DNA from: Pseudomonas phage PhiPA3
Direction: 5' to 3' (one strand)
Sequence record: HQ630627.1
Length of the DNA: 64,000 nucleotides
Shown here: piece by piece, positions 1 through 64,000 of the stretch
Layout of the letters: the number at the start of each line of letters is the position of its first letter
Position numbering within the stretch: the first letter of the stretch is position 1
Notes under the pieces: generated by a model
What the model saw: only the letters and a program-made list of their open reading frames with translations
What the model was told of the DNA's origin: nothing
Database searches by the model: none
Made by a program: the position numbers and the translations under genes

Positions 1-474
1 ACTGGCGCGAATGAATCCTGCGGTGGGGATAAAGTAAATAACCCCATCGACGATAAACTTGTGCCATTCAAATTTGGTTGGTGCGTTAATCGAGATGGAA
101 TTGATAGGTGTGTAATCCGCAATCTTCAACACCGAATACAATTCACCGACTGTAACAAAGTCAGTTGTCGACTTACCGAAGTAGCCGTACTTGTAATCAC
201 CGAAGAGAATATTCTGACCACCGGGACCAGTATAAGGCATGAAAGATAGAACTTTCTGTTCGCTGAACGAACTACCATCAGGAGACAGACACTCGATGAT
301 GTAATAGTACAGTTGATTACGGACAGCAGTGGTATCATCGTAGTTGCGAACAGCAGCGCCGACTGTTGCCAATGCCGCTGGTAGTGCCGTCACGTCCATG
401 GGTGTGTTACTGCGGTACACTTTATAGCCGGTCGCATTGGGGGCCATACTAGCCCAAGATACTTTAGTACCCAT
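1..474 (-). CDS. structural protein paralog (FN3-like N-terminal domain); only the N-terminal 158 codons are in the window, the 3' end lies beyond the window start
   Basis: Reverse-strand reading frame opens with ATG at 474-472 (MGTKVSWASM...) and stays open to position 1; shares YTGPGGQ, YGYFG and WHKF motifs with 477-1466 and 1478-2449. Confidence 0.5.
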   Translation of the reverse strand, partial: MGTKVSWASMAPNATGYKVYRSNTPMDVTALPAALATVGAAVRNYDDTTAVRNQLYYYIIECLSPDGSSFSEQKVLSFMPYTGPGGQNILFGDYKYGYFGKSTTDFVTVGELYSVLKIADYTPINSISINAPTKFEWHKFIVDGVIYFIPTAGFIRAS

Positions 475-476
475 GA

Positions 477-1466
477 TTAGCTCCCAATGTTAACTACGTT
501 AATCGGCACCATTTCAAGAATTGGGTACCAACCGGCCACAGTGGCGCTCGCGGCGCGGGCGTTTGGTTTACCTGCGGCACTAGCAGTTGACGTGAAGTCA
601 CGGAAAACAACGTTGGTGCCATTGTACTCACGACAGATTACATAGTTTGTGCCGGTCGGCCATGTTAAGTTACCTTGTGCAATGTACGGCGCAATTCGTT
701 CTAGAGAACGGTTGTTTGTGAAGTAGTTACTCAGCGGCATTATGAACATATCAACTGCTGAGTTAGTCAGACGAGAGTCAACGTTTGCCCAAGACCCGAA
801 CGTGGAGTCAACCACATATCCAGCTGGGTCAGCATCGTGTGCAACAATGCCAGTAGGACAGGAAACGATAAACTCATAACCACGGATGGTGACACGTTTG
901 TTCTGGGGTACTTCTGCGGCTGCACCCAGTGGAGTCGGCTTCACAGTGGGTACTTTATCGCCAAACATCAGCCCGGCGTTGTAAATAGTCAACCAGGTAA
1001 AGGTTGTTGTACTAGATACTCGGCGATCAGGGACATAAATCGTTTTCCCTTTATAGGAGAACTTATGCCATTTTTGCAAAGCGTCTGTATCAGCTGTCCA
1101 GGATTGGCCACACGCTGTAATAAGAGCAGCGTTACTGATGAAATCAAGTGGGTTAACGCTACCATAGTAACCGTAGTTTACGTTACCGAAGAGCAGTTTC
1201 TGGGGACCAGGACCGGTGAACGGCAACGCATCAAACGAGAAGACTTTACTCTTACTAACGTCGGTACCTTTTACGGATTCCCACATGTAGTAGTATTTCA
1301 GACCGAACGTGACGTTAGTGTCATCGTAAGTGGTTTCACCATTAGTAAAGGTAACGTATGGAGTACCGGGGTTACTACGATCGATGTTCGACGTACTACG
1401 GTACAGATTGACCGTGACGCCAGCCCCGTTCGGGTTGACCCATTTCAAATGGATTGTGTACGACAT
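477..1466 (-). CDS. structural protein (tail-fiber/receptor-binding-like), FN3-like N-terminal domain + conserved GPGP/WHKF domain
   Basis: 329-aa ORF; N-terminal Y.V.RS...YYY FN3-like pattern; paralogous to the flanking genes. Confidence 0.6.
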   Translation of the reverse strand: MSYTIHLKWVNPNGAGVTVNLYRSTSNIDRSNPGTPYVTFTNGETTYDDTNVTFGLKYYYMWESVKGTDVSKSKVFSFDALPFTGPGPQKLLFGNVNYGYYGSVNPLDFISNAALITACGQSWTADTDALQKWHKFSYKGKTIYVPDRRVSSTTTFTWLTIYNAGLMFGDKVPTVKPTPLGAAAEVPQNKRVTIRGYEFIVSCPTGIVAHDADPAGYVVDSTFGSWANVDSRLTNSAVDMFIMPLSNYFTNNRSLERIAPYIAQGNLTWPTGTNYVICREYNGTNVVFRDFTSTASAAGKPNARAASATVAGWYPILEMVPINVVNIGS

Positions 1467-1477
1467 TAATCGTTACC

Positions 1478-2449
1478 TCAGACAAAAGTATAAGAATCTA
1501 CGATGGTACCGGCTAAAATGTCGGTACCACCACCGACTGTAGAATAGTCGATAAGTGTTTCAGTTGGCGGAGTAATATCGGTGAAGCCCATTACGTAAGC
1601 ATTATTAACGTTCCAGACATCAGTAAGACGTTGTGCAATAGCCTCACCAGTGTAGTCACCCCCAGTGATTTGAGATACCGTACCCTGAGAACCCTGCGGA
1701 AGTGCGTCCACTAATGTGATCGGTACGATCTTCAGATGGTCTTGTGGGATGACTTCCAGCACGGGACGCCAGTTGCCGTTAGCACTGGTAAAGCTGTATA
1801 GGCTACCTACGTACGGCAATGTACCGTTCATCTGGAACCATGGTGCTCCAGCTGACGCTGTTGCTGCTGCCATCCAAAGGATGCTACTTGCACCCAACTG
1901 AGCTGCCGTATAATTACCCCAAGACCCATCGCTAAGCTTAATGAAGATTTTATAAAGCTCAGTCAGATAAGACGTTGTAGAGTTAACTTCCGGTGTGAAC
2001 GGGTTAGCTGGGGCTGTGCCCAGACGCAGCCTAAACTGCCAGTTCTTCCCGTTATTATCTTGCATTGCGTAGATCTTATTCTGTGCAACACTGTACCCAG
2101 CCGGGACGTTTTGTCCAGTGCCATCATCGCCGAAGATAAGTCCTTTATCGTACAGCATTTTCCACGAGACTATGTTAGTCAAAAAACTCATGGGGGTGAA
2201 ACAAACCTTATTTTGATACATGTACTTAATCCACTGTACAGTATTAAAATTGGGGTTTATTTGCGATATCCAGTCTGCAATATCAGCTTGTTCAATAAAA
2301 GCGCTATCCTGATAAATGTCAGACCCATTAATTACCCCGAAAAAACCTAGGGTGGTATCGCCTTTAGCGAGCGTTGTCGGTCCAGGACCAGAGTACGGAA
2401 AGTCCAACGCACTCTTTTTTCCGACCGTACTTAACAGCAATTCAAACAT
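1478..2449 (-). CDS. structural protein paralog lacking the FN3 domain, extended C-terminus
   Basis: 323-aa ORF; FPYSGPGPT..GFFG..WIKY..GLIFGDDG motifs align with 477-1466; RBS gaaggtgaaaaagca before the ATG. Confidence 0.6.
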   Translation of the reverse strand: MFELLLSTVGKKSALDFPYSGPGPTTLAKGDTTLGFFGVINGSDIYQDSAFIEQADIADWISQINPNFNTVQWIKYMYQNKVCFTPMSFLTNIVSWKMLYDKGLIFGDDGTGQNVPAGYSVAQNKIYAMQDNNGKNWQFRLRLGTAPANPFTPEVNSTTSYLTELYKIFIKLSDGSWGNYTAAQLGASSILWMAAATASAGAPWFQMNGTLPYVGSLYSFTSANGNWRPVLEVIPQDHLKIVPITLVDALPQGSQGTVSQITGGDYTGEAIAQRLTDVWNVNNAYVMGFTDITPPTETLIDYSTVGGGTDILAGTIVDSYTFV

Positions 2450-2516
2450 TGCTTTTTCACCTTCAGGTTGCTGTTAGGATTTATCTACTCAATAAATGAA
2501 TACTATACCATTGGAC

Positions 2517-2552
2517 CATTAAATTTTATTTCAAATCTATATTACGTCTTTG
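2517..2552 (+). promoter_or_regulatory. conserved phage promoter-like box (copy 1, TATATTAC core at 2538-2545)
   Basis: 36-nt sequence cattaaattttatttcaaatctatattacgtctttg is identical to 21269-21304; lies 36 nt upstream of the ATG at 2581. Confidence 0.55.
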
Positions 2553-2580
2553 GAGTGCGCGCCAAAGTTAGGAGTTTATA

Positions 2581-3408
2581 ATGTCGTCTGAAGTCCAACC
2601 GAACATTCTCGGTGCACGATATACCCATTGTTTTATTCGTATTACTGGGGACCTGGAAGGAGCACGTTCTTTCTTCTACATTGAGGACGTTGATGGCTTA
2701 GGTTTACGGAAAACTGAAGAGCAACAAGAAGCTAAAGTCTTCCGCAATGATTTCGTGGATACTCTGTGGCTACCTTTGATTAAGAAACACCTGATGGCCA
2801 GCTACGATCGTACTAAAGGTAATCACATCTGGAGTATTCACGTCGTACCTCTGGTAGTTGTTGAAACTGATACTCGCCATTTCCACCTAGAAGTAAACGC
2901 TGATGAATCGGCTGAGTACGTGACTCCAGAAACCGAGATTGATCCGAACAAACTCGTTGTTGCCGAAACGTTCTCTAATGAACATCTCAATGAACTGACG
3001 GTTGAAGGTGAACTCAAACCACTGGATCCAGAATTGCTGTACAGCAATAGCTCGTTCATTGAAAAGAGTATCCGTAGTGTTGCGCAAGTTCCTCCACCTG
3101 ATGCGTTTGAAACCTACGAAGAACATTCAGCTTATGACGTGATCCAAGCATTGCGCCGAGTAGGCGAGTTGTCTAAAGTACAATCAATCACCGGTTCTCA
3201 TCAGCATACCTTCCACATGGAAACCAATGATGAAGGTAGCTTTGTTATTCACAAAGTCAGTATCCCTGGCATTGTATCGCCGACTGAATGGGGCGACCTA
3301 ATCGAGAAAGCAAAAGCATCCGGTTGGTATAACCTGTCTGCCGAGCAGTATGGTAAAGGTTCCGCGACTTACCAGGTTCTAAATCTCTGGCGAAAGCTGG
3401 ACATCTGA
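2581..3408 (+). CDS. hypothetical protein (275 aa)
   Basis: Long ORF directly after the promoter box; RBS-like ggagtt upstream. Confidence 0.6.
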   Translation: MSSEVQPNILGARYTHCFIRITGDLEGARSFFYIEDVDGLGLRKTEEQQEAKVFRNDFVDTLWLPLIKKHLMASYDRTKGNHIWSIHVVPLVVVETDTRHFHLEVNADESAEYVTPETEIDPNKLVVAETFSNEHLNELTVEGELKPLDPELLYSNSSFIEKSIRSVAQVPPPDAFETYEEHSAYDVIQALRRVGELSKVQSITGSHQHTFHMETNDEGSFVIHKVSIPGIVSPTEWGDLIEKAKASGWYNLSAEQYGKGSATYQVLNLWRKLDI

Positions 3409-3443
3409 CAGATCGTATGTAACTAACCCATTGAGGCATTATA

Positions 3444-3815
3444 ATGGCTTTCCCGACGTACGAATCTCTGCTAGATATCATTCAAGCAGATCAACCTGAT
3501 TACGCTACCATGCTTGCTGCTTTGCAAGCTGACATGGCAGACAATGACAAGGTGCTGGCCGGCTATCGCGTCCTCACCAAAGGCAACAAAGCGAGCCACG
3601 GTTTTGCTTTTCATGTCAAGGGCTGGTTCAGTGCCGCTGACTTGAAACAACTCAAAACCGATGTAGAAGCCGGTGGCGATATGACGATCTTTGAAACTAC
3701 GGCGTTCCAATGTCCAATGCCGCCCAACAGTGCTACGTTACCGCTGGCAGCTGAGGACAGTGTAGGTTATTCAACTACCCGCTGGACTCGTGTGATCCTG
3801 ACTGCCAAAGAGTGA
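3444..3815 (+). CDS. hypothetical protein (123 aa)
   Basis: ORF ends 6 nt before terminator hairpin 3822. Confidence 0.55.
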   Translation: MAFPTYESLLDIIQADQPDYATMLAALQADMADNDKVLAGYRVLTKGNKASHGFAFHVKGWFSAADLKQLKTDVEAGGDMTIFETTAFQCPMPPNSATLPLAAEDSVGYSTTRWTRVILTAKE

Positions 3816-3821
3816 TAAAAC

Positions 3822-3848
3822 GCCTCCCTTCGGGGAGGCCTTTATTTC
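3822..3848 (+). terminator. rho-independent terminator (UUCG tetraloop)
   Basis: gcctccc-ttcg-gggaggc followed by ctttatttc. Confidence 0.7.
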
Positions 3849-3860
3849 GCAAGGAAGATT

Positions 3861-4307
3861 ATGACTTGGGATAAAGAGTTCCTGAACACCATGAGTAAGG
3901 AAGAAGCTTTCCGACTCTTGGATGCTCAAGGTAAGTTCCGCAAGGATTTACAAAAGAGCCGTTATTGGATGCTTGATGAATCCACCGGGGAGTACGGTTG
4001 GTTCTGGGACATTCAAGGCGTTAAACCAAGGATCGTGGCGGCCTGTAACCGTTGGAAGGATGTGTATTTCATCGCCTCTCGTCATTCCTCCGACGTGATG
4101 ACCACACAGCAACTGTTATACGGCGGTATCCACGTTCTCCATGAATACGCAGGAGAAGATCACGATCAAGGTTTCATCGACCAGTTCGATGTATTCCACA
4201 CTCGTGAACAGGCTGCAATCATCGCTAAGGAAAACGGACAACTGTTCCGTGCCGATCGTGATGATCGCCACGTGGGTAATAATCTCTTCTCCGAAGATCT
4301 CTACTAG
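3861..4307 (+). CDS. hypothetical protein (148 aa)
   Basis: ORF with RBS caaggaag upstream. Confidence 0.55.
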   Translation: MTWDKEFLNTMSKEEAFRLLDAQGKFRKDLQKSRYWMLDESTGEYGWFWDIQGVKPRIVAACNRWKDVYFIASRHSSDVMTTQQLLYGGIHVLHEYAGEDHDQGFIDQFDVFHTREQAAIIAKENGQLFRADRDDRHVGNNLFSEDLY

Positions 4308-4471
4308 GTAAATCCATGACCATCAACAACAAACGACCATCTCATTTCCGAGCTGACATTATTTTCCATGGGATCAACCTGATCCTAGAGAAATGTGCAG
4401 ATCTCTGCGATCGGTAGTAAACCCGGTCAGATGTTCGTACACCTGCAAAAGACAAGCGTAACGAGTTCCAA

Positions 4472-4747
4472 GTGATCCATACCAATTCCCCCATCCTCCT
4501 TAACCTACAGGACCAAGGACGAATTGTGCTGGAGTTCGATCGGACGAATCCCGATTGCCCTCTGTTGAAATACCCTGACGATGACATGGTTATCCTGGCC
4601 ATCGTTAAGGCTGCAAAGATTCACGTTGATAAACCGTTCATGTTCCTCGATCAACTCGAAGAAGAATTCGGCTACCGACTCAACTGGAGCTCTGGATTGT
4701 TCGATGAGACCAAGGACATCACCAGTATCGAACTGCGGAAACACTAA
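4472..4747 (+). CDS. hypothetical protein; start uncertain (GTG 4472, or GTG 4526 which has a better RBS)
   Basis: ORF track M is actually GTG; aagga RBS sits before the internal GTG at 4526. Confidence 0.35.
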   Translation: MIHTNSPILLNLQDQGRIVLEFDRTNPDCPLLKYPDDDMVILAIVKAAKIHVDKPFMFLDQLEEEFGYRLNWSSGLFDETKDITSIELRKH

Positions 4748-4778
4748 TTTCGCTGATATCAGCAACTAGGATATTCCA

Positions 4779-5171
4779 ATGCAGATTAACACTCCCGCTG
4801 AAGTTTACAACCTGATCAAATTCGCCAAGGCTAATCCAACTATTACTGAAGAAGACTATTATCTGAAACGGTCATTGATGTTGGCTGTCGAAGAAGCTCT
4901 CAGTAATCCAGCTACAGTGGAGCGCTGTCAGTTCACCAAGGATCATTGGGGGCACTCGGGCATTGGCGTTGAACTAGAGTTCACGATCAGTCGACATTAC
5001 ATTCAACCAGAAGCGGTTGATATGATCAAACAGGCACTGCGTGACAGTGGTTGGCCTTATGTTGACCTCACCCAGATCAAACGGTTTGACATGAATAACG
5101 GTCCATCTAAGTACACTGTCAAGATCACTCTGGCTAATAAGCCGCTGGAGAACAATGGAACAGTATCCTGA
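4779..5171 (+). CDS. hypothetical protein (130 aa)
   Basis: ORF with aggatattccaATG context. Confidence 0.5.
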   Translation: MQINTPAEVYNLIKFAKANPTITEEDYYLKRSLMLAVEEALSNPATVERCQFTKDHWGHSGIGVELEFTISRHYIQPEAVDMIKQALRDSGWPYVDLTQIKRFDMNNGPSKYTVKITLANKPLENNGTVS

Positions 5172-5340
5172 TATCGATGAGTGGAATAATCCCGATTGGG
5201 AAGCTGGTGGTCGGATCCACAACTGGCGGCGTTACGCCGGGCAGGATCTTCGTTTGGTGTGGAATACGTTCTCACTGGACCAGAAACAAGCCATCTACAA
5301 AACACTCGATGAAGTAGCTGGTAACGAACACTGGGATTAA
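5155..5340 (+). CDS. small hypothetical protein (61 aa)
   Basis: ORF overlapping the upstream stop by 17 nt; ggagaacaATG context. Confidence 0.35.
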   Translation: MEQYPDIDEWNNPDWEAGGRIHNWRRYAGQDLRLVWNTFSLDQKQAIYKTLDEVAGNEHWD

Positions 5341-5411
5341 GGAGTCTAGCATGCCAGTCTATGAACAGGTCTATACGCGATTTAGTAGATAGTGCCAAAG
5401 GAGGCAATCTC

Positions 5412-5573
5412 ATGTCGCGTAGTTCCCATTCAAAACATCAGTGGTCCAAAGAATTTTGGTCCCGTCGTCCAATGCGTTATTTCATCTCCTGTAAATGGGC
5501 TAAGGTGAAATGCCACCGGATCGAAAGGATGGAAGAGCGTAAACTCATCCATACCGAAATGCAACAGCTGTAA
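5412..5573 (+). CDS. small basic protein (53 aa)
   Basis: Strong RBS aaggagg 7 nt before ATG 5412; ORF ends 4 nt before terminator 5578. Confidence 0.4.
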   Translation: MSRSSHSKHQWSKEFWSRRPMRYFISCKWAKVKCHRIERMEERKLIHTEMQQL

Positions 5574-5577
5574 AATA

Positions 5578-5606
5578 GTGGGAGGCTTCGGCCTCCCACT
5601 TATTCC
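5578..5606 (+). terminator. rho-independent terminator (UUCG tetraloop)
   Basis: gtgggaggc-ttcg-gcctcccac + ttattcc. Confidence 0.7.
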
Positions 5607-5623
5607 ATCTCAAGGTGAATACA

Positions 5624-6058
5624 ATGGCTATCCCAAGTCCACAACAGGTATACCAACACGATAAACTGTTGGATCGTCAGTACCAACAGGTAGAAGATTA
5701 CCTCGTTGAATTCATGCACGATGATAAAAGAATGAATGAGGTTCTCCACAGGAACACCAGTTATCGTCATGGTCAGGAAGTGGTGTACAGCATCCCAGTT
5801 CCAATGAGCCGCTTCCCTTTCATGGACGAGATCTATGGCGCTCGTTTAGTGAAAGCATTCAAGGTTGCCGGCTGGAACGCCGAGTATAAGGCCGTCGATA
5901 TGGAATCGACAATGCGACTGGCATCGGCAGGCAATGCTGTAATTGAAGGCGACTCCTATTTCCACATCTATCGTCCTAAGGAATCTCTGAGTGAAGAACT
6001 CCTGGTCCGACTCTTCAATGAACACTCACCCATCGTTGTTTGTGCGCCTCATCGATAA
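5624..6058 (+). CDS. hypothetical protein (144 aa)
   Basis: ATG preceded by the conserved aggtgaatacaATG context. Confidence 0.5.
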   Translation: MAIPSPQQVYQHDKLLDRQYQQVEDYLVEFMHDDKRMNEVLHRNTSYRHGQEVVYSIPVPMSRFPFMDEIYGARLVKAFKVAGWNAEYKAVDMESTMRLASAGNAVIEGDSYFHIYRPKESLSEELLVRLFNEHSPIVVCAPHR

Positions 6059-6383
6059 ATCGAAAATTGAGGGTATCCTAACGAGTATTAGAGAGCGGGG
6101 AATCAATGAGGGTGACACGGTATACGCTAGACACCTGATTGGTCGTAAGGCTTGCTGTGAAGCCCCAGCTGCTCTGTTTTGTCGTCGTAACGATGTGCTT
6201 ATCGTTACTGGAATAGAAGTTGACAGTACCGGTAAGATCTGGTACAGGGTACGACATGCTAAAGGAACTGGCGAATGGTCGGTTGGCTTTCGTGATATCA
6301 CGAAGATGAAACCATTTAGCCACAACTACAGCGACGAACAGAAGTACTACGATTCTCAGCGTGAACAAGATTACGTGGGGTAG
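6018..6383 (+). CDS. hypothetical protein (about 121 aa); start uncertain and overlaps the upstream gene
   Basis: ORF 5991-6383; first ATG at 6018. Confidence 0.4.
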   Translation: MNTHPSLFVRLIDKSKIEGILTSIRERGINEGDTVYARHLIGRKACCEAPAALFCRRNDVLIVTGIEVDSTGKIWYRVRHAKGTGEWSVGFRDITKMKPFSHNYSDEQKYYDSQREQDYVG

Positions 6384-6386
6384 TAA

Positions 6387-6941
6387 ATGAAAGAGAACCG
6401 CGATAAACATCAAGTAGTCATGGCCACTGAGGTGTTTAACCGTCTATTGGCTTTTGCCGAAGATGGCGCAAAGATGGCTGGGGTTAGCTTGGCTGATGAC
6501 AAGCGACATATCCGTAAGTTCAATCTTCACTTACATCAACAACGTATCCAAGAAGTTGCCGAAGATGATCGGCAACGACGAGAATGGTACAAGCGCGCCA
6601 AGGAAATCGTTAATAAACACCGGGGTGAGCAGATTGTTTACCATGACGGTAAAGGTCACTACCGTTATGTCAAGGTCATCGGTTTAGGTAAACCCAAACA
6701 CATGCTTCGGGTAGGTCACAATGTAGTCGACCAATCGGTGATCGATCAGCAGAGTACGCCCCATAATTACAAGCATGACTGCTGGGTTGCTGAAGTACCA
6801 GTGTGGCAGCTGGGTGGTAGCATACCGGATGATTACAAAATGATGTTCTCTGGCCCGTACACCGGTTGGTGGGTTTCCCCCGAGCGGAAAGCCGTACTGG
6901 AATCGTGCCAGTCGCTGGTAGTGAGCCTCTGGTATGATTAA
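6387..6941 (+). CDS. hypothetical protein, paralog family A copy 1
   Basis: 184 aa; aligns with 9194-9787 (HQVVMATEVFNRLLAFA vs QQVILSLEMYNTLLAMA; RKFN; NKH.G). Confidence 0.55.
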   Translation: MKENRDKHQVVMATEVFNRLLAFAEDGAKMAGVSLADDKRHIRKFNLHLHQQRIQEVAEDDRQRREWYKRAKEIVNKHRGEQIVYHDGKGHYRYVKVIGLGKPKHMLRVGHNVVDQSVIDQQSTPHNYKHDCWVAEVPVWQLGGSIPDDYKMMFSGPYTGWWVSPERKAVLESCQSLVVSLWYD

Positions 6942-7194
6942 CCCAGCACATCATCCGCTGGCTCCTGTGACCAGTCATAAGCTCTTCGACATTTTCAGGA
7001 AATGTGCGGAAACGTCAAAAGGTAGATGGCGTAATCTACAGGAGTCTAAAGGGTATATTAGCCTCACCATACCCCACCAGGACTACAATGCGTATTTCTG
7101 GGAACTCATTAGTCTGTATAAGTGTCGGATAGTTCATACACATTCAGTTAATGAACAATTCATTGATATCGTGATCTCTAAAGAATCGGAGTGA
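6934..7194 (+). CDS. hypothetical protein (86 aa)
   Basis: ORF overlapping the upstream stop. Confidence 0.4.
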   Translation: MINPAHHPLAPVTSHKLFDIFRKCAETSKGRWRNLQESKGYISLTIPHQDYNAYFWELISLYKCRIVHTHSVNEQFIDIVISKESE

Positions 7195-7197
7195 ACC

Positions 7198-7851
7198 ATG
7201 GACCGTAAGGGTTACGTTGCAATAGTCGAGTCACGCACTGTTCCCGAAACTGTACTGGAGCTGATGATTCGACTGGGACGTACTCACACGGACCATGGTT
7301 GGGCTGTTAGTTCTGGTGACGCCTACGACTCCGATCGTGCAGGTTGGTACGGCGCTGTGCAGTCGAAACACTACGATACAGTGGGTTCACGGATCTACCT
7401 GGCCAGTGGTACTGGTCGGAACTGGTATCGTATCCGTGACCATAAGAACTTCATGGATGCAACTCAGTTTACCGATACGTGGGCTGATGCTCGTGCAATG
7501 GCTATAACGGCGAGGGGTTCTTTCGGAGGACTGAATGAATTTTGTCAGGCGTTGCACACCCGTAACGTTTACCAAATTCATGGACATACCCTAGATGAAC
7601 TGGTAGAGCGCCTGTTCTATTACGCTAAACCCATAGGGAAACGTGAGAATGAACGAGTTGACGGTGGCACTAATACCGCTTTGCGTTTGAGCGTAATGGC
7701 GGGTGTACCCATCCGAAAGAATCTCTACTTCGAAGATGATCGTCAGTGGTGCCTTGATTGGCTAGCTGAAAATGAACTGGACTACCCTTATCAGGAGATT
7801 GATTGGAATGCAATCCATAACCCACGCGACCCAAGAGTCCTCGATTTCTGA
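7198..7851 (+). CDS. hypothetical protein with possible SLOG/LOG-like Rossmann motifs (217 aa)
   Basis: YLASGTGRN (GxGxxG-like) and ARGSFGGLNEF (GGxGT.EE-like) motifs; weak assignment. Confidence 0.5.
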   Translation: MDRKGYVAIVESRTVPETVLELMIRLGRTHTDHGWAVSSGDAYDSDRAGWYGAVQSKHYDTVGSRIYLASGTGRNWYRIRDHKNFMDATQFTDTWADARAMAITARGSFGGLNEFCQALHTRNVYQIHGHTLDELVERLFYYAKPIGKRENERVDGGTNTALRLSVMAGVPIRKNLYFEDDRQWCLDWLAENELDYPYQEIDWNAIHNPRDPRVLDF

Positions 7852-7896
7852 ACGTGGTATTTTATCACAAGAAGTTCTGGATGGAGTGAAGACGCT

Positions 7897-8256
7897 GTGA
7901 AGGACTCTAAGCTAAAAGATCCTACCCCTGTGCTGGATTTCATTGCCAGTATCCATGCCCCACTGAAAATTAAAAACGGATTGGTAGCTGACAATATCGA
8001 ACACCGCGTGAGAGAATCGATGCGGAGCATGCTCTGCGATATAGGTGCCCGTAACGAGAAATTCGCGCACCACATCATCGATCGGATTCGGTTGGAGGAA
8101 GCAGATCGGGATGAACGTATCCAGTTCGACCGTAATATTCGATCCAAGTCCATGGATGAGTTGATGGTGTGGGCTAACGTTCAGCTGTGCATCATTGGGG
8201 GTGCACCTGCAACACTCGCTATTGATAAAGCCTGTAGGAGGTTGATGTGGGCTTGA
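7897..8256 (+). CDS. hypothetical protein (119 aa)
   Basis: ORF. Confidence 0.45.
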   Translation: MKDSKLKDPTPVLDFIASIHAPLKIKNGLVADNIEHRVRESMRSMLCDIGARNEKFAHHIIDRIRLEEADRDERIQFDRNIRSKSMDELMVWANVQLCIIGGAPATLAIDKACRRLMWA

Positions 8257-8597
8257 ACGTTTCTCGCAATAAACTGTTCCGGATGGTGAGCATTATCCGT
8301 CGGCAAGTTCCGGTAGCTGCCCATCCGGTTCAGGAATACGAGGCTACCATTGAAACGCAGATGTTGGAGCGTATCTCTGGTAAACCACGTTGGATGAAAG
8401 CTCAGACCATTAAAATGTCAGATGCTTACGCCAAGCGGCTAATGGATAAGCTGACATATTTACCTCCACCGGGTTACGATCTGGCGAAGATACAGGAATA
8501 TAAGCCAGTGGAAATCGATCCATGCTTTAAACGGTTTAATACGGATATTTCCGTTCGAATTGAACCTCACTACAACGCAATCCTTAAAGGTGTGTAA
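8247..8597 (+). CDS. hypothetical protein (116 aa), GTG start
   Basis: GTG at 8247 overlaps the upstream stop; aggaggttgatGTG RBS. Confidence 0.45.
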   Translation: MGLNVSRNKLFRMVSIIRRQVPVAAHPVQEYEATIETQMLERISGKPRWMKAQTIKMSDAYAKRLMDKLTYLPPPGYDLAKIQEYKPVEIDPCFKRFNTDISVRIEPHYNAILKGV

Positions 8598-9184
8598 TGA
8601 ACAAGTCTAAGATTCCGGTAGTGGTTCCTGATTTCGCATTGGATGCTCCGAAGCCGGCGGCATGGCATAGTCCAGTGGTATTCCGTCAAGGTCAGTCCAT
8701 GGGCAAATCAACCGATGGTGATCAAGTTTTTAATGACTACTTAAACCACGTTTATATGCCAGCGTACCATGATCTTATTAATGGCCGCCTTAACGGTGGT
8801 CTTAAACATGGTGAGCTCTTCGTACTACAACATGGCTTGAATGTCGGCTCCGGTCGCCATAACCCCAACAAAACGAACCTCTACGCAGAACGTCTTATGG
8901 CCGAGCGTTTTGCACAGCAGAACAAACTGCGGGAACTGGAAGGCAGTCCTATTCCGGAGGTTCGTAAGAACCCGGTCACCGCTGCTGTACAGATGGTCGT
9001 TCAAGGTCGCTTGTCTGCACTGCGTGACTGGTTTGAAACCAAGCACGAAATGTGGATCACTTGGATCAATGGCTTGGTAGCTTCGGGTCTGGTACATCGT
9101 ACCAACGAAGGTAACAGTATCTACTGGTACGACATTGAAGGTAATATGTCAGAACTGCTCGATCCCAACAAAGTTTATTGCTAA
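8597..9184 (+). CDS. hypothetical protein, paralog family B copy 1 (195 aa)
   Basis: ATGA overlap with upstream; aligns with 9797-10263 (KIPVVVPDFALDAPKP vs RIPVVIPDYVLDAPKP; VVQGRL; DPNK.YC). Confidence 0.55.
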   Translation: MNKSKIPVVVPDFALDAPKPAAWHSPVVFRQGQSMGKSTDGDQVFNDYLNHVYMPAYHDLINGRLNGGLKHGELFVLQHGLNVGSGRHNPNKTNLYAERLMAERFAQQNKLRELEGSPIPEVRKNPVTAAVQMVVQGRLSALRDWFETKHEMWITWINGLVASGLVHRTNEGNSIYWYDIEGNMSELLDPNKVYC

Positions 9185-9193
9185 GGACTCAAC

Positions 9194-9787
9194 ATGGAAC
9201 GCAACCACAACGAACAACAAGTAATCCTTTCCCTAGAGATGTACAATACGCTGCTAGCGATGGCTGCCGACAGCCCCCGCTATACAACCAAACGGATTGA
9301 GAAGCATGTCCGTAAGTTCAACCCGTATCTGCAACTTCCACATCAGCTCAGGGTTAAGGAGTTCGAAGCTTATCGCTCAAAGGAGATCCGTGAAGCACGA
9401 GCGTTCTTCAATAAGCATGTCGGCCAAACTGTTTATGCTCTAGTGAATATGGGCTCTTCCCGTGTGGAAGGCGAGAACGTATTCTGTCCCGTGGTGGTGA
9501 AACGACTGGACAAAGACCGTCGGTTCATCCGAGTCGCTGAAGTAAGTGATATTACGTTGGGTCTAAAGTGCACTGTTCGCGTATCGGCTAGTTCGCTTGC
9601 GCTGGAAATCCCTGATGACTTCATTGACGGAGTTGGAGCTTATCGTCGGTACAGGATTCGTGAGAACGGTCCGTTTGATATCCGTAAGAAAGAAGCCGAA
9701 GCGCAAGAAAAACGCCTATTGGATTCGCAAACGCACGTTCAATCCGAGATGTGTGATGAAGACATCCGCGTCGAAGTACGTGACTAG
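9194..9787 (+). CDS. hypothetical protein, paralog family A copy 2 (197 aa)
   Basis: Paralog of 6387-6941. Confidence 0.55.
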   Translation: MERNHNEQQVILSLEMYNTLLAMAADSPRYTTKRIEKHVRKFNPYLQLPHQLRVKEFEAYRSKEIREARAFFNKHVGQTVYALVNMGSSRVEGENVFCPVVVKRLDKDRRFIRVAEVSDITLGLKCTVRVSASSLALEIPDDFIDGVGAYRRYRIRENGPFDIRKKEAEAQEKRLLDSQTHVQSEMCDEDIRVEVRD

Positions 9788-9796
9788 GAGACTAAC

Positions 9797-10263
9797 ATGG
9801 CTAAATCGCGTATCCCTGTAGTAATTCCCGATTACGTGCTGGATGCACCGAAGCCCATGGCGACTGAACCGTTCATGGGTGCTTATGTAACTGCTTATCG
9901 TGGTTCGGCCATGGGGAAATCGGAACACCTCAGTCACCTCAAGGATGGCTTACATCCAGGTGAATTGGCGAAGATGAATGATTATCTAGAATACCTGGGG
10001 AGACTCCGCGATCTGGGAGGCACTGAATATCCACAGGTTAATCGTAATCCACTGGCACACGCGGTTAAGCTGGTAGTACAGGGGCGCTTGGATGATCTAC
10101 GTAACTGGTTTGATGTCAAAGAGAAAATGTGGTGGTCCTGGATCAATTGTACAGAATATTCCGGCGTGCGCCATCGTTTGATTTCATGGTTTACGTATAC
10201 CTGAACATGGAAGCCAACGGCGATGACTTGATGGATCCAAACAAGATTTACTGTGGTAGATAA
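9797..10263 (+). pseudogene. family B copy 2, frame-disrupted: frame 0 stops at 10204 and the conserved C-terminus (..DPNKIYC) continues in the -1 frame to 10263
   Basis: 9797-10204 aligns with 8597-9184 up to SGVRHR; ..YVYLNMEANGDDLMDPNKIYCGR is encoded in the -1 frame (10183-10263) and matches the ..YWYDIEGNMSELLDPNKVYC end of copy 1. Confidence 0.45.
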
Positions 10264-10294
10264 TCAGATAGGCTAAAACAAGGAAAGCTCTTAA

Positions 10295-10873
10295 ATGTCT
10301 GTACTCTCTGATAAAACTATTGCCCGCCTGTGCAATGGTGACCTCCCGATGATCGAACCGTTCTTTGCGGAATCGATCAAGCACGCTGAGGATGGTCACC
10401 GCATTGCTTCGTACGGTGTGAGCAGTTACGGTTATGACCTTCGCGCTGCTGGGGAATTCAAACTCTTCAAAGGTGTCCCGGAAGGGCAGGCTGTAGACTA
10501 CAAGAACATCACCGAAGACATGTTCGAAACCGTAGTTGGCGATAAGATCATCATCCCACCGCACGGCTTTATCCTGACTCGTTCTGTGGAGTACGTCCGT
10601 ATTCCGCGTAACGTACTGGCACTGTGCATCGGTAAGTCGACTATCGCCCGTGTGGGCATCAACTGTCTGTGCACTCCGATCGAACCGGAATGGGAAGGCC
10701 ACATCACCTTCGAATTCCACAACACTCTCGATCAACCGAACACCTTCTATGCCAACGAAGGTGTACTGCAACTGGTCTTCATCGAAGGCGATGAGCCGTG
10801 CATTACTTCGTATGCCGATCGTGGCGGTAAGTACCAGGGTCAGGGCGCCAACATCGTTCTACCGAAAGTGTAA
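10295..10873 (+). CDS. dcd: dCTP deaminase (dUTPase superfamily; possibly bifunctional dCTP deaminase/dUTPase)
   Basis: MSVLSDKTIARL N-terminus, GKSTIARVGI, PIEPEWEGHITFEFHN and YQGQ motifs typical of Dcd; RBS aaggaaag. Confidence 0.8.
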   Translation: MSVLSDKTIARLCNGDLPMIEPFFAESIKHAEDGHRIASYGVSSYGYDLRAAGEFKLFKGVPEGQAVDYKNITEDMFETVVGDKIIIPPHGFILTRSVEYVRIPRNVLALCIGKSTIARVGINCLCTPIEPEWEGHITFEFHNTLDQPNTFYANEGVLQLVFIEGDEPCITSYADRGGKYQGQGANIVLPKV

Positions 10874-10874
10874 A

Positions 10875-10900
10875 AACTTTTAGATCTATATCACGCCTTT
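10875..10900 (+). promoter_or_regulatory. variant promoter-like box (ttagatc-TATATCAC-g)
   Basis: One mismatch from the TATATTAC core; upstream ttagatc matches copy 7; 41 nt before ATG 10935. Confidence 0.35.
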
Positions 10901-10934
10901 GAATTGATTCCAAATCAACAAAAGGAAAATATAA

Positions 10935-11417
10935 ATGGCACGTGTACAAATCAACTCTTTCAAAGGTCTTGGGGAATTGATGGGCAAACCGGTTGAAGTT
11001 AAACCGGAACCGGTTAAGAAAAAGAAACCGAAGCCTGTCAAACGTGAAGATCTGAAGAAGGTTGAGGCGCCGAAGCCTGCTGAATCCGCTAAAGCAGAAG
11101 AGCCTCCTAAAAAGGCTCCCAAACGAAAGCGGGTGCCGCCGCCTCCGGAGAAGCGGGTTGTATATAAAGCCCCCACGACCATCAAGTTTGAAAAGTCCGC
11201 ATCGGAGCGGGCACTCCCAGATACGCGTGGTGTGTCGGAGCTCTGTAAGTTCAAACAAGAACTTTCGAAACACAGTTTGGAACTATTTGGTGGTGTGGTA
11301 CGACGTGTTAAAGACTGGAGTGATAGTCTGTTCCCTATCGAAGAGACCAAGTTCCAGAAAGAACTGATTGCTCAGTTTCAGTTGATCTACAACACGAAGT
11401 TCGTGCAAAAGGTGTGA
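10935..11417 (+). CDS. lysine/proline-rich basic protein (160 aa), low-complexity KP(E/K)P repeats
   Basis: KPEPVKKKKPKPVKREDLKKVEAPKPAESAKAEEPPKKAPKRKRVPPPPEKR; conserved aggaaaatataaATG context. Confidence 0.5.
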   Translation: MARVQINSFKGLGELMGKPVEVKPEPVKKKKPKPVKREDLKKVEAPKPAESAKAEEPPKKAPKRKRVPPPPEKRVVYKAPTTIKFEKSASERALPDTRGVSELCKFKQELSKHSLELFGGVVRRVKDWSDSLFPIEETKFQKELIAQFQLIYNTKFVQKV

Positions 11418-11426
11418 CGGCATATT

Positions 11427-11460
11427 GGGGTTCCTTCGGGAACCCCTCTATGACTATTTT
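11427..11460 (+). terminator. terminator-like hairpin (UUCG tetraloop), weak U-tract
   Basis: ggggttcc-ttcg-ggaacccc. Confidence 0.5.
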
Positions 11461-11475
11461 CTTTAGGAGAATCCA

Positions 11476-14023
<2,548 letters not shown>

Positions 14024-14038
14024 GACTTTGGGGATACC

Positions 14039-14293
14039 ATGCTTAATATCATCCGCCGTTTCTTCTTTCAACGTAAGTACAACCGCCTGATGCGTGAACA
14101 GTGGGACGAACGTGAAGCGTTCACCTCTAAAGTTCTCGATCAAGGTCACATGATCATCGCACCGGGCAAAGTGATACCCATTTCCGGTGGTAAGCGTACA
14201 GAAGTAACTGTCGATCTGGACGTCGAATACAAGACCATCCTATGGGAGCAGAAGCGTGCATTAGAGGCGCTGGTGGCGACCAAAAAGTTCTAA
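14039..14293 (+). CDS. hypothetical protein (84 aa)
   Basis: ORF with ggggataccATG context. Confidence 0.45.
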   Translation: MLNIIRRFFFQRKYNRLMREQWDEREAFTSKVLDQGHMIIAPGKVIPISGGKRTEVTVDLDVEYKTILWEQKRALEALVATKKF

Positions 14294-14310
14294 CAAAAAA
14301 GGATTGGCCC

Positions 14311-14529
14311 GTGAAAACCCTCCTCAGGCGTGCGCTACTCATTATCAGGCATGTACTGTGGTTGATCGGATTCAGTTTTCGGGTAGGTAGTGATCGCATG
14401 GGAGACGTACGTCGGAAATTCAGCGCTGATCGCGGTGGGTACATCCGTCCACTCCATAAAGATCGCAACATGGAACTGAGTCTGCATCAGCTTCACTTTG
14501 AATCTGATTGGCAGTTGGCAAAATATTAA
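14311..14529 (+). CDS. hypothetical protein (72 aa), GTG start; uncertain
   Basis: aagga RBS before the GTG; ORF ends before terminator 14535. Confidence 0.3.
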   Translation: MKTLLRRALLIIRHVLWLIGFSFRVGSDRMGDVRRKFSADRGGYIRPLHKDRNMELSLHQLHFESDWQLAKY

Positions 14530-14534
14530 GGACT

Positions 14535-14560
14535 AGCCTCTCCTCCGGGAGAGGCTTTAT
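14535..14560 (+). terminator. rho-independent terminator
   Basis: agcctctcc-tccg-ggagaggct + ttat. Confidence 0.6.
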
Positions 14561-14579
14561 CCCGTTAGGAGAATACAAG

Positions 14580-15677
14580 ATGCAAATGCTTAAAGATATC
14601 TACAACCATTTTCGTACGAAACGTGTTCCCACCATGACCACGTTCCAAACCTTATTCAAGAACGGTGCAACGGTCATCCGTATTATCGATGGGGAGAAAA
14701 AGTTCTGGGTGTACGGTACAGGTGAGTTGATTGGCGACACCTACGAACTGTACTACTATTACATGAACGAGGAATACGATCGCGTAAAAAATGTAGTTAT
14801 CACTCCGTTGGATACACGAGCTTTCTTTGACTTGGATCTGGTAAGTGATTGGCCCAATGCCAAGGTTCGGGTACAGCATAATAGAGACGCCCAGGATGAA
14901 TTCATCCTAAAAACTATCTGTGAACGTAGTTTCGAGAACTGGCTCGTTAGTTCTGCCTACGTGAAGGCGTGGAAGACTTGGTTGGAAAAACCGTTGTATG
15001 AGCGTATACCTCGTGGCCATGGGGTTAAAGTGGGTAGTATCAGTAATCGTGACCTGTTTGCTATGTCCAACGTGGCTGATGGCGCAGACTACATTACCCT
15101 GTACGACTGTAAGGGTGAAATGTTCCAGATGCCGTATGCCATACTGGACTCGGACTTCTGGCATCATCACGAGGATAGCTTGGGCTATCCAGAATACATT
15201 CCATTGACCGTACCGCCCAAGCGACAAGCTTTGCATCACGATGATCCTCGTCGTTGGGTTGTTATCGAGCGTGTAACGGATCATGGACTGGATTACGCTG
15301 TACGTGGGCGCTACGCCGGTGAAGCGCTCCTGAAACCTACGGAAATCTTCAACATCACCATCGAACTAGATGGTCCTAACCTTGCTGGCCGTGATATCAA
15401 CCTCCAAGACATGTTGTTATTGGCTATTCTGCGTGATCCGTCCATGCAAGAGTTGGATCAGTTCCGAGTGTATCTAAACAACATTCGGATCAAGCATGCT
15501 GGGTTTGATGCTATCTTCTCTGCGTGGACCACCCGCCAGAGAGATAACAGTGAATGGCGTAATACTCATCCGTACATCTTCATCAAAGATAATGGTCGAC
15601 CTCAGGTTATCCATGATGAACGGACAGTGTATGTACGGTACGTTAATGCTGAAAGCGTGGAGACTGAACTTGATTAA
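14580..15677 (+). CDS. hypothetical protein (365 aa)
   Basis: taggagaatacaagATG after the terminator; start moved from the listed 14508. Confidence 0.6.
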   Translation: MQMLKDIYNHFRTKRVPTMTTFQTLFKNGATVIRIIDGEKKFWVYGTGELIGDTYELYYYYMNEEYDRVKNVVITPLDTRAFFDLDLVSDWPNAKVRVQHNRDAQDEFILKTICERSFENWLVSSAYVKAWKTWLEKPLYERIPRGHGVKVGSISNRDLFAMSNVADGADYITLYDCKGEMFQMPYAILDSDFWHHHEDSLGYPEYIPLTVPPKRQALHHDDPRRWVVIERVTDHGLDYAVRGRYAGEALLKPTEIFNITIELDGPNLAGRDINLQDMLLLAILRDPSMQELDQFRVYLNNIRIKHAGFDAIFSAWTTRQRDNSEWRNTHPYIFIKDNGRPQVIHDERTVYVRYVNAESVETELD

Positions 15678-16134
15678 ACGGCTATTGAAGAAACTCTTCA
15701 GGCCCGTTGATCCGTATGCTCACTACGAGAAGGAACTAAAGTTCCTCGCATCCTGTGATCCACATGGCCTGATTTTCAATCGTTGGATTGTCAAAGTTCC
15801 GTTGTGTGCTCTCCCCTACATGACACGAGTGGGGAAGATCTTCGGACCTGCTGTAGTGACATCCATCATCGCTAAGGTACATAACAGTCCGTTCCGTAAG
15901 GAGTTCTTTACGGACCTGGCCAACTGGTTAGATAGCCCAACGTCCATTGAAGTCTTCAACAGTGGGCATTACACTGATCGAGCTAAAGCCATCCATTTCG
16001 CTAGTTTCTTAGGCGGATACTGGAATGATTCTACTGACCAGTATTTATGGTACAGTCAATTGCGTTTTGGTTTGAGTTCGATGAGTGCGGCTAACGCTAA
16101 GATCCGTGTTGTTACGGAAGATCGTTTCGCATAA
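15646..16134 (+). CDS. hypothetical protein (about 162 aa); start uncertain
   Basis: ORF 15496-16134; internal ATG 15646 overlaps the upstream end. Confidence 0.4.
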   Translation: MLKAWRLNLIKRLLKKLFRPVDPYAHYEKELKFLASCDPHGLIFNRWIVKVPLCALPYMTRVGKIFGPAVVTSIIAKVHNSPFRKEFFTDLANWLDSPTSIEVFNSGHYTDRAKAIHFASFLGGYWNDSTDQYLWYSQLRFGLSSMSAANAKIRVVTEDRFA

Positions 16135-16140
16135 GACCTA

Positions 16141-16170
16141 CGCCCTTGACTTAGGTTGAGGGCGTTATGT
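16141..16170 (+). terminator. weak hairpin
   Basis: cgccct..agggcg with a 12-nt loop. Confidence 0.25.
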
Positions 16171-16186
16171 CGCCTAGGAGAATCCA

Positions 16187-16603
16187 ATGAACAAAAATAT
16201 AGCCATGGCGGTGATGCTCCCCACCAGCCCAAATTCAGGAAACTACGAAAGTATTCGTCGTTCCAATGCTGAACCTATGGATCTGGAGGAGTATTACACG
16301 CGCCTTCATGAAACTCCGGAAACCAGTTCTCTACCAGAGAGGTTTGCTGAGGTGATCAGACAGCGGTATTCGACTCGCCGTGGTAAACGTAAGTATTACC
16401 GTAAAGAAGACCTCAATGACTTTGCTATTTGGTTGGCAGACTTCCGTTATTTCCTAATTGAGGCATGTGACGGTAATGAAGATCTTCGCATTATCCGGCA
16501 ACAATTCAAGGATCGTATGAAGACCAGTGAGAGGCGTAACTCTTTCTTCAAAGTCACCCGGATGCAGCAATACTTTAAGGAAGCAAAAGGGGACATTCGA
16601 TGA
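16187..16603 (+). CDS. hypothetical protein (138 aa)
   Basis: ctaggagaatccaATG. Confidence 0.5.
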   Translation: MNKNIAMAVMLPTSPNSGNYESIRRSNAEPMDLEEYYTRLHETPETSSLPERFAEVIRQRYSTRRGKRKYYRKEDLNDFAIWLADFRYFLIEACDGNEDLRIIRQQFKDRMKTSERRNSFFKVTRMQQYFKEAKGDIR

Positions 16604-17031
16604 ACAGTACTCAAAAGGTACTCATCATTGATGGCGGTTCACTAACCACACAAATGACAGCGGCGCTGATCGCGACCTGCAAGAGAGAGTGTATCGAGAT
16701 AGAGGAGTACAAACCCTGTGAAAAGGGTTATCTACCTTATCCCGATTTAAGCGGTCTTAACCGCAACCTTATACCGTACTTTGAAACCGAAGAGTCGGGT
16801 GAGTACGACCGTGTGCCTACGTCCACTTACGAGAAGAGACAATTCAAGAAGTCGGACAAACAGCAAGAAGCAGCTGCATTGTGGCTAAAGACAGCCTATG
16901 CTTTAGACCACGCTAAAACAAAAGAAGAACGACACCACATTGTGAAGGGATACAAAAGTCAAAGACGTATTTTGCGTCTACAACACGCTGGGGTGATACT
17001 CACTCGTCTCCACGAGTGTACTTTGAAATAG
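16600..17031 (+). CDS. hypothetical protein (143 aa)
   Basis: ATGA overlap. Confidence 0.5.
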   Translation: MNSTQKVLIIDGGSLTTQMTAALIATCKRECIEIEEYKPCEKGYLPYPDLSGLNRNLIPYFETEESGEYDRVPTSTYEKRQFKKSDKQQEAAALWLKTAYALDHAKTKEERHHIVKGYKSQRRILRLQHAGVILTRLHECTLK

Positions 17032-17074
17032 TGGGTACCGCGTTGGTACTTCACGTCTGGAGGTACTAACCCCA

Positions 17075-17395
17075 ATGGAACTCCTGATACCCCTTAAAGA
17101 AGACAACGACTTCCAGGACGATATCTTCAAGTATGGGGATCTTTCTGGTTGCATCAGCGTCGTCGATAAGAATGGTAATAGTGATTATGACTACCAAGTA
17201 TCAGTTGAGGAAGACCGTGACTTCCCGAATGAATGGACGGTTGTAATCCAACAAGCCGTTCCGGATACCGCTAAGTTGAATCTTAAATTCAAGCGATATT
17301 GGTTTAAGTACAACTCTGTGTCTGGTCATTTTGCGGGCGAACCATTCTTCTACTCAGGATTGAGTAAAAGGCTAATCCGCGTCGAAGTGCCGTAA
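17075..17395 (+). CDS. hypothetical acidic protein (106 aa)
   Basis: ORF ending at terminator 17404. Confidence 0.5.
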   Translation: MELLIPLKEDNDFQDDIFKYGDLSGCISVVDKNGNSDYDYQVSVEEDRDFPNEWTVVIQQAVPDTAKLNLKFKRYWFKYNSVSGHFAGEPFFYSGLSKRLIRVEVP

Positions 17396-17403
17396 GGCAT
17401 AAT

Positions 17404-17432
17404 AGCCTCCCTTCGGGGAGGCTTTATATTTC
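17404..17432 (+). terminator. rho-independent terminator (UUCG)
   Basis: agcctccc-ttcg-gggaggct + ttatatttcccc. Confidence 0.7.
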
Positions 17433-17526
17433 CCCTAGGTGAATCCAATGCCCCATCGTAAAGTTCTCAACAATATCATGGAGCTATAGTAGAACAAGGT
17501 ATGAGGTTATAACCAACAGGACTCTT

Positions 17527-17922
17527 ATGAGTACACGATTACACACCACCATTTTTAACTTACCGTATCACTACAAAGGCAAGTATTCAGAACGCTTTAA
17601 AGAGATGCGGGAGGTTGGTGTAGAAGCTCTGGAATTTACCGACATGGACATTGAGGGAATTATCAATGGTGATACCCAACGTGATCATGATGAGCTTAAG
17701 TTTTACAAAGAGACCTGGCTTGAGAAACCCAGGCACATCTGTTTCACAATCTTTGAGAAACGGCGCAACCGTATAGTTGTTGAACTCCATGTAGAACTCG
17801 ATAAGAAACGAGTCTACTGGGTAAAACCCCGCATGAGATGGGGACTGCCAAACATGATCGTCAAACTCAAAGTGATCCAAGACCTGTCTAAACAACAATG
17901 GATTGGATCAATGCAGGTGTAA
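17527..17922 (+). CDS. hypothetical protein (131 aa)
   Basis: ORF. Confidence 0.5.
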   Translation: MSTRLHTTIFNLPYHYKGKYSERFKEMREVGVEALEFTDMDIEGIINGDTQRDHDELKFYKETWLEKPRHICFTIFEKRRNRIVVELHVELDKKRVYWVKPRMRWGLPNMIVKLKVIQDLSKQQWIGSMQV

Positions 17923-17924
17923 CC

Positions 17925-18344
17925 ATGACAGTACGAGTCGTAATTCCGTTGTACAAGGGCGTTAGAGGGAACTTGAAACAGTTCTTTTATTCTAGGAATG
18001 GGGAGTTTGATAAGCGATTCGTCTGGTGGATTACGCCGATCGCGTGCTATATGCCAGATGGTTTAGCTGTGGGCGAACTGAAAACTGTACCTACAGTTAG
18101 TCGCTATGAAGGGCAGATCGAATTCGAGGTATGGGATAAGCTGCGTAGAGCTACACCAAAGTTAGTAGCCAAGGTAAAGATCGACGCAGATGACGATACT
18201 TATGAAGTCGAGCTTGAAGACTATTACATGACTCAACGACTACAATTGGAATTTAATCTCCATCAGTCAAACACCGTACATGAGTCTCAAGCGTTCAGGA
18301 ACAAGACTCACCATGGCGATTGGAGCTACAGAGACAAGGTCTAA
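17925..18344 (+). CDS. hypothetical protein (139 aa)
   Basis: ATG immediately after the upstream stop (gtgtaaccATG). Confidence 0.45.
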   Translation: MTVRVVIPLYKGVRGNLKQFFYSRNGEFDKRFVWWITPIACYMPDGLAVGELKTVPTVSRYEGQIEFEVWDKLRRATPKLVAKVKIDADDDTYEVELEDYYMTQRLQLEFNLHQSNTVHESQAFRNKTHHGDWSYRDKV

Positions 18345-18466
18345 TGCGGTTGAAGAAGACACTTAAGCGTAGATGGCGCCGCTGGCGTCGAGAACACCGG
18401 GGACGGGTGTTGGAATCCATTTCAAGTTCCCTACCTTTTTGTCAACTAGAACCTAAGGCAAAGCGT

Positions 18467-18640
18467 ATGTCAGAAAAACAAAAGAACGCCGAACGCATCG
18501 CTGACTTGGAACAACTGCTAGATACCCAAGCCGAGCAGATGACGCAGCTGTGCACCAAGCTTAGTGAGCAAGGGAAACTGCTTGCATCCATGGGTGAGCG
18601 TCTAGCTAAGCTAGAAAACGAATGCCGACTCGGACAGTAA
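18467..18640 (+). CDS. small coiled-coil protein (57 aa)
   Basis: MSEKQKNAERIADLEQLLDTQAEQMTQL.. heptad pattern; ends at terminator 18644. Confidence 0.35.
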   Translation: MSEKQKNAERIADLEQLLDTQAEQMTQLCTKLSEQGKLLASMGERLAKLENECRLGQ

Positions 18641-18643
18641 TTG

Positions 18644-18672
18644 GGAGTCCCTTTGCGGGACTCCATTTATCC
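18644..18672 (+). terminator. rho-independent terminator
   Basis: ggagtccc-tttgc-gggactcc + atttatccc. Confidence 0.6.
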
Positions 18673-18685
18673 CTCTGGAGGAATT

Positions 18686-19378
18686 ATGATTTACATTGGC
18701 GTCATTGATTGGAAGAAGTTTACCTTTTTCTGTGCGGAACTGAAAACTCCGCAAATCAGCAAGTTCGTTGCCGAGAAAGGTAGTGATCTGTATAAAGCCT
18801 TCGACCAATTCATTCGCGACAATATCGAGTGGATTCCACAGACGGCTTATAATCGGGAAACTCAAGTCATTGTACGTGTAAGCTGCCGACCAAACGATGT
18901 GATTGAGAGCAGCTACAACTACATCGTCAACTCCGACCTGTACGGTTATAAAGGTCGTGGTGTAGTTACCGAAAACCCTGCACTGGCGATGGTTGAACGC
19001 TTCACTGAACGGATGGAAGAATCTTTCGAGGTGAAGCTGGTTGATGAAGCTAATCCGTATCTCTTCGGTTTGGACCTAGCATGGCGTCCGGAAGCTCAAG
19101 AGTGCATCATTCGTTACACGGCTACTCTGAATATCGAGAAGGCCTGGGTGTTTAGGGCTACTGTTTATAATCAGGCCATCCCGGAAAATGAAAACGCGCC
19201 TTTCGCGATGCTCCGTAAGAAAGAACTAGGTGCACCAGATACAGATTGGGAAGACGTACGCGAACTGACTGAAGCGGAGTTCAATGAAGAATTCGCCAGT
19301 CCTACCTCGGGTGAAGTCGATCGTGTTATTGACGATATTCCGGCAGAGATTCGTCCGGAAGACGTAAACCCAAAATAA
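18686..19378 (+). CDS. hypothetical protein (230 aa)
   Basis: ggaggaattATG RBS. Confidence 0.55.
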   Translation: MIYIGVIDWKKFTFFCAELKTPQISKFVAEKGSDLYKAFDQFIRDNIEWIPQTAYNRETQVIVRVSCRPNDVIESSYNYIVNSDLYGYKGRGVVTENPALAMVERFTERMEESFEVKLVDEANPYLFGLDLAWRPEAQECIIRYTATLNIEKAWVFRATVYNQAIPENENAPFAMLRKKELGAPDTDWEDVRELTEAEFNEEFASPTSGEVDRVIDDIPAEIRPEDVNPK

Positions 19379-19385
19379 CTTCAGT

Positions 19386-19411
19386 GGAGCCTTCGGGCTC
19401 CCTTTTATTTC
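19386..19411 (+). terminator. rho-independent terminator (UUCG)
   Basis: ggagcc-ttcg-ggctcc + cttttatttcg. Confidence 0.7.
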
Positions 19412-19428
19412 GACAAAAGGAAAATGTA

Positions 19429-20655
19429 ATGAGCTTTTTCAAAACCCTTAAAGATATTTTCTTCCCTGCTACGTTTTCAGAACGTGAAGAACTCAGTCGC
19501 GCCGAGATCCGGGCACAACACATTGCGGCTGAGGCAGCTGCTCAACAGGTATCGGTGGATGATCGTACCCGTCGAGAAAAAGCCGCATTAGAAGCACTCA
19601 ACGGCGACCTCCCTGTTGAAGTTTGCTATGGTGATGACATTATTGGCGTGTTCACCAAAGATGGTTATTTTGGAGCATATGACCGTAATACTTGGAAAGA
19701 AGTGGCTAGGGTAAAGGGCCTGAAGGAAGTTCCTTTCCAAGTACGCGATGTATTCATGACTCGAATCAGCGTAGTCAAGAAGGACACCACCCATACCCGT
19801 CAGCGCCCATCGGAACTCGAAGATGGATGGAAGCGAATCGTTAGCGCCTTTGATCACCTCGGTGTTAAAGTGGAAGTCGGCAAAAGAAAGGATGATATCC
19901 ATTGGATCCATCGCAGCTGGGAACACCTTAGTGCCAGAGAGCACTATAGCTTTATTCCCCAGGGAGCGGGTGTCCCTTGCCGTCGTAACGGTCTTTGGTT
20001 TGTGACGGGTTATGACACCGCGAGTAAAGAGCTGACCGTCGTGCGTTTAGAAGACGGGGTGATTGTGGACAAACGTACTCCGGCCGCTTGGGTATTCCAG
20101 GAACTGGAGTTCCAGAAAGATGAACTTGCCGATACATTGATTTGGTTCGATAACCCCATCAAGAAACTCAATGGCTCGATGGCCACTTACCTGATCTCGC
20201 ATCATGATGTTCGGGTTAGTCTGTATCCCATCGTAGATACCCAACTAAATAAACGGGCAGCATTCAGCTATTGGCGTAACCAGGGTTTGATGCGGTATCG
20301 CTTTGACTACGACGTAATTATCAACTTCAACAACCTCGGTATCATTCCTGGCGTAGATATCAGCGTGATGAAAGCAGAAGAGCTGATCGCTATGATTAAG
20401 CATTACATTCCTGCTACCGGGAATTGGATTGCAAATGGTGAAGTATGCCTGGAGCGCGTGAAGGTCAGTATCGATGGAGAGGTGTTCGATGGGGATCTGA
20501 GTGAAGCACTGAAAAGCAAGGATGTTGTACTGGATATCGATCTGGATCACGCTGAACTGACCGAAGAACAACAGCAAGTCATAGATCACCTACGTCGCGA
20601 AGAGTTCGATAAACAGGCTGTAACTTATACCTACCGCGGTAAGGTACTGGAGTAA
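19429..20655 (+). CDS. hypothetical protein (408 aa)
   Basis: aaaaggaaaatgtaATG context. Confidence 0.6.
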   Translation: MSFFKTLKDIFFPATFSEREELSRAEIRAQHIAAEAAAQQVSVDDRTRREKAALEALNGDLPVEVCYGDDIIGVFTKDGYFGAYDRNTWKEVARVKGLKEVPFQVRDVFMTRISVVKKDTTHTRQRPSELEDGWKRIVSAFDHLGVKVEVGKRKDDIHWIHRSWEHLSAREHYSFIPQGAGVPCRRNGLWFVTGYDTASKELTVVRLEDGVIVDKRTPAAWVFQELEFQKDELADTLIWFDNPIKKLNGSMATYLISHHDVRVSLYPIVDTQLNKRAAFSYWRNQGLMRYRFDYDVIINFNNLGIIPGVDISVMKAEELIAMIKHYIPATGNWIANGEVCLERVKVSIDGEVFDGDLSEALKSKDVVLDIDLDHAELTEEQQQVIDHLRREEFDKQAVTYTYRGKVLE

Positions 20656-20719
20656 TAATGGATAAAAGGTATCGTTCCTACCTTTATATTCTGACCTAAC
20701 AACCAAAGGTACCAACGTG

Positions 20720-21088
20720 ATGCAATGTTTTACACACGTAACGCGACTTCTGGTTGTAGCGGCCCTTGTGGTACTGCCGTTGCAAGCAAAGTCAGCTGAG
20801 GTGGTTGATACGGATGGGATTTGTCATATGACTGCCCTCCTGGATCAGGCTACTGCCGAAGCACGGGATCGAGGTGATACCGTGAATCAGCAGCAGGGCG
20901 CCCTCCTCGCCCTTCAAAAAGGGTACGGCGTGAAGAACAAAGATAACGTTCTTTACAGCGTCTTACCGAAAGCGATACAAGAAGTCCGTAGTGTCTATCA
21001 GAAGCGACAGCCTCCGAAAGAAGCTTATGTGACTGCTTATAACGCCTGTATGTCAGACCGTTTCAACCGGATGGTTGCAGCGCAGTAG
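20720..21088 (+). CDS. secreted/periplasmic protein with signal peptide (122 aa)
   Basis: MQCFTHVTRLLVVAALVVLPLQAKSAEV: hydrophobic h-region plus an A-x-A-like cleavage site. Confidence 0.5.
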   Translation: MQCFTHVTRLLVVAALVVLPLQAKSAEVVDTDGICHMTALLDQATAEARDRGDTVNQQQGALLALQKGYGVKNKDNVLYSVLPKAIQEVRSVYQKRQPPKEAYVTAYNACMSDRFNRMVAAQ

Positions 21089-21097
21089 TATCATACT

Positions 21098-21123
21098 GCC
21101 TCCCTGCGGGGAGGCTTTATGTC
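21098..21123 (+). terminator. rho-independent terminator
   Basis: gcctccc-tgcg-gggaggc + tttatgtc. Confidence 0.65.
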
Positions 21124-21228
21124 ATCTTAGAGAAAAGTTACCCTCCATTGAAATAACATGCACGCGTAGCAAGGAACAAGCTTTCGGCCATTCGTTCGAA
21201 GCTGGGCTGGATGTAAGCGGTATAAAGC

Positions 21229-21267
21229 GGGAGCCTTCGGGCTCCCTGCTTTTCCTTTTCTTTTTTG
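21229..21267 (+). terminator. rho-independent terminator (UUCG) with a long U-tract
   Basis: gggagcc-ttcg-ggctccc + tgcttttccttttcttttttg. Confidence 0.7.
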
Positions 21268-21268
21268 C

Positions 21269-21304
21269 CATTAAATTTTATTTCAAATCTATATTACGTC
21301 TTTG
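21269..21304 (+). promoter_or_regulatory. conserved promoter-like box (copy 2, identical to copy 1)
   Basis: cattaaattttatttcaaatctatattacgtctttg; 39 nt upstream of ATG 21336. Confidence 0.55.
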
Positions 21305-21335
21305 CTGAACCAACACTCAATCATTAGGGGTAATC

Positions 21336-22124
21336 ATGATCACGCTTAAAAAGTCGCTGACCCAGTGCACGCTGGATAGCTGGTATACCTTCATGGCTGA
21401 GAACAGCCTGTCTCGTTTTGATTGTCTGATTGATATTGGCTATCTGGATGAACCACTGCGTAAGATTCTGGAGAAGCACCCGATGTACCGTGGGGATGGT
21501 ACCATTCTCCTGAACCTGTCTGTGAATGCCTGTAAGCACATTAACTACAGAGGCGATGCATTTACCGGTGAGATCGGTCTTCAGGGTCGTCCGACTTCCC
21601 TGTATATCCCGTACCATGCGTTCGTTTCATTGCAGATTCCGCTGTCGGAAACGGCTACAGTAGAAGCCAGTTTCCCGATCTACGACCGACTGGTATTCGA
21701 TGCTCAGAACCCCACCTTCGTACACCCGTACGCTGAAGCTGGGCAACAATCGCTCCTCACTATTGCTCCTGAAGCTGTAGTGAAGTGGATGCACAATGAA
21801 GGCCACACTGAGTGTAATGTCCACAACGTCGGTGAGTTCATTAAGTACGTATGGCCTAATGGTGTACCGATGGAAGTCCAAGAATATTTGGTCGAAGAAA
21901 CCGCCAATATGCTCCGCGACCATCAAATGGCTGTACTGCAAAAGCAGTCTGCACAAGCTCCGGTTCCTTCGAATGACGATCGTATCCCGTTTGAAGAAGC
22001 TGAAATCAAACCCCTGCTGGAATTCCCTGATCTCTCGGCCAATAAAGTTGTTCTGCAACAGCCGGTGGCGTCGAAGTTCAAAGGCAAGCCAACCCTGACT
22101 CTGATTAAAGGAGGTAAGAAGTGA
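21336..22124 (+). CDS. SspB-like protein (candidate ClpXP specificity-enhancing adaptor)
   Basis: DGTILLNLSVNAC..INYRGDAFTGEIGLQGRPTSLYIPYHAFVSLQ parallels E. coli SspB DGQIVLNIAPRAV..LELANDEVRFNARFGGIPRQVSVPLAAVLAIY; C-terminal ..TLTLIKGGKK resembles the SspB ClpX-binding tail LRVVK. Confidence 0.5.
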   Translation: MITLKKSLTQCTLDSWYTFMAENSLSRFDCLIDIGYLDEPLRKILEKHPMYRGDGTILLNLSVNACKHINYRGDAFTGEIGLQGRPTSLYIPYHAFVSLQIPLSETATVEASFPIYDRLVFDAQNPTFVHPYAEAGQQSLLTIAPEAVVKWMHNEGHTECNVHNVGEFIKYVWPNGVPMEVQEYLVEETANMLRDHQMAVLQKQSAQAPVPSNDDRIPFEEAEIKPLLEFPDLSANKVVLQQPVASKFKGKPTLTLIKGGKK

Positions 22125-22390
22125 GTGCTTCTGTCGTTGTAGGTCTTCCGACTGTTCTGCTTAGTACCATTCTCACTGCTGGGGTACAAGGTCCTGCGGG
22201 TAATAGTCAACTGGCCCAGGACTTCGAGTCTAAGGAAGCTTGCTGGCAAGCAATAGGTGCAATTCAACAAGCAACAGGTACCAATGGCGTAAAAGTACAC
22301 CAGATCGAACAAGGTGTTGTCCTTGAATATAGTTTTGAGGGCAAGAACATCCGTCGTGAAATGGTTTGTGTTAGCAAGCACAAACAGTGA
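22121..22390 (+). CDS. small secreted/membrane protein (89 aa), GTG start
   Basis: RBS aaaggagg; N-terminal hydrophobic VVVGLPTVLLSTILTAGV. Confidence 0.4.
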   Translation: MSASVVVGLPTVLLSTILTAGVQGPAGNSQLAQDFESKEACWQAIGAIQQATGTNGVKVHQIEQGVVLEYSFEGKNIRREMVCVSKHKQ

Positions 22391-22395
22391 ATGAG

Positions 22396-22424
22396 GGGAG
22401 TCCTACGGGACTCCCTTTATATCC
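22396..22424 (+). terminator. rho-independent terminator
   Basis: gggagtcc-tacg-ggactccc + tttatatcccc. Confidence 0.65.
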
Positions 22425-22448
22425 CCTTCTCTTTTAGAGGCTTTAACA

Positions 22449-23201
22449 ATGAACCGACACAATTCCGAGGAAGTTCGCCAACTGATCGCCGATACGGCTG
22501 TGCAACTGGATACGCTGATGGAGAGTAATCACCTCAATGGCATCCGTTTCACTTTCGTGGCACCCAGTGAGGAGACCTTCAACGAACTGTCCAAGATCAT
22601 TCATGAAGTTGAAAACCTGGGTCACACCATGCGTGTGCTGCGTGGGTCTCTCCATGACTTCAAAGAAATCATGGACGCTCAAGACTTTATCGTCACCGCT
22701 GGTAACAGTTACGGACACATGACTGGTGGTCTGGATGGTGCTCTGGCTGATATCTATCCTGATCTGATCAAACGCGTTCCATCTACCATTGCTCTTAAGT
22801 GTCATGGCGAGCTCAATGTGGGTGATGGTGTACTGGTGCATCGACATATCCAAGAACCCATCTACGAGAAGATCGTGTACAAGGATCAATACCTGGTTTA
22901 CGTGCCGACCATGCGTACTCCACGTCGGTTGGCAAAAGGTAGTGATGTACCTTATCTGGCTACCCACAAGGCCCTGAGTCTGATTCGCCAAGGCCTGATC
23001 CAACATCCTACCTTCCGTAATGTGTTCATGACCCTCATGGGTACTGGCACTGGTAACATTCCCGTGAAGGTAGCAGTCGAGCAATTCCTGCTGGCTCTTC
23101 GGAAAGCTACTCGGATTGTCAATGTTAAGAAGCTGTTCGATGATGGTAAAGACGTCGACCATGAACTGGTTAACATTTGGAAAAGGTATGGCAATGAGTA
23201 A
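22449..23201 (+). CDS. macro-domain protein (ADP-ribose binding/hydrolase family)
   Basis: AQDFIVTAGNSYGHMTGGLDGALAD matches the macro-domain signature ([21 protein letters not shown]). Confidence 0.55.
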   Translation: MNRHNSEEVRQLIADTAVQLDTLMESNHLNGIRFTFVAPSEETFNELSKIIHEVENLGHTMRVLRGSLHDFKEIMDAQDFIVTAGNSYGHMTGGLDGALADIYPDLIKRVPSTIALKCHGELNVGDGVLVHRHIQEPIYEKIVYKDQYLVYVPTMRTPRRLAKGSDVPYLATHKALSLIRQGLIQHPTFRNVFMTLMGTGTGNIPVKVAVEQFLLALRKATRIVNVKKLFDDGKDVDHELVNIWKRYGNE

Positions 23202-23589
23202 GGACAACGTGGGGTTAACGGTCGCACAGCGCAAGATTTACTTGGATGCGCTGGATCCAGTTATTCAAAAGATCGCATATGTCATCGATAAGGATCACAA
23301 AGGTTACGAGCCTGAAGTGCAGGTGAACTTAGCTAATCGCAGCTATGACATTATCTGCACGGAGTTCATGAAGTTCAATATGCAGCGTCGAGATGACAGT
23401 CCGCAATGGCAGTCGTTCTTCGACCAGCTCAAAGTGCCTCGTGAACTTCCCCCACGTGAGTCTGAGCAAACTGAGTACGAATGGCTGTCGATGGCTGCCC
23501 GTTCTCAGAAAGCCAAAGAGATGCAAGCAGCAATGAAGTTAGACTCTGTTGACAGAGACTACGTCAATACTTGGACGGGAAAAGTATGA
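23197..23589 (+). CDS. hypothetical protein (130 aa)
   Basis: ORF; start chosen at the ATG overlapping the upstream stop. Confidence 0.45.
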   Translation, partial: SKDNVGLTVAQRKIYLDALDPVIQKIAYVIDKDHKGYEPEVQVNLANRSYDIICTEFMKFNMQRRDDSPQWQSFFDQLKVPRELPPRESEQTEYEWLSMAARSQKAKEMQAAMKLDSVDRDYVNTWTGKV

Positions 23590-23837
23590 GCGAAGAAGAT
23601 TACGTCGCATCTCAAATTCAACATGGTATTTGTCAGGAATTCCGTAAGGCTTACAAAGCAAAGATTGCTGTCTACAACTGCGAAGACATGCGAGTCAGCT
23701 TGGTCTACGAAGATGGCCGTGTTGAACACTACCAACTCCAACACCCGACCGTCGTTTGCGATCCCGATGCTAGTCGTATCGTAGATGTCACCTACGACTT
23801 CTCCATGATTGTCGGCAACAAACCAACTCTCCACTAA
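23586..23837 (+). CDS. hypothetical protein (83 aa)
   Basis: ATGA overlap. Confidence 0.4.
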   Translation: MSEEDYVASQIQHGICQEFRKAYKAKIAVYNCEDMRVSLVYEDGRVEHYQLQHPTVVCDPDASRIVDVTYDFSMIVGNKPTLH

Positions 23838-23846
23838 GGAAATACA

Positions 23847-25277
23847 ATGCACGCTTATCTCCAGCTGTTGGAAGACATCAAGAAATACGGTGTCTTCAAA
23901 GGAGATCGAACCGGGACTGGTACTCAGTCCCTTTTCGGTCGTCAGTTCCGTTTTGATCTGAAAGACAACAACCTGCCGGTTGTGACCACCAAGTTCGTTC
24001 ATACCCCGTCGGTTGAAGTCGAACACGTCTGGATGAAGAACGGTCTCACTAACCTGAAGTTCCTGCTCGATCACAACGTGCGGATCTGGAACGAATGGTG
24101 CAAGCCGGGTACTGAAGTGCGCGTACCGGTGGACGAAGGTGAGCTGGTTGATCTGGTTCAACGCAAGTTCAAGTACGTTGACTTCGAAATGCACCACAGC
24201 AATGAAATCGAAGAAGACTACAAGTTCATCCTAGATGGTGCTCGTACCAACGGCGAGAAAGGTGCGGTACTGCTGATGAGTGGTAAAGCCTGGATGGATG
24301 TCGAGCGTTTCGGCCCAGGCCCCACTACTTACGACTTCTATGGTCATGCTCGTCGAGTCTGGCAAATCGTCTGCGGAGAAACTACTACCCTTAAAGTAGG
24401 GGAAGACGGCTTTGTTTACCGTCTCGTAGATGGTGATCTGGGTCCGGTGTATGGTAAGACCTGGCGTAATATCGAGGACACTCGGATCATCAAGAAGGCT
24501 GAACTCCAGAACTTCTTGGATCGTAAGTTCACATTCGTGGTGGATGTACCGGGTACATCTCTGGAAACCGATCGAGCTGTAGTTACCCGTAATATCGATC
24601 AACTGGCTGAACTGCTCCATGACCTGGAACACAATCCGGATTCGCGGCGTCTGATCATCTGTGCCTGGGACCCGGCTCTGGTTGATGAACAGGCATTGCC
24701 TCCGTGCCACGCATTTATTCAGTTCTGGACTCGTAAGCTGGAACTGTCCGAACGTCTGAGTCTGTGGGTTTCCAATAATGCCAATGAATTCATCAAGCAT
24801 CTGTTGGATTATAAGGGGGATTGGCCGACTCAAAACGTTATTGACATCGTCAACACTGGCGAATACCAACAAGTCATTACTCAGGTAGCCGAAAGTGATT
24901 GGCTGAAGTTTGTAGAAGCATCGGGTATTGATCTGACTGGTATTCCTGAACGAGGCATTAGTTGCCAACTCTACCAGCGATCAGTTGACGCATTCCTTGG
25001 TTTGCCCTTTAACATCACCTTCTACTCGATCATGACTCATGCACTGGCCAACCAGTTCAACATGGTTGCAGAAGAGTTCATCTGGACTGGGGGTGATTGC
25101 CACATTTATTCCAACCACCAAGAACAGACTGATCTACAACTGACTCGGAATACGTTCCCGACTCCGAAGATTCATTTCCGTGAGAAAGGTAAACCGTATC
25201 TGGAACTGGACGTAGGTGATTTCGTGATCGAAGGTTATGAGTATCACCCACACATTGCTGGCAAGGTAGCCGTCTAA
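23847..25277 (+). CDS. thyA: thymidylate synthase family enzyme (ThyA-like, dUMP-type active site) with three large insertions (476 aa)
   Basis: DRTGTGT, LPVVTTK, DLGPVYGKTWR, NPDSRRLIICAW, PCHAFIQF (catalytic Cys), RSVDAFLGLPFNI and GGDCHIYSNH all conserved; about 95-, 30- and 65-aa insertions relative to the 264-aa E. coli ThyA. Confidence 0.8.
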   Translation: MHAYLQLLEDIKKYGVFKGDRTGTGTQSLFGRQFRFDLKDNNLPVVTTKFVHTPSVEVEHVWMKNGLTNLKFLLDHNVRIWNEWCKPGTEVRVPVDEGELVDLVQRKFKYVDFEMHHSNEIEEDYKFILDGARTNGEKGAVLLMSGKAWMDVERFGPGPTTYDFYGHARRVWQIVCGETTTLKVGEDGFVYRLVDGDLGPVYGKTWRNIEDTRIIKKAELQNFLDRKFTFVVDVPGTSLETDRAVVTRNIDQLAELLHDLEHNPDSRRLIICAWDPALVDEQALPPCHAFIQFWTRKLELSERLSLWVSNNANEFIKHLLDYKGDWPTQNVIDIVNTGEYQQVITQVAESDWLKFVEASGIDLTGIPERGISCQLYQRSVDAFLGLPFNITFYSIMTHALANQFNMVAEEFIWTGGDCHIYSNHQEQTDLQLTRNTFPTPKIHFREKGKPYLELDVGDFVIEGYEYHPHIAGKVAV

Positions 25278-25537
25278 TGGAAAAGACCACGTTATCGTTG
25301 GAAGAACGTTGTACCTATGGAGCTCGTCAATCGATCCGTAAGGAAAGTGAGGCATCCAATGGGTATTTTGTTTGCAACAGTTTCACAATCGGTAACGTGG
25401 CTTCTCTCAAGATCTGGCAGAAGCCCAATGTCACCGATGAAGAACTACACGTCAAGTTAGATCAGATGGGTTATCCGAAATATCTGGAAGACGTGGATCC
25501 TGTTGACCTTGTTAAACAAGAAGATACCAATGTATAA
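25277..25537 (+). CDS. hypothetical protein (86 aa)
   Basis: ATGA overlap with the thyA stop. Confidence 0.45.
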   Translation: MEKTTLSLEERCTYGARQSIRKESEASNGYFVCNSFTIGNVASLKIWQKPNVTDEELHVKLDQMGYPKYLEDVDPVDLVKQEDTNV

Positions 25538-25757
25538 ACATGTAGTAGATGGAAATGAATTGAGCAGTGCAGCCATTGATGTATTCCGCAGACTGTTCAA
25601 GAAAGGTTCCCAAGATGATGGTGATCTACCGTCCAAGTCGGGGATGCTGGAACTGATCCGTTGTGGCTTCGCCATGAAGGATTACACTATGGAATTACCT
25701 AACCGGCTGACGGTGGTAGGTCAGGAAGCTGCTGAACGTTTCTTTGGAGTACGTTAA
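25530..25757 (+). CDS. hypothetical protein (75 aa)
   Basis: ORF; start at the ATG overlapping the upstream stop. Confidence 0.4.
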   Translation: MYKHVVDGNELSSAAIDVFRRLFKKGSQDDGDLPSKSGMLELIRCGFAMKDYTMELPNRLTVVGQEAAERFFGVR

Positions 25758-26062
25758 TGCTTGAACAATCCCAGAACTGCTTCAAAATCAACTACGCTGA
25801 AATCATCGGTAACGAAGGTAAAACCGACGGTAAGCCGCTTACTGCTTTCGGTGATGAAGCCGAAGTTCAACGTCGGCTGCAAGAGCTGGTTGACAAAGAC
25901 ATCCTGCGTTGTTCGATTCATTGGGGCGCGCATGACTACGCCACCTTCGATATCGATGTTCCGGGTACCGACCAGGTTCAAATCCTGAAGCCCGGTGACC
26001 GTGTGAATTTCGTTGGTGATTCGTACGAAATCGTTATCGATCCATCTAACAAGGAAGAGTAA
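25757..26062 (+). CDS. hypothetical protein (101 aa)
   Basis: TAATG overlap. Confidence 0.45.
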   Translation: MLEQSQNCFKINYAEIIGNEGKTDGKPLTAFGDEAEVQRRLQELVDKDILRCSIHWGAHDYATFDIDVPGTDQVQILKPGDRVNFVGDSYEIVIDPSNKEE

Positions 26063-26748
26063 TGTCTACGACTAGACTGGAATACATCCTCGAAAAGATT
26101 GCCATCTCTGGTAATGGTGAACAATTCAAGCACAACTTCTGTACTTACCGAAATGGTCAAGTACTTGGGTTGGGTCGTCCTGGCGTCACCAGTCGGAAAC
26201 TACGTGATTGGTTGTTCACCCAGAATGCTCACCAGTTCCTGAGTGAAGAGGACATTAGTTATCTGATTCACTGCATGGACGCCTACAGCGCAACTGTGCA
26301 TGATGACCTCAATGAGTTCCTTTGTGAGCTGGGTCTGTGGTCTCCGGGGAAAGAATCTCCTGTGGATTGTCTGGCTGCGTTCACCTACCGTCTGTTCCAT
26401 GGAGACTTCGTTTCGTACGAGCGTTTCCAGCGTAACAGTCGTTTTGCTGAGGCAGCTTATGGCGCTGATATGGCTACTGAGGTATCTTACAGTAAGCCTA
26501 TACCAGTATTCACCAAGACACTGGAAGAGGCTGACCTCTGGTACGAATTTGGACAAGAGATCGCTCCGATCAATGAAGATGGTATTCGCCGTCTACCTGA
26601 GGACAAGAAGATTGTCCGGGACTGGTTGAACCAGCACAATCTCCCGTTGGTGTACACCTGCTTCGACTTCAGTCCGGAGCCTGTACCCGAGGTTGATGCA
26701 TCCGATGGTGAAAAGGTTCAGGAACACAAGTGTGCCATCTGTCAATAA
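26062..26748 (+). CDS. hypothetical protein (228 aa)
   Basis: TAATG overlap. Confidence 0.55.
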   Translation: MSTTRLEYILEKIAISGNGEQFKHNFCTYRNGQVLGLGRPGVTSRKLRDWLFTQNAHQFLSEEDISYLIHCMDAYSATVHDDLNEFLCELGLWSPGKESPVDCLAAFTYRLFHGDFVSYERFQRNSRFAEAAYGADMATEVSYSKPIPVFTKTLEEADLWYEFGQEIAPINEDGIRRLPEDKKIVRDWLNQHNLPLVYTCFDFSPEPVPEVDASDGEKVQEHKCAICQ

Positions 26749-26784
26749 CTACTCAAGTAACGACATGAGGCTAAGGAGAACTCC

Positions 26785-27009
26785 ATGGGTACTCTGAAGA
26801 CGGACTACATACGCTGCCCCACTCCGCAAGGGGGTGGGGGCGAATGTGAGTCAATCAAATGTCAAGCGACAAATCCAAAAAGCAGTATCGTCATCACCAT
26901 GAGCAACGCCACGTTAAAGCACAGGTGGCTATCTGGCGGTTCTACAACCAACAGGCAGCCAGTCTCGACGACCGCCGGCTCGGTCGGATGCGTAAAGAAC
27001 ACGCATTAA
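26785..27009 (+). CDS. Cys-rich small ORF (74 aa); alternative to 26859-27116
   Basis: Strong RBS taaggagaactccATG, but the product is low-complexity. Confidence 0.3.
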   Translation: MGTLKTDYIRCPTPQGGGGECESIKCQATNPKSSIVITMSNATLKHRWLSGGSTTNRQPVSTTAGSVGCVKNTH

Positions 27010-27116
27010 ACTGTGGTCGCTCTCACTGTATGCTCTGTGTGAATCCTCGTCGGACTTGGGGTCGTAAGACTCTGGCCGAAAAGGTAGCGGATATTCGCTT
27101 TAAGGAACAACAATAA
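26859..27116 (+). CDS. small basic Cys/His protein (85 aa); alternative to 26785-27009
   Basis: Ends 3 nt before terminator 27119; basic, CGRSHCMLC motif; no RBS. Confidence 0.35.
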   Translation: MSSDKSKKQYRHHHEQRHVKAQVAIWRFYNQQAASLDDRRLGRMRKEHALNCGRSHCMLCVNPRRTWGRKTLAEKVADIRFKEQQ

Positions 27117-27118
27117 TA

Positions 27119-27146
27119 GAGGGGGCTTCGGCCCCTTCTTTTATTC
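27119..27146 (+). terminator. rho-independent terminator (UUCG)
   Basis: gggggc-ttcg-gcccc + ttcttttattccc. Confidence 0.7.
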
Positions 27147-27162
27147 CCTCAAGGAAAATACA

Positions 27163-27471
27163 ATGCGGATAAATGATGACATGGGTTACGGGAATCTGAT
27201 TGACTTCCCCGAAGAGAAATTCATGAAAGCGGGTGAGTTGGTGCTGATCCGCAAAAGAACTGCCTACGCAGGTGAAACCCCCATTGGGCTTTACCAAGTG
27301 GCGGAGGATTGTTCTTTACCCAGACGCTACGAAGGGGAAGTCCGTGCAGACCTAGTATGGTCTGCCAAGGATAACGAGAACAGAATGCTGATCGAAGACG
27401 TTGAGAACCTGGTTGAACAGGGTAAGCTCAAGCCAGTCGAACATACATCTATCTACTATCGGGACGAGTAA
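27163..27471 (+). CDS. hypothetical protein (102 aa); homologous to the C-terminal domain of the next gene
   Basis: KAGELVLIRK..EDCSLPRRYEG..LVEQGKLKP vs KAGEIVQVYT..EDCVIPKRASG..LVDQGKLKP. Confidence 0.5.
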   Translation: MRINDDMGYGNLIDFPEEKFMKAGELVLIRKRTAYAGETPIGLYQVAEDCSLPRRYEGEVRADLVWSAKDNENRMLIEDVENLVEQGKLKPVEHTSIYYRDE

Positions 27472-27472
27472 C

Positions 27473-28183
27473 ATGTCAATCACAATTATTGTTTTCTCTA
27501 AGGAAGAACCGAGTGATTCCGACATCATGACGTATGTCGGTGCTATCCCTGGACTCAGTGGAGAAGATTTCCGTTACCGTCTGGCATGGAGACATCGCTG
27601 TAATAATGACATTCACAGCACCTTGTTTCAGATTTACGATGACGAGCATCATTCCGATAACTGTCATCTGTTGTTCAGGAATGGCCTGGTTACTGTCACA
27701 ACTATGACCGAAATTGCAGAGTTCACTCAGAACCTGCAAGACGAAATTAACTTCTACAGTAGTAACTTTGAGGAAGGGGTTAAAGCCGAAGTTTACTCGA
27801 TCAGCAATGGCGATACCTTGTACATTTTCCCTGATCAGGCCCATCGTGTTCATCATCTTCTTAAAGAAGATCTGAAATTGGTCTCCGACGACGAGAAAGA
27901 AGTAGCCGAATATACGTTGCTGGATAAGGACTATGAACTCAAAGCTGGGGAAATTGTCCAGGTGTACACCCACGTTAAATATGAAGGTGTATACGGCCAC
28001 GAGTTATACGAGGTCATCGAGGACTGCGTTATTCCCAAACGTGCTAGCGGTAGCGTTCTGAATCGCTACTTTGAAAAGGATGGTCGTAGGCAGAGAAACT
28101 ACGATGACGTTCAGACCTTAGTGGACCAAGGCAAACTGAAACCTATTAAATGCACCAGTGTTATCTACAAGGCCGAAATATGA
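27473..28183 (+). CDS. hypothetical protein (236 aa) with a C-terminal domain paralogous to 27163-27471
   Basis: ATG 2 nt after the upstream stop. Confidence 0.55.
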   Translation: MSITIIVFSKEEPSDSDIMTYVGAIPGLSGEDFRYRLAWRHRCNNDIHSTLFQIYDDEHHSDNCHLLFRNGLVTVTTMTEIAEFTQNLQDEINFYSSNFEEGVKAEVYSISNGDTLYIFPDQAHRVHHLLKEDLKLVSDDEKEVAEYTLLDKDYELKAGEIVQVYTHVKYEGVYGHELYEVIEDCVIPKRASGSVLNRYFEKDGRRQRNYDDVQTLVDQGKLKPIKCTSVIYKAEI

Positions 28184-28380
28184 GAAATCCATTTAGTGGC
28201 AGCAGTCTGTTCGACCTCCCTGAAGAAACCCCTGAAGAGAAGCTGCGTGCGATGTTCCATCCCTTCGGCGGTGCTTTCCGCGGCGAGATGAAATCGGATC
28301 ATGGCGAACGTACCAACCGAAAGATCAAAGATCAGCCGTTCTATCAACGTGGTCCGAAGAAGCAGATGAGGAAATACTGA
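28180..28380 (+). CDS. small protein (66 aa)
   Basis: ATGA overlap. Confidence 0.4.
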   Translation: MRNPFSGSSLFDLPEETPEEKLRAMFHPFGGAFRGEMKSDHGERTNRKIKDQPFYQRGPKKQMRKY

Positions 28381-28646
28381 TGTATCCGTTCGCTATTGCG
28401 GTTAGTCACGTGATCGCTGTATTCCTCGTCGTCTACGCTGTTGGTGGTATGGTCATTACAGCTCGTCACGTCATTGCCTTCGAGCGAATAAAACGTTTGT
28501 TCGCTGAAGGGAAACTCCAGGAGGTTATCGCCTTTCGAAAGATGACTAAGTACGATACCCAGATGGATGGCCTGACGTATTGGTGTTGTTGGGGGTTGGG
28601 TATTACAATCGCGATGTTGATCATTGCTGCGGGGTTAGCGCCATGA
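28380..28646 (+). CDS. small membrane protein (88 aa, 2 predicted TM helices)
   Basis: AIAVSHVIAVFLVVYAVGGMVI and WCCWGLGITIAMLIIAAGLA hydrophobic segments. Confidence 0.5.
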   Translation: MYPFAIAVSHVIAVFLVVYAVGGMVITARHVIAFERIKRLFAEGKLQEVIAFRKMTKYDTQMDGLTYWCCWGLGITIAMLIIAAGLAP

Positions 28647-29026
28647 GATATGAAACCTGGATTAACGCCTATCTAGCGGCTATTGAAACGTTGCGCAAGC
28701 GTCATGGATTGCGTGCGTATTACGACAAGCCGCTGGTTGAGCCGTACTACGAGCTGGAATTCAAAATGTTCAGTAAGCCTGATGAACCTCCAGCATACCT
28801 GGTCGCTTTCATGTACGAAGGACAACGGATCCAACTCCTGGTATTTGAGAATGATTCAGGTATTCAAGGACAGTTGTATAGCCTAGCTGCTGAACTTGGC
28901 GTTGCGATCGATTTTGACCGTGATCCTTTTGGGGCTGACACTGTATTGGTTAATACACTTGGTCCATTCGTTAAGTTGATCCACCATCTGGTATTGGATG
29001 GTTACGGGGGACGGAATGCACTATAA
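28643..29026 (+). CDS. hypothetical protein (127 aa)
   Basis: ATGA overlap. Confidence 0.5.
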   Translation: MRYETWINAYLAAIETLRKRHGLRAYYDKPLVEPYYELEFKMFSKPDEPPAYLVAFMYEGQRIQLLVFENDSGIQGQLYSLAAELGVAIDFDRDPFGADTVLVNTLGPFVKLIHHLVLDGYGGRNAL

Positions 29027-29369
29027 GCTCAAGTTCTATGACATGCTCTTCCAGAACATCGTTCAGTTCCATCTGGAGGAGGGGAGTAGCTTCAAGGACT
29101 TCGAGGTTGAAAGTACCCTTGGACATAAACTCCTCTTCCGCCGTATTCGAAATGATGGCGTGGATAAGATGTCATGGGAAATCAGGATCTCTCATGAAAC
29201 TGTAGAAATTACAGCCGATCTCAACGTCCCTGGTTACGATATCAAGATCAATAAGATCCTTGACTATGAATGGAAAGAGGTTAGTTTGGATGATCCGCGT
29301 GCGGTATTCATCGCCAGTCGGTGTTGTGCGGTTTTCGTTCGATTAATGGAGGACCAGTGGTATGTCTAG
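29016..29369 (+). CDS. hypothetical protein (117 aa)
   Basis: ORF; gggggacggaATG. Confidence 0.45.
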   Translation: MHYKLKFYDMLFQNIVQFHLEEGSSFKDFEVESTLGHKLLFRRIRNDGVDKMSWEIRISHETVEITADLNVPGYDIKINKILDYEWKEVSLDDPRAVFIASRCCAVFVRLMEDQWYV

Positions 29370-29829
29370 AAAGGTCAAGTTCTATTCGCGCTTGGCTGCA
29401 ATGGCTGTGACACAACCACATTACGTGATCTCCATTGGGGAAGCAAATGACGGCTGTGTATTGGACCCCGAACACAAATCGGTACTGCGTCTGGAGTTCG
29501 ACGATATCCCTTATCACGTCGATGGGTATCGTCTGTTCTCGTTGACTGACGCAAGACGAATTTTAAGGTGGCTACGAGACGTTCCTGAGAACGAAACCGT
29601 TATAGTCCACTGTGAGGCAGGGGTCAGCCGATCGGCTGCTGTAGCGCAATTCATGGTCGATCACCAGGGGTATGAACTGGAGAAAGATCAGTACTGTAAT
29701 GGGAGCTTCCTGTGTGCCAATGGCCATGTTTACGGCACACTAAGAATGACTGCGTTGGAAATTACTGACCAGTACCTTCTTATGGAAGCTGAATATGATC
29801 GCAAAGTAAAGGGTATTCCCCAATGGTAG
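29362..29829 (+). CDS. dual-specificity (PTP-family, Cys-X5-Arg) phosphatase
   Basis: VHCEAGVSRSAAV matches the DSP/PTP active-site signature [IV]HCxAGxxR[ST]; upstream acidic FDD as candidate general acid. Confidence 0.6.
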   Translation: MSRKVKFYSRLAAMAVTQPHYVISIGEANDGCVLDPEHKSVLRLEFDDIPYHVDGYRLFSLTDARRILRWLRDVPENETVIVHCEAGVSRSAAVAQFMVDHQGYELEKDQYCNGSFLCANGHVYGTLRMTALEITDQYLLMEAEYDRKVKGIPQW

Positions 29830-30035
29830 CATCACGCTTAGCGCCACCTCCTCCACCGGGTTCTATTCTGGTGAAGGATGTACGAGATCACATCCAGGAG
29901 ATGGTTGCATCGGAAATGGGTCCGATCGAGAATGCTTGGAAATTGGAAGACTGTAAGTACATACCCAAGGCTGGGCTGGCTCTACTACAGGAAGACATCC
30001 ACAAGCTTCTACGTAAACACTTTCGAGGAGAATAA
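29823..30035 (+). CDS. hypothetical protein (70 aa)
   Basis: ORF overlapping the upstream stop. Confidence 0.4.
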   Translation: MVASRLAPPPPPGSILVKDVRDHIQEMVASEMGPIENAWKLEDCKYIPKAGLALLQEDIHKLLRKHFRGE

Positions 30036-30037
30036 CC

Positions 30038-30397
30038 ATGAGCATCACTCTGAACCAACCGCTGGTCCCTGCACTCCGGGAATTCATGTGGGACGTAAGT
30101 CGCTCCGAAGGGGGTATGGTGCGAACCCAAGCCGACCAAAGTGCGATCATCGATGTCGGTAGACCTGATGAAGATTTAATTGAGAATCCGACGGTCCGCG
30201 AAAACGAAGCCTACAACTACGGGGTAATTGCGGGTTCCCTGGGGTTGATGGATTACTTGGTTGACAAGGGGTATTCCATTATTGATCCGGCTGGAATCAA
30301 GGTGGAGCGAGCAGAGAACAAAAGCTTCCTGGAAACCTTCTCTGAGAAAAACTGGCTTAATGTAGCTACTGGCGAAACCGACGACGCGCCTTTCTAA
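30038..30397 (+). CDS. hypothetical protein (119 aa)
   Basis: ggagaataaccATG. Confidence 0.5.
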   Translation: MSITLNQPLVPALREFMWDVSRSEGGMVRTQADQSAIIDVGRPDEDLIENPTVRENEAYNYGVIAGSLGLMDYLVDKGYSIIDPAGIKVERAENKSFLETFSEKNWLNVATGETDDAPF

Positions 30398-30436
30398 GAC
30401 TAATGGCGTCGTAACTAATCTAAATAAGGAAAATAC

Positions 30437-31828
30437 ATGGAAAACGTACTGGCCGAACTGAAACCCATTAAGGAAGGTTTCGGTGTCGTTGAAGAGACTC
30501 GCAAACTAGCGCGTATCGTCGAGATCGATGACGTAATCAAACACCCCAATGCCGATGCACTTGAACTGGCCATCGTTGGTGGTTGGCAACTGTGTGTGAA
30601 ACTCGGTGAATACAAGAAGGGTGATCGCGCGATTTATTGCGAGATTGATTCTCTCCTGCCCCTGTCCAATATCGAACTCTTCGGTTTCCTCGAAGCGCGT
30701 CGTTCGGACAACCGTCGTGTTAACGGCGTGAACTACCACCGGCTGAAGACCATCAAACTGCGTAAGGAACTTTCGCAGGGTCTGCTGGTGCCGGTACCGG
30801 CTGAATTCAAAGATGAACCAGTTGATACCAACCTGACCCTGAAGCTGGGTATTCTGAAATATGAATCCGCTCCGCAGATGGAACCCAAGGCTCGTATCGG
30901 TCGTGACGCCCCGTTCTTCGTGAAACTGGGCGCTCGGCTGATCGGTGATCTGGGCGGTGCTCTGCTCCCGTGGCCGAGCATGCTGACTAAGTCGGACCAA
31001 GATCGCATTCAGAACAAAGGCGTAGCTTTCCATACTGTCAAGGAACAAGGTGACGACATGGAAGTCACCTACAAACTCGACGGTAGCTCGATGACCGTGT
31101 TCTGTGTGAATGACAAGGTTGTCCGCACTGGCGTCTGTTCGCGTAACTACGAACTGGGTACCAGTGAAGCCAACTGGACCTTCACTGAACAAGTACGTTA
31201 CTGGCTGGGGAACTTCCTGATCCGTAACCGTAACGTGTTCAAGCTGAGGACCTGGTTCCGTCGTGAAGACGGCGTCCTGGAAGGTCCGCGTAAACCACGT
31301 TGGGGTCTGATCATTCCGGAATGGGTGAAGCGTGTCGATACCTCCGACAACAACTTCATCCGCGTTACTCGTGAACTTAAGATCCGCGAGAAGCTGGTGG
31401 ACTACCTCCAGGCTACTGGTCGCTTCATTACTGTTCAAGGTGAACTGATTGGTCCGGATATCCAGGACAACTTTGAAGGTGTGGACAAGCCCGAATACTA
31501 CGTGTACTCGGTGTACGAAGATGGTAACATCGTACTGCTCCCGAAAGAAGCACGTAAAATCGTAGCTGAACTCGGTCTGAACTACGTACCGCTGTTTGAT
31601 CCCGAGTGGAAACCTACCGCTGAAACCACCGGCAAAGATGTTCTGGCGATGGCTGAAGGTCCGTCTGCGTTCAAGAACAAACGGGGCTACCGGGAAGGTC
31701 TGGTGTTCAAGTCCAATCAACGAGTACTGTCTTGGAAGGCAATCTCGAATCGCTACCTTCTGAAGCAAGAAGAAGAGCTGGAAAAGAAAGCCAAAGCCGA
31801 AGAAGCAGCTGAAGCTGTAGTAGCCTAA
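30437..31828 (+). CDS. ATP-dependent RNA ligase with an N-terminal tRNA-binding (Myf/EMAP-like OB) domain
   Basis: N-terminus KHPNADALELAIVGGWQLCVKLGEYKKGDRAIY resembles tRNA-binding domains; nucleotidyltransferase motif I EVTYKLDGSSMTV; motif IV-like YREGLVFKS; lysine-rich tail. Confidence 0.7.
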   Translation: MENVLAELKPIKEGFGVVEETRKLARIVEIDDVIKHPNADALELAIVGGWQLCVKLGEYKKGDRAIYCEIDSLLPLSNIELFGFLEARRSDNRRVNGVNYHRLKTIKLRKELSQGLLVPVPAEFKDEPVDTNLTLKLGILKYESAPQMEPKARIGRDAPFFVKLGARLIGDLGGALLPWPSMLTKSDQDRIQNKGVAFHTVKEQGDDMEVTYKLDGSSMTVFCVNDKVVRTGVCSRNYELGTSEANWTFTEQVRYWLGNFLIRNRNVFKLRTWFRREDGVLEGPRKPRWGLIIPEWVKRVDTSDNNFIRVTRELKIREKLVDYLQATGRFITVQGELIGPDIQDNFEGVDKPEYYVYSVYEDGNIVLLPKEARKIVAELGLNYVPLFDPEWKPTAETTGKDVLAMAEGPSAFKNKRGYREGLVFKSNQRVLSWKAISNRYLLKQEEELEKKAKAEEAAEAVVA

Positions 31829-31837
31829 CGGCATACG

Positions 31838-31868
31838 GGGAGGCTTCGGCCTCCCTTTCTATTTAACA
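31838..31868 (+). terminator. rho-independent terminator (UUCG)
   Basis: gggaggc-ttcg-gcctccc + tttctattt. Confidence 0.7.
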
Positions 31869-31881
31869 AGAGGCCATTACA

Positions 31882-32178
31882 ATGCGTTTAGTTTGGAAAG
31901 ACCAAAGCGATGTGATGCTCGACTCCATCACGAAATTGGCTACACCGATTCCCATGGATCTAATACCCATGATCCGACGTGCATTGGAGGGGTTTGAAAA
32001 GCCCTACCATATTTCCATCACGCTGGTTCTGAAAACCGACTGGCTTAATCTGTTCGCAAGAAAGTGGAACAGCATACCAACCCAGCGATACCACCTGCGG
32101 ATGGAATACAATACAGGATACGTCTGGGATACGCTGATTGATGCTAAGGGTACATGCACTAAGAGGGCCATTCAATGA
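31882..32178 (+). CDS. hypothetical protein (98 aa)
   Basis: gccattacaATG context. Confidence 0.5.
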   Translation: MRLVWKDQSDVMLDSITKLATPIPMDLIPMIRRALEGFEKPYHISITLVLKTDWLNLFARKWNSIPTQRYHLRMEYNTGYVWDTLIDAKGTCTKRAIQ

Positions 32179-32642
32179 GTTGGCAACTACCCTACAACCA
32201 TCCCAAGCGTAAGCTGGTTAAAACCAATCCATTGACTTGGATTCCTTATTTCATCCAATGGCTTCGCACCGGTAAGGGTTACCATAACCTGACCCCCATT
32301 GGTGAATTGTGGGCGTTGGGTTTGATCTTGCTGGTATGGCTCTTCTACATCTCCTATGCATGGTTCCTTTACGCGTTTCGTGCAAAGATGTGGATTGGTC
32401 GTGCTGATCAGCTCGGGGACTGGATGCGGCAGAACTATAATCGTTATCAGTGCGATATGGCGTATTCTGCTGAAACGTTCAATGAACCCGATGCAATCGT
32501 AACGATCACTATCCGTAAACACCCGATCTTCATAGGTCCAGAATTCATGCGGATTGAATCTCCGGGTTTCCGTGGGAAGATCCTGGAAGATAAAGTCTAT
32601 TACTGGGAAAATAGGATTCCTGATGATCTCACGAAAAAGTAA
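32175..32642 (+). CDS. membrane protein (155 aa)
   Basis: ATGA overlap; TM segment ELWALGLILLVWLFYISYAWFLYAF. Confidence 0.5.
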   Translation: MSWQLPYNHPKRKLVKTNPLTWIPYFIQWLRTGKGYHNLTPIGELWALGLILLVWLFYISYAWFLYAFRAKMWIGRADQLGDWMRQNYNRYQCDMAYSAETFNEPDAIVTITIRKHPIFIGPEFMRIESPGFRGKILEDKVYYWENRIPDDLTKK

Positions 32643-32985
32643 TAAGCCTATTACGGGCTGTGAACCAAACTTGGCTACTATCATCATTATTGGTGGGTAT
32701 TGCCTGGTGGTCTGTTTGCTCCACGTATTGTTCGTGGGGTGGTGGAAGTTCCTGTTTTGTCGGAAAGAATGGCATGTACTCGACTTGGGTGTGGCTACCG
32801 AAGACGATATCAACTGCCATTTTGCGCGTTCCGGTAAACTGGTTGAAAATGAACTGCATTCGATGTTGCATCGGTTCAATCGTCGTAAATGTGTTTACTG
32901 GGAAATTCGCCAACATCCGTTCTTTGTAGGGAACGATATTCTTATTATTCGCCAAGGTAATTTCAGGCGATGGGTCGTTGTTTAA
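32623..32985 (+). CDS. membrane protein (about 120 aa); start uncertain
   Basis: Frame of ORF 32554-32985; ATG 32623; TM segment TIIIIGGYCLVVCLLHVLFVGWW. Confidence 0.35.
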   Translation: MISRKSNKPITGCEPNLATIIIIGGYCLVVCLLHVLFVGWWKFLFCRKEWHVLDLGVATEDDINCHFARSGKLVENELHSMLHRFNRRKCVYWEIRQHPFFVGNDILIIRQGNFRRWVVV

Positions 32986-33034
32986 AAGATAACTAGGAAC
33001 ACTAATACTCTGCTAATTGCTGTAAGGAGTTGTT

Positions 33035-33244
33035 GTGAACGAGCAAGAAAAGCTCAAGGAACTCAGTATCCGTGTACATCAGACTGGGGACTGGCAGATC
33101 TTCTGGACGGTCTTGGTAATATTCTGGTGTGCCGGGGTTGCAGCAGGTAAAACAACACCTGAGAAATTCTTTGCCTTGATCCCACCCTATGGTGTCTATA
33201 AAGGCGTTGAACTGTTTTTGACCAAGCTAGGATTTTTGATATGA
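33035..33244 (+). CDS. small membrane protein (69 aa), GTG start
   Basis: Strong RBS gtaaggagttgttGTG; TM segment IFWTVLVIFWCAGVAAG. Confidence 0.4.
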   Translation: MNEQEKLKELSIRVHQTGDWQIFWTVLVIFWCAGVAAGKTTPEKFFALIPPYGVYKGVELFLTKLGFLI

Positions 33245-33786
33245 CTCACGAAGAAGTAGTAACCGAACGCACTGAAACTCCCCTGAGCCCTGCGCAGGTC
33301 TACGACATCGCTCGTGCTATCCCTCTAGTGGCACAGCGCATCAAAACTGAATGCATGGATGACGTGACTCCGGAAGAAAAAGACTTCAACGCTGACGTGG
33401 AACGTAAGTATAACCATGACAAAGGTCTGAAGCTGCTGGAGTCTATGGGTATTCCGAGTACTGTAGAAGGTGTTGCTGAGAAGACGGATTGGTACTTCCA
33501 AGCCGAACTCATCGGTCCGGTACGTTACAAGAAAGGTGAATACATCGTTCTGTACCCGCAGGTGGGTTATTCTCCGCAGGATGTCACTCAGGGTACTCTG
33601 ATCGCTGAAGTCCTTACCGATATTGAATTCCCGTCTGACGTTGATCTCAAGTCATCTTTTGGTGAAAATCTGGAATACGCATTGCGTCCCTATGTTGATG
33701 CTGGTCAGCTTCGTCTGATCAAGCCCACTGGCGCACGTATGTATACCAGTTATTCCAAATGGTCCTTCGAGGATAAATTTAAATGA
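33241..33786 (+). CDS. hypothetical protein (181 aa)
   Basis: ATGA overlap. Confidence 0.55.
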   Translation: MTHEEVVTERTETPLSPAQVYDIARAIPLVAQRIKTECMDDVTPEEKDFNADVERKYNHDKGLKLLESMGIPSTVEGVAEKTDWYFQAELIGPVRYKKGEYIVLYPQVGYSPQDVTQGTLIAEVLTDIEFPSDVDLKSSFGENLEYALRPYVDAGQLRLIKPTGARMYTSYSKWSFEDKFK

Positions 33787-34370
33787 CAACCCTGAAAGAA
33801 CAGCTGGAACAACTGGGACTGACGGAGGAATTCAAAAACCTCTTCATGTTCCAACACCATGATGGAGAATTTTATCTTCAAAATGGCGTCAAAGATAAAG
33901 CTCGCGAATGGCTCATCTCGAAAGGGGTGAGCGCTGCGGAATTTATTCCTAAGTTCCCAAAGCAGCCCACTAAGGTTCTTAAGTACGGAGACTTCTGTGT
34001 GAATCAGTGGGCTGTTGTGGCTCGTGCTAAGGTACAAGCCTACATTGATCTTAAGCTGAAACCGACTTATCAAGCGTTCTGCTATGAGATGGCTGTTCTT
34101 AAAGTGGTTGACCCCGAGCTTCTCCGAGGTTACCCAACAACAGTGGCGTTGCTTGAGCAATTCTTTAAGGAACACAATCTCGTGCTCCGACAGGAATTCC
34201 TTAACCCGTCACTGTTTGAATACGTAAACTCAGTCACTAATTACGAGCATTACGTAGCCTCACGTTACCAGATGCTGAACGGTTATCCGGAGTATTTCCA
34301 TGACATTGTATCGGAAAGCAGCCGGGCGCCCGAGTACATCCATGATGGGTGGGCCAGCATCGGCGTATAA
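33783..34370 (+). CDS. hypothetical protein (195 aa)
   Basis: ATGA overlap. Confidence 0.55.
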   Translation: MTTLKEQLEQLGLTEEFKNLFMFQHHDGEFYLQNGVKDKAREWLISKGVSAAEFIPKFPKQPTKVLKYGDFCVNQWAVVARAKVQAYIDLKLKPTYQAFCYEMAVLKVVDPELLRGYPTTVALLEQFFKEHNLVLRQEFLNPSLFEYVNSVTNYEHYVASRYQMLNGYPEYFHDIVSESSRAPEYIHDGWASIGV

Positions 34371-34383
34371 GAAAGTCGAACGT

Positions 34384-34641
34384 ATGGGGAGTCGGGTTCC
34401 ACCCGATCCCCTGTTTGACCGTGCGGTATTTGTACCAAAAGACGATCCCATTCCCCACAGTAAGGAAATCCGTGGGGAAGTCGTTCGTGATGAACCAAAG
34501 TGCAGCACTCCGCTATCCACGGTGAATAATACTGAGGAGTTCCCAACTATAAGAACCTCAGTGATCATTCTACTACTCTTGTCGGGTATTGGAACGATTA
34601 TTGCTGATACAATTGCTAACGCCTTAAGAGCAACCCACTGA
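34384..34641 (+). CDS. possible small C-terminally membrane-anchored protein (85 aa); doubtful
   Basis: ORF 34300-34641; hydrophobic end VIILLLLSGIGTIIADTIA. Confidence 0.25.
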   Translation: MGSRVPPDPLFDRAVFVPKDDPIPHSKEIRGEVVRDEPKCSTPLSTVNNTEEFPTIRTSVIILLLLSGIGTIIADTIANALRATH

Positions 34642-34658
34642 CCTTAGGAACGATTGTC

Positions 34659-34967
34659 ATGAGTATTAAAGCCATTTGTAGTGAGCTTCTTTCCTGTGTT
34701 GATTTCGCCTTGACTATGGGGTTGGCGAATCGGTTGTTTGGCCAGGAACGCATAGAAGGGACTGGGGTGGAAGTGTCCCAGGTCATGGCTCATTATGAGA
34801 AATATGGTTGGAACGAAGAACGGAGTCTAGAGCTGGATCGGATGATCTATGAACTCGATGCGGACGCTCATTGGGTAGCTAAGATTATCCCATCGATGTT
34901 CAAGCCTGGCAAAGCCCGGTTTGTATTTCAAGGTGGTGGTTTCACCATAGACTACAACTTCGTTTAG
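34659..34967 (+). CDS. hypothetical protein (102 aa)
   Basis: ttaggaacgattgtcATG. Confidence 0.5.
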   Translation: MSIKAICSELLSCVDFALTMGLANRLFGQERIEGTGVEVSQVMAHYEKYGWNEERSLELDRMIYELDADAHWVAKIIPSMFKPGKARFVFQGGGFTIDYNFV

Positions 34968-34977
34968 GATAATACAA

Positions 34978-35481
34978 ATGGAAAAGGTGTGGACATGCAC
35001 CGAGGAATACCTCGAAGCATGGATGCGTTGCCTGTGGTTAGAACAGCCCATGCGTCTACCAGAAGCCGATCTGAATTATCTGGTAGGTAAGTTCTATCAA
35101 GCCGTGAAGATCTTCCATCAACGTGGGCCTACCACCAATGCCGCTATGTGGAATGGCTTGACTCGATACTGGTGGGCATGGCGATTTCTAACCGAAGAGC
35201 AACAGCGGGTATGGATGGAACATAATCCCGTGATGTGGGAATACTGGCAAACTGAAACAGCCTGTCATATTCCAGCAATGGAAGAAGCCATTAAGGAAGG
35301 CAAGGTTACCGCCTCGGAAATATTCAGACCCGAAAGATACGTTATGGATATGTACAAGGTCGCAATGGCGTTCATTGGAATGCCAACTCAAGCTCAACAG
35401 GTGGCTTTGATTGAGAAACTTAAACCTGAGGTGGATAAATGCAAGTTGGAATTGGCGAAGGCTAAGCTGGGGTTAGCTTAA
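34978..35481 (+). CDS. hypothetical protein (167 aa), Trp-rich
   Basis: aggataatacaaATG context. Confidence 0.55.
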   Translation: MEKVWTCTEEYLEAWMRCLWLEQPMRLPEADLNYLVGKFYQAVKIFHQRGPTTNAAMWNGLTRYWWAWRFLTEEQQRVWMEHNPVMWEYWQTETACHIPAMEEAIKEGKVTASEIFRPERYVMDMYKVAMAFIGMPTQAQQVALIEKLKPEVDKCKLELAKAKLGLA

Positions 35482-35482
35482 C

Positions 35483-35510
35483 GCTGCCTTCGGGCAGCTT
35501 TATGCTGTTT
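35483..35510 (+). terminator. rho-independent terminator (UUCG)
   Basis: gctgcc-ttcg-ggcagc + tttatgctgttt. Confidence 0.65.
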
Positions 35511-35519
35511 AATCAATGT

Positions 35520-35545
35520 AAAGAATTTCAAGGCTATATTACAAC
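35520..35545 (+). promoter_or_regulatory. conserved promoter-like box (copy 3, tttcaaggc-TATATTAC-a)
   Basis: Follows a terminator; 45 nt before ATG 35587. Confidence 0.5.
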
Positions 35546-35586
35546 AATGAATTTAACCCATCTAAAATCCAATAGGGAAATCAAAT

Positions 35587-36081
35587 ATGTTCTGCGTACA
35601 ACAACCGAATTCTACACCGCAGGTAATGCTGCAAGGTCCAGGTCCCACAATGAATAAATTAGATGCTCTGTACCTGATCCAGAAGGCCCAACTCGAAGCC
35701 ATTCTGGGTGTCTACACAAGTCACTACCGAAAAGATGCCTGTAATGACTTCCAATCCCTCACCTTTGGTATGGATGGCAAAGACGCTACCGTCTATGCCG
35801 GTTGGATGTCTGAAGGTGGTTCTCGGAGTGTGGCTCATTTCAAGGTCGTCAACCTACGGACCAATCAATCATGGCTGTTCTGTCAGAACTACAATTTCAA
35901 CGTCGCAATGAACGTTGAGATCTGGAAAGGTGACGTGGACAATAATGAGAAACTCAAAGATGGTAATGAGGGCTTCACTCTGGACGAAAGCAATGAGTTC
36001 GAGTGGGCATTGGGTTACTTGACCGAGAGTTTGGCCGAATGGATGGAGTACCATCCAACCAACAAAGATACAATCAACTGA
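35587..36081 (+). CDS. hypothetical protein (164 aa)
   Basis: ORF ends at terminator 36090. Confidence 0.55.
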   Translation: MFCVQQPNSTPQVMLQGPGPTMNKLDALYLIQKAQLEAILGVYTSHYRKDACNDFQSLTFGMDGKDATVYAGWMSEGGSRSVAHFKVVNLRTNQSWLFCQNYNFNVAMNVEIWKGDVDNNEKLKDGNEGFTLDESNEFEWALGYLTESLAEWMEYHPTNKDTIN

Positions 36082-36089
36082 CGGCATAA

Positions 36090-36129
36090 GCCCTCTCCTT
36101 CGGGAGAGGGCGCTATGTCTATTTCTTTG
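36090..36129 (+). terminator. rho-independent terminator (UUCG)
   Basis: gccctctcc-ttcg-ggagagggc + U-rich tail. Confidence 0.7.
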
Positions 36130-36188
36130 GACTGGAAAAATATATCTGAGGTATACATTATCTGGGCGATGGCTGTAAGGAGCAGTAG

Positions 36189-36713
36189 ATGTCGACAGAA
36201 GAAATCCATCCAGTGGTAAAAAACATCATCTACGAGGCTCTACGCAAAGGGCACGACGCCGTGAGCGCGATGGAGATGTACGAAGGGTTCTTATTGGACC
36301 TGGTCGATAATGGGGTAAAAAGAAAAGGTATGTTGACGGCCTACGCTCAGAGTGGGTTTTTCATCAATATGAAATATCCTAAGACCACGCCACCTATAGC
36401 TCGTTACATTACTCCCACTGGAGAACATTTAGGATTCATCGAGATCTTTACCCCGTATGACAACGTACGCAATAAAAGGCAAGCGGAGGAATACGATCAT
36501 GGAACGCGCTGGTTCACTGTCATGTATGACCGCATCATGTACTTCGGTGCAGATGAGGGTAATTGCCTGACTATTGCTGAAATCAAGAAGACGTATACTG
36601 CATTAAAAGAGGTACCTCCGGATGATTTTATCTGGACGCGTAATGGGTATTTCTTTGATCCAACAGAATCCATTTTCAAACAAGCACTAGGAGAAACTAA
36701 TGAATCTCAGTAA
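36189..36713 (+). CDS. hypothetical protein (174 aa)
   Basis: gtaaggagcagtagATG. Confidence 0.55.
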   Translation: MSTEEIHPVVKNIIYEALRKGHDAVSAMEMYEGFLLDLVDNGVKRKGMLTAYAQSGFFINMKYPKTTPPIARYITPTGEHLGFIEIFTPYDNVRNKRQAEEYDHGTRWFTVMYDRIMYFGADEGNCLTIAEIKKTYTALKEVPPDDFIWTRNGYFFDPTESIFKQALGETNESQ

Positions 36714-37614
36714 AGAAGACATGGGCGTTGTGGTCGCGCACCTGTACGATGCCATCATCAATTGGCGTATTCGCGGGATAAAATTCACCACCGAAGACAT
36801 GGTGCGACTCGGTAAACAGTACAATATCACCAAGCGCAGTATTCTAGACATCATTGCCGGGATGATGCGTTGGGATATGATCAATCGACTGACCGCGGTG
36901 GCCAGTCTTGGTGATAGAGCCGATGCTCTTATTGATGGGACTATTCTTGGCTATTATGCCTTCGTGGCCGAAGATAAGACCATCCGTGATATCCCGCAGT
37001 TGGGATTGGTTCTAAAAGAAGCGCGGGTCACTCGCAGTGAAGAGTGGTACCAGAAAGGCCATCTCGTTGTGGCCATGACCCGTGAAAGCTTGATTTCCAA
37101 CATCGCTGCAACCGTCCAAGTAAAGCGAGCCGATGGAGATTGGCGTTCTAATGACGAATACAGTTCGGGTTTCGCTGACTACGTCACAGCCATCGCGCGC
37201 CGACTCTTTGTCGAGTTTATTGATCGCGGTATTCAGACTAATTGTCAGGATGTAGACCAGCTCATCAAAAGAATGCAGATCATTGGAGCTGTCGACTATA
37301 ACGGTTATTTCGTTAACTTTGACAACAGGAAGTACTTGATTAGCTTCCGGGATAACATTGATATCGATGAGCTGTGCGATTATCAAACCCGTAAAGCTGA
37401 ATACGTACTGGGTCCACAACATGAAGAATGCATCAGTGAACGCGACTTTAAAGCATTTACTGAAACCATGAGTGATATCGGTTTCGTGGTTGCACAGAAC
37501 GACATTTCTTCTTCCCATATGTCGTTCGCGTTGGGCGGTGTATACCCATTGCGTGTTACCGTTCAAGTTATAGGTCTAGAAGAACCTTTTAAGCCTTTCA
37601 TGATCAAGGAGTAA
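36700..37614 (+). CDS. hypothetical protein (304 aa)
   Basis: ORF overlapping the upstream end. Confidence 0.6.
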   Translation: MNLSKEDMGVVVAHLYDAIINWRIRGIKFTTEDMVRLGKQYNITKRSILDIIAGMMRWDMINRLTAVASLGDRADALIDGTILGYYAFVAEDKTIRDIPQLGLVLKEARVTRSEEWYQKGHLVVAMTRESLISNIAATVQVKRADGDWRSNDEYSSGFADYVTAIARRLFVEFIDRGIQTNCQDVDQLIKRMQIIGAVDYNGYFVNFDNRKYLISFRDNIDIDELCDYQTRKAEYVLGPQHEECISERDFKAFTETMSDIGFVVAQNDISSSHMSFALGGVYPLRVTVQVIGLEEPFKPFMIKE

Positions 37615-37617
37615 GTC

Positions 37618-38250
37618 ATGCACCAGGCTATCAATATTGCAAACATGGCGAATCAGGTAAAAGCGATTGTCCGTCAATATCCCACAACACTACACATCGA
37701 TACCAACAACAGCATCAACAAGGCAGCATATTTCTGCGTCAGTGCCTCCAATGCCTTGGGGTTGACTCGTTCGGATAAAACCACTCCGGCGTGGTATCAC
37801 CAATACTGGGCAGTGGAAGTTGGCAAGCTGTTTGGGTTGGCACCGGGGGATCTGACCATTCTGTGGTTGCACGATATCGTGGAAGACACTGGCTGGACTC
37901 ATGAGCAGATCTTCCAGCATTTCAGTGGTTATGTGGCTAAGGGTGTTAAAGCCCTAACCCATGAGAAACCTGAAGGTATGGTTCGTTGTGAGTGGATCGC
38001 GCTATATCACCAGCAATTGGCCGATTCTATCGACACCTATCAGACTATCAAACTGATCGAGTCGATGACTAATCTCTGCACGATTCTGGATGGATCGAAG
38101 AAACAAAAATTTGCTAAGGTATGGTTGGCTGAGCAGGTCCAGCTACATACCAAACTCGTTAAGGCCCATCCGGTTGTACGCGACGTTTATCATCACCTGC
38201 TATCTGAAACCCTGGATCGTTACAACGAACTGGTGAATCAAGCAGCATAA
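37618..38250 (+). CDS. HD-domain phosphohydrolase of the SpoT/Mesh1 type (candidate small alarmone (p)ppGpp/(p)ppApp hydrolase)
   Basis: ILWLHDIVEDTGWTHEQIFQHFSGYV matches the RelA/SpoT hydrolase signature (ALLHDxVEDT...FG); upstream H (WYHQYW) and a downstream KLIESMTNL (KLADRLHN-like) segment. Confidence 0.6.
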   Translation: MHQAINIANMANQVKAIVRQYPTTLHIDTNNSINKAAYFCVSASNALGLTRSDKTTPAWYHQYWAVEVGKLFGLAPGDLTILWLHDIVEDTGWTHEQIFQHFSGYVAKGVKALTHEKPEGMVRCEWIALYHQQLADSIDTYQTIKLIESMTNLCTILDGSKKQKFAKVWLAEQVQLHTKLVKAHPVVRDVYHHLLSETLDRYNELVNQAA

Positions 38251-38257
38251 TGAATAT

Positions 38258-38285
38258 CCCTCCCTTCGGGGAGGGTTTATTCAAT
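38258..38285 (+). terminator. rho-independent terminator (UUCG)
   Basis: ccctccc-ttcg-gggaggg + tttattcaatttt. Confidence 0.7.
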
Positions 38286-38295
38286 TTTCTTTTTT

Positions 38296-38328
38296 AGATT
38301 TAAAGCAATTAAAAGGCTATATTACAAA
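38296..38328 (+). promoter_or_regulatory. conserved promoter-like box (copy 4, tttaaag..aaaaggc-TATATTAC-a)
   Basis: 36 nt upstream of ATG 38361. Confidence 0.5.
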
Positions 38329-38360
38329 CTCGAATATCCATTAGGAAAACGGAGTTTGGT

Positions 38361-38699
38361 ATGGACCGCATTAATCTACTCATTACTAACAACAAAGAAC
38401 GCTACGGCGTTCGTTCTCCCTTCACTGACATTGACGTAGTGAAACACCCGGTGGTAAATGTGGCAGTACGCCGTGATAACCGTCTGGTCATTATGGAGCT
38501 GGCGCGCGATAAAGCAGCCAATCTGGTAATTGTGATGGACTTCAAACGTGCTGGTGTACGCAGCGCACTGGATTCCTTCTTACGTGCAATTAATATTCCT
38601 TGCACCTACGACTTGGTCGGTACCTACAATTATAACGGGGCTGAACCGATCGAGCGCACGTTTCGAACCAACCAATACTTGATTCAGGGGGCGGCATGA
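38361..38699 (+). CDS. hypothetical protein (112 aa)
   Basis: ggaaaacggagtttggtATG. Confidence 0.5.
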   Translation: MDRINLLITNNKERYGVRSPFTDIDVVKHPVVNVAVRRDNRLVIMELARDKAANLVIVMDFKRAGVRSALDSFLRAINIPCTYDLVGTYNYNGAEPIERTFRTNQYLIQGAA

Positions 38700-39046
38700 A
38701 ATACCTAGTGCTGATCTGGTTACTACTGTTTGTCGGATGTCAACCGTCGTTTGCTGAACGTGATATCCAGATCACCGATAAATCCTGCCAAGTGGCTGTA
38801 GACATTGCTAAAGTGGCAATGAGCCATTATCGCAAAGGGGCTAATCAATACGACGTAATGTCGGCAGTAAATGGATTCAAGGTAGAAAATAACGAGGAAG
38901 CATACGCTGGTAAAGTGTATGCTCAACTCGCTGTCTTGGATATACAAAAGAACATTCGTCGAGGTTACACCAACACCGATATCCTGAAAGTCTATGTTGA
39001 AAACTGTAAAGGTATTCGGGGTTCCAAATTCGCAAAAGGAAAATAA
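38696..39046 (+). CDS. lipoprotein (116 aa) with a lipobox
   Basis: MKYLVLIWLLLFVGCQPSF: signal peptide plus L-F-V-G-C lipobox; ATGA overlap. Confidence 0.55.
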   Translation: MKYLVLIWLLLFVGCQPSFAERDIQITDKSCQVAVDIAKVAMSHYRKGANQYDVMSAVNGFKVENNEEAYAGKVYAQLAVLDIQKNIRRGYTNTDILKVYVENCKGIRGSKFAKGK

Positions 39047-39048
39047 CC

Positions 39049-39114
39049 ATGAAGCGCAGCACTGTCATCATTGCTATTGCAGCCGTCATTATTGCATGTT
39101 GTATTTTTGAGTAA
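39049..39114 (+). CDS. 21-aa hydrophobic micropeptide (MKRSTVIIAIAAVIIACCIFE)
   Basis: aaaggaaaataaccATG, 2 nt after the lipoprotein stop; ends just before terminator 39125. Confidence 0.3.
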   Translation: MKRSTVIIAIAAVIIACCIFE

Positions 39115-39124
39115 ACGGCCATAA

Positions 39125-39165
39125 GCCCTCCCTTCGGGGAGGGCCGTGCCTACTAAATTTTTTTT
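39125..39165 (+). terminator. rho-independent terminator (UUCG)
   Basis: gccctccc-ttcg-gggagggc + U-rich tail. Confidence 0.7.
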
Positions 39166-39183
39166 CACATCTATATTACGCTA
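39152..39183 (+). promoter_or_regulatory. conserved promoter-like box (copy 5, tttcacatc-TATATTAC-g)
   Basis: 27 nt upstream of ATG 39206. Confidence 0.5.
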
Positions 39184-39205
39184 ATGGCAAACAAAGGAAA
39201 CTGTA

Positions 39206-39370
39206 ATGACCCACGAAGAAAAGAAACTAGGTTGGCACGCTGTCCTTGCAGTTGTACTGGTGGGGGCGTTCGTCATCTTTTCAATCTATCATCAGGGTAA
39301 ACGTAAGCAAGAACAATGCGAACGTTATCCGCTCATCTGTAAGTCGGAATCAACCAATGAATCAAAGTGA
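39206..39370 (+). CDS. small single-pass membrane protein (54 aa)
   Basis: aaaggaaactgtaATG; TM segment WHAVLAVVLVGAFVIFSIY then a basic/Cys tail. Confidence 0.35.
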   Translation: MTHEEKKLGWHAVLAVVLVGAFVIFSIYHQGKRKQEQCERYPLICKSESTNESK

Positions 39371-39584
39371 CTATTTACATACGCTCGACCGCAGCCAGTC
39401 TCGTGGTACTGACCGTGTTGCGGCTTTGATGCGAACTGCGACTCTGGCACTGGAACGACATCCTGACTTGAAAGATAGGCTGAAGTCAGTTGAAGTAAAT
39501 TGGGTTGGCGAGGGGAATGAACGCCAACCCAATATTCGGATTGAATTCACTGATGGTGAGGTGCGTAACCATGTCCCGGATTAA
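39357..39584 (+). CDS. hypothetical protein (75 aa); start uncertain
   Basis: Frame of ORF 39246-39584; ATG 39357. Confidence 0.35.
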   Translation: MNQSDYLHTLDRSQSRGTDRVAALMRTATLALERHPDLKDRLKSVEVNWVGEGNERQPNIRIEFTDGEVRNHVPD

Positions 39585-40101
39585 GGCTACTATCTATGGT
39601 ACATGGGTACCCAATGGCGATGGTTACGAACTGGCTATTTATCCCATCGTACAGCGCTGGCGTGATGATGGAGATCGTATCATGCCTCAGGGTAGTTTCT
39701 CATTGATTAATCTTCACGACGATAAAACGTTGGAAAAGATCCTAGATGAGGACTACCGGTTCACATCGGAGATGAAAGTCCGTACCGTCTGCAATGAAGA
39801 CGACGACATTCAGAACTTCTTCGCTGCGGTTAAGAACGAGCAGTACACGCCTACTCTGGAACTGCACAACCTTGGCGAGTTCCAAGATAAGGAAGGTTTC
39901 GAATACGAAGTCTACCTCATGATCACCAACTATAACCTGACGGCTACGCCTACCTCCAGTAAGTATGCTTGGGATGGCATGTATTTGCTGGAAGACATCG
40001 AACTGGATGAAGATGAGGAACTCGAACGCGAGATCCTAGCTACTCTTCGTAAACTCAAAGGCCCGGCTACGTTCAGTGCTGGCCGAGTGGAGAAACCGTA
40101 A
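39571..40101 (+). CDS. hypothetical protein (176 aa)
   Basis: ggtgaggtgcgtaaccATG. Confidence 0.5.
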   Translation: MSRIKATIYGTWVPNGDGYELAIYPIVQRWRDDGDRIMPQGSFSLINLHDDKTLEKILDEDYRFTSEMKVRTVCNEDDDIQNFFAAVKNEQYTPTLELHNLGEFQDKEGFEYEVYLMITNYNLTATPTSSKYAWDGMYLLEDIELDEDEELEREILATLRKLKGPATFSAGRVEKP

Positions 40102-40367
40102 TGGATTCCACAATCCATGTCGCTTATAGTTACAGTATCATACGGCTATGCCAAGACTCGCCCCGCACCAGCCATACGCGACGTCGGTCATGGTCAGTTC
40201 AACGCAATAGTTACAAAGAAAGTAACGGTGAATACCTACGTTATCCATCTAAAGCCGATGCAATAACCGGCTGGTTTTCTGCTACCAATGCACGGATTGC
40301 CAAGAAGCAGGCAAAGAGATACCTCAAACTCAACATTAACAAGTTCAAAGAACAGGTGCAAGCATGA
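40101..40367 (+). CDS. hypothetical basic protein (88 aa)
   Basis: TAATG overlap. Confidence 0.45.
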   Translation: MDSTIHVAYSYSIIRLCQDSPRTSHTRRRSWSVQRNSYKESNGEYLRYPSKADAITGWFSATNARIAKKQAKRYLKLNINKFKEQVQA

Positions 40368-40717
40368 CTATTTATTTCGAAGGTAATGGTGAATCCAAGC
40401 CGGTTACCCTGAGCCAAACCCGTGACCAGTTCATGCTGGCTATCAAGAACAAGCGCGATGAGGTTCTGTCAAATCCGCTGCTGGAAACTTACGAAGACCC
40501 GGCACAGCGTGACCGCGTAGTGGCAGATGCTACTATTAAAGGTGTTCTACAAGTGCTGGATGGTGAATCCAATGACTTCCCAGCAGTGGAACTCAAGCCG
40601 TTCGTTCCAGAAGAAGACATCACCGAAGCAAAAGAAGCAGGTGCGGATTACTTAGATCCAGAATGTGCTGATTTCGGTCAAGGGTTGGCTGAGTACTGGA
40701 ACTTGATCTCTTCCTAA
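40364..40717 (+). CDS. hypothetical acidic protein (117 aa)
   Basis: ATGA overlap. Confidence 0.5.
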   Translation: MTIYFEGNGESKPVTLSQTRDQFMLAIKNKRDEVLSNPLLETYEDPAQRDRVVADATIKGVLQVLDGESNDFPAVELKPFVPEEDITEAKEAGADYLDPECADFGQGLAEYWNLISS

Positions 40718-40728
40718 GGAGGTTGGTG

Positions 40729-40977
40729 ATGGCAACGTTGAAAGAGGATGTCCTCGGTCAAATATCATTCGAGTTGCTAGAACTGCGCCAGGCTTTGCTT
40801 GACGACGTTCCTAACATGACCCCGAGCAAGCTGATTGATCGAGCTATCACTGGTGCAACTACGGTATTGGAAAAGAATTTTGAATTCAAAGCCAAGGCCG
40901 TTCAGGAATGCAACGGTGATCCCCACTGGTGTGTTGGTATAACCGAGAAATACTGGGAAGACCTTACAAGCGGTTAG
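40729..40977 (+). CDS. hypothetical protein (82 aa)
   Basis: aaggaggttggtgATG RBS. Confidence 0.45.
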   Translation: MATLKEDVLGQISFELLELRQALLDDVPNMTPSKLIDRAITGATTVLEKNFEFKAKAVQECNGDPHWCVGITEKYWEDLTSG

Positions 40978-40985
40978 GAGGGCAC

Positions 40986-41555
40986 ATGCGGATTAAACCA
41001 GAGAGGGTGTTGATGGTAGTCAACCAAACTATCTATCACCCGGATATGCCGAGTACAGTTGTTTTCCACAAGGGGGATACTCTTGAGGTTAAGGACGATG
41101 GAACGTTGGTCTACCTCAATAATGATCCCTTTACGCGGTTTCCCAAACCGGCAACACCAATGAGTAAGCAGGCTTACGATCAGTTCGTTAAACCTTATCT
41201 GGATAAATTTCCATCGCCGGCACCTAAACCGGTACGTCCATCTCTTAAAGAACAGTGGGCGGCCGTAGGGATTGATCTGGACAAGTGGGATCCAACCACC
41301 AGACCTGAATACGATGGACCTTCCCCTCAACTGTCATACACTCGTGAAGCTTTGCGTGCACTAGCAGACAAGAAGGTAATCGACATGTACGGGATCGTTA
41401 AGGGGGCGAAACAACAGGCTCTCATGACGCAGTTGATCCAAAGTACTGTGGTGGACACAGTGAAGGTCATTGACAAACATCTGGTTATTCAGGACGACTA
41501 CCATGAAGATGTTTGGGGGATTACTGAACAACTCTTCAACGACATCAGTAACTAG
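40986..41555 (+). CDS. hypothetical protein (189 aa)
   Basis: ttaggagggcacATG. Confidence 0.55.
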   Translation: MRIKPERVLMVVNQTIYHPDMPSTVVFHKGDTLEVKDDGTLVYLNNDPFTRFPKPATPMSKQAYDQFVKPYLDKFPSPAPKPVRPSLKEQWAAVGIDLDKWDPTTRPEYDGPSPQLSYTREALRALADKKVIDMYGIVKGAKQQALMTQLIQSTVVDTVKVIDKHLVIQDDYHEDVWGITEQLFNDISN

Positions 41556-41563
41556 GAGGTCAT

Positions 41564-42133
41564 ATGTTCTTCCTCACTGAAGATACAGAATGCAGTATCA
41601 ATGGGCGCACTGTCAAAGTTTCGGAAGGGACAGTGGTTGCACCGGAAGGGCTTATCGACCTGGATATGATCCCGGTACGATTCCCTGGGCATGATGACAG
41701 CAGTACGCATTTCCTGCCGGTCTCATCGCTACAATGGAAATACGAACCTGACCAACTGCTATTGCGTGAAGCAGTTGAAGAAACCACCGAACAGATTATT
41801 GAGGGTGTTGGGATCTATGATAACGACATCTCGTTCAATAATGCCCTCGAACGGTTGGCGAAAGTACGAAAAGATCTGCACAGGGATGTAAACAACTATC
41901 TCCCTGAAAGCATGCAAACTGTCGTTCACCTGTTGGTAGATGAATCCATCGCAGCTGGGATGAACGTGATCGCCGAGAACTACGAGCTACGTGGCGATAT
42001 GCGGTATGGTCCGGATGAAGAAAATGCCATCGAGGTTTCCTACGAAACTACCCAGTCGGTCAATGATTCTCTGTGGAACACTATCTTCGAGCTAGAAGTA
42101 GATAAGCTCCAGGAGATCAGTGATGAGCAGTGA
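41564..42133 (+). CDS. hypothetical acidic protein (189 aa)
   Basis: ctaggaggtcatATG. Confidence 0.55.
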   Translation: MFFLTEDTECSINGRTVKVSEGTVVAPEGLIDLDMIPVRFPGHDDSSTHFLPVSSLQWKYEPDQLLLREAVEETTEQIIEGVGIYDNDISFNNALERLAKVRKDLHRDVNNYLPESMQTVVHLLVDESIAAGMNVIAENYELRGDMRYGPDEENAIEVSYETTQSVNDSLWNTIFELEVDKLQEISDEQ

Positions 42134-42244
42134 AATTAATCACGTCCTTGATCCCAAGAAATAAATACGCTCGTGTGTTAGCTTGTGTGATGATTGTCGT
42201 CATCGTTCAAGCTAGCTCATTTAAATTCATCTAGGAGTAATACA

Positions 42245-42862
42245 ATGGCTGAAGTTAAATTCGAGATCACCTCGGATAAAGCTCATCTGGGTAAGACCCT
42301 GCTGGGTGCTGAACTTGTGCGCCAACTGCGTAAAGCTGGCTTTCCGGTGGTCACCGAATGCATAGACGGTGATCTGGAGTGCCGGGTTGAAGACGACGAG
42401 ACTGATCACAATCATCGCCTGAAAGAGCTGGGGAAGTTCTTCCAGGACAATGGTCATGCGGTTAAAGTGGTCGAGTACTTGACTGTTCCGCTAGCGCGCT
42501 ATCCACTTTTTGATCAGCAAACCCGTGTGGTCATGCCTGTTCCGAACGGTGTTGAAAACCCCGCCGCCTTTGCAGAGGAAGTCAATGCCGCAGTGAAGGG
42601 TATCTTCGAACGGTATGGGGTACCACCAGAAGCATATGCCAAGCTTCGACAATCCAGTCTCTATGGTCGGCCGTTATCCCGTGCCGTGCTCGAACTGGAT
42701 AAAGATAACCCGGATCCATCGCATACGGCTCAACTCGTTCAAGATGCGATCAATGAGTCTGCCCATCGTGCGTTCCCACTGGGTGACCCGCGTGATCAAC
42801 GTCAGGATGTCTCTGACGCCATCGCTAATGCCAACAATGTTGTACTGTCCAAGAAACCCTAA
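42245..42862 (+). CDS. hypothetical protein with a possible deviant P-loop (SIMIBI/BioD-like N-terminus)
   Basis: ITSDKAHLGKTLLGAELVRQLRKAGFPV resembles BioD/CobQ ITGTDTxVGKT..; weak. Confidence 0.45.
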   Translation: MAEVKFEITSDKAHLGKTLLGAELVRQLRKAGFPVVTECIDGDLECRVEDDETDHNHRLKELGKFFQDNGHAVKVVEYLTVPLARYPLFDQQTRVVMPVPNGVENPAAFAEEVNAAVKGIFERYGVPPEAYAKLRQSSLYGRPLSRAVLELDKDNPDPSHTAQLVQDAINESAHRAFPLGDPRDQRQDVSDAIANANNVVLSKKP

Positions 42863-42875
42863 TAGGAGCTTTACC

Positions 42876-43190
42876 GTGGAAGAAATTGAAATGACCCAAG
42901 CGCAAGAAAACAAAGAAATCGTTCGTACCTCCTACGCAGCTACCGTGCTGGCTGGAGTGGTTGAATTCGGTGGTGATCTGCTGCGCGATGTACCGAGTGA
43001 TAGCGCCGCACATGCTCTGGTCCCTCAAGCCATTGCGGGTACTCTGGACGCCGTACAGAACGCCTACCACCTCGTACCGAAGATCGAGTATGTGGGTGAT
43101 GACCTGCGTGATCGCGAAGCACCGGTAAATACCGAGAGCACCAAGCTTAGCGGTCTGCTGGATGAGCTCTGGGATAAGGTCTCTGGCTAA
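42876..43190 (+). CDS. hypothetical protein (104 aa), GTG start
   Basis: taataggagctttaccGTG. Confidence 0.4.
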   Translation: MEEIEMTQAQENKEIVRTSYAATVLAGVVEFGGDLLRDVPSDSAAHALVPQAIAGTLDAVQNAYHLVPKIEYVGDDLRDREAPVNTESTKLSGLLDELWDKVSG

Positions 43191-43329
43191 TGCCTACGGT
43201 TTTTGATATAGCTGAAAACCGAGCCCGTTTCGTTACTTCTGTAATTAAGGAAGATAAGGCAATTCATCTGCGCTTATCTAAATCCACCGATAGTGGCGTG
43301 CTTATCGATATCTGGAAGGATGTTTGATT

Positions 43330-43620
43330 ATGAGTGAACAACTGAAGATTCGCGGTTGTAGCGAGATCCTAACGGATTTCAACAACCATCTGGTCGAAAA
43401 GCTGATTGCGGTACGTGATAACTGCACTACTGAATTTGACATCGCTCCTGAGGTGGTGAACAAGATCGTTGGTAGTACAGTTGAGGTCATGGAGACCACC
43501 TGTCGTATTCTACCCGACTACGACAAGATCCTGACCGAGGAAGAGAAGAAAGCCGAACTCACTTTGGTCTGGAGTCCTGTGGGTTACACTGAGGCTTTCT
43601 GGAATGCCGTCAGCAACTGA
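43330..43620 (+). CDS. hypothetical protein (96 aa)
   Basis: ggaagg RBS. Confidence 0.45.
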   Translation: MSEQLKIRGCSEILTDFNNHLVEKLIAVRDNCTTEFDIAPEVVNKIVGSTVEVMETTCRILPDYDKILTEEEKKAELTLVWSPVGYTEAFWNAVSN

Positions 43621-43798
43621 AATTGATCTGGTAGAGGCAGTCACTCGTACTGCACCTCTACCAGTCGAGAAGAATCTCTCTATTCGAGAGAAGAACGTTA
43701 TCCGTCGCGTGAACCGTAAATGTAAAGCTGAACGTAAGCGTATTCATAACGCTACGCTAGGTATGTTACGTCGCATGGTGCTCGAATCGGTTAACTAA
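43604..43798 (+). CDS. small basic protein (64 aa); doubtful
   Basis: ORF overlapping upstream; basic C-terminus. Confidence 0.3.
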   Translation: MPSATEIDLVEAVTRTAPLPVEKNLSIREKNVIRRVNRKCKAERKRIHNATLGMLRRMVLESVN

Positions 43799-43839
43799 CC
43801 CAAGGCTTAGATACCCTTGGTCAATATCTGGAGACGGGA

Positions 43840-44166
43840 ATGACTACCCAATTCTTTGGTGCTGTAAAAGAAGCTCGACAAGCGGCTATCGACCTCTACA
43901 AGACTCAGCTCACTGATGAGCAGGTCCGTGAAGCGGTCAAAGGTATGGGTGCCGACGAAATCATTGCTCACTTCACTGGTATCCGGGAACAGCGTGCAAT
44001 GGATGCAATCGACATGGCCATTGGTGGTACCCTCGATGCAGTGGAAAACCACTACGAGGAAATCATCGAAGCCACGGCCTCTGACTCGGAAGGGACGGAG
44101 ATCGAAGTGAGTGTATCGTGTGTCAGCAGTCTGGCTGCTTCGTTCTTTGACGAGATCAGCAATTGA
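43840..44166 (+). CDS. hypothetical acidic protein (108 aa)
   Basis: tctggagacgggaATG. Confidence 0.5.
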   Translation: MTTQFFGAVKEARQAAIDLYKTQLTDEQVREAVKGMGADEIIAHFTGIREQRAMDAIDMAIGGTLDAVENHYEEIIEATASDSEGTEIEVSVSCVSSLAASFFDEISN

Positions 44167-44180
44167 TGTAACGGCATATC

Positions 44181-44222
44181 GGCTCTCCTTCGGGAGAGCC
44201 GGTGTGTTCATTTCTTTTTTGG
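44181..44222 (+). terminator. rho-independent terminator (UUCG)
   Basis: ggctctcc-ttcg-ggagagcc + gtgttcatttcttttttgg. Confidence 0.7.
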
Positions 44223-44231
44223 AATAAAACA

Positions 44232-44666
44232 ATGACGGTAACCAATTTCTTCATTTGTTTCGCCTGTGCTGGTGTGATAGTATTCATCTGGCGGTTCCTG
44301 GGTCATTTGGCTCTTGCTAAACAACAACTCTTGCAAGGCCCGGTCAACACTGACAGCCTGATGGATCTGATCATCTACCGTATGGAACATTTATACGGGG
44401 ACGTTATTGAAACTTCTGCTGTCTTTCAGTTCTTGAGAATTCCATTCCAACCTGGTCGTTCGGTCTATTACCTACTGTGTTACAAGGATCGGGTTCAGGT
44501 ATTCACCACGTCTGATCAAGCAAACAATGCAGCCAATGAAGAAGCTTATTCCATTGTTGAATTGGAGATGATCGGCAAGCCTGATTTTACTGTTAAAATC
44601 AGGCAGATGACATCGCATCATGCTGGAGTAGAAACCCATCTGCATTGGGGTGTGCAAACCCGGTGA
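44232..44666 (+). CDS. membrane-anchored protein (144 aa)
   Basis: ggaataaaacaATG; N-terminal TM segment FFICFACAGVIVFIW. Confidence 0.5.
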   Translation: MTVTNFFICFACAGVIVFIWRFLGHLALAKQQLLQGPVNTDSLMDLIIYRMEHLYGDVIETSAVFQFLRIPFQPGRSVYYLLCYKDRVQVFTTSDQANNAANEEAYSIVELEMIGKPDFTVKIRQMTSHHAGVETHLHWGVQTR

Positions 44667-44726
44667 TTCTAACAGATGTTATGTATTAGCAATCCCGCTG
44701 ATACTTTCATAGCTGGAGAAACACCA

Positions 44727-45083
44727 ATGGCGATTCTCAGTCTTGTGCAAGCGGGCGAACAGCTGGCTGCCAACGAGATTGCTCCGTTCGAAGCGGACAT
44801 TAACAACTACCTGTCTCAGCCGACAACGGTTGACTTCCTGAACAACCCTGATCAGGAAGTTCACTTTGTGTTCCGTACCTACAAGGGCGTGAAAATCGCT
44901 CAGGCTTCAGTAGATGCTCTGAAAGCAGCTATCGAAGCAGCTGGTTGGAAGTCCGTAGAAGTTACCCTGGTTGGTGACGTTCTGGATGTCAAGTTCTACG
45001 TCGAAGAGCAAACTGCTGAACCCGAACCGCCGGTATCCGGTGGTGACGAAGGCGGTGAACCGGATCCGGCTCCGACTGAGTAA
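44727..45083 (+). CDS. hypothetical protein with an acidic, proline-rich tail (118 aa)
   Basis: ctggagaaacaccaATG; ends before terminator 45094. Confidence 0.45.
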   Translation: MAILSLVQAGEQLAANEIAPFEADINNYLSQPTTVDFLNNPDQEVHFVFRTYKGVKIAQASVDALKAAIEAAGWKSVEVTLVGDVLDVKFYVEEQTAEPEPPVSGGDEGGEPDPAPTE

Positions 45084-45093
45084 CAACATAATT

Positions 45094-45122
45094 GCCCTCT
45101 CCTTCGGGAGAGGGCGTTATGC
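45094..45122. terminator. bidirectional terminator hairpin (UUCG)
   Basis: gccctctcc-ttcg-ggagagggc; plus-strand gene ends at 45083 and the minus-strand gene ends at 45125. Confidence 0.65.
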
Positions 45123-45124
45123 TG

Positions 45125-45295
45125 TCAAACGTCTTTATAGCTTGCACCTATCTGGACGTTCTCAACGGAGGCCTTTTGATCAGCCTTGTTGAATTCTTTG
45201 GCTACCTTTTGTGGGATACCCACTTTCTTAGCAAATTCCTTTGAATGTGCGGCAGCAGCCATAGTACGCTTTTGTTTCTCACTAACTGAAGGCAT
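45125..45295 (-). CDS. small basic protein (56 aa) on the minus strand, the only antisense-oriented gene in the plus-strand block
   Basis: Reverse strand gaggagtatgcccATG: strong RBS 7 nt before ATG; MPSVSEKQKRTMAAAAHSKEFAKKVGIPQKVAKEFNKADQKASVENVQIGASYKDV. Confidence 0.35.
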   Translation of the reverse strand: MPSVSEKQKRTMAAAAHSKEFAKKVGIPQKVAKEFNKADQKASVENVQIGASYKDV

Positions 45296-45320
45296 GGGCA
45301 TACTCCTCTGACTTTCATAT

Positions 45321-45352
45321 ATTTAAAGCATTTAAAACCCTATATTACAAAT
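45321..45352 (+). promoter_or_regulatory. conserved promoter-like box (copy 6, tttaaag..aaaccc-TATATTAC-a)
   Basis: 44 nt upstream of ATG 45392. Confidence 0.5.
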
Positions 45353-45391
45353 GTGATCTAACCCCTTCAAATACCAATAGGAATCTTCAAA

Positions 45392-45769
45392 ATGCAACAG
45401 ATTAAAAACGCTATGGAAGCTGTAGTTGTAGTTGGTGCTGTAGTTATCGCCGCTGCGGCCATGGTCATCATGGCTTCTCAAGCTATGCAGGAAGAAAGTT
45501 CTCCACGCCCGGTAAGACCGCGTCCTCAACCGCGTATCTGGTACACCACTCCAGAGATGCATGCTTTCATTGACGAACGCTTTGAACGCATGTACGAACG
45601 CATGGTCTTCCTGTTCGACCAACGTGAACAGCAGCTGTACTTCCATGAAGAATGCATGCGCATTGCAGTAATCGTGGAAAAGATGAGTCCCACCAGTCAT
45701 CACGCTCTGGACTACCTGGATTACCTCGAACGTAAGAAACGTGAATTCCGTATCGAACACAACATCTAA
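45392..45769 (+). CDS. membrane-anchored protein (125 aa)
   Basis: N-terminal TM segment AVVVVGAVVIAAAAMVIMAS. Confidence 0.5.
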   Translation: MQQIKNAMEAVVVVGAVVIAAAAMVIMASQAMQEESSPRPVRPRPQPRIWYTTPEMHAFIDERFERMYERMVFLFDQREQQLYFHEECMRIAVIVEKMSPTSHHALDYLDYLERKKREFRIEHNI

Positions 45770-45778
45770 GGACTAACC

Positions 45779-46426
45779 ATGCAACTGTTACGCAGCATTG
45801 AGATCACTCGCACTACCCATGGCTACCCAGAAGTGGCCCAACTCGACATCTATCTGGACTGGATGAACACAGTCCCGGTTTATGCCGTCCACACACCGCA
45901 TGCAATGGACTCCGAACGTGAGGTTCGTCTGCATGCTCGTTACTTCGTTTCCCGCCCCCATGTGCGGGAATTCGTGGAGGAGTACAGCAAGTGCTTCGGC
46001 CTGGGGGCTGAGTCGATCGAGATCGATAAGGGGTATTGTTGGGCAGAGCTACATCAATTGATGTTCCTGCAAGATATCGACGCTCCTAATCCATGGCGGG
46101 TGCGCATCACCAACCATGCCGAGCTGTTCAGTGGCATACACCGTTACGTCGGCATCGACCTCAGTAACCAAGCTCCCACGGTAACGTACGAACAGCATCA
46201 AGCAGCAAAGTTCCACAGTCAGGCTCTGGCGAGCGTCATTGCCATGACCTACACCAGCGCAGCTTGTAAACCAGTATTCAACAGTCTACTGGAAGAGCTG
46301 GATAACGAGCTGATTTTCATCGTGGAACGTTACGACGATGTCGATGGTTCGTGGAAGGAATTCTGTGCACCCGACTTCGTCAGCCGTCAACCAGTCATTC
46401 AATACAACGACTCGATAGGCCTGTAA
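45779..46426 (+). CDS. hypothetical protein (215 aa)
   Basis: aaggactaaccATG. Confidence 0.55.
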   Translation: MQLLRSIEITRTTHGYPEVAQLDIYLDWMNTVPVYAVHTPHAMDSEREVRLHARYFVSRPHVREFVEEYSKCFGLGAESIEIDKGYCWAELHQLMFLQDIDAPNPWRVRITNHAELFSGIHRYVGIDLSNQAPTVTYEQHQAAKFHSQALASVIAMTYTSAACKPVFNSLLEELDNELIFIVERYDDVDGSWKEFCAPDFVSRQPVIQYNDSIGL

Positions 46427-46465
46427 TACCCCAACCTCAATTCAATACACAAAAGGAATATACCC

Positions 46466-46705
46466 ATGCAACTGCAATCCAAAGCTATTTTCGGTGGTGC
46501 TCGTCAGATCGACCTGGATCCGGTTCTGATGATGTCCGAACGCAACGTACTGGCAGTACGCTGCCTGGTGGCCTCCAAGCTTGGTCATGAAGCGCGCGCC
46601 TTCTACCAGGTCAACACCAAGGGTTACCCGTTCATCGAGGTCTGGGGCGGCGACAAAGATAAGCGCGACGAGTTCGAAGCCGAACTGCGTAAAGTCTTCC
46701 ATTAA
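46466..46705 (+). CDS. hypothetical protein (79 aa)
   Basis: aaaaggaatatacccATG context. Confidence 0.45.
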   Translation: MQLQSKAIFGGARQIDLDPVLMMSERNVLAVRCLVASKLGHEARAFYQVNTKGYPFIEVWGGDKDKRDEFEAELRKVFH

Positions 46706-46718
46706 TAAGGAGCTATCA

Positions 46719-47225
46719 ATGGAACTGAAGCTGAAAAAGATGCCGGGTCGTGGACCTTGCATTGAAATGTACGGTCACTGGGTAACGGAGCGGGTACATG
46801 AAGTTGTGTCCCGTATGTTGAACAATAACTGGATGGGCTCTCCGGTCTATCAAGCCAAGCAACTGGCAAAGCCTTTCTTCCAAGGCGGCTTCGATAATCC
46901 GAAGGGTCGATGGATCCTCATCGAATTCTGGAATCATGATATCGATGAGTCCTGTGAATTCATTCGCCTGCTGCAAATCGGCGTCAACGACGTCCTGGGG
47001 AAATACGAACAGAAGATCATGGTTAACCCGTACAAGATGGGTTACGATAATGGTGGTGGCTCTTATGGTGTTATCCACATGATCCAACAAGAGACCGGAT
47101 GTCCTGCTGATTGGGGAGATAGCATGTCACCCATCACGTTCCTTCCGGAAAACAACAACCAGTTCTCGCAGGTCATGAGTCTGTGCGAACTGTTTGAACT
47201 GCCGGTAACCCCGGTAAACATGTAA
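46719..47225 (+). CDS. hypothetical protein (168 aa)
   Basis: aataaggagctatcaATG; start moved from the listed 46581. Confidence 0.5.
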   Translation: MELKLKKMPGRGPCIEMYGHWVTERVHEVVSRMLNNNWMGSPVYQAKQLAKPFFQGGFDNPKGRWILIEFWNHDIDESCEFIRLLQIGVNDVLGKYEQKIMVNPYKMGYDNGGGSYGVIHMIQQETGCPADWGDSMSPITFLPENNNQFSQVMSLCELFELPVTPVNM

Positions 47226-47291
47226 CAAAGTACGACCTTGCAAGATCGTTTAGTAAGATAATCCAAAGATTAAATATTAGGAGTTACAACA

Positions 47292-47753
47292 ATGCAAGCT
47301 ACCACCCAAGTTATTGAATCCCTGCTGCTCGAAACTTTGGCCAGCAATCGTGATCTGGATATTTCTGAGAACGGTTTGGGGTTCCATGGGTTGTACCATA
47401 TTTCGCATCCGGTTAAGGAAGATCTGGAACTGATCCAAGCCAAAGCTGTTGTCAAGGATATCATGCCTGACCTCCTGGTGTGGGAGCAGCTGGATGAGAA
47501 AAACATCCGTGCTGGTTACATGACCCTGGGTGGTTACCTGGATTCCGTCAAGTTGATGCAAGTCAGCTATGCTTACCTGGCTAATATGACTGATGAGGAA
47601 ATGGTTCTCGTCCGTCGTCAGCTTGAGCATATCGACCGTCATCACCGCGTGGCCTGTGCTCAGGCTATGAGTGACAAGCTCTGCCTGTACATCGACGTAA
47701 AGGGTACTCACTACGCCCTCACCATCAACGTCATGAACCTGGCAGTGAACTAA
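47292..47753 (+). CDS. hypothetical protein (153 aa)
   Basis: attaggagttacaacaATG. Confidence 0.55.
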   Translation: MQATTQVIESLLLETLASNRDLDISENGLGFHGLYHISHPVKEDLELIQAKAVVKDIMPDLLVWEQLDEKNIRAGYMTLGGYLDSVKLMQVSYAYLANMTDEEMVLVRRQLEHIDRHHRVACAQAMSDKLCLYIDVKGTHYALTINVMNLAVN

Positions 47754-47759
47754 TCCATA

Positions 47760-47789
47760 GGGAGCCTTCGGGCTCCCTTTTATTTTTTG
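47760..47789 (+). terminator. rho-independent terminator (UUCG)
   Basis: gggagcc-ttcg-ggctccc + ttttattttttg. Confidence 0.75.
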
Positions 47790-47809
47790 TCCAATAGGAA
47801 GATATCAAA

Positions 47810-48121
47810 ATGATACCACTTGAAGAAATGCCGACTCCCGTTGATCTGCATGACCTGATGAGTTCCAACGACGAGCTTGTTTACAACAGTCTACAACGGC
47901 GACTTGTAGATGCCATGAACGTACGTGAGAACTGGAGATTCGCCCAACATGCTTTGGGCGCCTATTTCGAAAAGGATTTCTCTGTCGATAAGACCATGGG
48001 TGTCTCCCCTCTGGTAATACAGAGGTTGCGCAACAACCTTCGTGCGTGTGGCTATGTCAGTATTCACGTTGGTATTCAGGTAGGAAACGGTGACTTGCGT
48101 GTGGGGTTCTTCTGTCCATGA
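47810..48121 (+). CDS. hypothetical protein (103 aa)
   Basis: ataggaagatatcaaaATG. Confidence 0.5.
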   Translation: MIPLEEMPTPVDLHDLMSSNDELVYNSLQRRLVDAMNVRENWRFAQHALGAYFEKDFSVDKTMGVSPLVIQRLRNNLRACGYVSIHVGIQVGNGDLRVGFFCP

Positions 48122-48540
48122 CCACACAAGAGAAACTCAATTACATCCGGGAATTCTGTCCACGCATGTTGGACGTCGAACTGAACTTCCCTGGTAATGC
48201 TCAACTATGGCAACTGCTCGGCACGTCATCGATCAAGCATGGCAGTTACGTAGCTTTGGGTGGGGGTGACAGCAGTAAGAAGCCCTATGACGAGGAACTG
48301 TGGACTCGTTGTCTGGAGGTCAACACCTGGGTAGCCGTTATTGCTCGCTTGGTTGAACGGCAACAGAGAAAGTACAGTTGGGAAAATCCGATCAATACCA
48401 ACAAATCAATCATTGCCTGGGCACCATCATTTGATGAAGCAGTTGGCATTCTGTACAACTGGATAAAAGAACACGCTACTGACGAACGCGGTGCAGAATA
48501 CTCGACATCGCTGGAGCGTCGCTTTGTAAAATTCGACTGA
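48118..48540 (+). CDS. hypothetical protein (140 aa)
   Basis: ATGA overlap. Confidence 0.5.
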   Translation: MTTQEKLNYIREFCPRMLDVELNFPGNAQLWQLLGTSSIKHGSYVALGGGDSSKKPYDEELWTRCLEVNTWVAVIARLVERQQRKYSWENPINTNKSIIAWAPSFDEAVGILYNWIKEHATDERGAEYSTSLERRFVKFD

Positions 48541-48550
48541 GGGGAACAAT

Positions 48551-48823
48551 ATGTCAAGGGACATCAAGCTGGTTAAACGTGGGGATAAAGGTTGGGTTGC
48601 TGAACTACTGGGCACTGACCGGCGTTTCAACTTTGATCTCGATGATCAACAAACTTGGGTATCCCTTGGCATTCACCCCGAGGGCGCAGTTCGTTTCGAA
48701 TGTGATATGCGCGGTAATCTGGAACGTGTAACACTCGTGAACGGTGACGTTGAACTGGATAACCTGATCATTCCTGCCGGTAAGGCTCTGTATAACGCGG
48801 TGAACATAACAACAGCGATCTAG
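48551..48823 (+). CDS. hypothetical protein (90 aa)
   Basis: gaggggaacaatATG. Confidence 0.5.
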   Translation: MSRDIKLVKRGDKGWVAELLGTDRRFNFDLDDQQTWVSLGIHPEGAVRFECDMRGNLERVTLVNGDVELDNLIIPAGKALYNAVNITTAI

Positions 48824-48832
48824 GAGTAGTAC

Positions 48833-49252
48833 ATGGAAGAAGATAAACTGATTCTGCTTTTTAACTTCCTGATTATCGGGGGCGCATACTTCGCATTTTG
48901 GCTCGTCATGACCTACATCTCTAAACCGGTGTTGGAGTTTCATGTACGCGCTGTGTATTTGCAGCGACTGCGAGTACGTTGCACCGAACTACGTGGTGGA
49001 TTCAAACTACGGCGTGGTAACAATGGTTTCTATGTTATCATTGGCCTAGACAACAACGTTCGGTATCAACTACCAGGCAATAGCTTCAGGATAGCTCAGC
49101 AGAATCCCGACAACATTATCTTCCAGGTTCAGGCATTCGTTAAGAAAGGGCGTGTAATCAAATACGATTACATCCAGATCTCCAAACACAACGCCTCGCT
49201 GGATTGGGAAAGCCTCCCTATTGGCAATCCTATGCAAGCCGTTTCGGCGTAG
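48833..49252 (+). CDS. membrane-anchored protein (139 aa)
   Basis: ctaggagtagtacATG; TM segment LILLFNFLIIGGAYFAFWLVMTYI. Confidence 0.5.
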   Translation: MEEDKLILLFNFLIIGGAYFAFWLVMTYISKPVLEFHVRAVYLQRLRVRCTELRGGFKLRRGNNGFYVIIGLDNNVRYQLPGNSFRIAQQNPDNIIFQVQAFVKKGRVIKYDYIQISKHNASLDWESLPIGNPMQAVSA

Positions 49253-49270
49253 TCAATTTTGGAGCAAGTA

Positions 49271-49711
49271 ATGACCGCAGCACGTAAACCGGGTAGTGTA
49301 CCCGTGTACCTTGAAGGTGTTAACGACAAGTTCTTCTTTAAAGACCCGACCAAACCCATGGAGTACGTCATGTACACTGACGGTAGTGGTCGCCACGTGG
49401 CTACCGGTGCAATCGTACCAGGTGTTAAGTTTGATATCTGGGCACTGTGTAAACAAGAGCCGGGTCAGGAACTGCGTAACATCGTGATCGATGCCATTGT
49501 GTATCGTGATGTTGATGGCTCCATTCAGGAATACAGCCGTGAGCATCAAGCGATCGCTGTGGATCGTCGCAACTGGGAATTCGGCTTCGTGTCGAAGTTG
49601 GCCGGTTTGCGCTGGGGCTTTACGCTTTCGATCACGCCGGAAACTGGTGAGAGCTTTATCCATGTTGATCTGAAGTCTCCTATTCTGGGGATCAAGTTCC
49701 ACTTCGAATGA
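49271..49711 (+). CDS. hypothetical protein (146 aa)
   Basis: ttggagcaagtaATG. Confidence 0.5.
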   Translation: MTAARKPGSVPVYLEGVNDKFFFKDPTKPMEYVMYTDGSGRHVATGAIVPGVKFDIWALCKQEPGQELRNIVIDAIVYRDVDGSIQEYSREHQAIAVDRRNWEFGFVSKLAGLRWGFTLSITPETGESFIHVDLKSPILGIKFHFE

Positions 49712-49720
49712 CGACATAAT

Positions 49721-49745
49721 GCCCTCCTACGGGAGGGCTTATGCC
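49721..49745 (+). terminator. rho-independent terminator
   Basis: gccctcc-tacg-ggagggc + ttatgcc. Confidence 0.65.
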
Positions 49746-49754
49746 GCAATACAA

Positions 49755-49782
49755 TTATTGTTAGATCTACATTACGTCTTTG
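49755..49782 (+). promoter_or_regulatory. conserved promoter-like box (copy 7, ttagatc-TACATTAC-gtctttg)
   Basis: 32 nt upstream of the small-ORF ATG 49808. Confidence 0.5.
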
Positions 49783-49807
49783 CTATACGTAATCGCTTGA
49801 GGTTTTG

Positions 49808-49915
49808 ATGTCGAACCAACAATTCAAGAACAGTCCCATCAACTCCATCCTAGACCAGTCTTGGAGGAAGCGTAACGAACAGACCCGTCCCAGTAGTAAG
49901 GAGCAAAAACAATGA
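49808..49915 (+). CDS. 35-aa leader/upstream ORF overlapping the start of the next gene
   Basis: gaggttttgATG RBS; the usual 28-45 nt promoter-to-ATG spacing applies to this ATG, not to 49912; stop overlaps ATG 49912. Confidence 0.3.
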   Translation: MSNQQFKNSPINSILDQSWRKRNEQTRPSSKEQKQ

Positions 49916-50214
49916 GCAGTCTTGGTTCGGTAGTGAACGTCGGTATTGACCTGTTCAGTGCCCTGGCTAAATCTGACGTAGTGCGCGGCATGGTTCTACA
50001 GGCCGCTCGTGATGTATTCATCACCCGCACTGATCGTGACAAAGGTTTCAATGAGTATAAATATGCACGTGAGGGCGACGACTTGGAAGTCATCGGTGAA
50101 GACACCGACAATCCAGACGGCGGTTTCCGTGTGATAAACCGCGACAACTACGACCAGATCGAAACCGTACAGATGAGAGATCTGGAAGATACCTTCAACG
50201 AGTATGGGAAGTAA
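49912..50214 (+). CDS. hypothetical protein (100 aa)
   Basis: Strong taaggagcaaaaacaATG context. Confidence 0.5.
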   Translation: MSSLGSVVNVGIDLFSALAKSDVVRGMVLQAARDVFITRTDRDKGFNEYKYAREGDDLEVIGEDTDNPDGGFRVINRDNYDQIETVQMRDLEDTFNEYGK

Positions 50215-50279
50215 ACAAGCTGATGAACCAGCCGTACTACCAACGCATTCGTTCTGGCAAGATGAAGGGGTATTGAGGC

Positions 50280-50420
50280 ATGTATTGGAAAGTAACCGCT
50301 TTCAACGGTACCGAGTGGACTTCCCCGGTATCTCAAACATTGATCGAAGCAGTGGAGATGTTCTGTGAACGGAACCAACTCCATATGCAAGACATCAAAA
50401 TCATTGAACGCATTGATTGA
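50280..50420 (+). CDS. small protein (46 aa), missing from the ORF track
   Basis: gaagggggtattgaggcATG; MYWKVTAFNGTEWTSPVSQTLIEAVEMFCERNQLHMQDIKIIERID. Confidence 0.3.
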   Translation: MYWKVTAFNGTEWTSPVSQTLIEAVEMFCERNQLHMQDIKIIERID

Positions 50421-50427
50421 GGTAATC

Positions 50428-50625
50428 ATGACTGAAGGTGAAGTCGTCTACGCAAATGGTCAGATCACTGCCAACGTGAATGACAATGGTCGACCGTTGG
50501 TTCTAGCGCAAGACGGGGAACGTCTCCGTATCGTTGCTGAATACCCCGACGGTCAGTTTCAAGTGGAGCCGACTAACGATCCGGGTAATACGTTCTACGC
50601 CTCTCGTTATCAACTTCGCTACTGA
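50428..50625 (+). CDS. hypothetical protein (65 aa)
   Basis: gaggtaatcATG. Confidence 0.4.
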   Translation: MTEGEVVYANGQITANVNDNGRPLVLAQDGERLRIVAEYPDGQFQVEPTNDPGNTFYASRYQLRY

Positions 50626-50680
50626 TCGAGACTTTTAACTAGCCCGTTCAATGTAGTAGTTAATTGGCGGAACTGTTAAT

Positions 50681-51022
50681 ATGTTTTATGGTGAATCGGA
50701 CTATCGGATGTGGTCATCCACTACTCACGGTAGAGGTAAGCGTAAGGAAATCGTAACAACCGGAGCGTACTGTGTCGTACATGTAGGAACTGGTAAGTTC
50801 ATTGTAGGTACGTCAAAGAACGTGTCCACTGAAGTAGATCGCCTGATCGTTGAAATTAAAAGCGGTCGTTCCAAATGGCCCAAGTTCAACAAACTAGTCT
50901 CTGGTGAACCTGAGAACAGCGATCTGGAATTACTCGAATTTCCAGCTAACATGAAAGATGCTAAAGCGATTGAAGCTCGCATTCGAAAAGCAGTAGTTCC
51001 GAGTTGGTTGTTACTCAATTGA
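50681..51022 (+). CDS. minimal GIY-YIG nuclease domain protein (113 aa)
   Basis: GAYCVVHVGTGKFIVGTSKNVSTEVDR fits GIY-x9-11-YIG-S-x-N-x-R, followed by acidic residues. Confidence 0.5.
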   Translation: MFYGESDYRMWSSTTHGRGKRKEIVTTGAYCVVHVGTGKFIVGTSKNVSTEVDRLIVEIKSGRSKWPKFNKLVSGEPENSDLELLEFPANMKDAKAIEARIRKAVVPSWLLLN

Positions 51023-51031
51023 GGTAAGGCT

Positions 51032-51658
51032 ATGTCAGAGATCGATGATACAAAAATCTTCGACTACGCCCACAACGTGGCACGTAATCACAAACGTATT
51101 GTTGAAGAACTTCGTGCCGAGTTGCAGGATAAAGACTACATCATCTACACCCGTGCCGGAAGCCCCATTGAATTCCCTAAGGTACAGTTTACCATTGGGA
51201 GTTTGAAAGATGATCTACCAGATTTCGTCATGACTGGGGAACTGGCACGGGAAGGCGTGGAAGCGTTCATTAAGCTCTGTCGCGATCATCTGATTAGACG
51301 AGTGCCTGAACACGTAACGCGCCTGTTGATGCATGTAGACGAGATGGTCAAGATCATCAACGAAGAGCTTGCGGCCAATGGTAACGAATTTGATGTTCGT
51401 GCTATTGCTATTGATACGTCGCAGTTCATGTGGGGCGTTGGGATGAACGCTCGGCGTTTCTATGGGGATTACGCCGAAGACGTGAAAGTGATTCAGTTGC
51501 AAGTTGCGCGTGGCGGTGTCTTCCCTGAAGATATTCATTATCCACAAGCACTGTATCCTCAGCCGTTACTGCCGACTAGTGGCTTTGGTAACTATCGTAC
51601 TCCGATCCCACAGTGGGTGAAGATGCAGCGACAGTACCAAATTCACCGGTTCAACTGA
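51032..51658 (+). CDS. hypothetical protein (208 aa)
   Basis: gaggtaaggctATG. Confidence 0.55.
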   Translation: MSEIDDTKIFDYAHNVARNHKRIVEELRAELQDKDYIIYTRAGSPIEFPKVQFTIGSLKDDLPDFVMTGELAREGVEAFIKLCRDHLIRRVPEHVTRLLMHVDEMVKIINEELAANGNEFDVRAIAIDTSQFMWGVGMNARRFYGDYAEDVKVIQLQVARGGVFPEDIHYPQALYPQPLLPTSGFGNYRTPIPQWVKMQRQYQIHRFN

Positions 51659-51668
51659 GGTACAGGTT

Positions 51669-52019
51669 ATGTCATGGCAATGGGATTCACGTTGGGCTCT
51701 CACGGGTCGTAACACAATCTATCCGAGTGAGAGCCCGTATTACGTGGCAATCTTTGACGAGGCACAGACTGAGGTCATGTGCTTCGTTCGCACTAAGGGC
51801 GAGAAACTGGGTCACTGGGCTACTGAGCCTGCTGACAACATAGAACTCGTCCGCTGGAAAGATTACCTCCAAGGTTGTAGGGCACTTCCAATGATCGCTA
51901 ACAATGTCGATACATTGGAACAGCTCCGCCGTGCTGGATTCCCGTCTGGTACGTACAAATGCACACTCGTGAACCAACGCGATAACGAACGGAGTGTGTC
52001 TCAACTGATCTACATTTAA
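51669..52019 (+). CDS. hypothetical protein (116 aa)
   Basis: gaggtacaggttATG. Confidence 0.5.
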   Translation: MSWQWDSRWALTGRNTIYPSESPYYVAIFDEAQTEVMCFVRTKGEKLGHWATEPADNIELVRWKDYLQGCRALPMIANNVDTLEQLRRAGFPSGTYKCTLVNQRDNERSVSQLIYI

Positions 52020-52030
52020 AGGACATTACA

Positions 52031-52516
52031 ATGAGCAATCTGGGTATGGTTGTACGTGACAATAAAGTTCTCGTGGCAACCGATGATGTGGCAATGGCTC
52101 TGTTCCAATACTGGGCTCCCAAAGGTACGATGGAAATCGAATACCAGCGGGTTAACCAGCGTGTGAAATACGTGGTAGTCGCGCAAGGCACGGCTGCGGA
52201 TCGGGAAACGATGCGTCAGTCACTGTCCACATCCCAGGCGCTCAGTCCCTGGCATATCGAAACGATTCTGCGTCAATGCGAAACACTGGGCGTGGAAGTT
52301 CGTCTGATCGTGGAAGGTGGTGCCCATGTGTTTCAATCCATCCGTGGGGAAATGAAACATGGATTCGTTAAGGATCGTACCATGTTCTTCTCGGGAGACA
52401 ATGATCAGAAGCGTAAGGCATTGTACAAGTACGGCGACCAATTCGGCCCTGACCTCAAGCGGGCTGTGCAGGATGACATCGTCCTGGGTCACTTCGACTT
52501 CGTTACCGTGCTGTAA
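52031..52516 (+). CDS. hypothetical protein (161 aa)
   Basis: aaaggacattacaATG context. Confidence 0.55.
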   Translation: MSNLGMVVRDNKVLVATDDVAMALFQYWAPKGTMEIEYQRVNQRVKYVVVAQGTAADRETMRQSLSTSQALSPWHIETILRQCETLGVEVRLIVEGGAHVFQSIRGEMKHGFVKDRTMFFSGDNDQKRKALYKYGDQFGPDLKRAVQDDIVLGHFDFVTVL

Positions 52517-52525
52517 GGCATAATG

Positions 52526-52553
52526 GCCCTCCCCAACAGGGAGGGCTTTCTAT
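52526..52553 (+). terminator. rho-independent terminator
   Basis: gccctccc-caaca-gggagggc + tttctat. Confidence 0.6.
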
Positions 52554-52573
52554 AACGTCAAGAGGAAATTACA

Positions 52574-52945
52574 ATGGATAAACGCCCCGATGTAAAGAAT
52601 ACGAGTATGTGCTTGGTGCAATACTCGGGTAAGTGCATGATGGATTGGTGGATTAATCGCCGTCTTTGTCAGGAACTGTGTGAAGTCCTGCATGTTAGCC
52701 TGAAGCGTCTGGATACGCTATTTCAGATCGTGGAAGACTCTGACGATGCGCTCTACGACAAGCTTCGGGATGAATTGCTGTTCTTCAGTGGTAGTTACAA
52801 GGAACTGATGGACCTGCTATTCCGTTATCAGGGTTTGTACAAATCCCGTCACATGGATCTGGCCGTACTGGCCATCGATTCAATCATCGGTATTACCGCT
52901 GACATTCATTACAAAGATGAATGTTACGGCAGTGAATTTCATTAA
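52574..52945 (+). CDS. hypothetical protein (123 aa)
   Basis: gaggaaattacaATG. Confidence 0.5.
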   Translation: MDKRPDVKNTSMCLVQYSGKCMMDWWINRRLCQELCEVLHVSLKRLDTLFQIVEDSDDALYDKLRDELLFFSGSYKELMDLLFRYQGLYKSRHMDLAVLAIDSIIGITADIHYKDECYGSEFH

Positions 52946-52956
52946 GGAGAAACCAC

Positions 52957-53508
52957 ATGTTTCTTGGCACAGTTTACAGTAAGGATGGGATATTCCTGAT
53001 CAGCGATGGGAAAGATACCCTCCAACAGAAAGCCGATCAAAACGTCTGGTTTGATTTCGGTACATCGAAATGCAACCAACGGGTCTTGGTGTGGGATGAC
53101 CACTACAAGAACAAGATCCACGGTTTCATGCTCACTGTAAAGGATCCCGGTAAACGGGAGATCCTGCGCAACAAGCTGTACGCCATCAAGGCGTTCAACG
53201 AAACGCACGATGAGAGCATTATCATCGAGGCACTGAGCGAGCTGAAACAAGACGACGAAGCGGCTGTACTGTTGATCACGGACTACGGTCTGCACCTGTA
53301 CCAACCCGCTATCCGTCCTCAAGTCCGTAGGGTACATCTCCCGTACGAACGTCGGGATGGTTGCACTGCATTAGGGGAACTCGACAAGCGCCTGAAAGAA
53401 GAGTGCCTGAATCGTCCGTTGAATGAGTGTATCGGGATGATCAACTACAACCCGGATTTCTTCCTGATTGACGGGATGGTGTTTGAAGGAGCGGACCACT
53501 ATGAGTAA
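52957..53508 (+). CDS. hypothetical protein (183 aa)
   Basis: aaggagaaaccacATG. Confidence 0.55.
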   Translation: MFLGTVYSKDGIFLISDGKDTLQQKADQNVWFDFGTSKCNQRVLVWDDHYKNKIHGFMLTVKDPGKREILRNKLYAIKAFNETHDESIIIEALSELKQDDEAAVLLITDYGLHLYQPAIRPQVRRVHLPYERRDGCTALGELDKRLKEECLNRPLNECIGMINYNPDFFLIDGMVFEGADHYE

Positions 53509-53935
53509 GGTGGTTCCGTTCATCCCACAGTGGAAACGTGATCAGAACAATTACGATCATCGTTACTCATGGGTCGTGACGCAACATCGTGATTACATGT
53601 TCATCGAGCGGCGAGTGTATTACCGCCGTCGTAAACAGGGGGATATCCAGTTCGATACCATTCAGGTAATCCATCTGGGTAAAGATCGTCACTTCACATT
53701 TGTTCAACGTGGCAACGATCCAATGCCAGAGTTCTCCATGGCATGGTTGATCGGTGAATTCGATAACGTGAACAAAGCACGTTACAGTGCGTTCTACGCT
53801 ACCGAAACCATCGCTGATCTACAGGCCCTGGCAAAACGACAAAACATCGTCATAGCCACTTGGGCTATCGCCTTCAACAAAGAAGTCGTCATTACACCCG
53901 AGCGCCTGCTCTGGTCTGACGTTCGGCATGAATGA
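53504..53935 (+). CDS. hypothetical protein (143 aa)
   Basis: ATGA overlap. Confidence 0.5.
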   Translation, partial: SKVVPFIPQWKRDQNNYDHRYSWVVTQHRDYMFIERRVYYRRRKQGDIQFDTIQVIHLGKDRHFTFVQRGNDPMPEFSMAWLIGEFDNVNKARYSAFYATETIADLQALAKRQNIVIATWAIAFNKEVVITPERLLWSDVRHE

Positions 53936-53947
53936 AAGGAAATTCCA

Positions 53948-54469
53948 ATGAAACTTGTACCGCTCAACAGCGTCGTTGGTAAATGCGATGGCGTTAGCAT
54001 CATCCCACGTGATGTTCCCAAATTCGCTAAGATCTGGGAAGGTCTGAAAGAACGTGACGTGGTAGTTGCTGAAGATAAGGATGCCATCAGCATCCATCTC
54101 CCACGGAATCCTTCCGAACAAGAACAGGCTCTGTTCAAAGAAGCCCAAGCGTGGGTTGCTGAAGTCATGAAACCTAGCTTCCTTGACTCGTCGGAAGTTG
54201 ACGAATATGCTCGCTTCATTGCCGATGTCCTCAGTAAAAATACGCGGGCCCTTCTCGAATTGCGTAACAACAATTCATTTGGTCATTACGTGATTGCTGA
54301 AGATCACTTGTGGTATGTCCAGTTTAACCCACACGGGGAGACTGGCAAGATGCATTTCCGCCGTTACATTGGAAGACGTACTTCCATTCCTGAGTACGCT
54401 CCGATTTGGAGCGACGTGGATATGGAATTTAAAGTGGATTACAACTTGAAGGGTCGCCTCGATGGCTAA
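53948..54469 (+). CDS. hypothetical protein (173 aa)
   Basis: aaaggaaattccaATG. Confidence 0.55.
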   Translation: MKLVPLNSVVGKCDGVSIIPRDVPKFAKIWEGLKERDVVVAEDKDAISIHLPRNPSEQEQALFKEAQAWVAEVMKPSFLDSSEVDEYARFIADVLSKNTRALLELRNNNSFGHYVIAEDHLWYVQFNPHGETGKMHFRRYIGRRTSIPEYAPIWSDVDMEFKVDYNLKGRLDG

Positions 54470-54899
54470 ATCTAAAGAACAAAAACGTACTGAAGCTAAG
54501 GAACGTAACGCCCTTAGTTACATGCGCCATCACATGCCTGAACTGAGCCGTCGGTTACCGGGCGGTGAATACTGGCTCCTCTGTGGTGATCACCTGTATT
54601 CGTCTAAGGATGCTGTTAAAGCCTTAGCACACATGACGCGTATCTGCAACGAGATGGGTATCACTCTGACCGGTTCCAAATCGTACGATACCTTCATGAG
54701 TTGGGCTCCGGAACAGCAGTTTGATTTCCTGTTGCATGGTAATAACCTGAATGACCTACGTGAAGGAATGGCACGTACTTACAACATGCGTTTTGGTACG
54801 ATGGATGACGCCTTCATGGTTGATGAAAGTAAGACTCGCGCCGCTATCCGAGATCTGAAACAACATATCACCGCAACGGTAGGTAAAATCAAAGCATAA
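54462..54899 (+). CDS. hypothetical protein, paralog family C copy 1 (145 aa)
   Basis: MAKSKEQKRTEAKERNALSYMRHHMPELSRRLPGGEYW vs 56245 MPKSKELKRLEAQERKREMLLTHHLPALFEVLPGGERY. Confidence 0.5.
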   Translation: MAKSKEQKRTEAKERNALSYMRHHMPELSRRLPGGEYWLLCGDHLYSSKDAVKALAHMTRICNEMGITLTGSKSYDTFMSWAPEQQFDFLLHGNNLNDLREGMARTYNMRFGTMDDAFMVDESKTRAAIRDLKQHITATVGKIKA

Positions 54900-54909
54900 G
54901 GAATTTGCA

Positions 54910-55257
54910 ATGACCATTGGGGTAGTGAAGATTCAAACAAAAGAACAAAGACTGAATCAACTGCGTCGGGACTACATGCTCAAGCATTTCCCGAAGTGGG
55001 CGATGAAAGCACCTAAGATGCCTGGCTTCACCAACTGGGATGATTTCATCAAAGCAACGATTGAACTCAATGCTCGCTCGATAGAAGCTCAGGTCAGTCT
55101 GTCTGGTCGTCATTGGCCGGACGATGATTTGGAAACCCTACGTAACCGTCCCATCGGTCGTTTGATCAAACGTGTGCGTGAACGTGGGTATCCGGCTCAC
55201 TTGATCGCATCTTTCGAAAACGAAGCCCTGAAACAGGGTATTCTTCAGGCAGCATAA
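54910..55257 (+). CDS. hypothetical protein (115 aa), possibly a distant family C member
   Basis: aaggaatttgcaATG; KEQRLNQLRRDYMLKHFPKW resembles the family C N-terminus. Confidence 0.5.
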   Translation: MTIGVVKIQTKEQRLNQLRRDYMLKHFPKWAMKAPKMPGFTNWDDFIKATIELNARSIEAQVSLSGRHWPDDDLETLRNRPIGRLIKRVRERGYPAHLIASFENEALKQGILQAA

Positions 55258-55269
55258 AAGGAAAATATA

Positions 55270-55740
55270 ATGCAACAGAACCATGCCGACGCCATCCGCA
55301 GGCTGGCCGACGAAAAACCCGAACTGTACCAACACTATCTGCGGATTAAGTTCCCCCTCTGGATGTCGTATACCCCTGGTGGGCATAACTACAGTAAGGG
55401 TTATACCAACATCGATCGTCAGTTGCATCTGATGGCCTGGGCTGCTGAAACTCGTGAACTATGTAAGCTCGCTGAAGAACTCGGCATCCGCATCGACGGA
55501 ATGCCTTTCCATCACCAGTACGACAAGTCCGTTGAGCTGCTGATGATCCGCTATTCCCAAGCGGCCAATCTGCGCAAACTCCGTAACTCCTGGAAACAGG
55601 TTCTGGAGGAACTGGGTCTCAACGTCCCTGATTCGGATTGGCGGCGCGCTCGTCAACATCACGATGAATGGGCTGAGGAATGGAAACATTTCCGTAAGAC
55701 CATCAACCTCGCCTACGGTCATCTGGTTATCAACAAATAA
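55270..55740 (+). CDS. hypothetical protein, paralog family D copy 1 (156 aa)
   Basis: FPLWMSYTPGGHNY..DSDWRRARQHHDEWAEEWKHFRKTI vs 55755 FPKYMSYTPGGDRY..DSLWRRSDQKEHDWTDEWTRFRDTV. Confidence 0.55.
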   Translation: MQQNHADAIRRLADEKPELYQHYLRIKFPLWMSYTPGGHNYSKGYTNIDRQLHLMAWAAETRELCKLAEELGIRIDGMPFHHQYDKSVELLMIRYSQAANLRKLRNSWKQVLEELGLNVPDSDWRRARQHHDEWAEEWKHFRKTINLAYGHLVINK

Positions 55741-55754
55741 CAGGAACATACAAA

Positions 55755-56252
55755 ATGAACGAAACCAAATCGCAGAAAATCATGGTCCTCATCCAGAACC
55801 CGATGTACCGTGTTCTGGTGAAAGAACTCTTCCCGAAATACATGTCCTATACTCCAGGAGGGGATCGCTACGTACGTGGTATGTCCGATGAATATATGTA
55901 CATCCATGTGATCTCCTGGGGACAAGTAGCGCAAGAAATTGCTCTGGTTGCCAACCAACTCAACGTTACCGTCGACGGCTTCCCTCGCAGCATCACCAGC
56001 GAGGACGAACACATGACCAAGTTGATGCAGCGCCACTCCCATGCCGCGTCCCTGCGTGACAGCCGTAACCGTTGGAAGAAGGTCATGAAAGTACCGGCCT
56101 TCGACAGTGATGACTCCCTGTGGCGTCGTTCCGATCAAAAGGAACATGACTGGACGGATGAATGGACTCGCTTCCGCGATACCGTTCATCGCTACCTGAA
56201 CCAAGATACCTATCTGAATACCGAAGGTGTGTTGGAGGAACATCATGCCTAA
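55755..56252 (+). CDS. hypothetical protein, paralog family D copy 2 (165 aa)
   Basis: See 55270-55740. Confidence 0.55.
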   Translation: MNETKSQKIMVLIQNPMYRVLVKELFPKYMSYTPGGDRYVRGMSDEYMYIHVISWGQVAQEIALVANQLNVTVDGFPRSITSEDEHMTKLMQRHSHAASLRDSRNRWKKVMKVPAFDSDDSLWRRSDQKEHDWTDEWTRFRDTVHRYLNQDTYLNTEGVLEEHHA

Positions 56253-56655
56253 AAGTAAGGAACTCAAACGGCTGGAGGCGCAGGAGCGTAAACGGGAAAT
56301 GTTGCTTACCCATCATCTCCCTGCTTTGTTTGAAGTGCTACCGGGTGGGGAGCGGTATGACCCCACTCACGAATACTACTACCGCATGGTAAATGACCGA
56401 GCCAGAAACGTACTGAAAATAGCTCGTGAATCCAAAACGGATATCGACTTTGCGCACTACTGGAACGGTAAGATCGATCAGATGGGTACTCGTTCTTACA
56501 TTCGTATCGCTTTCCAAGGTACGAGCGGTGAGTACTATATTCGGTCGTTCAACAAGTATATGTCGATTCATTACCCCAGCTTCAAACCTGTAGCCGTACC
56601 GCATTACATGGCCCCTCGGGTAGACGAAGCATTCCTCGCGAACATCGAGGATTAA
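56245..56655 (+). CDS. hypothetical protein, paralog family C copy 2 (136 aa)
   Basis: ATG overlapping the upstream stop; start moved from the listed 56227. Confidence 0.5.
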   Translation: MPKSKELKRLEAQERKREMLLTHHLPALFEVLPGGERYDPTHEYYYRMVNDRARNVLKIARESKTDIDFAHYWNGKIDQMGTRSYIRIAFQGTSGEYYIRSFNKYMSIHYPSFKPVAVPHYMAPRVDEAFLANIED

Positions 56656-56663
56656 GTGAGATC

Positions 56664-56703
56664 CTACTTACCTTCCTAATGGTGGGAGGTAAGTAGGTTT
56701 TAT
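56664..56703 (+). terminator. long hairpin terminator
   Basis: cctacttacc..ggtaagtagg + ttttatgcc. Confidence 0.55.
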
Positions 56704-56728
56704 GCCAATTTGCAATAAGGAATCTGTA

Positions 56729-57262
56729 ATGAATCAATGGGATCTCGTTCGTAGTATCACTGGCATGCGCGCAACCCCGACTGGCACATGCGCTATGCGT
56801 AAAGACATGATGGTCATGCGGGAACAGCCGATGTACTACCATTGGAACCTGGTTGAGCTACGGTCATTCAATGAAATGCCTTCCGTCCATTGCTGCACCA
56901 GTGGTGCTATGAACGGCGCCTACACCATCACGGGTGAAGCGGCTGAGCCGGTCCAGTATTCCACTATCATGGTCTATGCAGAGGCAAAGGAAACCGCTGA
57001 AGAAGTAGCTCGCTTGCTCCAAGGAGCTAAATCGCACAAAGGTGATGACCTGTTCGAGCTGGCGAAAGTCAAACGTGCAATCATCTACCCGGTGACTCAA
57101 AATGGGTGGTTGTTCTATGATGGCCTGGTTGCGGCTCGGCATGAACGCAAGCAGATTACCGATATTTATCCGCCCCATGTGGTAGATCAAATCATCAGCC
57201 ATGGTTTGGAGCTGCAATCAATGCCCAAAACTAAGCTTGATGATATATTCACAGCAGCCTGA
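56729..57262 (+). CDS. hypothetical protein (177 aa)
   Basis: aataaggaatctgtaATG; start moved from the listed 56702. Confidence 0.5.
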   Translation: MNQWDLVRSITGMRATPTGTCAMRKDMMVMREQPMYYHWNLVELRSFNEMPSVHCCTSGAMNGAYTITGEAAEPVQYSTIMVYAEAKETAEEVARLLQGAKSHKGDDLFELAKVKRAIIYPVTQNGWLFYDGLVAARHERKQITDIYPPHVVDQIISHGLELQSMPKTKLDDIFTAA

Positions 57263-57271
57263 TTAATTGCC

Positions 57272-57787
57272 ATGGAAAATCCAGAATTTCTTTATCATGG
57301 TTCCCTGTACAAACAGAAGGAACTTATGCCAGGGTTTAAACGCTCTGGTCAACTATCGGTGTGGGATGGTGTTGAGTCTAACCTTAATCTCTACGCAACC
57401 ACCAGTAAGGAGGAAGCGTACGACCTAGGGATCGGTTCAGCTACTGAGAAGAACTATGACTCGGATCGTTTCACCACGATCGATGGGAATATCTGGGTTT
57501 TCTGCCAGAAGCCGATTGATATCACGCAATGGTTACAGATGGAGCTTTACTGCTACACTATTCCATTTCGTGAAACGGATGGTTGGGTTAAGAACAAGAA
57601 CCCGTACAACAACATTGATACTGAGTGGACTACTCGTAAGACTGTTCACAATGTCAGTGTTGAGCAAGTAGACATGCGTACCGTGCTCAAAGGTCGTTGC
57701 GTAACGATCACACAAGCGCCTATGGACGTCGATCTGTCTCAACTACTCCGTAAGTACCGGGACGTTACGAAAGTTTACCATATCTAA
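57272..57787 (+). CDS. hypothetical protein (171 aa)
   Basis: ORF ends before terminator 57794. Confidence 0.55.
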   Translation: MENPEFLYHGSLYKQKELMPGFKRSGQLSVWDGVESNLNLYATTSKEEAYDLGIGSATEKNYDSDRFTTIDGNIWVFCQKPIDITQWLQMELYCYTIPFRETDGWVKNKNPYNNIDTEWTTRKTVHNVSVEQVDMRTVLKGRCVTITQAPMDVDLSQLLRKYRDVTKVYHI

Positions 57788-57793
57788 GCGTAG

Positions 57794-57815
57794 AGCCCCC
57801 TACGGGGGCTTTATG
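57794..57815 (+). terminator. rho-independent terminator
   Basis: agccccc-tacg-ggggct + ttatgcc. Confidence 0.6.
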
Positions 57816-57834
57816 CCATCACTAGGAGAATACA

Positions 57835-58242
57835 ATGTGTAAGCGTTACGAGTTCGATGATTTGGTCGTTCATCAGGCTTCTCGTTTTGGGACTGGTTCG
57901 CCATTCGCTTTGTCGGACTTGGGCTTTGATACACCCACGGATGCACGACTGTATATCGAAGACGTAATCAAATACATGGCCAATGAAACAGCCATCGATG
58001 AAGAATATGTCGATCGTTGTCTGAGCAATGGGTGGGTAATGACCATCCGCTTTACTCCACAGAAGAAGACCGCATTCATTGAGCTGTTCATCTGTTCAGC
58101 TTCACATCAAGTAACTTTCAATCTTCGGTTGAAGTTGAAACGTCAGCCAGGTTGTCGTTACGACAAGATGATTGACATCCGGGAGCGGTTCGTTAATTGG
58201 ATCCATGCTCGTCTGGATGATGAATTCAACGAAATTTTCTAA
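57835..58242 (+). CDS. hypothetical protein (135 aa)
   Basis: ctaggagaatacaATG. Confidence 0.5.
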   Translation: MCKRYEFDDLVVHQASRFGTGSPFALSDLGFDTPTDARLYIEDVIKYMANETAIDEEYVDRCLSNGWVMTIRFTPQKKTAFIELFICSASHQVTFNLRLKLKRQPGCRYDKMIDIRERFVNWIHARLDDEFNEIF

Positions 58243-58288
58243 AAGGAAATTCCAACGTTAGCATTTATCTCAAACGGTAGAGGTTGAT

Positions 58289-58654
58289 ATGAATACGTTG
58301 ATTGTGCGGGTGAATACTAGTCGTCGTTTCGATAGCCTGATGGAGTCCGTTTTGCGCATGGGTCTTGTGGTAAAGGAACCTGTACATCACGATGGGATCA
58401 AGGACGAATACATTCTGGTATTCGCTGAAGATCCTACTACCTGTCAGATTATCCGTGATGAGAAGCTTATTGGCTACTACTCGGCTAGTAAGTCTATGCG
58501 TGTATTGCATAGCCTCATTCGTATGGAGGAGTTCTTTGCTCCTGGTGGTTATGAGACGATCTACATTGATCGTCATCAGTTAGATAATCGAGGTCGTATC
58601 CATCTCTCTTTCCTTGAGAAAGGTAAAGAAGAGGATGTAGAATTTTACCCATAA
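58289..58654 (+). CDS. hypothetical protein (121 aa)
   Basis: gaggttgatATG. Confidence 0.5.
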   Translation: MNTLIVRVNTSRRFDSLMESVLRMGLVVKEPVHHDGIKDEYILVFAEDPTTCQIIRDEKLIGYYSASKSMRVLHSLIRMEEFFAPGGYETIYIDRHQLDNRGRIHLSFLEKGKEEDVEFYP

Positions 58655-58666
58655 GCAGAATAAGGT

Positions 58667-58697
58667 GAGGGGCTGAGTGCCCCTCTTTATTCTTCTC
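58667..58697 (+). terminator. rho-independent terminator
   Basis: gaggggc-tgagt-gcccctc + tttattcttctc. Confidence 0.6.
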
Positions 58698-58735
58698 TTA
58701 TATAAACATCTACAGCTATACCGAAGGTATACCCG

Positions 58736-58954
58736 ATGTCTAAATGTAAACCGGAATACACCTGGGATCGACTTCAAGAGGAGATCCTTAATAATGGAAT
58801 CAAACATGTAACCCTACTAGCAACAATGCCAGATCGTGATCCTCCAAGGATCATTCATGGTGGTACATGTGAGTGCATTCACCCAATAAGAGAATTCAAA
58901 AATGCAAAACGAGATCACCGACCCCTCTGTTATAATCTTCACTGGTTGGGATGA
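58736..58954 (+). CDS. Cys/His-rich small ORF (72 aa); doubtful, overlaps the start of the next gene
   Basis: ORF after the terminator; CxC..H..C pattern. Confidence 0.3.
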   Translation: MSKCKPEYTWDRLQEEILNNGIKHVTLLATMPDRDPPRIIHGGTCECIHPIREFKNAKRDHRPLCYNLHWLG

Positions 58955-59729
58955 GCAACAAGTCGCATTGGAGTATATCCATGCTCAACGGTTGCAAGAT
59001 CTGCTGGAAATCATCCTGATGGGTAAAGATGACAACGATAATACCTATTTCGTTATCCGTCCCACGAAGGTTGCTCTGCGTGAACCAGCTGGTAGTTGGG
59101 TTAAGCATCTGACTGCCCTCGTGTACCGCATTCGCAGTAGACAACAAAATCATTCTTCTGTACGCGTATACGCGTACAAAGTACCGCTTGACACCATCTA
59201 TTCGTTCGTGACGGTTGGGGGTAGCCTCTACACGTTTACTGACGCTGAACGTGCTGAGTGTCGTTCTCTGGAACCCAAGAGCTGGTATCTCCCGATTGAC
59301 GGTTACCCCAAGATCTTGAAACTTCAGATCTGTGGTAATCCTATTGCTGTGCGTAGCGCTTACAAATACCTGCGTAACGAAATGCGCACGCGTACCTACA
59401 TTGGTGTACGGGACATTAAGAAAGCCATGGCATTGATGATGGCAAGTGGTGGGGATAAGGCCTACTTGCTAGCTATCACTGAAAATGGGGTGGTCGTTAA
59501 GATCGATCAAACCAAAATGTCCATCATGGAAAGCAAGAACGAATCCAACTGGCTCATGATGGATCTCATTGCCAACCACTTCACTCAACGAGACTGTACC
59601 AAGGTCGCTGAGAACCCTGAGCGACTGTGGGATGAATGGGACCAACTCCGGAAAGACTATATTCGTGCGATGCGCAACATTGCCGAACACAAAGTCCCCA
59701 ATCTCAACGTTTCTGTAAATAACTACTAA
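58902..59729 (+). CDS. hypothetical protein, paralog family E copy 1 (275 aa)
   Basis: LPIDGYPKILKLQICGNPIAVRSAYKYLRNEMR..GGDKAYLLAITENGVVVKIDQTKMSIM vs 59739 LPIPGIRPKLKRILLTGEHNSLRSVRRWLKWNI..GSSSVHFITEDGFVARLTKQGINMVF. Confidence 0.5.
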   Translation: MQNEITDPSVIIFTGWDEQQVALEYIHAQRLQDLLEIILMGKDDNDNTYFVIRPTKVALREPAGSWVKHLTALVYRIRSRQQNHSSVRVYAYKVPLDTIYSFVTVGGSLYTFTDAERAECRSLEPKSWYLPIDGYPKILKLQICGNPIAVRSAYKYLRNEMRTRTYIGVRDIKKAMALMMASGGDKAYLLAITENGVVVKIDQTKMSIMESKNESNWLMMDLIANHFTQRDCTKVAENPERLWDEWDQLRKDYIRAMRNIAEHKVPNLNVSVNNY

Positions 59730-59738
59730 GGCATTCCA

Positions 59739-60521
59739 ATGACTGACAAAGTAGCAGTAATCGCTATCCCGCGCCCACTTAGCCCCGAACACATGATCTA
59801 CCTGTACAACATGGTCGATCGACATAATGAGTCGCTCCCTGATCCTTTCTTCAACCTGGAAATGGTTGAAGATGAGGAAGGTGGTGATGGTCTCTACCTC
59901 ATTCGCCCCAATGCTGGATATTACTGGGCTAGACATCGTTATACTGAAAACCTGGAAGTAATGAAATCGGAACTGATAGCACAAGATATTGGCTATCACG
60001 ACTTCACGTTCGTCCGTGTTATTTTCAAAGCGATGGATACACTGAGCTATAACGGTAACCTACGCATCTTTAAGAGTCCGGAATGTGACTCTTACGAACT
60101 GGACATTCGCAAGGTAGATGTACACCTGCCGATTCCTGGAATCAGACCCAAGCTCAAGCGTATCCTGCTCACAGGCGAACATAATAGCCTTCGTAGTGTG
60201 CGTCGTTGGTTGAAATGGAACATCATCCACAACCGCGGTCGTCTGTGCCAAAACGTTATCCATGAGGCCATGAAACGCATGGGGTCTAGTAGTGTTCACT
60301 TCATCACTGAAGATGGCTTCGTGGCACGCTTGACCAAGCAAGGCATCAACATGGTGTTCGCTAATCCTCAAGCTACTGCGGTGCGAATGACTGCTTTGGC
60401 TAATGGGTTGGAGGAAGACATTTTGGTCAAAGGGCTGCGCCGTACGGAATCCCCGCCGCATGCCCCGATGTGGACCGTAATGCATGACGTCTACAGCTAC
60501 AACCAAGCATTTGCTATGTAA
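59739..60521 (+). CDS. hypothetical protein, paralog family E copy 2 (260 aa)
   Basis: See 58902-59729. Confidence 0.55.
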   Translation: MTDKVAVIAIPRPLSPEHMIYLYNMVDRHNESLPDPFFNLEMVEDEEGGDGLYLIRPNAGYYWARHRYTENLEVMKSELIAQDIGYHDFTFVRVIFKAMDTLSYNGNLRIFKSPECDSYELDIRKVDVHLPIPGIRPKLKRILLTGEHNSLRSVRRWLKWNIIHNRGRLCQNVIHEAMKRMGSSSVHFITEDGFVARLTKQGINMVFANPQATAVRMTALANGLEEDILVKGLRRTESPPHAPMWTVMHDVYSYNQAFAM

Positions 60522-60587
60522 TGGAATTGGACCCTTGTCAGAAATGACCGGGGTCCATCCATTTATAATCGATAACAGGAGACTCCA

Positions 60588-61373
60588 ATGAATCGTCGTA
60601 CCGAATACCGTTTCTCTCTGTCATACGACCGTGAGCTGGTCGCTGCTAATCCACTGGGTTTCGTGGTTGAAGAATTCCTTGGAGGCTGGTTCAAAGAACT
60701 CGAAGAAAAGATCAATCGAGATTATGTAGCTAGCTATAATGTGCCTTTCCATGGTAGCTGGAACTACTTTGAGTTGGAGCAATTCCAAAACAATGCTTTC
60801 TTCAACCAGTACCACGAAGTAATGCAGTCCCTCGAAGCATTGGAAAAACAACTGGGCGAACGCGCCGGATTGCGCATCCAGATCACAAAACCTGAGTGTG
60901 CTCTTACCCATGTACTGATTGGTCAGGATAAGATTTTGTTGTCTCCTGATTGTGGTCACGTGGGTATCCGTGTTCCAGAAGGGACAGTGGTGGCTAGCGA
61001 AAGATGGGGTGACCATAGAGATCGTAACGTAGATTCCATTGCTGTGTTTGGTGAGCATTCCAAGATGCGCTACGTTGCCAAGCAGGTGCGCTACGCATTG
61101 AAGCAAAAAGGTGTAACCACGATCGCTAACAGTTCGATGGCGCGATTCCTACATGACCTCTTCCACCCCACCTACGAAAACAACCAAAAGTACAAGTTCA
61201 ACATGATCATGTCTGACGTGTATGTATTGGTGTTATTCAAGGATGGTGGTGCTGAGATCTATGGCAAGGATCTGGGAGAGATCTTCGAAAACCATAACCT
61301 GATATTCCTAGAACGGGAATACACCATTTGTGGACAACATTTCCCGATGTTGACTGGAGACCGTTTGGTATAA
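60588..61373 (+). CDS. hypothetical protein (261 aa)
   Basis: acaggagactccaATG. Confidence 0.55.
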   Translation: MNRRTEYRFSLSYDRELVAANPLGFVVEEFLGGWFKELEEKINRDYVASYNVPFHGSWNYFELEQFQNNAFFNQYHEVMQSLEALEKQLGERAGLRIQITKPECALTHVLIGQDKILLSPDCGHVGIRVPEGTVVASERWGDHRDRNVDSIAVFGEHSKMRYVAKQVRYALKQKGVTTIANSSMARFLHDLFHPTYENNQKYKFNMIMSDVYVLVLFKDGGAEIYGKDLGEIFENHNLIFLEREYTICGQHFPMLTGDRLV

Positions 61374-61375
61374 TC

Positions 61376-62902
61376 ATGGAAACATTGATACATTACTACG
61401 ACCTGTTCATGACAATCAGTCAGAAGAACATGGTCATGGGGGGTGTAATTGGAGCGGGGATTGGTGCTTTCTTCTGGAGTGTCCTTCGGGGCATTCCGAG
61501 GAAGACCATCAACGCGATTAAGTCGCAGTTGATATCCACGCTCCATATCACCAACGTGGGGAATCAGTTTAACGAGAAAAACTTCGATGCTTTCATGGAG
61601 TGGTATCAGAAGCAACCGTTGGCTGGGTATAACCGAAGACTCAGTGCGAACACAGTTGACGACTGGGTATCGTCCGATGAGAGAAAACCAACGATTGGGG
61701 TTGGCTTCGGTTTACACTTCTTCATGTACCGTGGGCGACTGTTTTGGTTTAATAAAGTTCGGATCGACGGTAACCAATCTGCCGTAGATAAGCAGGAGAT
61801 TCTGATCCATGGGTTGACACGTGATAAACAGCTCCTGGTAGACATGGTGGAAGAGTACCGTGTTAAGCGAAAGAAGAATGGCCTGACGATCTGTCATTGG
61901 GACGGCAATCGCTGGGGCAACGAGATTGAAGTCACCAAACGTGATCTATCAACCGTTGTTCTGAACAATGAGATCAAAGCTGGACTGATGCGTCGAATGG
62001 AGGAATTCTATTCTGGACGCGCGTGGTATGATGAACGTGGGCTACCCTACAAGTTCACGGTAGTTTTCCACGGGCCACCGGGTACAGGTAAATCGTCTTT
62101 GGCTAAAGCATTCGCTTCTCACTACAATAAAAATGTCAGCACGATGTCTTTGGCAGCCATGTCGAACGATACCCTGCGGCGAGCTTTCCTGACGCTGCCT
62201 AAAGGGAACATCCTACTCATCGAGGACTTTGACGATACACCTGCTGTCAAAGATCGCTTGTCTTCTGATCCCGTTAAATTGGAAAACGAGATTAAGCGAA
62301 TGGAACGTGAATATAAGCTGGAGTATATCGGCCATCTGTTTCCGGACATGCAGGAGTATGAGAACAGTGTCCAGCGCTACGTAGCTATCGATAAAGTTGC
62401 CATTATGGCAGACCTTAGCCACGAGCCTGCCGGTCTCAGTGTCAGCATGGGTGGTGTTCGTGATGAGATTGAAAGCCAGGGCTACCAGATGGGCCCCGTC
62501 AGTATTGATGACTACGCAATTTGTCAACGGTACGCTGAGCTTTTGGTTAAGCGCGATCAGGGTGTACAGTTTGATACGAGTTCAGGCTTGACTTTATCGG
62601 CGCTGCTCAATGCGCTCGATGGGATCGTTCCTTTGGATGAAACGATGGTTATCATGACTACTAACCATCCAGAAAACCTGGACGCTGCATTGACTCGTAA
62701 GGGTCGTGTGGATTACATGGTCGAGATCCCGTTGTTCCAAGATGCGGAGGTACGTGAGTACATCAATCTCATGTTCCCGGATTACGAGGTCCCTACGGAT
62801 ATTCGTTTCCGGCCCATTGCAGGTTGCGATGTCATGGCGGCCTTCAGTGAAAACCGGACCTGTCCAGAATCGATGATTCGCGCCCTACCTAAAGTAGCAT
62901 AA
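61376..62902 (+). CDS. BCS1-like AAA+ ATPase with an N-terminal transmembrane anchor (508 aa)
   Basis: N-terminal TM MVMGGVIGAGIGAFFWSVL; Walker A HGPPGTGKSS; BCS1-type Walker B ILLIEDFDD; sensor/Arg-finger TTNHPENLDAALTRKGRVD. Start moved from the listed 61328. Confidence 0.75.
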   Translation: METLIHYYDLFMTISQKNMVMGGVIGAGIGAFFWSVLRGIPRKTINAIKSQLISTLHITNVGNQFNEKNFDAFMEWYQKQPLAGYNRRLSANTVDDWVSSDERKPTIGVGFGLHFFMYRGRLFWFNKVRIDGNQSAVDKQEILIHGLTRDKQLLVDMVEEYRVKRKKNGLTICHWDGNRWGNEIEVTKRDLSTVVLNNEIKAGLMRRMEEFYSGRAWYDERGLPYKFTVVFHGPPGTGKSSLAKAFASHYNKNVSTMSLAAMSNDTLRRAFLTLPKGNILLIEDFDDTPAVKDRLSSDPVKLENEIKRMEREYKLEYIGHLFPDMQEYENSVQRYVAIDKVAIMADLSHEPAGLSVSMGGVRDEIESQGYQMGPVSIDDYAICQRYAELLVKRDQGVQFDTSSGLTLSALLNALDGIVPLDETMVIMTTNHPENLDAALTRKGRVDYMVEIPLFQDAEVREYINLMFPDYEVPTDIRFRPIAGCDVMAAFSENRTCPESMIRALPKVA

Positions 62903-62905
62903 ACA

Positions 62906-62934
62906 GAGAGGCCTTCGGGCCTCTCTTTATATTC
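62906..62934 (+). terminator. rho-independent terminator (UUCG)
   Basis: gagaggcc-ttcg-ggcctctc + tttatattc. Confidence 0.7.
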
Positions 62935-62962
62935 AAATCCATTTAAAGCCTACATTACAAGC
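62932..62962 (+). promoter_or_regulatory. conserved promoter-like box (copy 8, tttaaagcc-TACATTAC-a)
   Basis: 28 nt upstream of ATG 62986. Confidence 0.5.
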
Positions 62963-62985
62963 TTGATAACCCAAGGAGTTAAATT

Positions 62986-63336
62986 ATGTCTATCAATCTA
63001 ATCCGAGAGGATTGCCGTTATGCCCTGAAGTACGCAGATCTTTTCGTAGCCGCTGCGCTCCAGGGTTCTTCGGACTTTTATATCGACTCGTGCATGGGTA
63101 TGCTTGCCGCGCACGGCGATAAGTCCGAGCAGTATCGTGACTACTGGGTCTCCCGTGGTCTCGACTATAAACGGGCTCAGCTGGTTTACCTGCTGACCTT
63201 CACCAAACTGTTGGGGGCTACTCCGAAGCATCATTCGAAAGAGTGGGTGCTGACGAACTACCACAACTACGTCCCCATCTTTGAGCAACTGGAGCGTGAT
63301 CATGGAACTGAACAAACGCATCAAACTTCTTCATGA
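62986..63336 (+). CDS. hypothetical protein (116 aa)
   Basis: aaggagttaaattATG. Confidence 0.5.
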   Translation: MSINLIREDCRYALKYADLFVAAALQGSSDFYIDSCMGMLAAHGDKSEQYRDYWVSRGLDYKRAQLVYLLTFTKLLGATPKHHSKEWVLTNYHNYVPIFEQLERDHGTEQTHQTSS

Positions 63337-63625
63337 AATCCTGGGTCAATTCTCACCACTCGGTTCGATCATGAGTGACTACGAGGATGTGACCTTCGTC
63401 AATCTAACAGTAACCAAGCGTGAGCCTGGCGTACTGGAATACAAAGTTACTTATAAACCCAAAGGTGATCTGTTCAAGCAGGTCGGTGCTTGGGATGCAG
63501 TGGTTGTGCTGAAAAGCCAATCGCAGGTCATTAACCAAGTTATCCTGAAGTCGATATTCGGTAAGTCCATCGAATGGGTATCGACCATGGACGACGTTGC
63601 AGAAGAACTCTCGCCTACCACCTGA
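63302..63625 (+). CDS. hypothetical protein (107 aa); start uncertain
   Basis: Frame of ORF 63281-63625; tggagcgtgatcATG. Confidence 0.4.
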   Translation: MELNKRIKLLHEILGQFSPLGSIMSDYEDVTFVNLTVTKREPGVLEYKVTYKPKGDLFKQVGAWDAVVVLKSQSQVINQVILKSIFGKSIEWVSTMDDVAEELSPTT

Positions 63626-63636
63626 GAGTGAAAGGT

Positions 63637-63798
63637 ATGAACAAACTGCTAAAATGGGAATTGGACTGGGTGGCTAGCCACCCAGAACACTATCGCGACG
63701 CACGGCATCAGTCGTATGTACAGAAACGAATTGCCGCGCGTTATCTCCTCAACTGGTTCACTAAAGCAGCTCGTGTAAAAAATCACCAGAGTTCCTAA
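63637..63798 (+). CDS. small protein (53 aa)
   Basis: gaaaggtATG; ends inside hairpin 63786. Confidence 0.35.
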   Translation: MNKLLKWELDWVASHPEHYRDARHQSYVQKRIAARYLLNWFTKAARVKNHQSS

Positions 63799-63819
63799 TG
63801 TTTTAGGAAGGAACTCTGG
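63786..63819 (+). terminator. hairpin (11-bp stem), weak U-tract
   Basis: ccagagttcct-aatgttttagga-aggaactctgg. Confidence 0.4.
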
Positions 63820-63899
63820 CTGTTCAATAACAAAAATCTTGGACTCAGGCCGAAAGGCTTTTATGTCCGCAAACTTCAAAGATCAAAAGGGAACGAAAA

Positions 63900-64000
63900 T
63901 GAGTGCATGGTTGGTTGATAAGGTAATGGCTCGTATTCGTCAGTTCGACATTCAAAGGGAAGTCGAACAGGCTGCTGAACAACCGCAAGCAATCGAAGAA
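63900..64000 (+). CDS. hypothetical protein, N-terminal fragment running off the window end
   Basis: aaagggaacgaaaATG; MSAWLVDKVMARIRQFDIQREVEQAAEQPQAIEE.. still open at 64000. Confidence 0.3.

Follow-up and report, generated by a model that had tools for sequence, protein, structure and literature searches.

PhiPA3 is a 309-kb nucleus-forming jumbo phage of Pseudomonas. We analysed a 64-kb stretch of its DNA (64,000 nucleotides, hereafter the window) with a focus on gp301, the fourth and last gene in a unit that extends from a box at 35535 to an intrinsic terminator (Table 1). A preliminary description of this DNA had claimed an open reading frame here, and the frame is real: it starts with an ATG, no other long frame exists at this place, and a protein search matched its 210-residue product to PhiPA3 "Uncharacterized protein 301" at 100% identity. 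The name given to this protein by NCBI is "metal-dependent phosphohydrolase".

Table 1. Features of the gp301 region. Positions are those of the window; fractions give the number of relatives with the stated residue.
Feature	Position	Strand	Basis or remark
Copies of the TATATTAC box	2538, 21290, 35535, 38318, 39172, 45341	+	window scan
Nearest AT-rich box 5' of gp301, ending in TATATTAC (35535-35542)	35515..35542	+	motif scan
ORF 1 of the unit, 164 aa	35587..36081	+	no family match
9-bp GC hairpin with UUCG loop, without T run, between ORF 1 and ORF 2	36090..36111	+	-23.3 kcal/mol, z -5.2
ORF 2 of the unit, 174 aa	36189..36713	+	no family match
ORF 3 of the unit, gp300, 304 aa, apparently coupled translationally to gp301	36700..37614	+	ORFan
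Shine-Dalgarno sequence AAGGAG of gp301, 6 nt 5' of the ATG	37606..37611	+	sequence reading
gp301 CDS, single-domain RSH-type HD hydrolase (SAH)	37618..38250	+	ORF, homology, fold
HD1, Arg51 (base-stacking arginine position)	37768..37770	+	R in 139/147
HD2, His61 (metal-ligand position)	37798..37800	+	H in 146/147
WLHDIVEDTGWT, with HD3 His85-Asp86 (metal-ligand positions) and HD4 Glu89-Asp90 (catalytic-pair positions)	37864..37899	+	
Glu148 at HD5, where the canonical residue is a metal-binding Asp (KLIESMTN vs KLADxxxN)	38059..38061	+	D in 143/147
HD6, Asn152	38071..38073	+	N in 145/147
Intrinsic terminator, CCCTCCC-UUCG-GGGAGGG followed by a T run	38258..38275	+	-19.9 kcal/mol, z = -4.05

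Transcription unit and flanking genes

The Shine-Dalgarno sequence of gp301 lies directly 5' of the TAA stop codon of gp300 (37612-37614), which implies that translation of the two genes is coupled. The gp301 ATG follows this stop codon by 3 nt, and gp301 is thus left without a promoter of its own. Further upstream, gp300 itself overlaps ORF 2 by 14 nt. At the other end, the terminator combines a 7-bp GC stem, a UUCG loop and a T-rich tail, and ends the transcription unit.

The TATATTAC 8-mer occurs six times in the window where 1.23 copies are expected, and all six copies are intergenic, on the plus strand and 27-45 nt 5' of a start codon. They are embedded in a longer AT-rich box, …TAAA..TTT.AA…cTATATTAC. 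In phiKZ, gp241, gp242, gp246.1 and gp254 are preceded by the identical 8-mer, which we take to be the phiKZ early consensus. Early promoters of jumbo phages are AT-rich and are used by the virion RNA polymerase (PMC7598289; PMC10914365). The TATATTAC box is probably such an early virion-RNA-polymerase promoter of PhiPA3, and the nearest copy 5' of gp301 likely promotes the four-gene unit; gp301 may be expressed early. A sigma-70 promoter scan gave no enrichment (7 found vs 10.3 expected); to our knowledge, phages of the PhiPA3 type do not use the host RNA polymerase.

The preliminary description had placed gp301 between a conserved promoter box and a terminator. The box motif is real and the terminator was confirmed, but the box is not adjacent to the gene: 2.08 kb and three open reading frames separate the copy at 35535-35542 from gp301. 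The copy at 38318-38325, past the terminator, belongs to the gene that follows. Inside the unit, the stable hairpin between ORF 1 and ORF 2 was not called as a terminator in the terminator scan; it may attenuate or stabilise the unit transcript, and its presence makes early read-through to gp301 uncertain. The region as a whole contains three GC-rich hairpins with a UUCG tetraloop, one at 35483-35498 (z -4.3), the one inside the unit, which is the strongest, and the terminator. Directly 3' of the hairpin inside the unit stands a TATG (36114-36117), presumably the minimal phiKZ late-promoter motif; being only 4 nt long, it may occur there by chance.

The three genes that precede gp301 gave no match in Pfam, PHROG or PADLOC, and no linked toxin or synthetase was supported among them. 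A search of 5.8 billion proteins found no match to gp300 other than gp300 itself, and tblastn against 50,697 phage records found no match; a single-sequence AF2 model of gp300 was unusable (pLDDT 36).

Beyond the terminator, a 116-aa ORF (38696-39046, plus strand) starts with MKYLVLIWLLLFVGC, a stretch that resembles a lipoprotein signal peptide and its lipobox. The ORF matches PHROG 15284 (1e-52), is a homologue of phiKZ gp248 and of a PA1C protein, and keeps synteny with the hydrolase gene across PhiPA3, phiKZ and PA1C-type phages. A 54-aa ORF (39206-39370, plus strand) with a single hydrophobic, transmembrane-like stretch, LGWHAVLAVVLVGAFVIFSIY, lies 27 nt 3' of its own TATATTAC box (39172). 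Megablast of the segment 36700-39100 against the 50,697-record phage collection gave no match; the window was recognised as PhiPA3 by the exact protein matches of gp300 and gp301. No tRNA gene was found in the 64-kb window. At the start of the window, an ORF of 329 aa on the minus strand (477-1466) and one of 210 aa on the plus strand (837-1469) overlap almost completely. Only one of them can be a real gene; the remainder of the window is almost wholly coding on the plus strand.

Family membership by sequence and fold

A word-indexed homologue search with gp301 returned gp301 alone, and finding its relatives required an exhaustive HMMER search: among 1.84 billion representatives, this search recovered 354 relatives at E<=1e-3, mostly proteins of 160-230 aa. 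Compared directly with the PDB by phmmer, gp301 matched best the P. aeruginosa enzyme PaSAH (6YVC, 4e-6), followed by SpoT, Rel and MESH1. PHROG 990, "metal-dependent phosphohydrolase", also matches gp301 (1.3e-43); together with the 354 relatives, this takes the similarity well outside what chance would give. TIGR00691 spoT_relA gave a weak match, far under its cut-off, over residues 84-114. On its own, gp301 reached no Pfam family, and HD_4 (PF13328), the RelA/SpoT-type HD domain that 42 of the 44 aligned relatives match, was absent even at E<=10. This absence reflects divergence rather than non-homology, because profile and fold searches recover RSH enzymes only. Indeed, a family profile made from the 44 sequences found nothing but RSH hydrolases in the PDB (1e-31 to 1e-9), with Lmo0812, MESH1, Rel, SpoT and PaSAH at 1e-31 to 1e-21. 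A second profile, built without canonical sequences from the three members of the PhiPA3/PA1C clade described below, likewise found RSH enzymes only, among them S. aureus Rel (6.5e-8), PaSAH (2.8e-7) and SpoT (8e-7).

The predicted structure leads to the same family. AlphaFold2, given an alignment of 80 sequences, modelled gp301 as an all-helical protein of eleven helices (pLDDT 95.7, pTM 0.91). Foldseek against the PDB returned RSH hydrolase domains for all of the top 50 matches, with TM values (normalised to the SAH targets) of 0.75-0.83; the lead matches were PaSAH 6YVC (TM 0.77), Mesh1 (0.83), RelH and SpoT, and complexes of MESH1 with NADPH and with PAPS occurred among the fold matches. 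In a viral structure library, many SAH-like folds of phages matched the model, including those of the jumbo phages 201phi2-1 and Erwinia phage Alexandra.

The generic names given by NCBI and PHROG, together with the lack of a Pfam match for gp301 itself, would suit a generic HD phosphohydrolase of nucleotide metabolism (a dNTP triphosphohydrolase, a 5'-nucleotidase or an HD-GYP cyclic-nucleotide phosphodiesterase) with no link to alarmones. We regard this as extremely unlikely: no non-RSH HD family appeared among the PDB sequence matches or the top 50 Foldseek PDB matches, and gp301 has the Glu-Asp pair (HD4) and the Asn (HD6) that are specific to RSH hydrolases. The dNTPase and HD-GYP families, absent from both sequence and fold matches, were rejected.

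The architecture is that of a small alarmone hydrolase (SAH), with one hydrolase domain and neither synthetase nor regulatory domains. A second RSH-like ORF, synthetase or hydrolase, was not found in the 64-kb window, which makes gp301 a stand-alone SAH and not one half of a toxin-antitoxin pair. We also rejected a type IV toxSAS-antitoxin module with gp301 as the SAH antitoxin: no toxSAS gene is adjacent, and the neighbouring genes match nothing in the three databases named above. All together, sequence, profile and fold all give RSH enzymes, and the SpoT/Mesh1-like HD hydrolase proposed from the first reading of the DNA holds. Homology and fold membership settle that gp301 is a stand-alone single-domain RSH hydrolase, that is, an SAH.

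Catalytic motifs and the Glu148 clade

RSH hydrolases are defined by six catalytic motifs, HD1 to HD6 (PMC9293644), five of which are intact in gp301 (HD1, HD2, HD3, HD4 and HD6). In the HD3/HD4 block, His85 and Asp86 are found in 147 of 147 relatives, Glu89 in 146 and Asp90 in 145, and WLHDIVEDTGWT aligns with LHDTLEDT of PaSAH. This block had been quoted at the outset as the hallmark WLHDIVEDTGWT...FG. Its main part, from W83 to T94, is encoded where expected, but the "FG" is really F102-S-G104. Missing metal ligands, named in the preliminary description as evidence that would speak against its call, were not found: gp301 has His61, His85 and Asp86, and at the position of the fourth ligand it shows a conservative, though non-canonical, change from Asp to Glu. 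Moreover, gp301 keeps Thr155, the equivalent of TtRel T153, beside Arg51 and Asn152. In TtRel, the guanine-contacting residues are R43, N150 and T153, the equivalents of Arg51, Asn152 and Thr155 (PMC10083569). Retention of all three fits a purine alarmone as substrate.

The unusual feature of gp301 is HD5. The motif reads Glu148-Ser149 within an ungapped K145-L-I-E-S-M-T-N152 block, and Ser149 replaces the usual HD5 partner, which is an Arg/Lys or a hydrophobic residue. Among the 147 relatives, Glu at this position is confined to gp301 (P0001) and two other proteins (P0002 and P0003), and occurs in 0 of the 144 others. P0003 is a protein of a PA1C-type phage and shares Glu148 together with other clade-specific changes; P0002 sits on a 1.1-kb contig that offers no gene context. 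The clade has also lost three residues of the loop between HD1 and HD2: the His of the AH..GQ.R motif, present in 140/147 relatives, is Ser44 in gp301, the Gln of the same motif (116/147) is Leu49, and the Tyr of PY..H (140/147) is Ala58. No branch of the family diverges more than the PhiPA3/PA1C clade, whose mean identity to the family core is 24-27%; the corresponding values for phiKZ gp246 and the SSU5 SAH are 32-35%.

We looked for further members of this clade. A scan of IMG/VR with the clade alignment for more proteins with Glu148 gave no true match, and a degenerate DNA pattern for QT.KLIES[LM]TN had no match in IMG/VR. Three matches of this pattern in metagenomes were all due to chance and fell in unrelated genes or in frames that do not code.

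Identity among the three members of the clade is only about 41%, but His61, His85, Asp86, Glu89, Asp90, Glu148 and Asn152 are common to all of them. That the catalytic residues, including Glu148, are kept at this level of identity argues for a working, though remodelled, active site. Glu148 may take part in metal binding. A catalytically weak or dead protein, which would bind and sequester alarmones or another ligand, or bind a host RSH enzyme, might be suspected from the fast evolution of this branch, from the single non-canonical metal ligand and the loss of several near-invariant residues, and from the failure of gp301 to reach the Pfam HD_4 threshold. Such a binder is very unlikely in our view, as Glu is a competent metal ligand and the preservation of the HD2, HD3, HD4 and HD6 residues in so divergent a clade is the pattern of a working site.

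Because the active site of the clade is atypical, the substrate and the rate cannot be assumed for gp301, and judging from the residues either may differ from those of canonical SAHs. The same fold and chemistry could serve a shifted substrate with a 3'-phosphate or pyrophosphate, such as pyrophosphorylated tRNA only, NADPH or PAPS (substrates of metazoan MESH1), pGpp or an unknown defence signal, or could come with a changed metal preference. Glu148 and the losses of His, Gln and Tyr are clade-specific, and every member of the clade has them. The family is also promiscuous, as the complexes of MESH1 with NADPH and PAPS among the fold matches illustrate, and SAHs act on tRNA. In Aph1, two mutations switch the specificity (PMC10083569), and PaSAH is active with a Leu at HD1 (PMC9293644). 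We nevertheless find a shifted substrate doubtful: the reported guanine-contact residues are kept, the lost His, Gln and Tyr lie outside the six defined catalytic motifs, and HD1 is an Arg, not the Asp of the (p)ppApp-specific Aph1. Because Asp is replaced by Glu at HD5 and the HD1-HD2 loop residues are lost with all other catalytic residues kept, one might go further and see in the PhiPA3/PA1C clade a new RSH specificity class, with another metal or with a substrate other than (p)ppGpp (pyrophosphorylated tRNA, or an undescribed Pseudomonas defence nucleotide), a speculation that we consider fairly improbable.

Proposed function and comparison with known enzymes

Our preferred reading, held with moderate confidence and drawn from sequence, the modelled fold and analogy with characterised SAHs, is that gp301 acts as a metal-dependent cytoplasmic 3'-pyrophosphohydrolase on (p)ppGpp and/or (p)ppApp and counters growth arrest and toxSAS toxins. 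In this mechanism, His61, His85, Asp86 and Glu148 would form a divalent-metal site within the all-helical HD fold, Glu89-Asp90 would be the catalytic pair, and Arg51 and Asn152 would hold the purine. During infection of Pseudomonas aeruginosa, the enzyme would work in the host cytoplasm and cleave the 3'-pyrophosphate off (p)ppGpp and/or (p)ppApp; 3'-pyrophosphorylated CCA ends of tRNA are a further possible substrate. It would thereby prevent or reverse the arrest of growth and translation that the stringent response, toxSAS-type defence toxins or (p)ppApp-synthesising toxins bring about, and the relief of arrest would keep the host cell productive for the phage.

Characterised enzymes make such a role plausible. 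The SAHs of SSU5 and PVP-SE1 neutralise all five toxSAS toxins tested (PMC7229694), and PaSAH degrades both alarmone types. The phage phiKZ, which carries an orthologue of gp301, cannot replicate on dormant hosts (PMC10761892), and an SAH thus does not simply override dormancy of the stringent type.

The idea of a phage SAH is not new, and gp301 is one divergent example of it. In 2020, Jimmy et al. assayed stand-alone SAHs of phages and suggested that they serve to bypass alarmone-based defence (PMC7229694); Iyer et al. predicted "HD-alarmone" enzymes, with roles in (p)ppGpp/(p)ppApp and toxSAS biology, for jumbo phages in 2021 (PMC7824862); and a Pseudomonas phage genome paper of 2025 annotates a phage SAH on the same grounds. 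We found no literature specific to gp301 or phiKZ gp246, and papers on phiKZ proteomics and transposon mutagenesis do not mention gp246. What is noteworthy in gp301 is the clade-specific replacement of Asp by Glu at the fourth metal ligand, combined with the loss of His, Gln and Tyr; that these changes alter specificity is a notion to which we give low credence. The Asp to Glu variant would inform enzymologists about the tolerance of the RSH metal site.

More generally, phage alarmone hydrolases are a plausible counter to stringent-response arrest and to abortive infection of the toxSAS/CapRel type. Nucleus-forming jumbo phages shield their DNA and still need host cytoplasmic translation, which is the target of toxSAS/CapRel-type toxins. 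If gp301 or phiKZ gp246 acts in this way, a cytoplasmic anti-defence layer would be added to the biology of these phages.

Among phages, the closest homologues of gp301 are of the PA1C/PS119XW type, and even these are only 39% identical. Both phiKZ gp246 and the PA1C homologue are syntenic counterparts of gp301, with the gp248 homologue one or two genes further on, and phiKZ gp246 and the PA1C/PS119XW-type homologues are, like gp301, each the last gene of their unit. A TATATTAC box follows the SAH gene in phiKZ as in PhiPA3. In contrast, the genes 5' of the SAH gene are not conserved between PhiPA3 and the phiKZ/PA1C-type phages, and phiKZ gp246 differs from gp301 in its sequence (29-32% identity) and in keeping the canonical Asp, His, Gln and Tyr.

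The SAH of Salmonella phage SSU5 (SSU5_099, PaSpo subfamily) is, like gp301, a stand-alone single-domain RSH hydrolase of about 210 aa. The two proteins are 30% identical over 145 aa (pairwise E 3e-13; tblastn match H39). At HD5 the SSU5 enzyme carries the canonical Asp (KLADLLDN), and its AH..GQ.R and Y..H residues are canonical as well, unlike those of gp301. An additional helix of about 30 aa at the N terminus sets gp301 apart. The phages also differ: SSU5 is a temperate, plasmid-like enterobacterial phage, whereas PhiPA3 is a nucleus-forming jumbo phage. In expression work with CapRel and PhRel2, the SSU5 SAH is a routine means of detoxification. Its homology to gp301, and PaSAH as the best match among solved structures, hint indirectly that gp301 may belong to the PaSpo subfamily of the Jimmy et al. 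(2020) classification.

The (p)ppApp-specific hydrolases Aph1 and SAHMex are also HD-fold SAHs tied to phages and toxins. Aph1 (7SMG) is a weaker match, at 1.2e-11 to the family profile and TM 0.76 to the model. Its signature comprises an Asp at HD1 (D24), R119 and others, in a compact protomer of eight helices (PMC10083569). The Arg of gp301 at HD1 argues against this (p)ppApp-only signature, and we rejected gp301 as an Aph1-type enzyme, since HD1 is Arg51 rather than Asp and the model has eleven helices, not eight.

Among solved structures, the best direct match in both sequence and fold is PaSAH (6YVC), the enzyme of the host species. At 25% identity, the sequences give no sign that gp301 was captured recently from this host enzyme, and PaSAH differs at two motifs, with Leu at HD1 where gp301 has Arg51 and Asp at HD5 (KLCDRITN). 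The HD1-HD6 layout and the fold of gp301 (TM 0.76-0.83) are shared by MESH1, which also acts on NADPH, by bacterial RelH SAHs and by the HD domains of Rel and SpoT. Synthetase and regulatory domains, absent from gp301, are found in the long RSHs, and MESH1, RelH, Rel and SpoT all have Asp at HD5, where gp301 has Glu148.

Follow-up and report, generated by a model that had tools for sequence, protein, structure and literature searches.

Within the 64,000-nucleotide stretch of the Pseudomonas phage PhiPA3 genome that was analysed (record HQ630627.1; hereafter the window), the region studied carries four plus-strand genes, i.e. two encoding the 'family E' proteins of 275 residues (member 1, 58902..59729) and 260 residues (member 2, 59739..60521), one encoding a 261-residue protein (60588..61373), and one encoding a 508-residue AAA+ ATPase (61376..62902). 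The last two open reading frames sit where an earlier sequence-only reading of this DNA had placed them. The ATPase frame is counted from its ATG; the frame is longest when read from a TTG at 61328, but the alignment with phiKZ gp286 begins at residue 1 of the ATG form. The ATPase is PhiPA3 gp345 ('protein 347'), being 100% identical to the PhiPA3 protein, and is the ortholog of phiKZ gp286 (54% identity to PHIKZ286 over the full length). The 261-residue protein is PhiPA3 gp344 ('protein 346'), the ortholog of phiKZ gp285 (60% identical to PHIKZ285). A DNA search of the phage collection at near identity gave no match, and the protein sequence served to identify the source.

An intrinsic terminator with a 9-bp GC-rich stem, a UUCG loop and a U-rich tail lies directly 3' of the ATPase stop codon (62905..62926, plus strand; -17.5 kcal/mol, z -5.2), and a hairpin resembling a terminator, located 5' of the family E pair (58667..58685, plus strand; -15.4 kcal/mol, z -2.7) possibly marks the upstream edge of a four-gene unit. 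The gap that separates family E member 2 from the gene for the 261-residue protein contains a strong RNA hairpin with no U-tract (60528..60557, plus strand; -23.9 kcal/mol, z -4.35), which is possibly an attenuator or a processing site. The sequence ATCCATTTA was considered as a promoter motif shared after the hairpins and was set aside, its 4 sites against 0.66 expected being too weak.

Assignment of the ATPase to the BCS1 family

The ATPase comprises two Pfam domains, BCS1_N and AAA. The BCS1_N or 'middle' domain (PF08740; residues 33-194, 61472..61957, plus strand), which is beta-rich in the AlphaFold2 (AF2) model, lies directly N-terminal to the AAA module and is matched over profile positions 4-182 of 182 (E 1.7e-15; 57.9 bits versus a gathering cut-off of 28.1); it is carried by all but two of the 120 listed homologs. 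A phmmer search of the PDB aligned BCS1_N plus the first half of the AAA module to residues 76-323 of yeast Bcs1 with E 2.9e-37, AAA proteins from other families reaching ~6e-19 at best. With the AF2 model (pLDDT 90.5) as query, Foldseek returned Bcs1 structures at all of ranks 1-17 (E 3.6e-25 to 5e-15), followed by YjoB and then by Cdc48 (E 3.4e-10) and Rpt, such that Bcs1 leads other AAA proteins by ~18 orders of magnitude in sequence E-value and ~15 in fold E-value. The protein is a true BCS1-family AAA+ ATPase, encoded by a jumbo phage of the nucleus-forming kind, and the match does not arise by chance.

A membrane helix is predicted at residues 19-37 (61430..61486, plus strand; MVMGGVIGAGIGAFFWSVL), where the 19-residue Kyte-Doolittle mean reaches 1.83, the maximum for the protein. 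In the AF2 model the segment lies within one unbroken helix (residues 19-52), and a hydrophobic segment occurs at the same position in all but ~4 of 120 homologs, those four being N-terminally truncated. The 15 residues that follow it (RGIPRKTINAIKSQL) include four positive charges, and the 18 residues preceding it have a net charge of about -1; by the positive-inside rule the predicted topology is thus N-out, which would place the ATPase module in the cytoplasm. Hydropathy, flanking charges and positional conservation hence agree in predicting the N-terminal membrane helix that the sequence-only reading had proposed.

The Walker A (GPPGTGKS, residues 233-240, 62072..62095), Walker B (LLIEDFDD, residues 280-287, 62213..62236) and sensor motifs, all on the plus strand, are likewise present as previously described, the last within a combined sensor-1 and arginine-finger region (TTNHPENLDAALTRKGRVD, residues 428-446, 62657..62713). 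In an alignment of 78 homologs, G233, G236, G238, K239, D284, T429, N430, R441 and R444 are invariant, and conservation of the Walker B residues E283, F285 and D286 is 90% or higher; judged by its motifs, the AAA catalytic set (Walker A, Walker B, sensor 1 and arginine fingers) is complete. The β2-α2 segment of the ATPase has no aromatic pore-loop-1 (VSTMSLAAMSNDTL), as in Bcs1, and in the phmmer alignment VSTMSLAAMSNDTLRRAF from this segment pairs with ICILNLSENNLTDDRLNH of yeast Bcs1. Absence of the aromatic-hydrophobic-Gly pore-loop-1 is a hallmark of the BCS1 family and is consistent with folded clients. The Pfam lid domain PF25426 (AAA_lid_BCS1) gave no match to the phage ATPase at E <= 0.1 and was detected in one bacterial homolog; the AF2 model has three C-terminal helices at residues 456-503, and the Foldseek alignment to Bcs1 spans the full length of the ATPase.

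Comparison with Bcs1/BCS1L (yeast, 6SH3 and 9GS2; mouse, 6UKO) reveals the same order of N-terminal membrane helix, BCS1_N and single AAA module, the same Walker A and B motifs, sensor 1 and two arginines, and the lack of the aromatic pore-loop-1 in both. Despite these similarities, which extend to the best sequence match and the best fold match (TM up to 0.74 on the target), the identity is only ~20%, and the phage ATPase differs in having an insert of ~95 residues, in the undetected Pfam BCS1 lid and in lacking a mitochondrial targeting context. Bacillus subtilis YjoB (7W42), a bacterial AAA+ protein that combines a Bcs1-like N-domain with an AAA fold, is the next-best structural group (Foldseek E 2.9e-14; phmmer E 3.9e-15), but its match is far weaker than that of Bcs1. 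YjoB acts as a hexameric chaperone in soluble form and is not known to carry a membrane anchor.

The chance that the ATPase is in fact a generic FtsH-, Cdc48- or ClpX-like protein misread as BCS1 is negligible: the records of phages phi9_PA9 and OMKO1 do label the phiKZ-type ortholog 'ftsH', and NCBIfam gives weak matches to PAN, Cdc48 and FtsH, but these are below threshold and confined to the C-terminal half (27.7-39.4 bits for the FtsH models, with cut-offs of 600-1008), and such an identity is rejected on the BCS1_N score, the phmmer search of the PDB and the fold search. The likeness to FtsH, Cdc48/p97 and Rpt/PAN lies in the AAA core, the C-terminal half aligning at E ~1e-18 to 1e-10; unlike these proteins, the phage ATPase has neither protease nor N-terminal cofactor domains, nor an aromatic pore-loop-1, and BCS1_N stands in their place. 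Neither an M41 peptidase domain (Pfam) nor an HExxH motif was found in it. The sequence-only reading, which would have been abandoned had generic AAA families matched best or had a membrane segment been lacking, thus stands, the best sequence and fold matches being Bcs1, far ahead of Cdc48, FtsH and Rpt. Identity as a known defence system was also rejected, since the PADLOC matches (IetA and TRIP13; E 4e-11 to 3e-4) are partial, covering ~65 residues of the P-loop region at the level of generic AAA similarity.

The insert after Walker B and the upstream gene

The additional ~95 residues of the phage ATPase fall at residues ~288-400 (62237..62575, plus strand), between strand β3, which carries Walker B, and helix α3, i.e. 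at the site of pore-loop-2 in classical AAA proteins. The spacing from Walker B to the 'LNALDG' motif is 28-70 residues in most homologs, compared with 124 in PhiPA3 and 120-125 across PhiPA3, phiKZ, P0002, P0005 and PS119XW. The insert is predicted to be folded, AF2 placing helices at 299-313, 362-367 and 377-394 and strands at 315-317, 333-338 and 341-346, mostly with pLDDT 73-95 and with one block at 57. Its sequence is poorly conserved even with respect to phiKZ, especially at its centre, with the exception of AVKDR..DPVKLE.EI. This segment between Walker B and the sensor had been overlooked in the sequence-only reading.

The stop codon of the gene for the 261-residue protein lies 2 nt before the ATPase ATG, and the phiKZ counterparts, gp285 and gp286, overlap by 4 nt. 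In a profile search, which in the window matched 60588-61373, a gp285-like gene immediately preceded the ATPase gene at five of the six long-insert loci for which context is available, including that of PhiPA3, and at 0 of ~80 short-spacer loci; phiKZ, PA7, PS119XW, L005 and L006 likewise combine the long insert with a gp285-like gene directly upstream. A sub-branch formed by P0019, P0021 and P0037 has the long insert and no gp285-like gene directly upstream. On a neighbor-joining tree, calculated without bootstrap, the insert and the upstream gene mark one clade, so their co-occurrence may reflect shared ancestry rather than function. The predicted folded insert, confined to one clade, and the tight upstream coupling of a gp285-like gene in five of six clade members with context are, we believe, new here.

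The 261-residue protein itself has no Pfam, NCBIfam or PADLOC match and no membrane segment; it has its own PHROGs family, to which no function is assigned there, and two homolog searches of large databases returned the protein itself and two relatives. Its AF2 model (pLDDT 46) was unusable and was left out of the fold search. The sequence-only reading had offered both this protein and the family E pair as possible substrates or partners of the ATPase. The former remains a candidate partner or adaptor on the grounds of gene coupling, the co-occurrence in five of six cases, phiKZ RNA levels and the SEC-MS and XL-MS data considered below, whereas the latter has only proximity in its favor. The strong hairpin sets the pair apart from the gene for the 261-residue protein; RNA for gp284, the positional counterpart in phiKZ, is ~12-fold more abundant than that for gp285, whereas gp285 and gp286 RNAs are nearly equal; and comparison of the family E profile with the gp285-like family gave an hhalign probability of only 13.6% over 32 columns, which does not establish a single paralogous family comprising both. 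One sequence bridged the 261-residue protein and family E in a local jackhmmer search.

The two family E proteins are related to one another (25% identity over 129 residues, E 4e-6) and have relatives in PS119XW and on one metagenomic contig. PhiPA3 and phiKZ have the membrane helix, the insert and the order of gp285-like gene and ATPase gene in common, but differ upstream, where phiKZ has one gene of ~278 codons, gp284, in place of the two family E genes; neither the 275-residue protein nor the 260-residue protein has significant similarity to gp284.

Family distribution and the phiKZ orthologs

BCS1 orthologs have been described in representatives of all three major groups of jumbo phages and were read as chaperones or translocases for folded proteins (Iyer et al. 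2021, Viruses 13:63), so neither the presence of BCS1 in a phage nor the translocase hypothesis is novel; the relevant passages of that work differ from the present analysis in making no mention of the insert, the coupled upstream gene or the Imp5 neighborhood. The sequence-only reading had considered such ATPases to be rare in bacteria, and relatives are indeed scarce: residues 1-200 of the ATPase matched only 336 clusters among 1.84 billion representatives, and a pattern-limited search through 185,579 species genomes, with a 10-sequence alignment as query, yielded ~12 full-length relatives. The family is present in many large phages of unrelated lineages, including large sipho-type and phiCbK-like phages. 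To our knowledge, phages of these two types do not form a nucleus.

A search for candidate clients among the neighbors at 89 loci revealed no gene conserved family-wide, the largest sense-strand cluster, which includes a Phobos thymidylate synthase gene, being present at 14 of the 89; partners common to the whole family were thus not found among the neighbors. One bacterial homolog adjoins genes for a KAP NTPase, a TnsA-like protein and a QueC-like protein, in what looks like a conflict or mobile-element context, and another sits among housekeeping-type genes. In phiKZ, orf287 (imp5) lies ~360 nt downstream of orf286 and encodes a phage-nucleus import adaptor needed for import of host TopA. 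Outside the window, context is available for five long-insert lineages, and in each of them an Imp5 homolog lies 0.8-4 kb after the ATPase gene; this position of Imp5 just downstream of the ATPase in relatives is also new here.

The experimental data on early RNA, heavy fractions, ribosome cross-links, dispensability and ChmA concern phiKZ rather than PhiPA3, and the temporal class is taken from phiKZ knock-down RNA-seq at 15 min. Knock-down of chmA, of subunit 055 or 068 of the non-virion RNA polymerase, or of PicA did not lower the gp285 and gp286 RNAs (PHIKZ286 went from 1045 to 1267, 2126, 2102 and 1232, respectively), whereas PHIKZ292 RNA fell from 29555 to 311-6043 in the same four knock-downs. 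The phiKZ genes gp285 and gp286 hence behave as early genes independent of the non-virion RNA polymerase, an observation that we also believe to be new. Mass-spectrometry peptides show that the ATPase protein is made, and the heavy Grad-seq fractions of gp286 and the SEC-MS co-elution of gp285 and gp286 place it in large assemblies. PHIKZ286 tolerates transposon insertion (55 insertions, with 26387 reads), and gp286 knock-down lowered ChmA and left plaque counts unaffected. Under laboratory conditions phiKZ does not need this ortholog, i.e. it is an accessory, non-core gene, and any transport by the ATPase is not needed for growth on PAO1. The export of a folded effector, raised in the sequence-only reading, is a conjecture that has this dispensability set against it.

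Possible functions of the ATPase and its neighbor

Our preferred reading, which we hold tentatively and place slightly below an even balance, is that gp345 acts as an accessory ring ATPase made early in infection at the inner membrane, with a folded client and the 261-residue protein as its partner. From its N-terminus, predicted to be short and external, the ATPase runs through a single membrane helix and BCS1_N to a catalytically complete AAA module that would face the cytoplasm. Mitochondrial Bcs1 is a heptameric ring with two vestibules and a seal, and by homology the phage ATPase would also assemble as a ring, set in the inner membrane of the host or in one that stems from it; the sedimentation of phiKZ gp286 in heavy fractions is an indirect pointer to such a ring. 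ATP would power the grip on a client that is already folded and is then either moved to the other side of the bilayer or assembled within it, no unfolded chain being threaded. The co-expressed, soluble 261-residue protein could be an adaptor, a regulator or the first client, and the ~95-residue insert would be its likely docking site. We infer that a ring forms, as well as the topology, which way transport would run, what kind of client is handled and that the insert touches the partner, whereas the domain architecture with its motifs and fold, the orthology and the gene coupling are shown, as are, for phiKZ, the expression, the dispensability and the behavior in heavy complexes. The known client of Bcs1 is the Rieske protein of complex III, which is exported by Tat in bacteria, so the client of the phage ATPase must be a different one.

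The only physical interaction data on the phiKZ orthologs favor ribosomes over a membrane client. Both gp285 and gp286 co-elute with 70S ribosomes in SEC-MS, and XL-MS of 70S fractions linked PHIKZ286 to rplL, rplK and rplJ; for PHIKZ285 the link was to rpmC (L29), which lies at the tunnel exit. Since both are early-type genes and other early phiKZ proteins target ribosomes, the pair might be a factor that binds host 70S ribosomes early in infection, e.g. by tethering translating ribosomes to a membrane, by capturing nascent phage chains as they leave the exit tunnel, or by remodeling ribosomes in the course of takeover. We regard this as rather unlikely. The authors of the SEC-MS and XL-MS work caution that the signal may come from phage proteins under translation; gp286 sediments in heavy fractions in Grad-seq but is not among the members of the 30S or 50S clusters; and the size of a large membrane ring could by itself make it co-elute with ribosomes. 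L7/L12, moreover, is abundant, flexible and lysine-rich, and so cross-links readily, and we know of no BCS1-family member that acts on ribosomes.

The published hypothesis on phage BCS1 orthologs, as given in the relevant passages of Iyer et al. 2021, is that of a membrane-proximal virion assembly chaperone, a ring at the inner membrane that picks up folded proteins for delivery into assembling heads, and the presence of the family in many unrelated large phages makes a generic morphogenetic role conceivable. For the present clade such a role seems improbable, given that the phiKZ ortholog is transcribed without the non-virion RNA polymerase, the driver of middle and late genes, and is dispensable for plaque formation, that no structural gene is conserved nearby, and that the orientation suggested by homology would move clients out of the cytoplasm, where heads fill.

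We attach a similarly small probability to the ring being a counter-defense or takeover device that acts on a protein of the host inner membrane, whether by extraction, disassembly or blockage, for instance on a membrane-bound defense effector or an envelope machine, in particular hosts only. An accessory, early, membrane-anchored ATPase with a fast-evolving insert and partner would suit such a role, as would the bacterial homolog beside KAP NTPase, TnsA-like and QueC-like genes, but the PADLOC matches are at generic AAA level only and another bacterial homolog is found in a housekeeping-type setting.

No more probable than these is that the ATPase and the 261-residue protein constitute an early machine in the lipid membrane of the early-infection vesicle around the injected genome, or in the adjacent inner membrane, where it might move folded phage proteins across the bilayer or dock translating ribosomes to it, with the effect that the protein-shelled nucleus takes over sooner. 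Early expression, a membrane anchor, cross-links to ribosomes, reduced ChmA after knock-down and Imp5 as a neighbor would all be brought together by this reading, which, if true, would provide the first energy-using transport component in the cycle of a nucleus-forming phage.

A function as the motor for import into the phage nucleus itself is judged very unlikely. The proximity of imp5 in phiKZ and of Imp5 homologs in five lineages invites the proposal, the import papers and the review examined mention no ATPase or energy source, and Bcs1 moves proteins in the folded state, which is also the state of nuclear cargo. The nuclear shell is, however, a protein lattice, whereas the anchor of the ATPase is suited to lipid, and the ATPase gene is non-core and dispensable, whereas import of the polymerases is essential. 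The EcoRI-TopA selection, in which orf286 is a large non-essential target, yielded mutants in imp1, imp3, imp4 and imp5 and none reported in orf286; the family also occurs in the large sipho-type and phiCbK-like phages; and the ATPase is unmentioned in the main text of the proximity-labeling paper on the PhiPA3 shell.

The overall results replace the annotations 'hypothetical protein' and 'FtsH' with a BCS1-family assignment and define a two-gene module composed of a gp285-like gene and a long-insert ATPase gene. Bcs1 is among the few machines known to carry fully folded proteins over membranes, and its mechanism is still under structural study; a phage BCS1 that can be deleted with the phage still viable would serve as a tractable bacterial model for it. 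Although current genetics oppose a core role, an early, membrane-anchored ATPase of the type that handles folded proteins, encoded beside an import adaptor, is a concrete candidate for a part in the early membrane stage of nucleus-forming phages and for the energy source that moves folded proteins in them.

Family membership, membrane anchor and distribution

[quoted passage not shown] The longest form of the frame starts with TTG at 61328; the alignment with the phiKZ ortholog begins at residue 1 of the ATG form. All of the motifs quoted in the sequence-only reading were found, i.e. Walker A (GPPGTGKS, residues 233-240), Walker B (LLIEDFDD, 280-287) and the sensor-1/arginine region TTNHPENLDAALTRKGRVD (428-446), and G233, G236, G238, K239, D284, N430, R441 and R444 are invariant in a 78-sequence alignment.

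That the ATPase is a member of the BCS1 family is, in our assessment, close to certain. Pfam BCS1_N (PF08740) covers residues 33-194 (57.9 bits; cut-off, 28.1), with the AAA domain also matched, in two pieces. Against all PDB sequences yeast and mouse Bcs1 rank first (E 2.9e-37 and 3.4e-26), the best other AAA matches, AFG2 and Cdc48 (~6e-19), being confined to the C-terminal half. An AF2 model built from 78 homologs (pLDDT 90.5, pTM 0.77) gave Bcs1 as the top 17 Foldseek matches in the PDB (E 3.6e-25 to 5e-15; TM up to 0.74 on the target), followed by Bacillus subtilis YjoB (2.9e-14), then Cdc48 and proteasomal ATPases (~1e-10). The earlier proposal of a BCS1-type AAA module is borne out by these matches. 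Threading AAA motors have an aromatic pore loop between β2 and α2; this segment of the ATPase, VSTMSLAAMSNDTL, is non-aromatic, as is its aligned yeast Bcs1 counterpart. Pfam did not report the BCS1 lid model, a defining element of the family, for the phage ATPase sequence; three C-terminal helices occupy the lid position in the AF2 model, and the lid model is matched in a bacterial relative.

The proposed N-terminal transmembrane helix likewise stood. Hydropathy averaged over 19 residues peaks at residues 19-37 (MVMGGVIGAGIGAFFWSVL; Kyte-Doolittle 1.83), a hydrophobic segment is present at this position in all but ~4 (N-terminally truncated) of the best 120 of 707 homologs, and AF2 models residues 19-52 as a single helix running into the next domain. 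Neither of the outcomes named beforehand as contrary, i.e. best matches to generic AAA families or absence of a membrane segment, occurred. The 18 residues preceding the segment have a net charge of ~ -1, and RGIPRKTINAIKSQL, which follows it, carries four positive charges; by the positive-inside rule the predicted topology would place the ATPase domain in the cytoplasm and the short N-terminus outside.

Labels of ortholog records in GenBank disagree, including 'ftsH: ATP-dependent zinc metalloprotease' (phi9_PA9, OMKO1), 'chaperone-like protein', 'cell division protein', 'mitochondrial respiratory chain complex III assembly protein' (RVTF4) and 'major head protein' (Erythrobacter phage XM05). 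The 'FtsH' identity is wrong, because the 508-aa ATPase lacks both a peptidase domain and an HExxH motif.

Relatives were found by tblastn in 160 of 50,697 phage records, the biggest host groups being Pseudomonas, Serratia, Klebsiella, Ralstonia and Erwinia, with matches also in large sipho-type Brevundimonas phages, Caulobacter CcrPW, the 91-kb Shewanella phage KASIA and Microbacterium phages. The 707 homologs are matches at E <= 1e-10 in a large protein database; BCS1_N plus AAA is present in 118 of the best 120, many of them on contigs of 200-360 kb. In one homolog, P0053 (807 aa, 116,892-bp contig), BCS1_N and AAA are separated by a PF14528 (LAGLIDADG-type homing endonuclease) segment, and no intact Walker A pattern was found; this protein probably carries an intein at the P-loop. 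Residues 1-200 (membrane helix plus BCS1_N) matched 336 of 1.84 billion cluster representatives at E <= 1e-3 (140 at 1e-10), and a pattern-limited scan of 185,579 species genomes gave about a dozen full-length relatives, so the description of the family as rare in bacteria is fair. Pfam confirmed two of the dozen, both chromosomal, as BCS1_N plus AAA. The Paracoccus methylarcula copy (NZ_PXNQ02000001.1; locus L095, 4692-5927), which also matches AAA_lid_BCS1, adjoins a KAP-family NTPase, a TnsA-like endonuclease and a QueC-like protein, surroundings resembling a mobile or conflict island; the copy in Ca. Aalborgiella (locus L100, 4890-6143) is flanked by peptidase U32 and MacB/FtsX genes.

The novelty first attached to a phage BCS1 was overstated, because Pfam domains are already on this protein in public databases and Iyer et al. 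2021 describe orthologs of the chaperone/translocase BCS1 in members of each of the three main groups of jumbo phages; our literature search found no further paper tying BCS1 to phages. The present analysis adds the clade-specific insert, the two-gene module of the ATPase and its coupled 261-aa partner, the Imp5 neighbourhood of long-insert ATPases, the early-gene behaviour of the phiKZ gp285/gp286 orthologs, and the connection of BCS1 identity with scattered phiKZ omics observations.

A clade-specific insert and a coupled candidate partner gene

In the PhiPA3 ATPase 124 residues separate Walker B from the conserved 'LSALLNALDG' helix; the corresponding spacing is 28-70 residues in most of the best 120 homologs. 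The ~95 extra residues (about 288-400) lie between strand β3 and helix α3, the pore-loop-2 position in classical AAA proteins, and are modelled by AF2 as a defined α/β fold (pLDDT mostly 73-95). Only the start of the insert (AVKDR..DPVKLE.EI) is conserved, with strong divergence even between PhiPA3 and phiKZ. In a neighbour-joining tree (without bootstrap) the long-insert proteins, i.e. those of PhiPA3, phiKZ, P0002, P0005, PS119XW and the P0019/P0021/P0037 branch, form one clade, sister to short-spacer Noxifer-type proteins.

The gene for the 261-aa protein (60588-61373, + strand; gp344 / 'protein 346', the ortholog of phiKZ gp285) ends with a TAA (61371-61373) 2 nt before the ATPase ATG. Domain searches, hydropathy and AF2 gave no detectable domain, membrane segment or usable structure model for its product, and tblastn found relatives in phiKZ-genus phages only (60% identity). 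The ortholog in phage U5 is labelled 'capsid decoration protein' in GenBank. Searched with a profile of five positional equivalents, five of the six long-insert lineages that have context (PhiPA3, phiKZ/PA7, PS119XW and loci L005 and L006) showed a gp285-like gene directly 5' of the ATPase (gaps of -3 to +13 nt); beside about 80 short-spacer ATPases there was none. In the sixth lineage (P0037; loci L007/L010) the upstream gene encodes 146 aa, and the one gp285-like match, a weak one, lies downstream. The co-occurrence with the insert could come from shared ancestry; the partner has diverged to 15-29% identity while its tight coupling to the ATPase persisted.

The 'family E' proteins further upstream (58902-59729 and 59739-60521) are distant mutual paralogs (25% over 129 aa, E 4e-6); related proteins occur in PS119XW and on a single metagenomic contig. 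They show no similarity to phiKZ gp284, and kinship with the gp285-like family is not established (hhalign 13.6%). No neighbour gene is conserved across all 89 ATPase loci, and gene context therefore points to no common client.

Transcription and phenotype of the orthologous genes

Published phiKZ knock-down RNA-seq tables (15 min) give 1045 RPKM for PHIKZ286 in the control and 1267, 2126, 2102 and 1232 on knock-down of chmA, non-virion RNA polymerase (nvRNAP) subunit 055, subunit 068 and PicA, respectively; the values for PHIKZ285 are 1070, then 1992, 2539, 1914 and 2100, and PHIKZ292 falls from 29,555 to 945, 1474, 6043 and 311. Since their RNA is kept under chmA and nvRNAP knock-down, both genes are independent of the non-virion polymerase and the nucleus, from which we infer that they are early-type. 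In the same table gp284 RNA (12,766) is about 12-fold above that of gp285 and gp286, themselves nearly equal, which fits a bicistronic gp285-gp286 unit separate from gp284. A very stable + strand hairpin at 60528-60557 (GAAA loop, no U-tract; -23.9 kcal/mol, z -4.35), which separates the second 'family E' gene from that of the 261-aa protein and so occupies the equivalent of the phiKZ gp284-gp285 gap, may be an attenuator or processing site, because phiKZ RNA drops ~12-fold at the matching position. Terminator-like + strand hairpins lie upstream of the 'family E' pair (58667-58685) and directly 3' of the ATPase (62905-62926).

Six + strand copies of CTATATTAC occur in the window (2537-2545, 21289-21297, 35534-35542, 38317-38325, 39171-39179 and 45340-45348; for the 8-base core, TATATTAC, 1.2 occurrences would be expected), each preceded by a T-rich 'ttaaa..tttcaaa' stretch. 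As a candidate promoter the combination matches published phiKZ-type early promoters, with their extended -10 box and upstream T-rich element. The ATPase unit has no canonical copy in front of it; a one-mismatch variant, CTACATTAC, occurs at 15089-15097, 49767-49775 and 62950-62958, the last just past the ATPase terminator and ahead of the next gene.

phiKZ gp286, the ortholog of the ATPase, is present in several published data sets, in which its BCS1-type nature went unrecognised. An antisense screen lists PHIKZ286 as 'uncharacterized' and non-core, its knock-down leaving plaque and colony counts unchanged and ChmA lowered ('++'). Transposon sequencing recovered 55 distinct insertions (26,387 reads) in PHIKZ286 and 32 (26,130 reads) in PHIKZ285, compared with 13 reads for PHIKZ305 and 29 for PHIKZ306; both genes are therefore dispensable on PAO1. 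Peptides of both are seen in infected cells. In Grad-seq at 10-30 min, 'ATPases PHIKZ208/-286' sediment with the heavy fractions. In a phiKZ SEC-MS table (PMC10449902 Supplement 6) one column, which may give the number of SEC peak groups, reads 2 for PHIKZ285 and PHIKZ286 and 1 for gp279-284, 287 and 288.

Possible functions of the ATPase

Bcs1 reportedly forms a heptameric ring with a membrane basket and a seal made by the BCS1_N domain, and its ATPase-side vestibule is said to take up the folded Rieske domain. PDB entry titles and the literature, including Iyer et al. 2021, also back this ring picture. Starting from the architecture of the ATPase and what is known of Bcs1, we propose that the phage protein would be made early as a ring anchored in the inner membrane, ATPase side to the cytoplasm, and would hold a folded client, passing it into or across the bilayer or assembling it there.

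We ranked five other explanations. Foremost is a ribosome-directed role, for which the only physical data speak: in phiKZ both proteins co-elute with 70S ribosomes in SEC-MS, and XL-MS of the 70S fractions cross-links PHIKZ286 with rplL, rplK and rplJ, and PHIKZ285 with rpmC. These data are ambiguous, the authors themselves cautioning that ribosome cross-links may be ongoing translation, and we consider such a role unlikely. The proposal of Iyer et al. 2021, that phage BCS1 binds and translocates folded proteins in membrane-proximal head assembly, fits poorly with the timing and genetics and appears improbable here; a counter-defence or host-membrane remodelling device we judge equally improbable.

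A motor for nuclear import is suggested by the neighbourhood. phiKZ orf287, just downstream of orf286, is imp5, a cargo-specific factor required for host TopA import into the phage nucleus, and Imp5 homologs lie 0.4-4 kb downstream of the ATPase in each of the five long-insert lineages that have context, the window itself aside (loci L001, phiKZ, 7882-8535; L002, 6253-6954; L005, 10754-11431; L006, 4806-5504; L007, 10335-11015); any PhiPA3 copy would lie past window position 64000. The short-spacer loci of Noxifer and L011 lack an Imp5 homolog. Neither an ATPase nor an energy source is named in the import papers and review consulted. Against an import motor, the nuclear shell is a lattice of protein and the anchor of the ATPase one for lipid, phiKZ orf286 is non-core and dispensable, and no orf286 mutants were reported from the EcoRI-TopA selection. 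The BCS1-type family, moreover, reaches large sipho-type and phiCbK-like phages, which to our knowledge form no nucleus. An import motor is accordingly very improbable, and the import link is retained solely within a novel reading of low probability. That the protein is a generic AAA ATPase is scarcely credible given the Bcs1-first rankings.

Our preferred reading, an early inner-membrane ring handling a folded client, would in the phiKZ/PhiPA3 clade include an added client-selecting or regulatory layer formed by the insert and the coupled 261-aa protein; as a whole we hold it tentatively, at just short of an even chance. BCS1-like ATPases are also found, often several per genome, in many giant eukaryotic viruses (Catovirus, Klosneuvirus, Medusavirus, Clandestinovirus and others), on GVMAG contigs (loci L057, L061, L072, L080-L083, L085 and L086) and likewise among BFVD matches. 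Motors of the BCS1 type are thus a recurrent feature of large viruses, whether the hosts are bacteria or eukaryotes.
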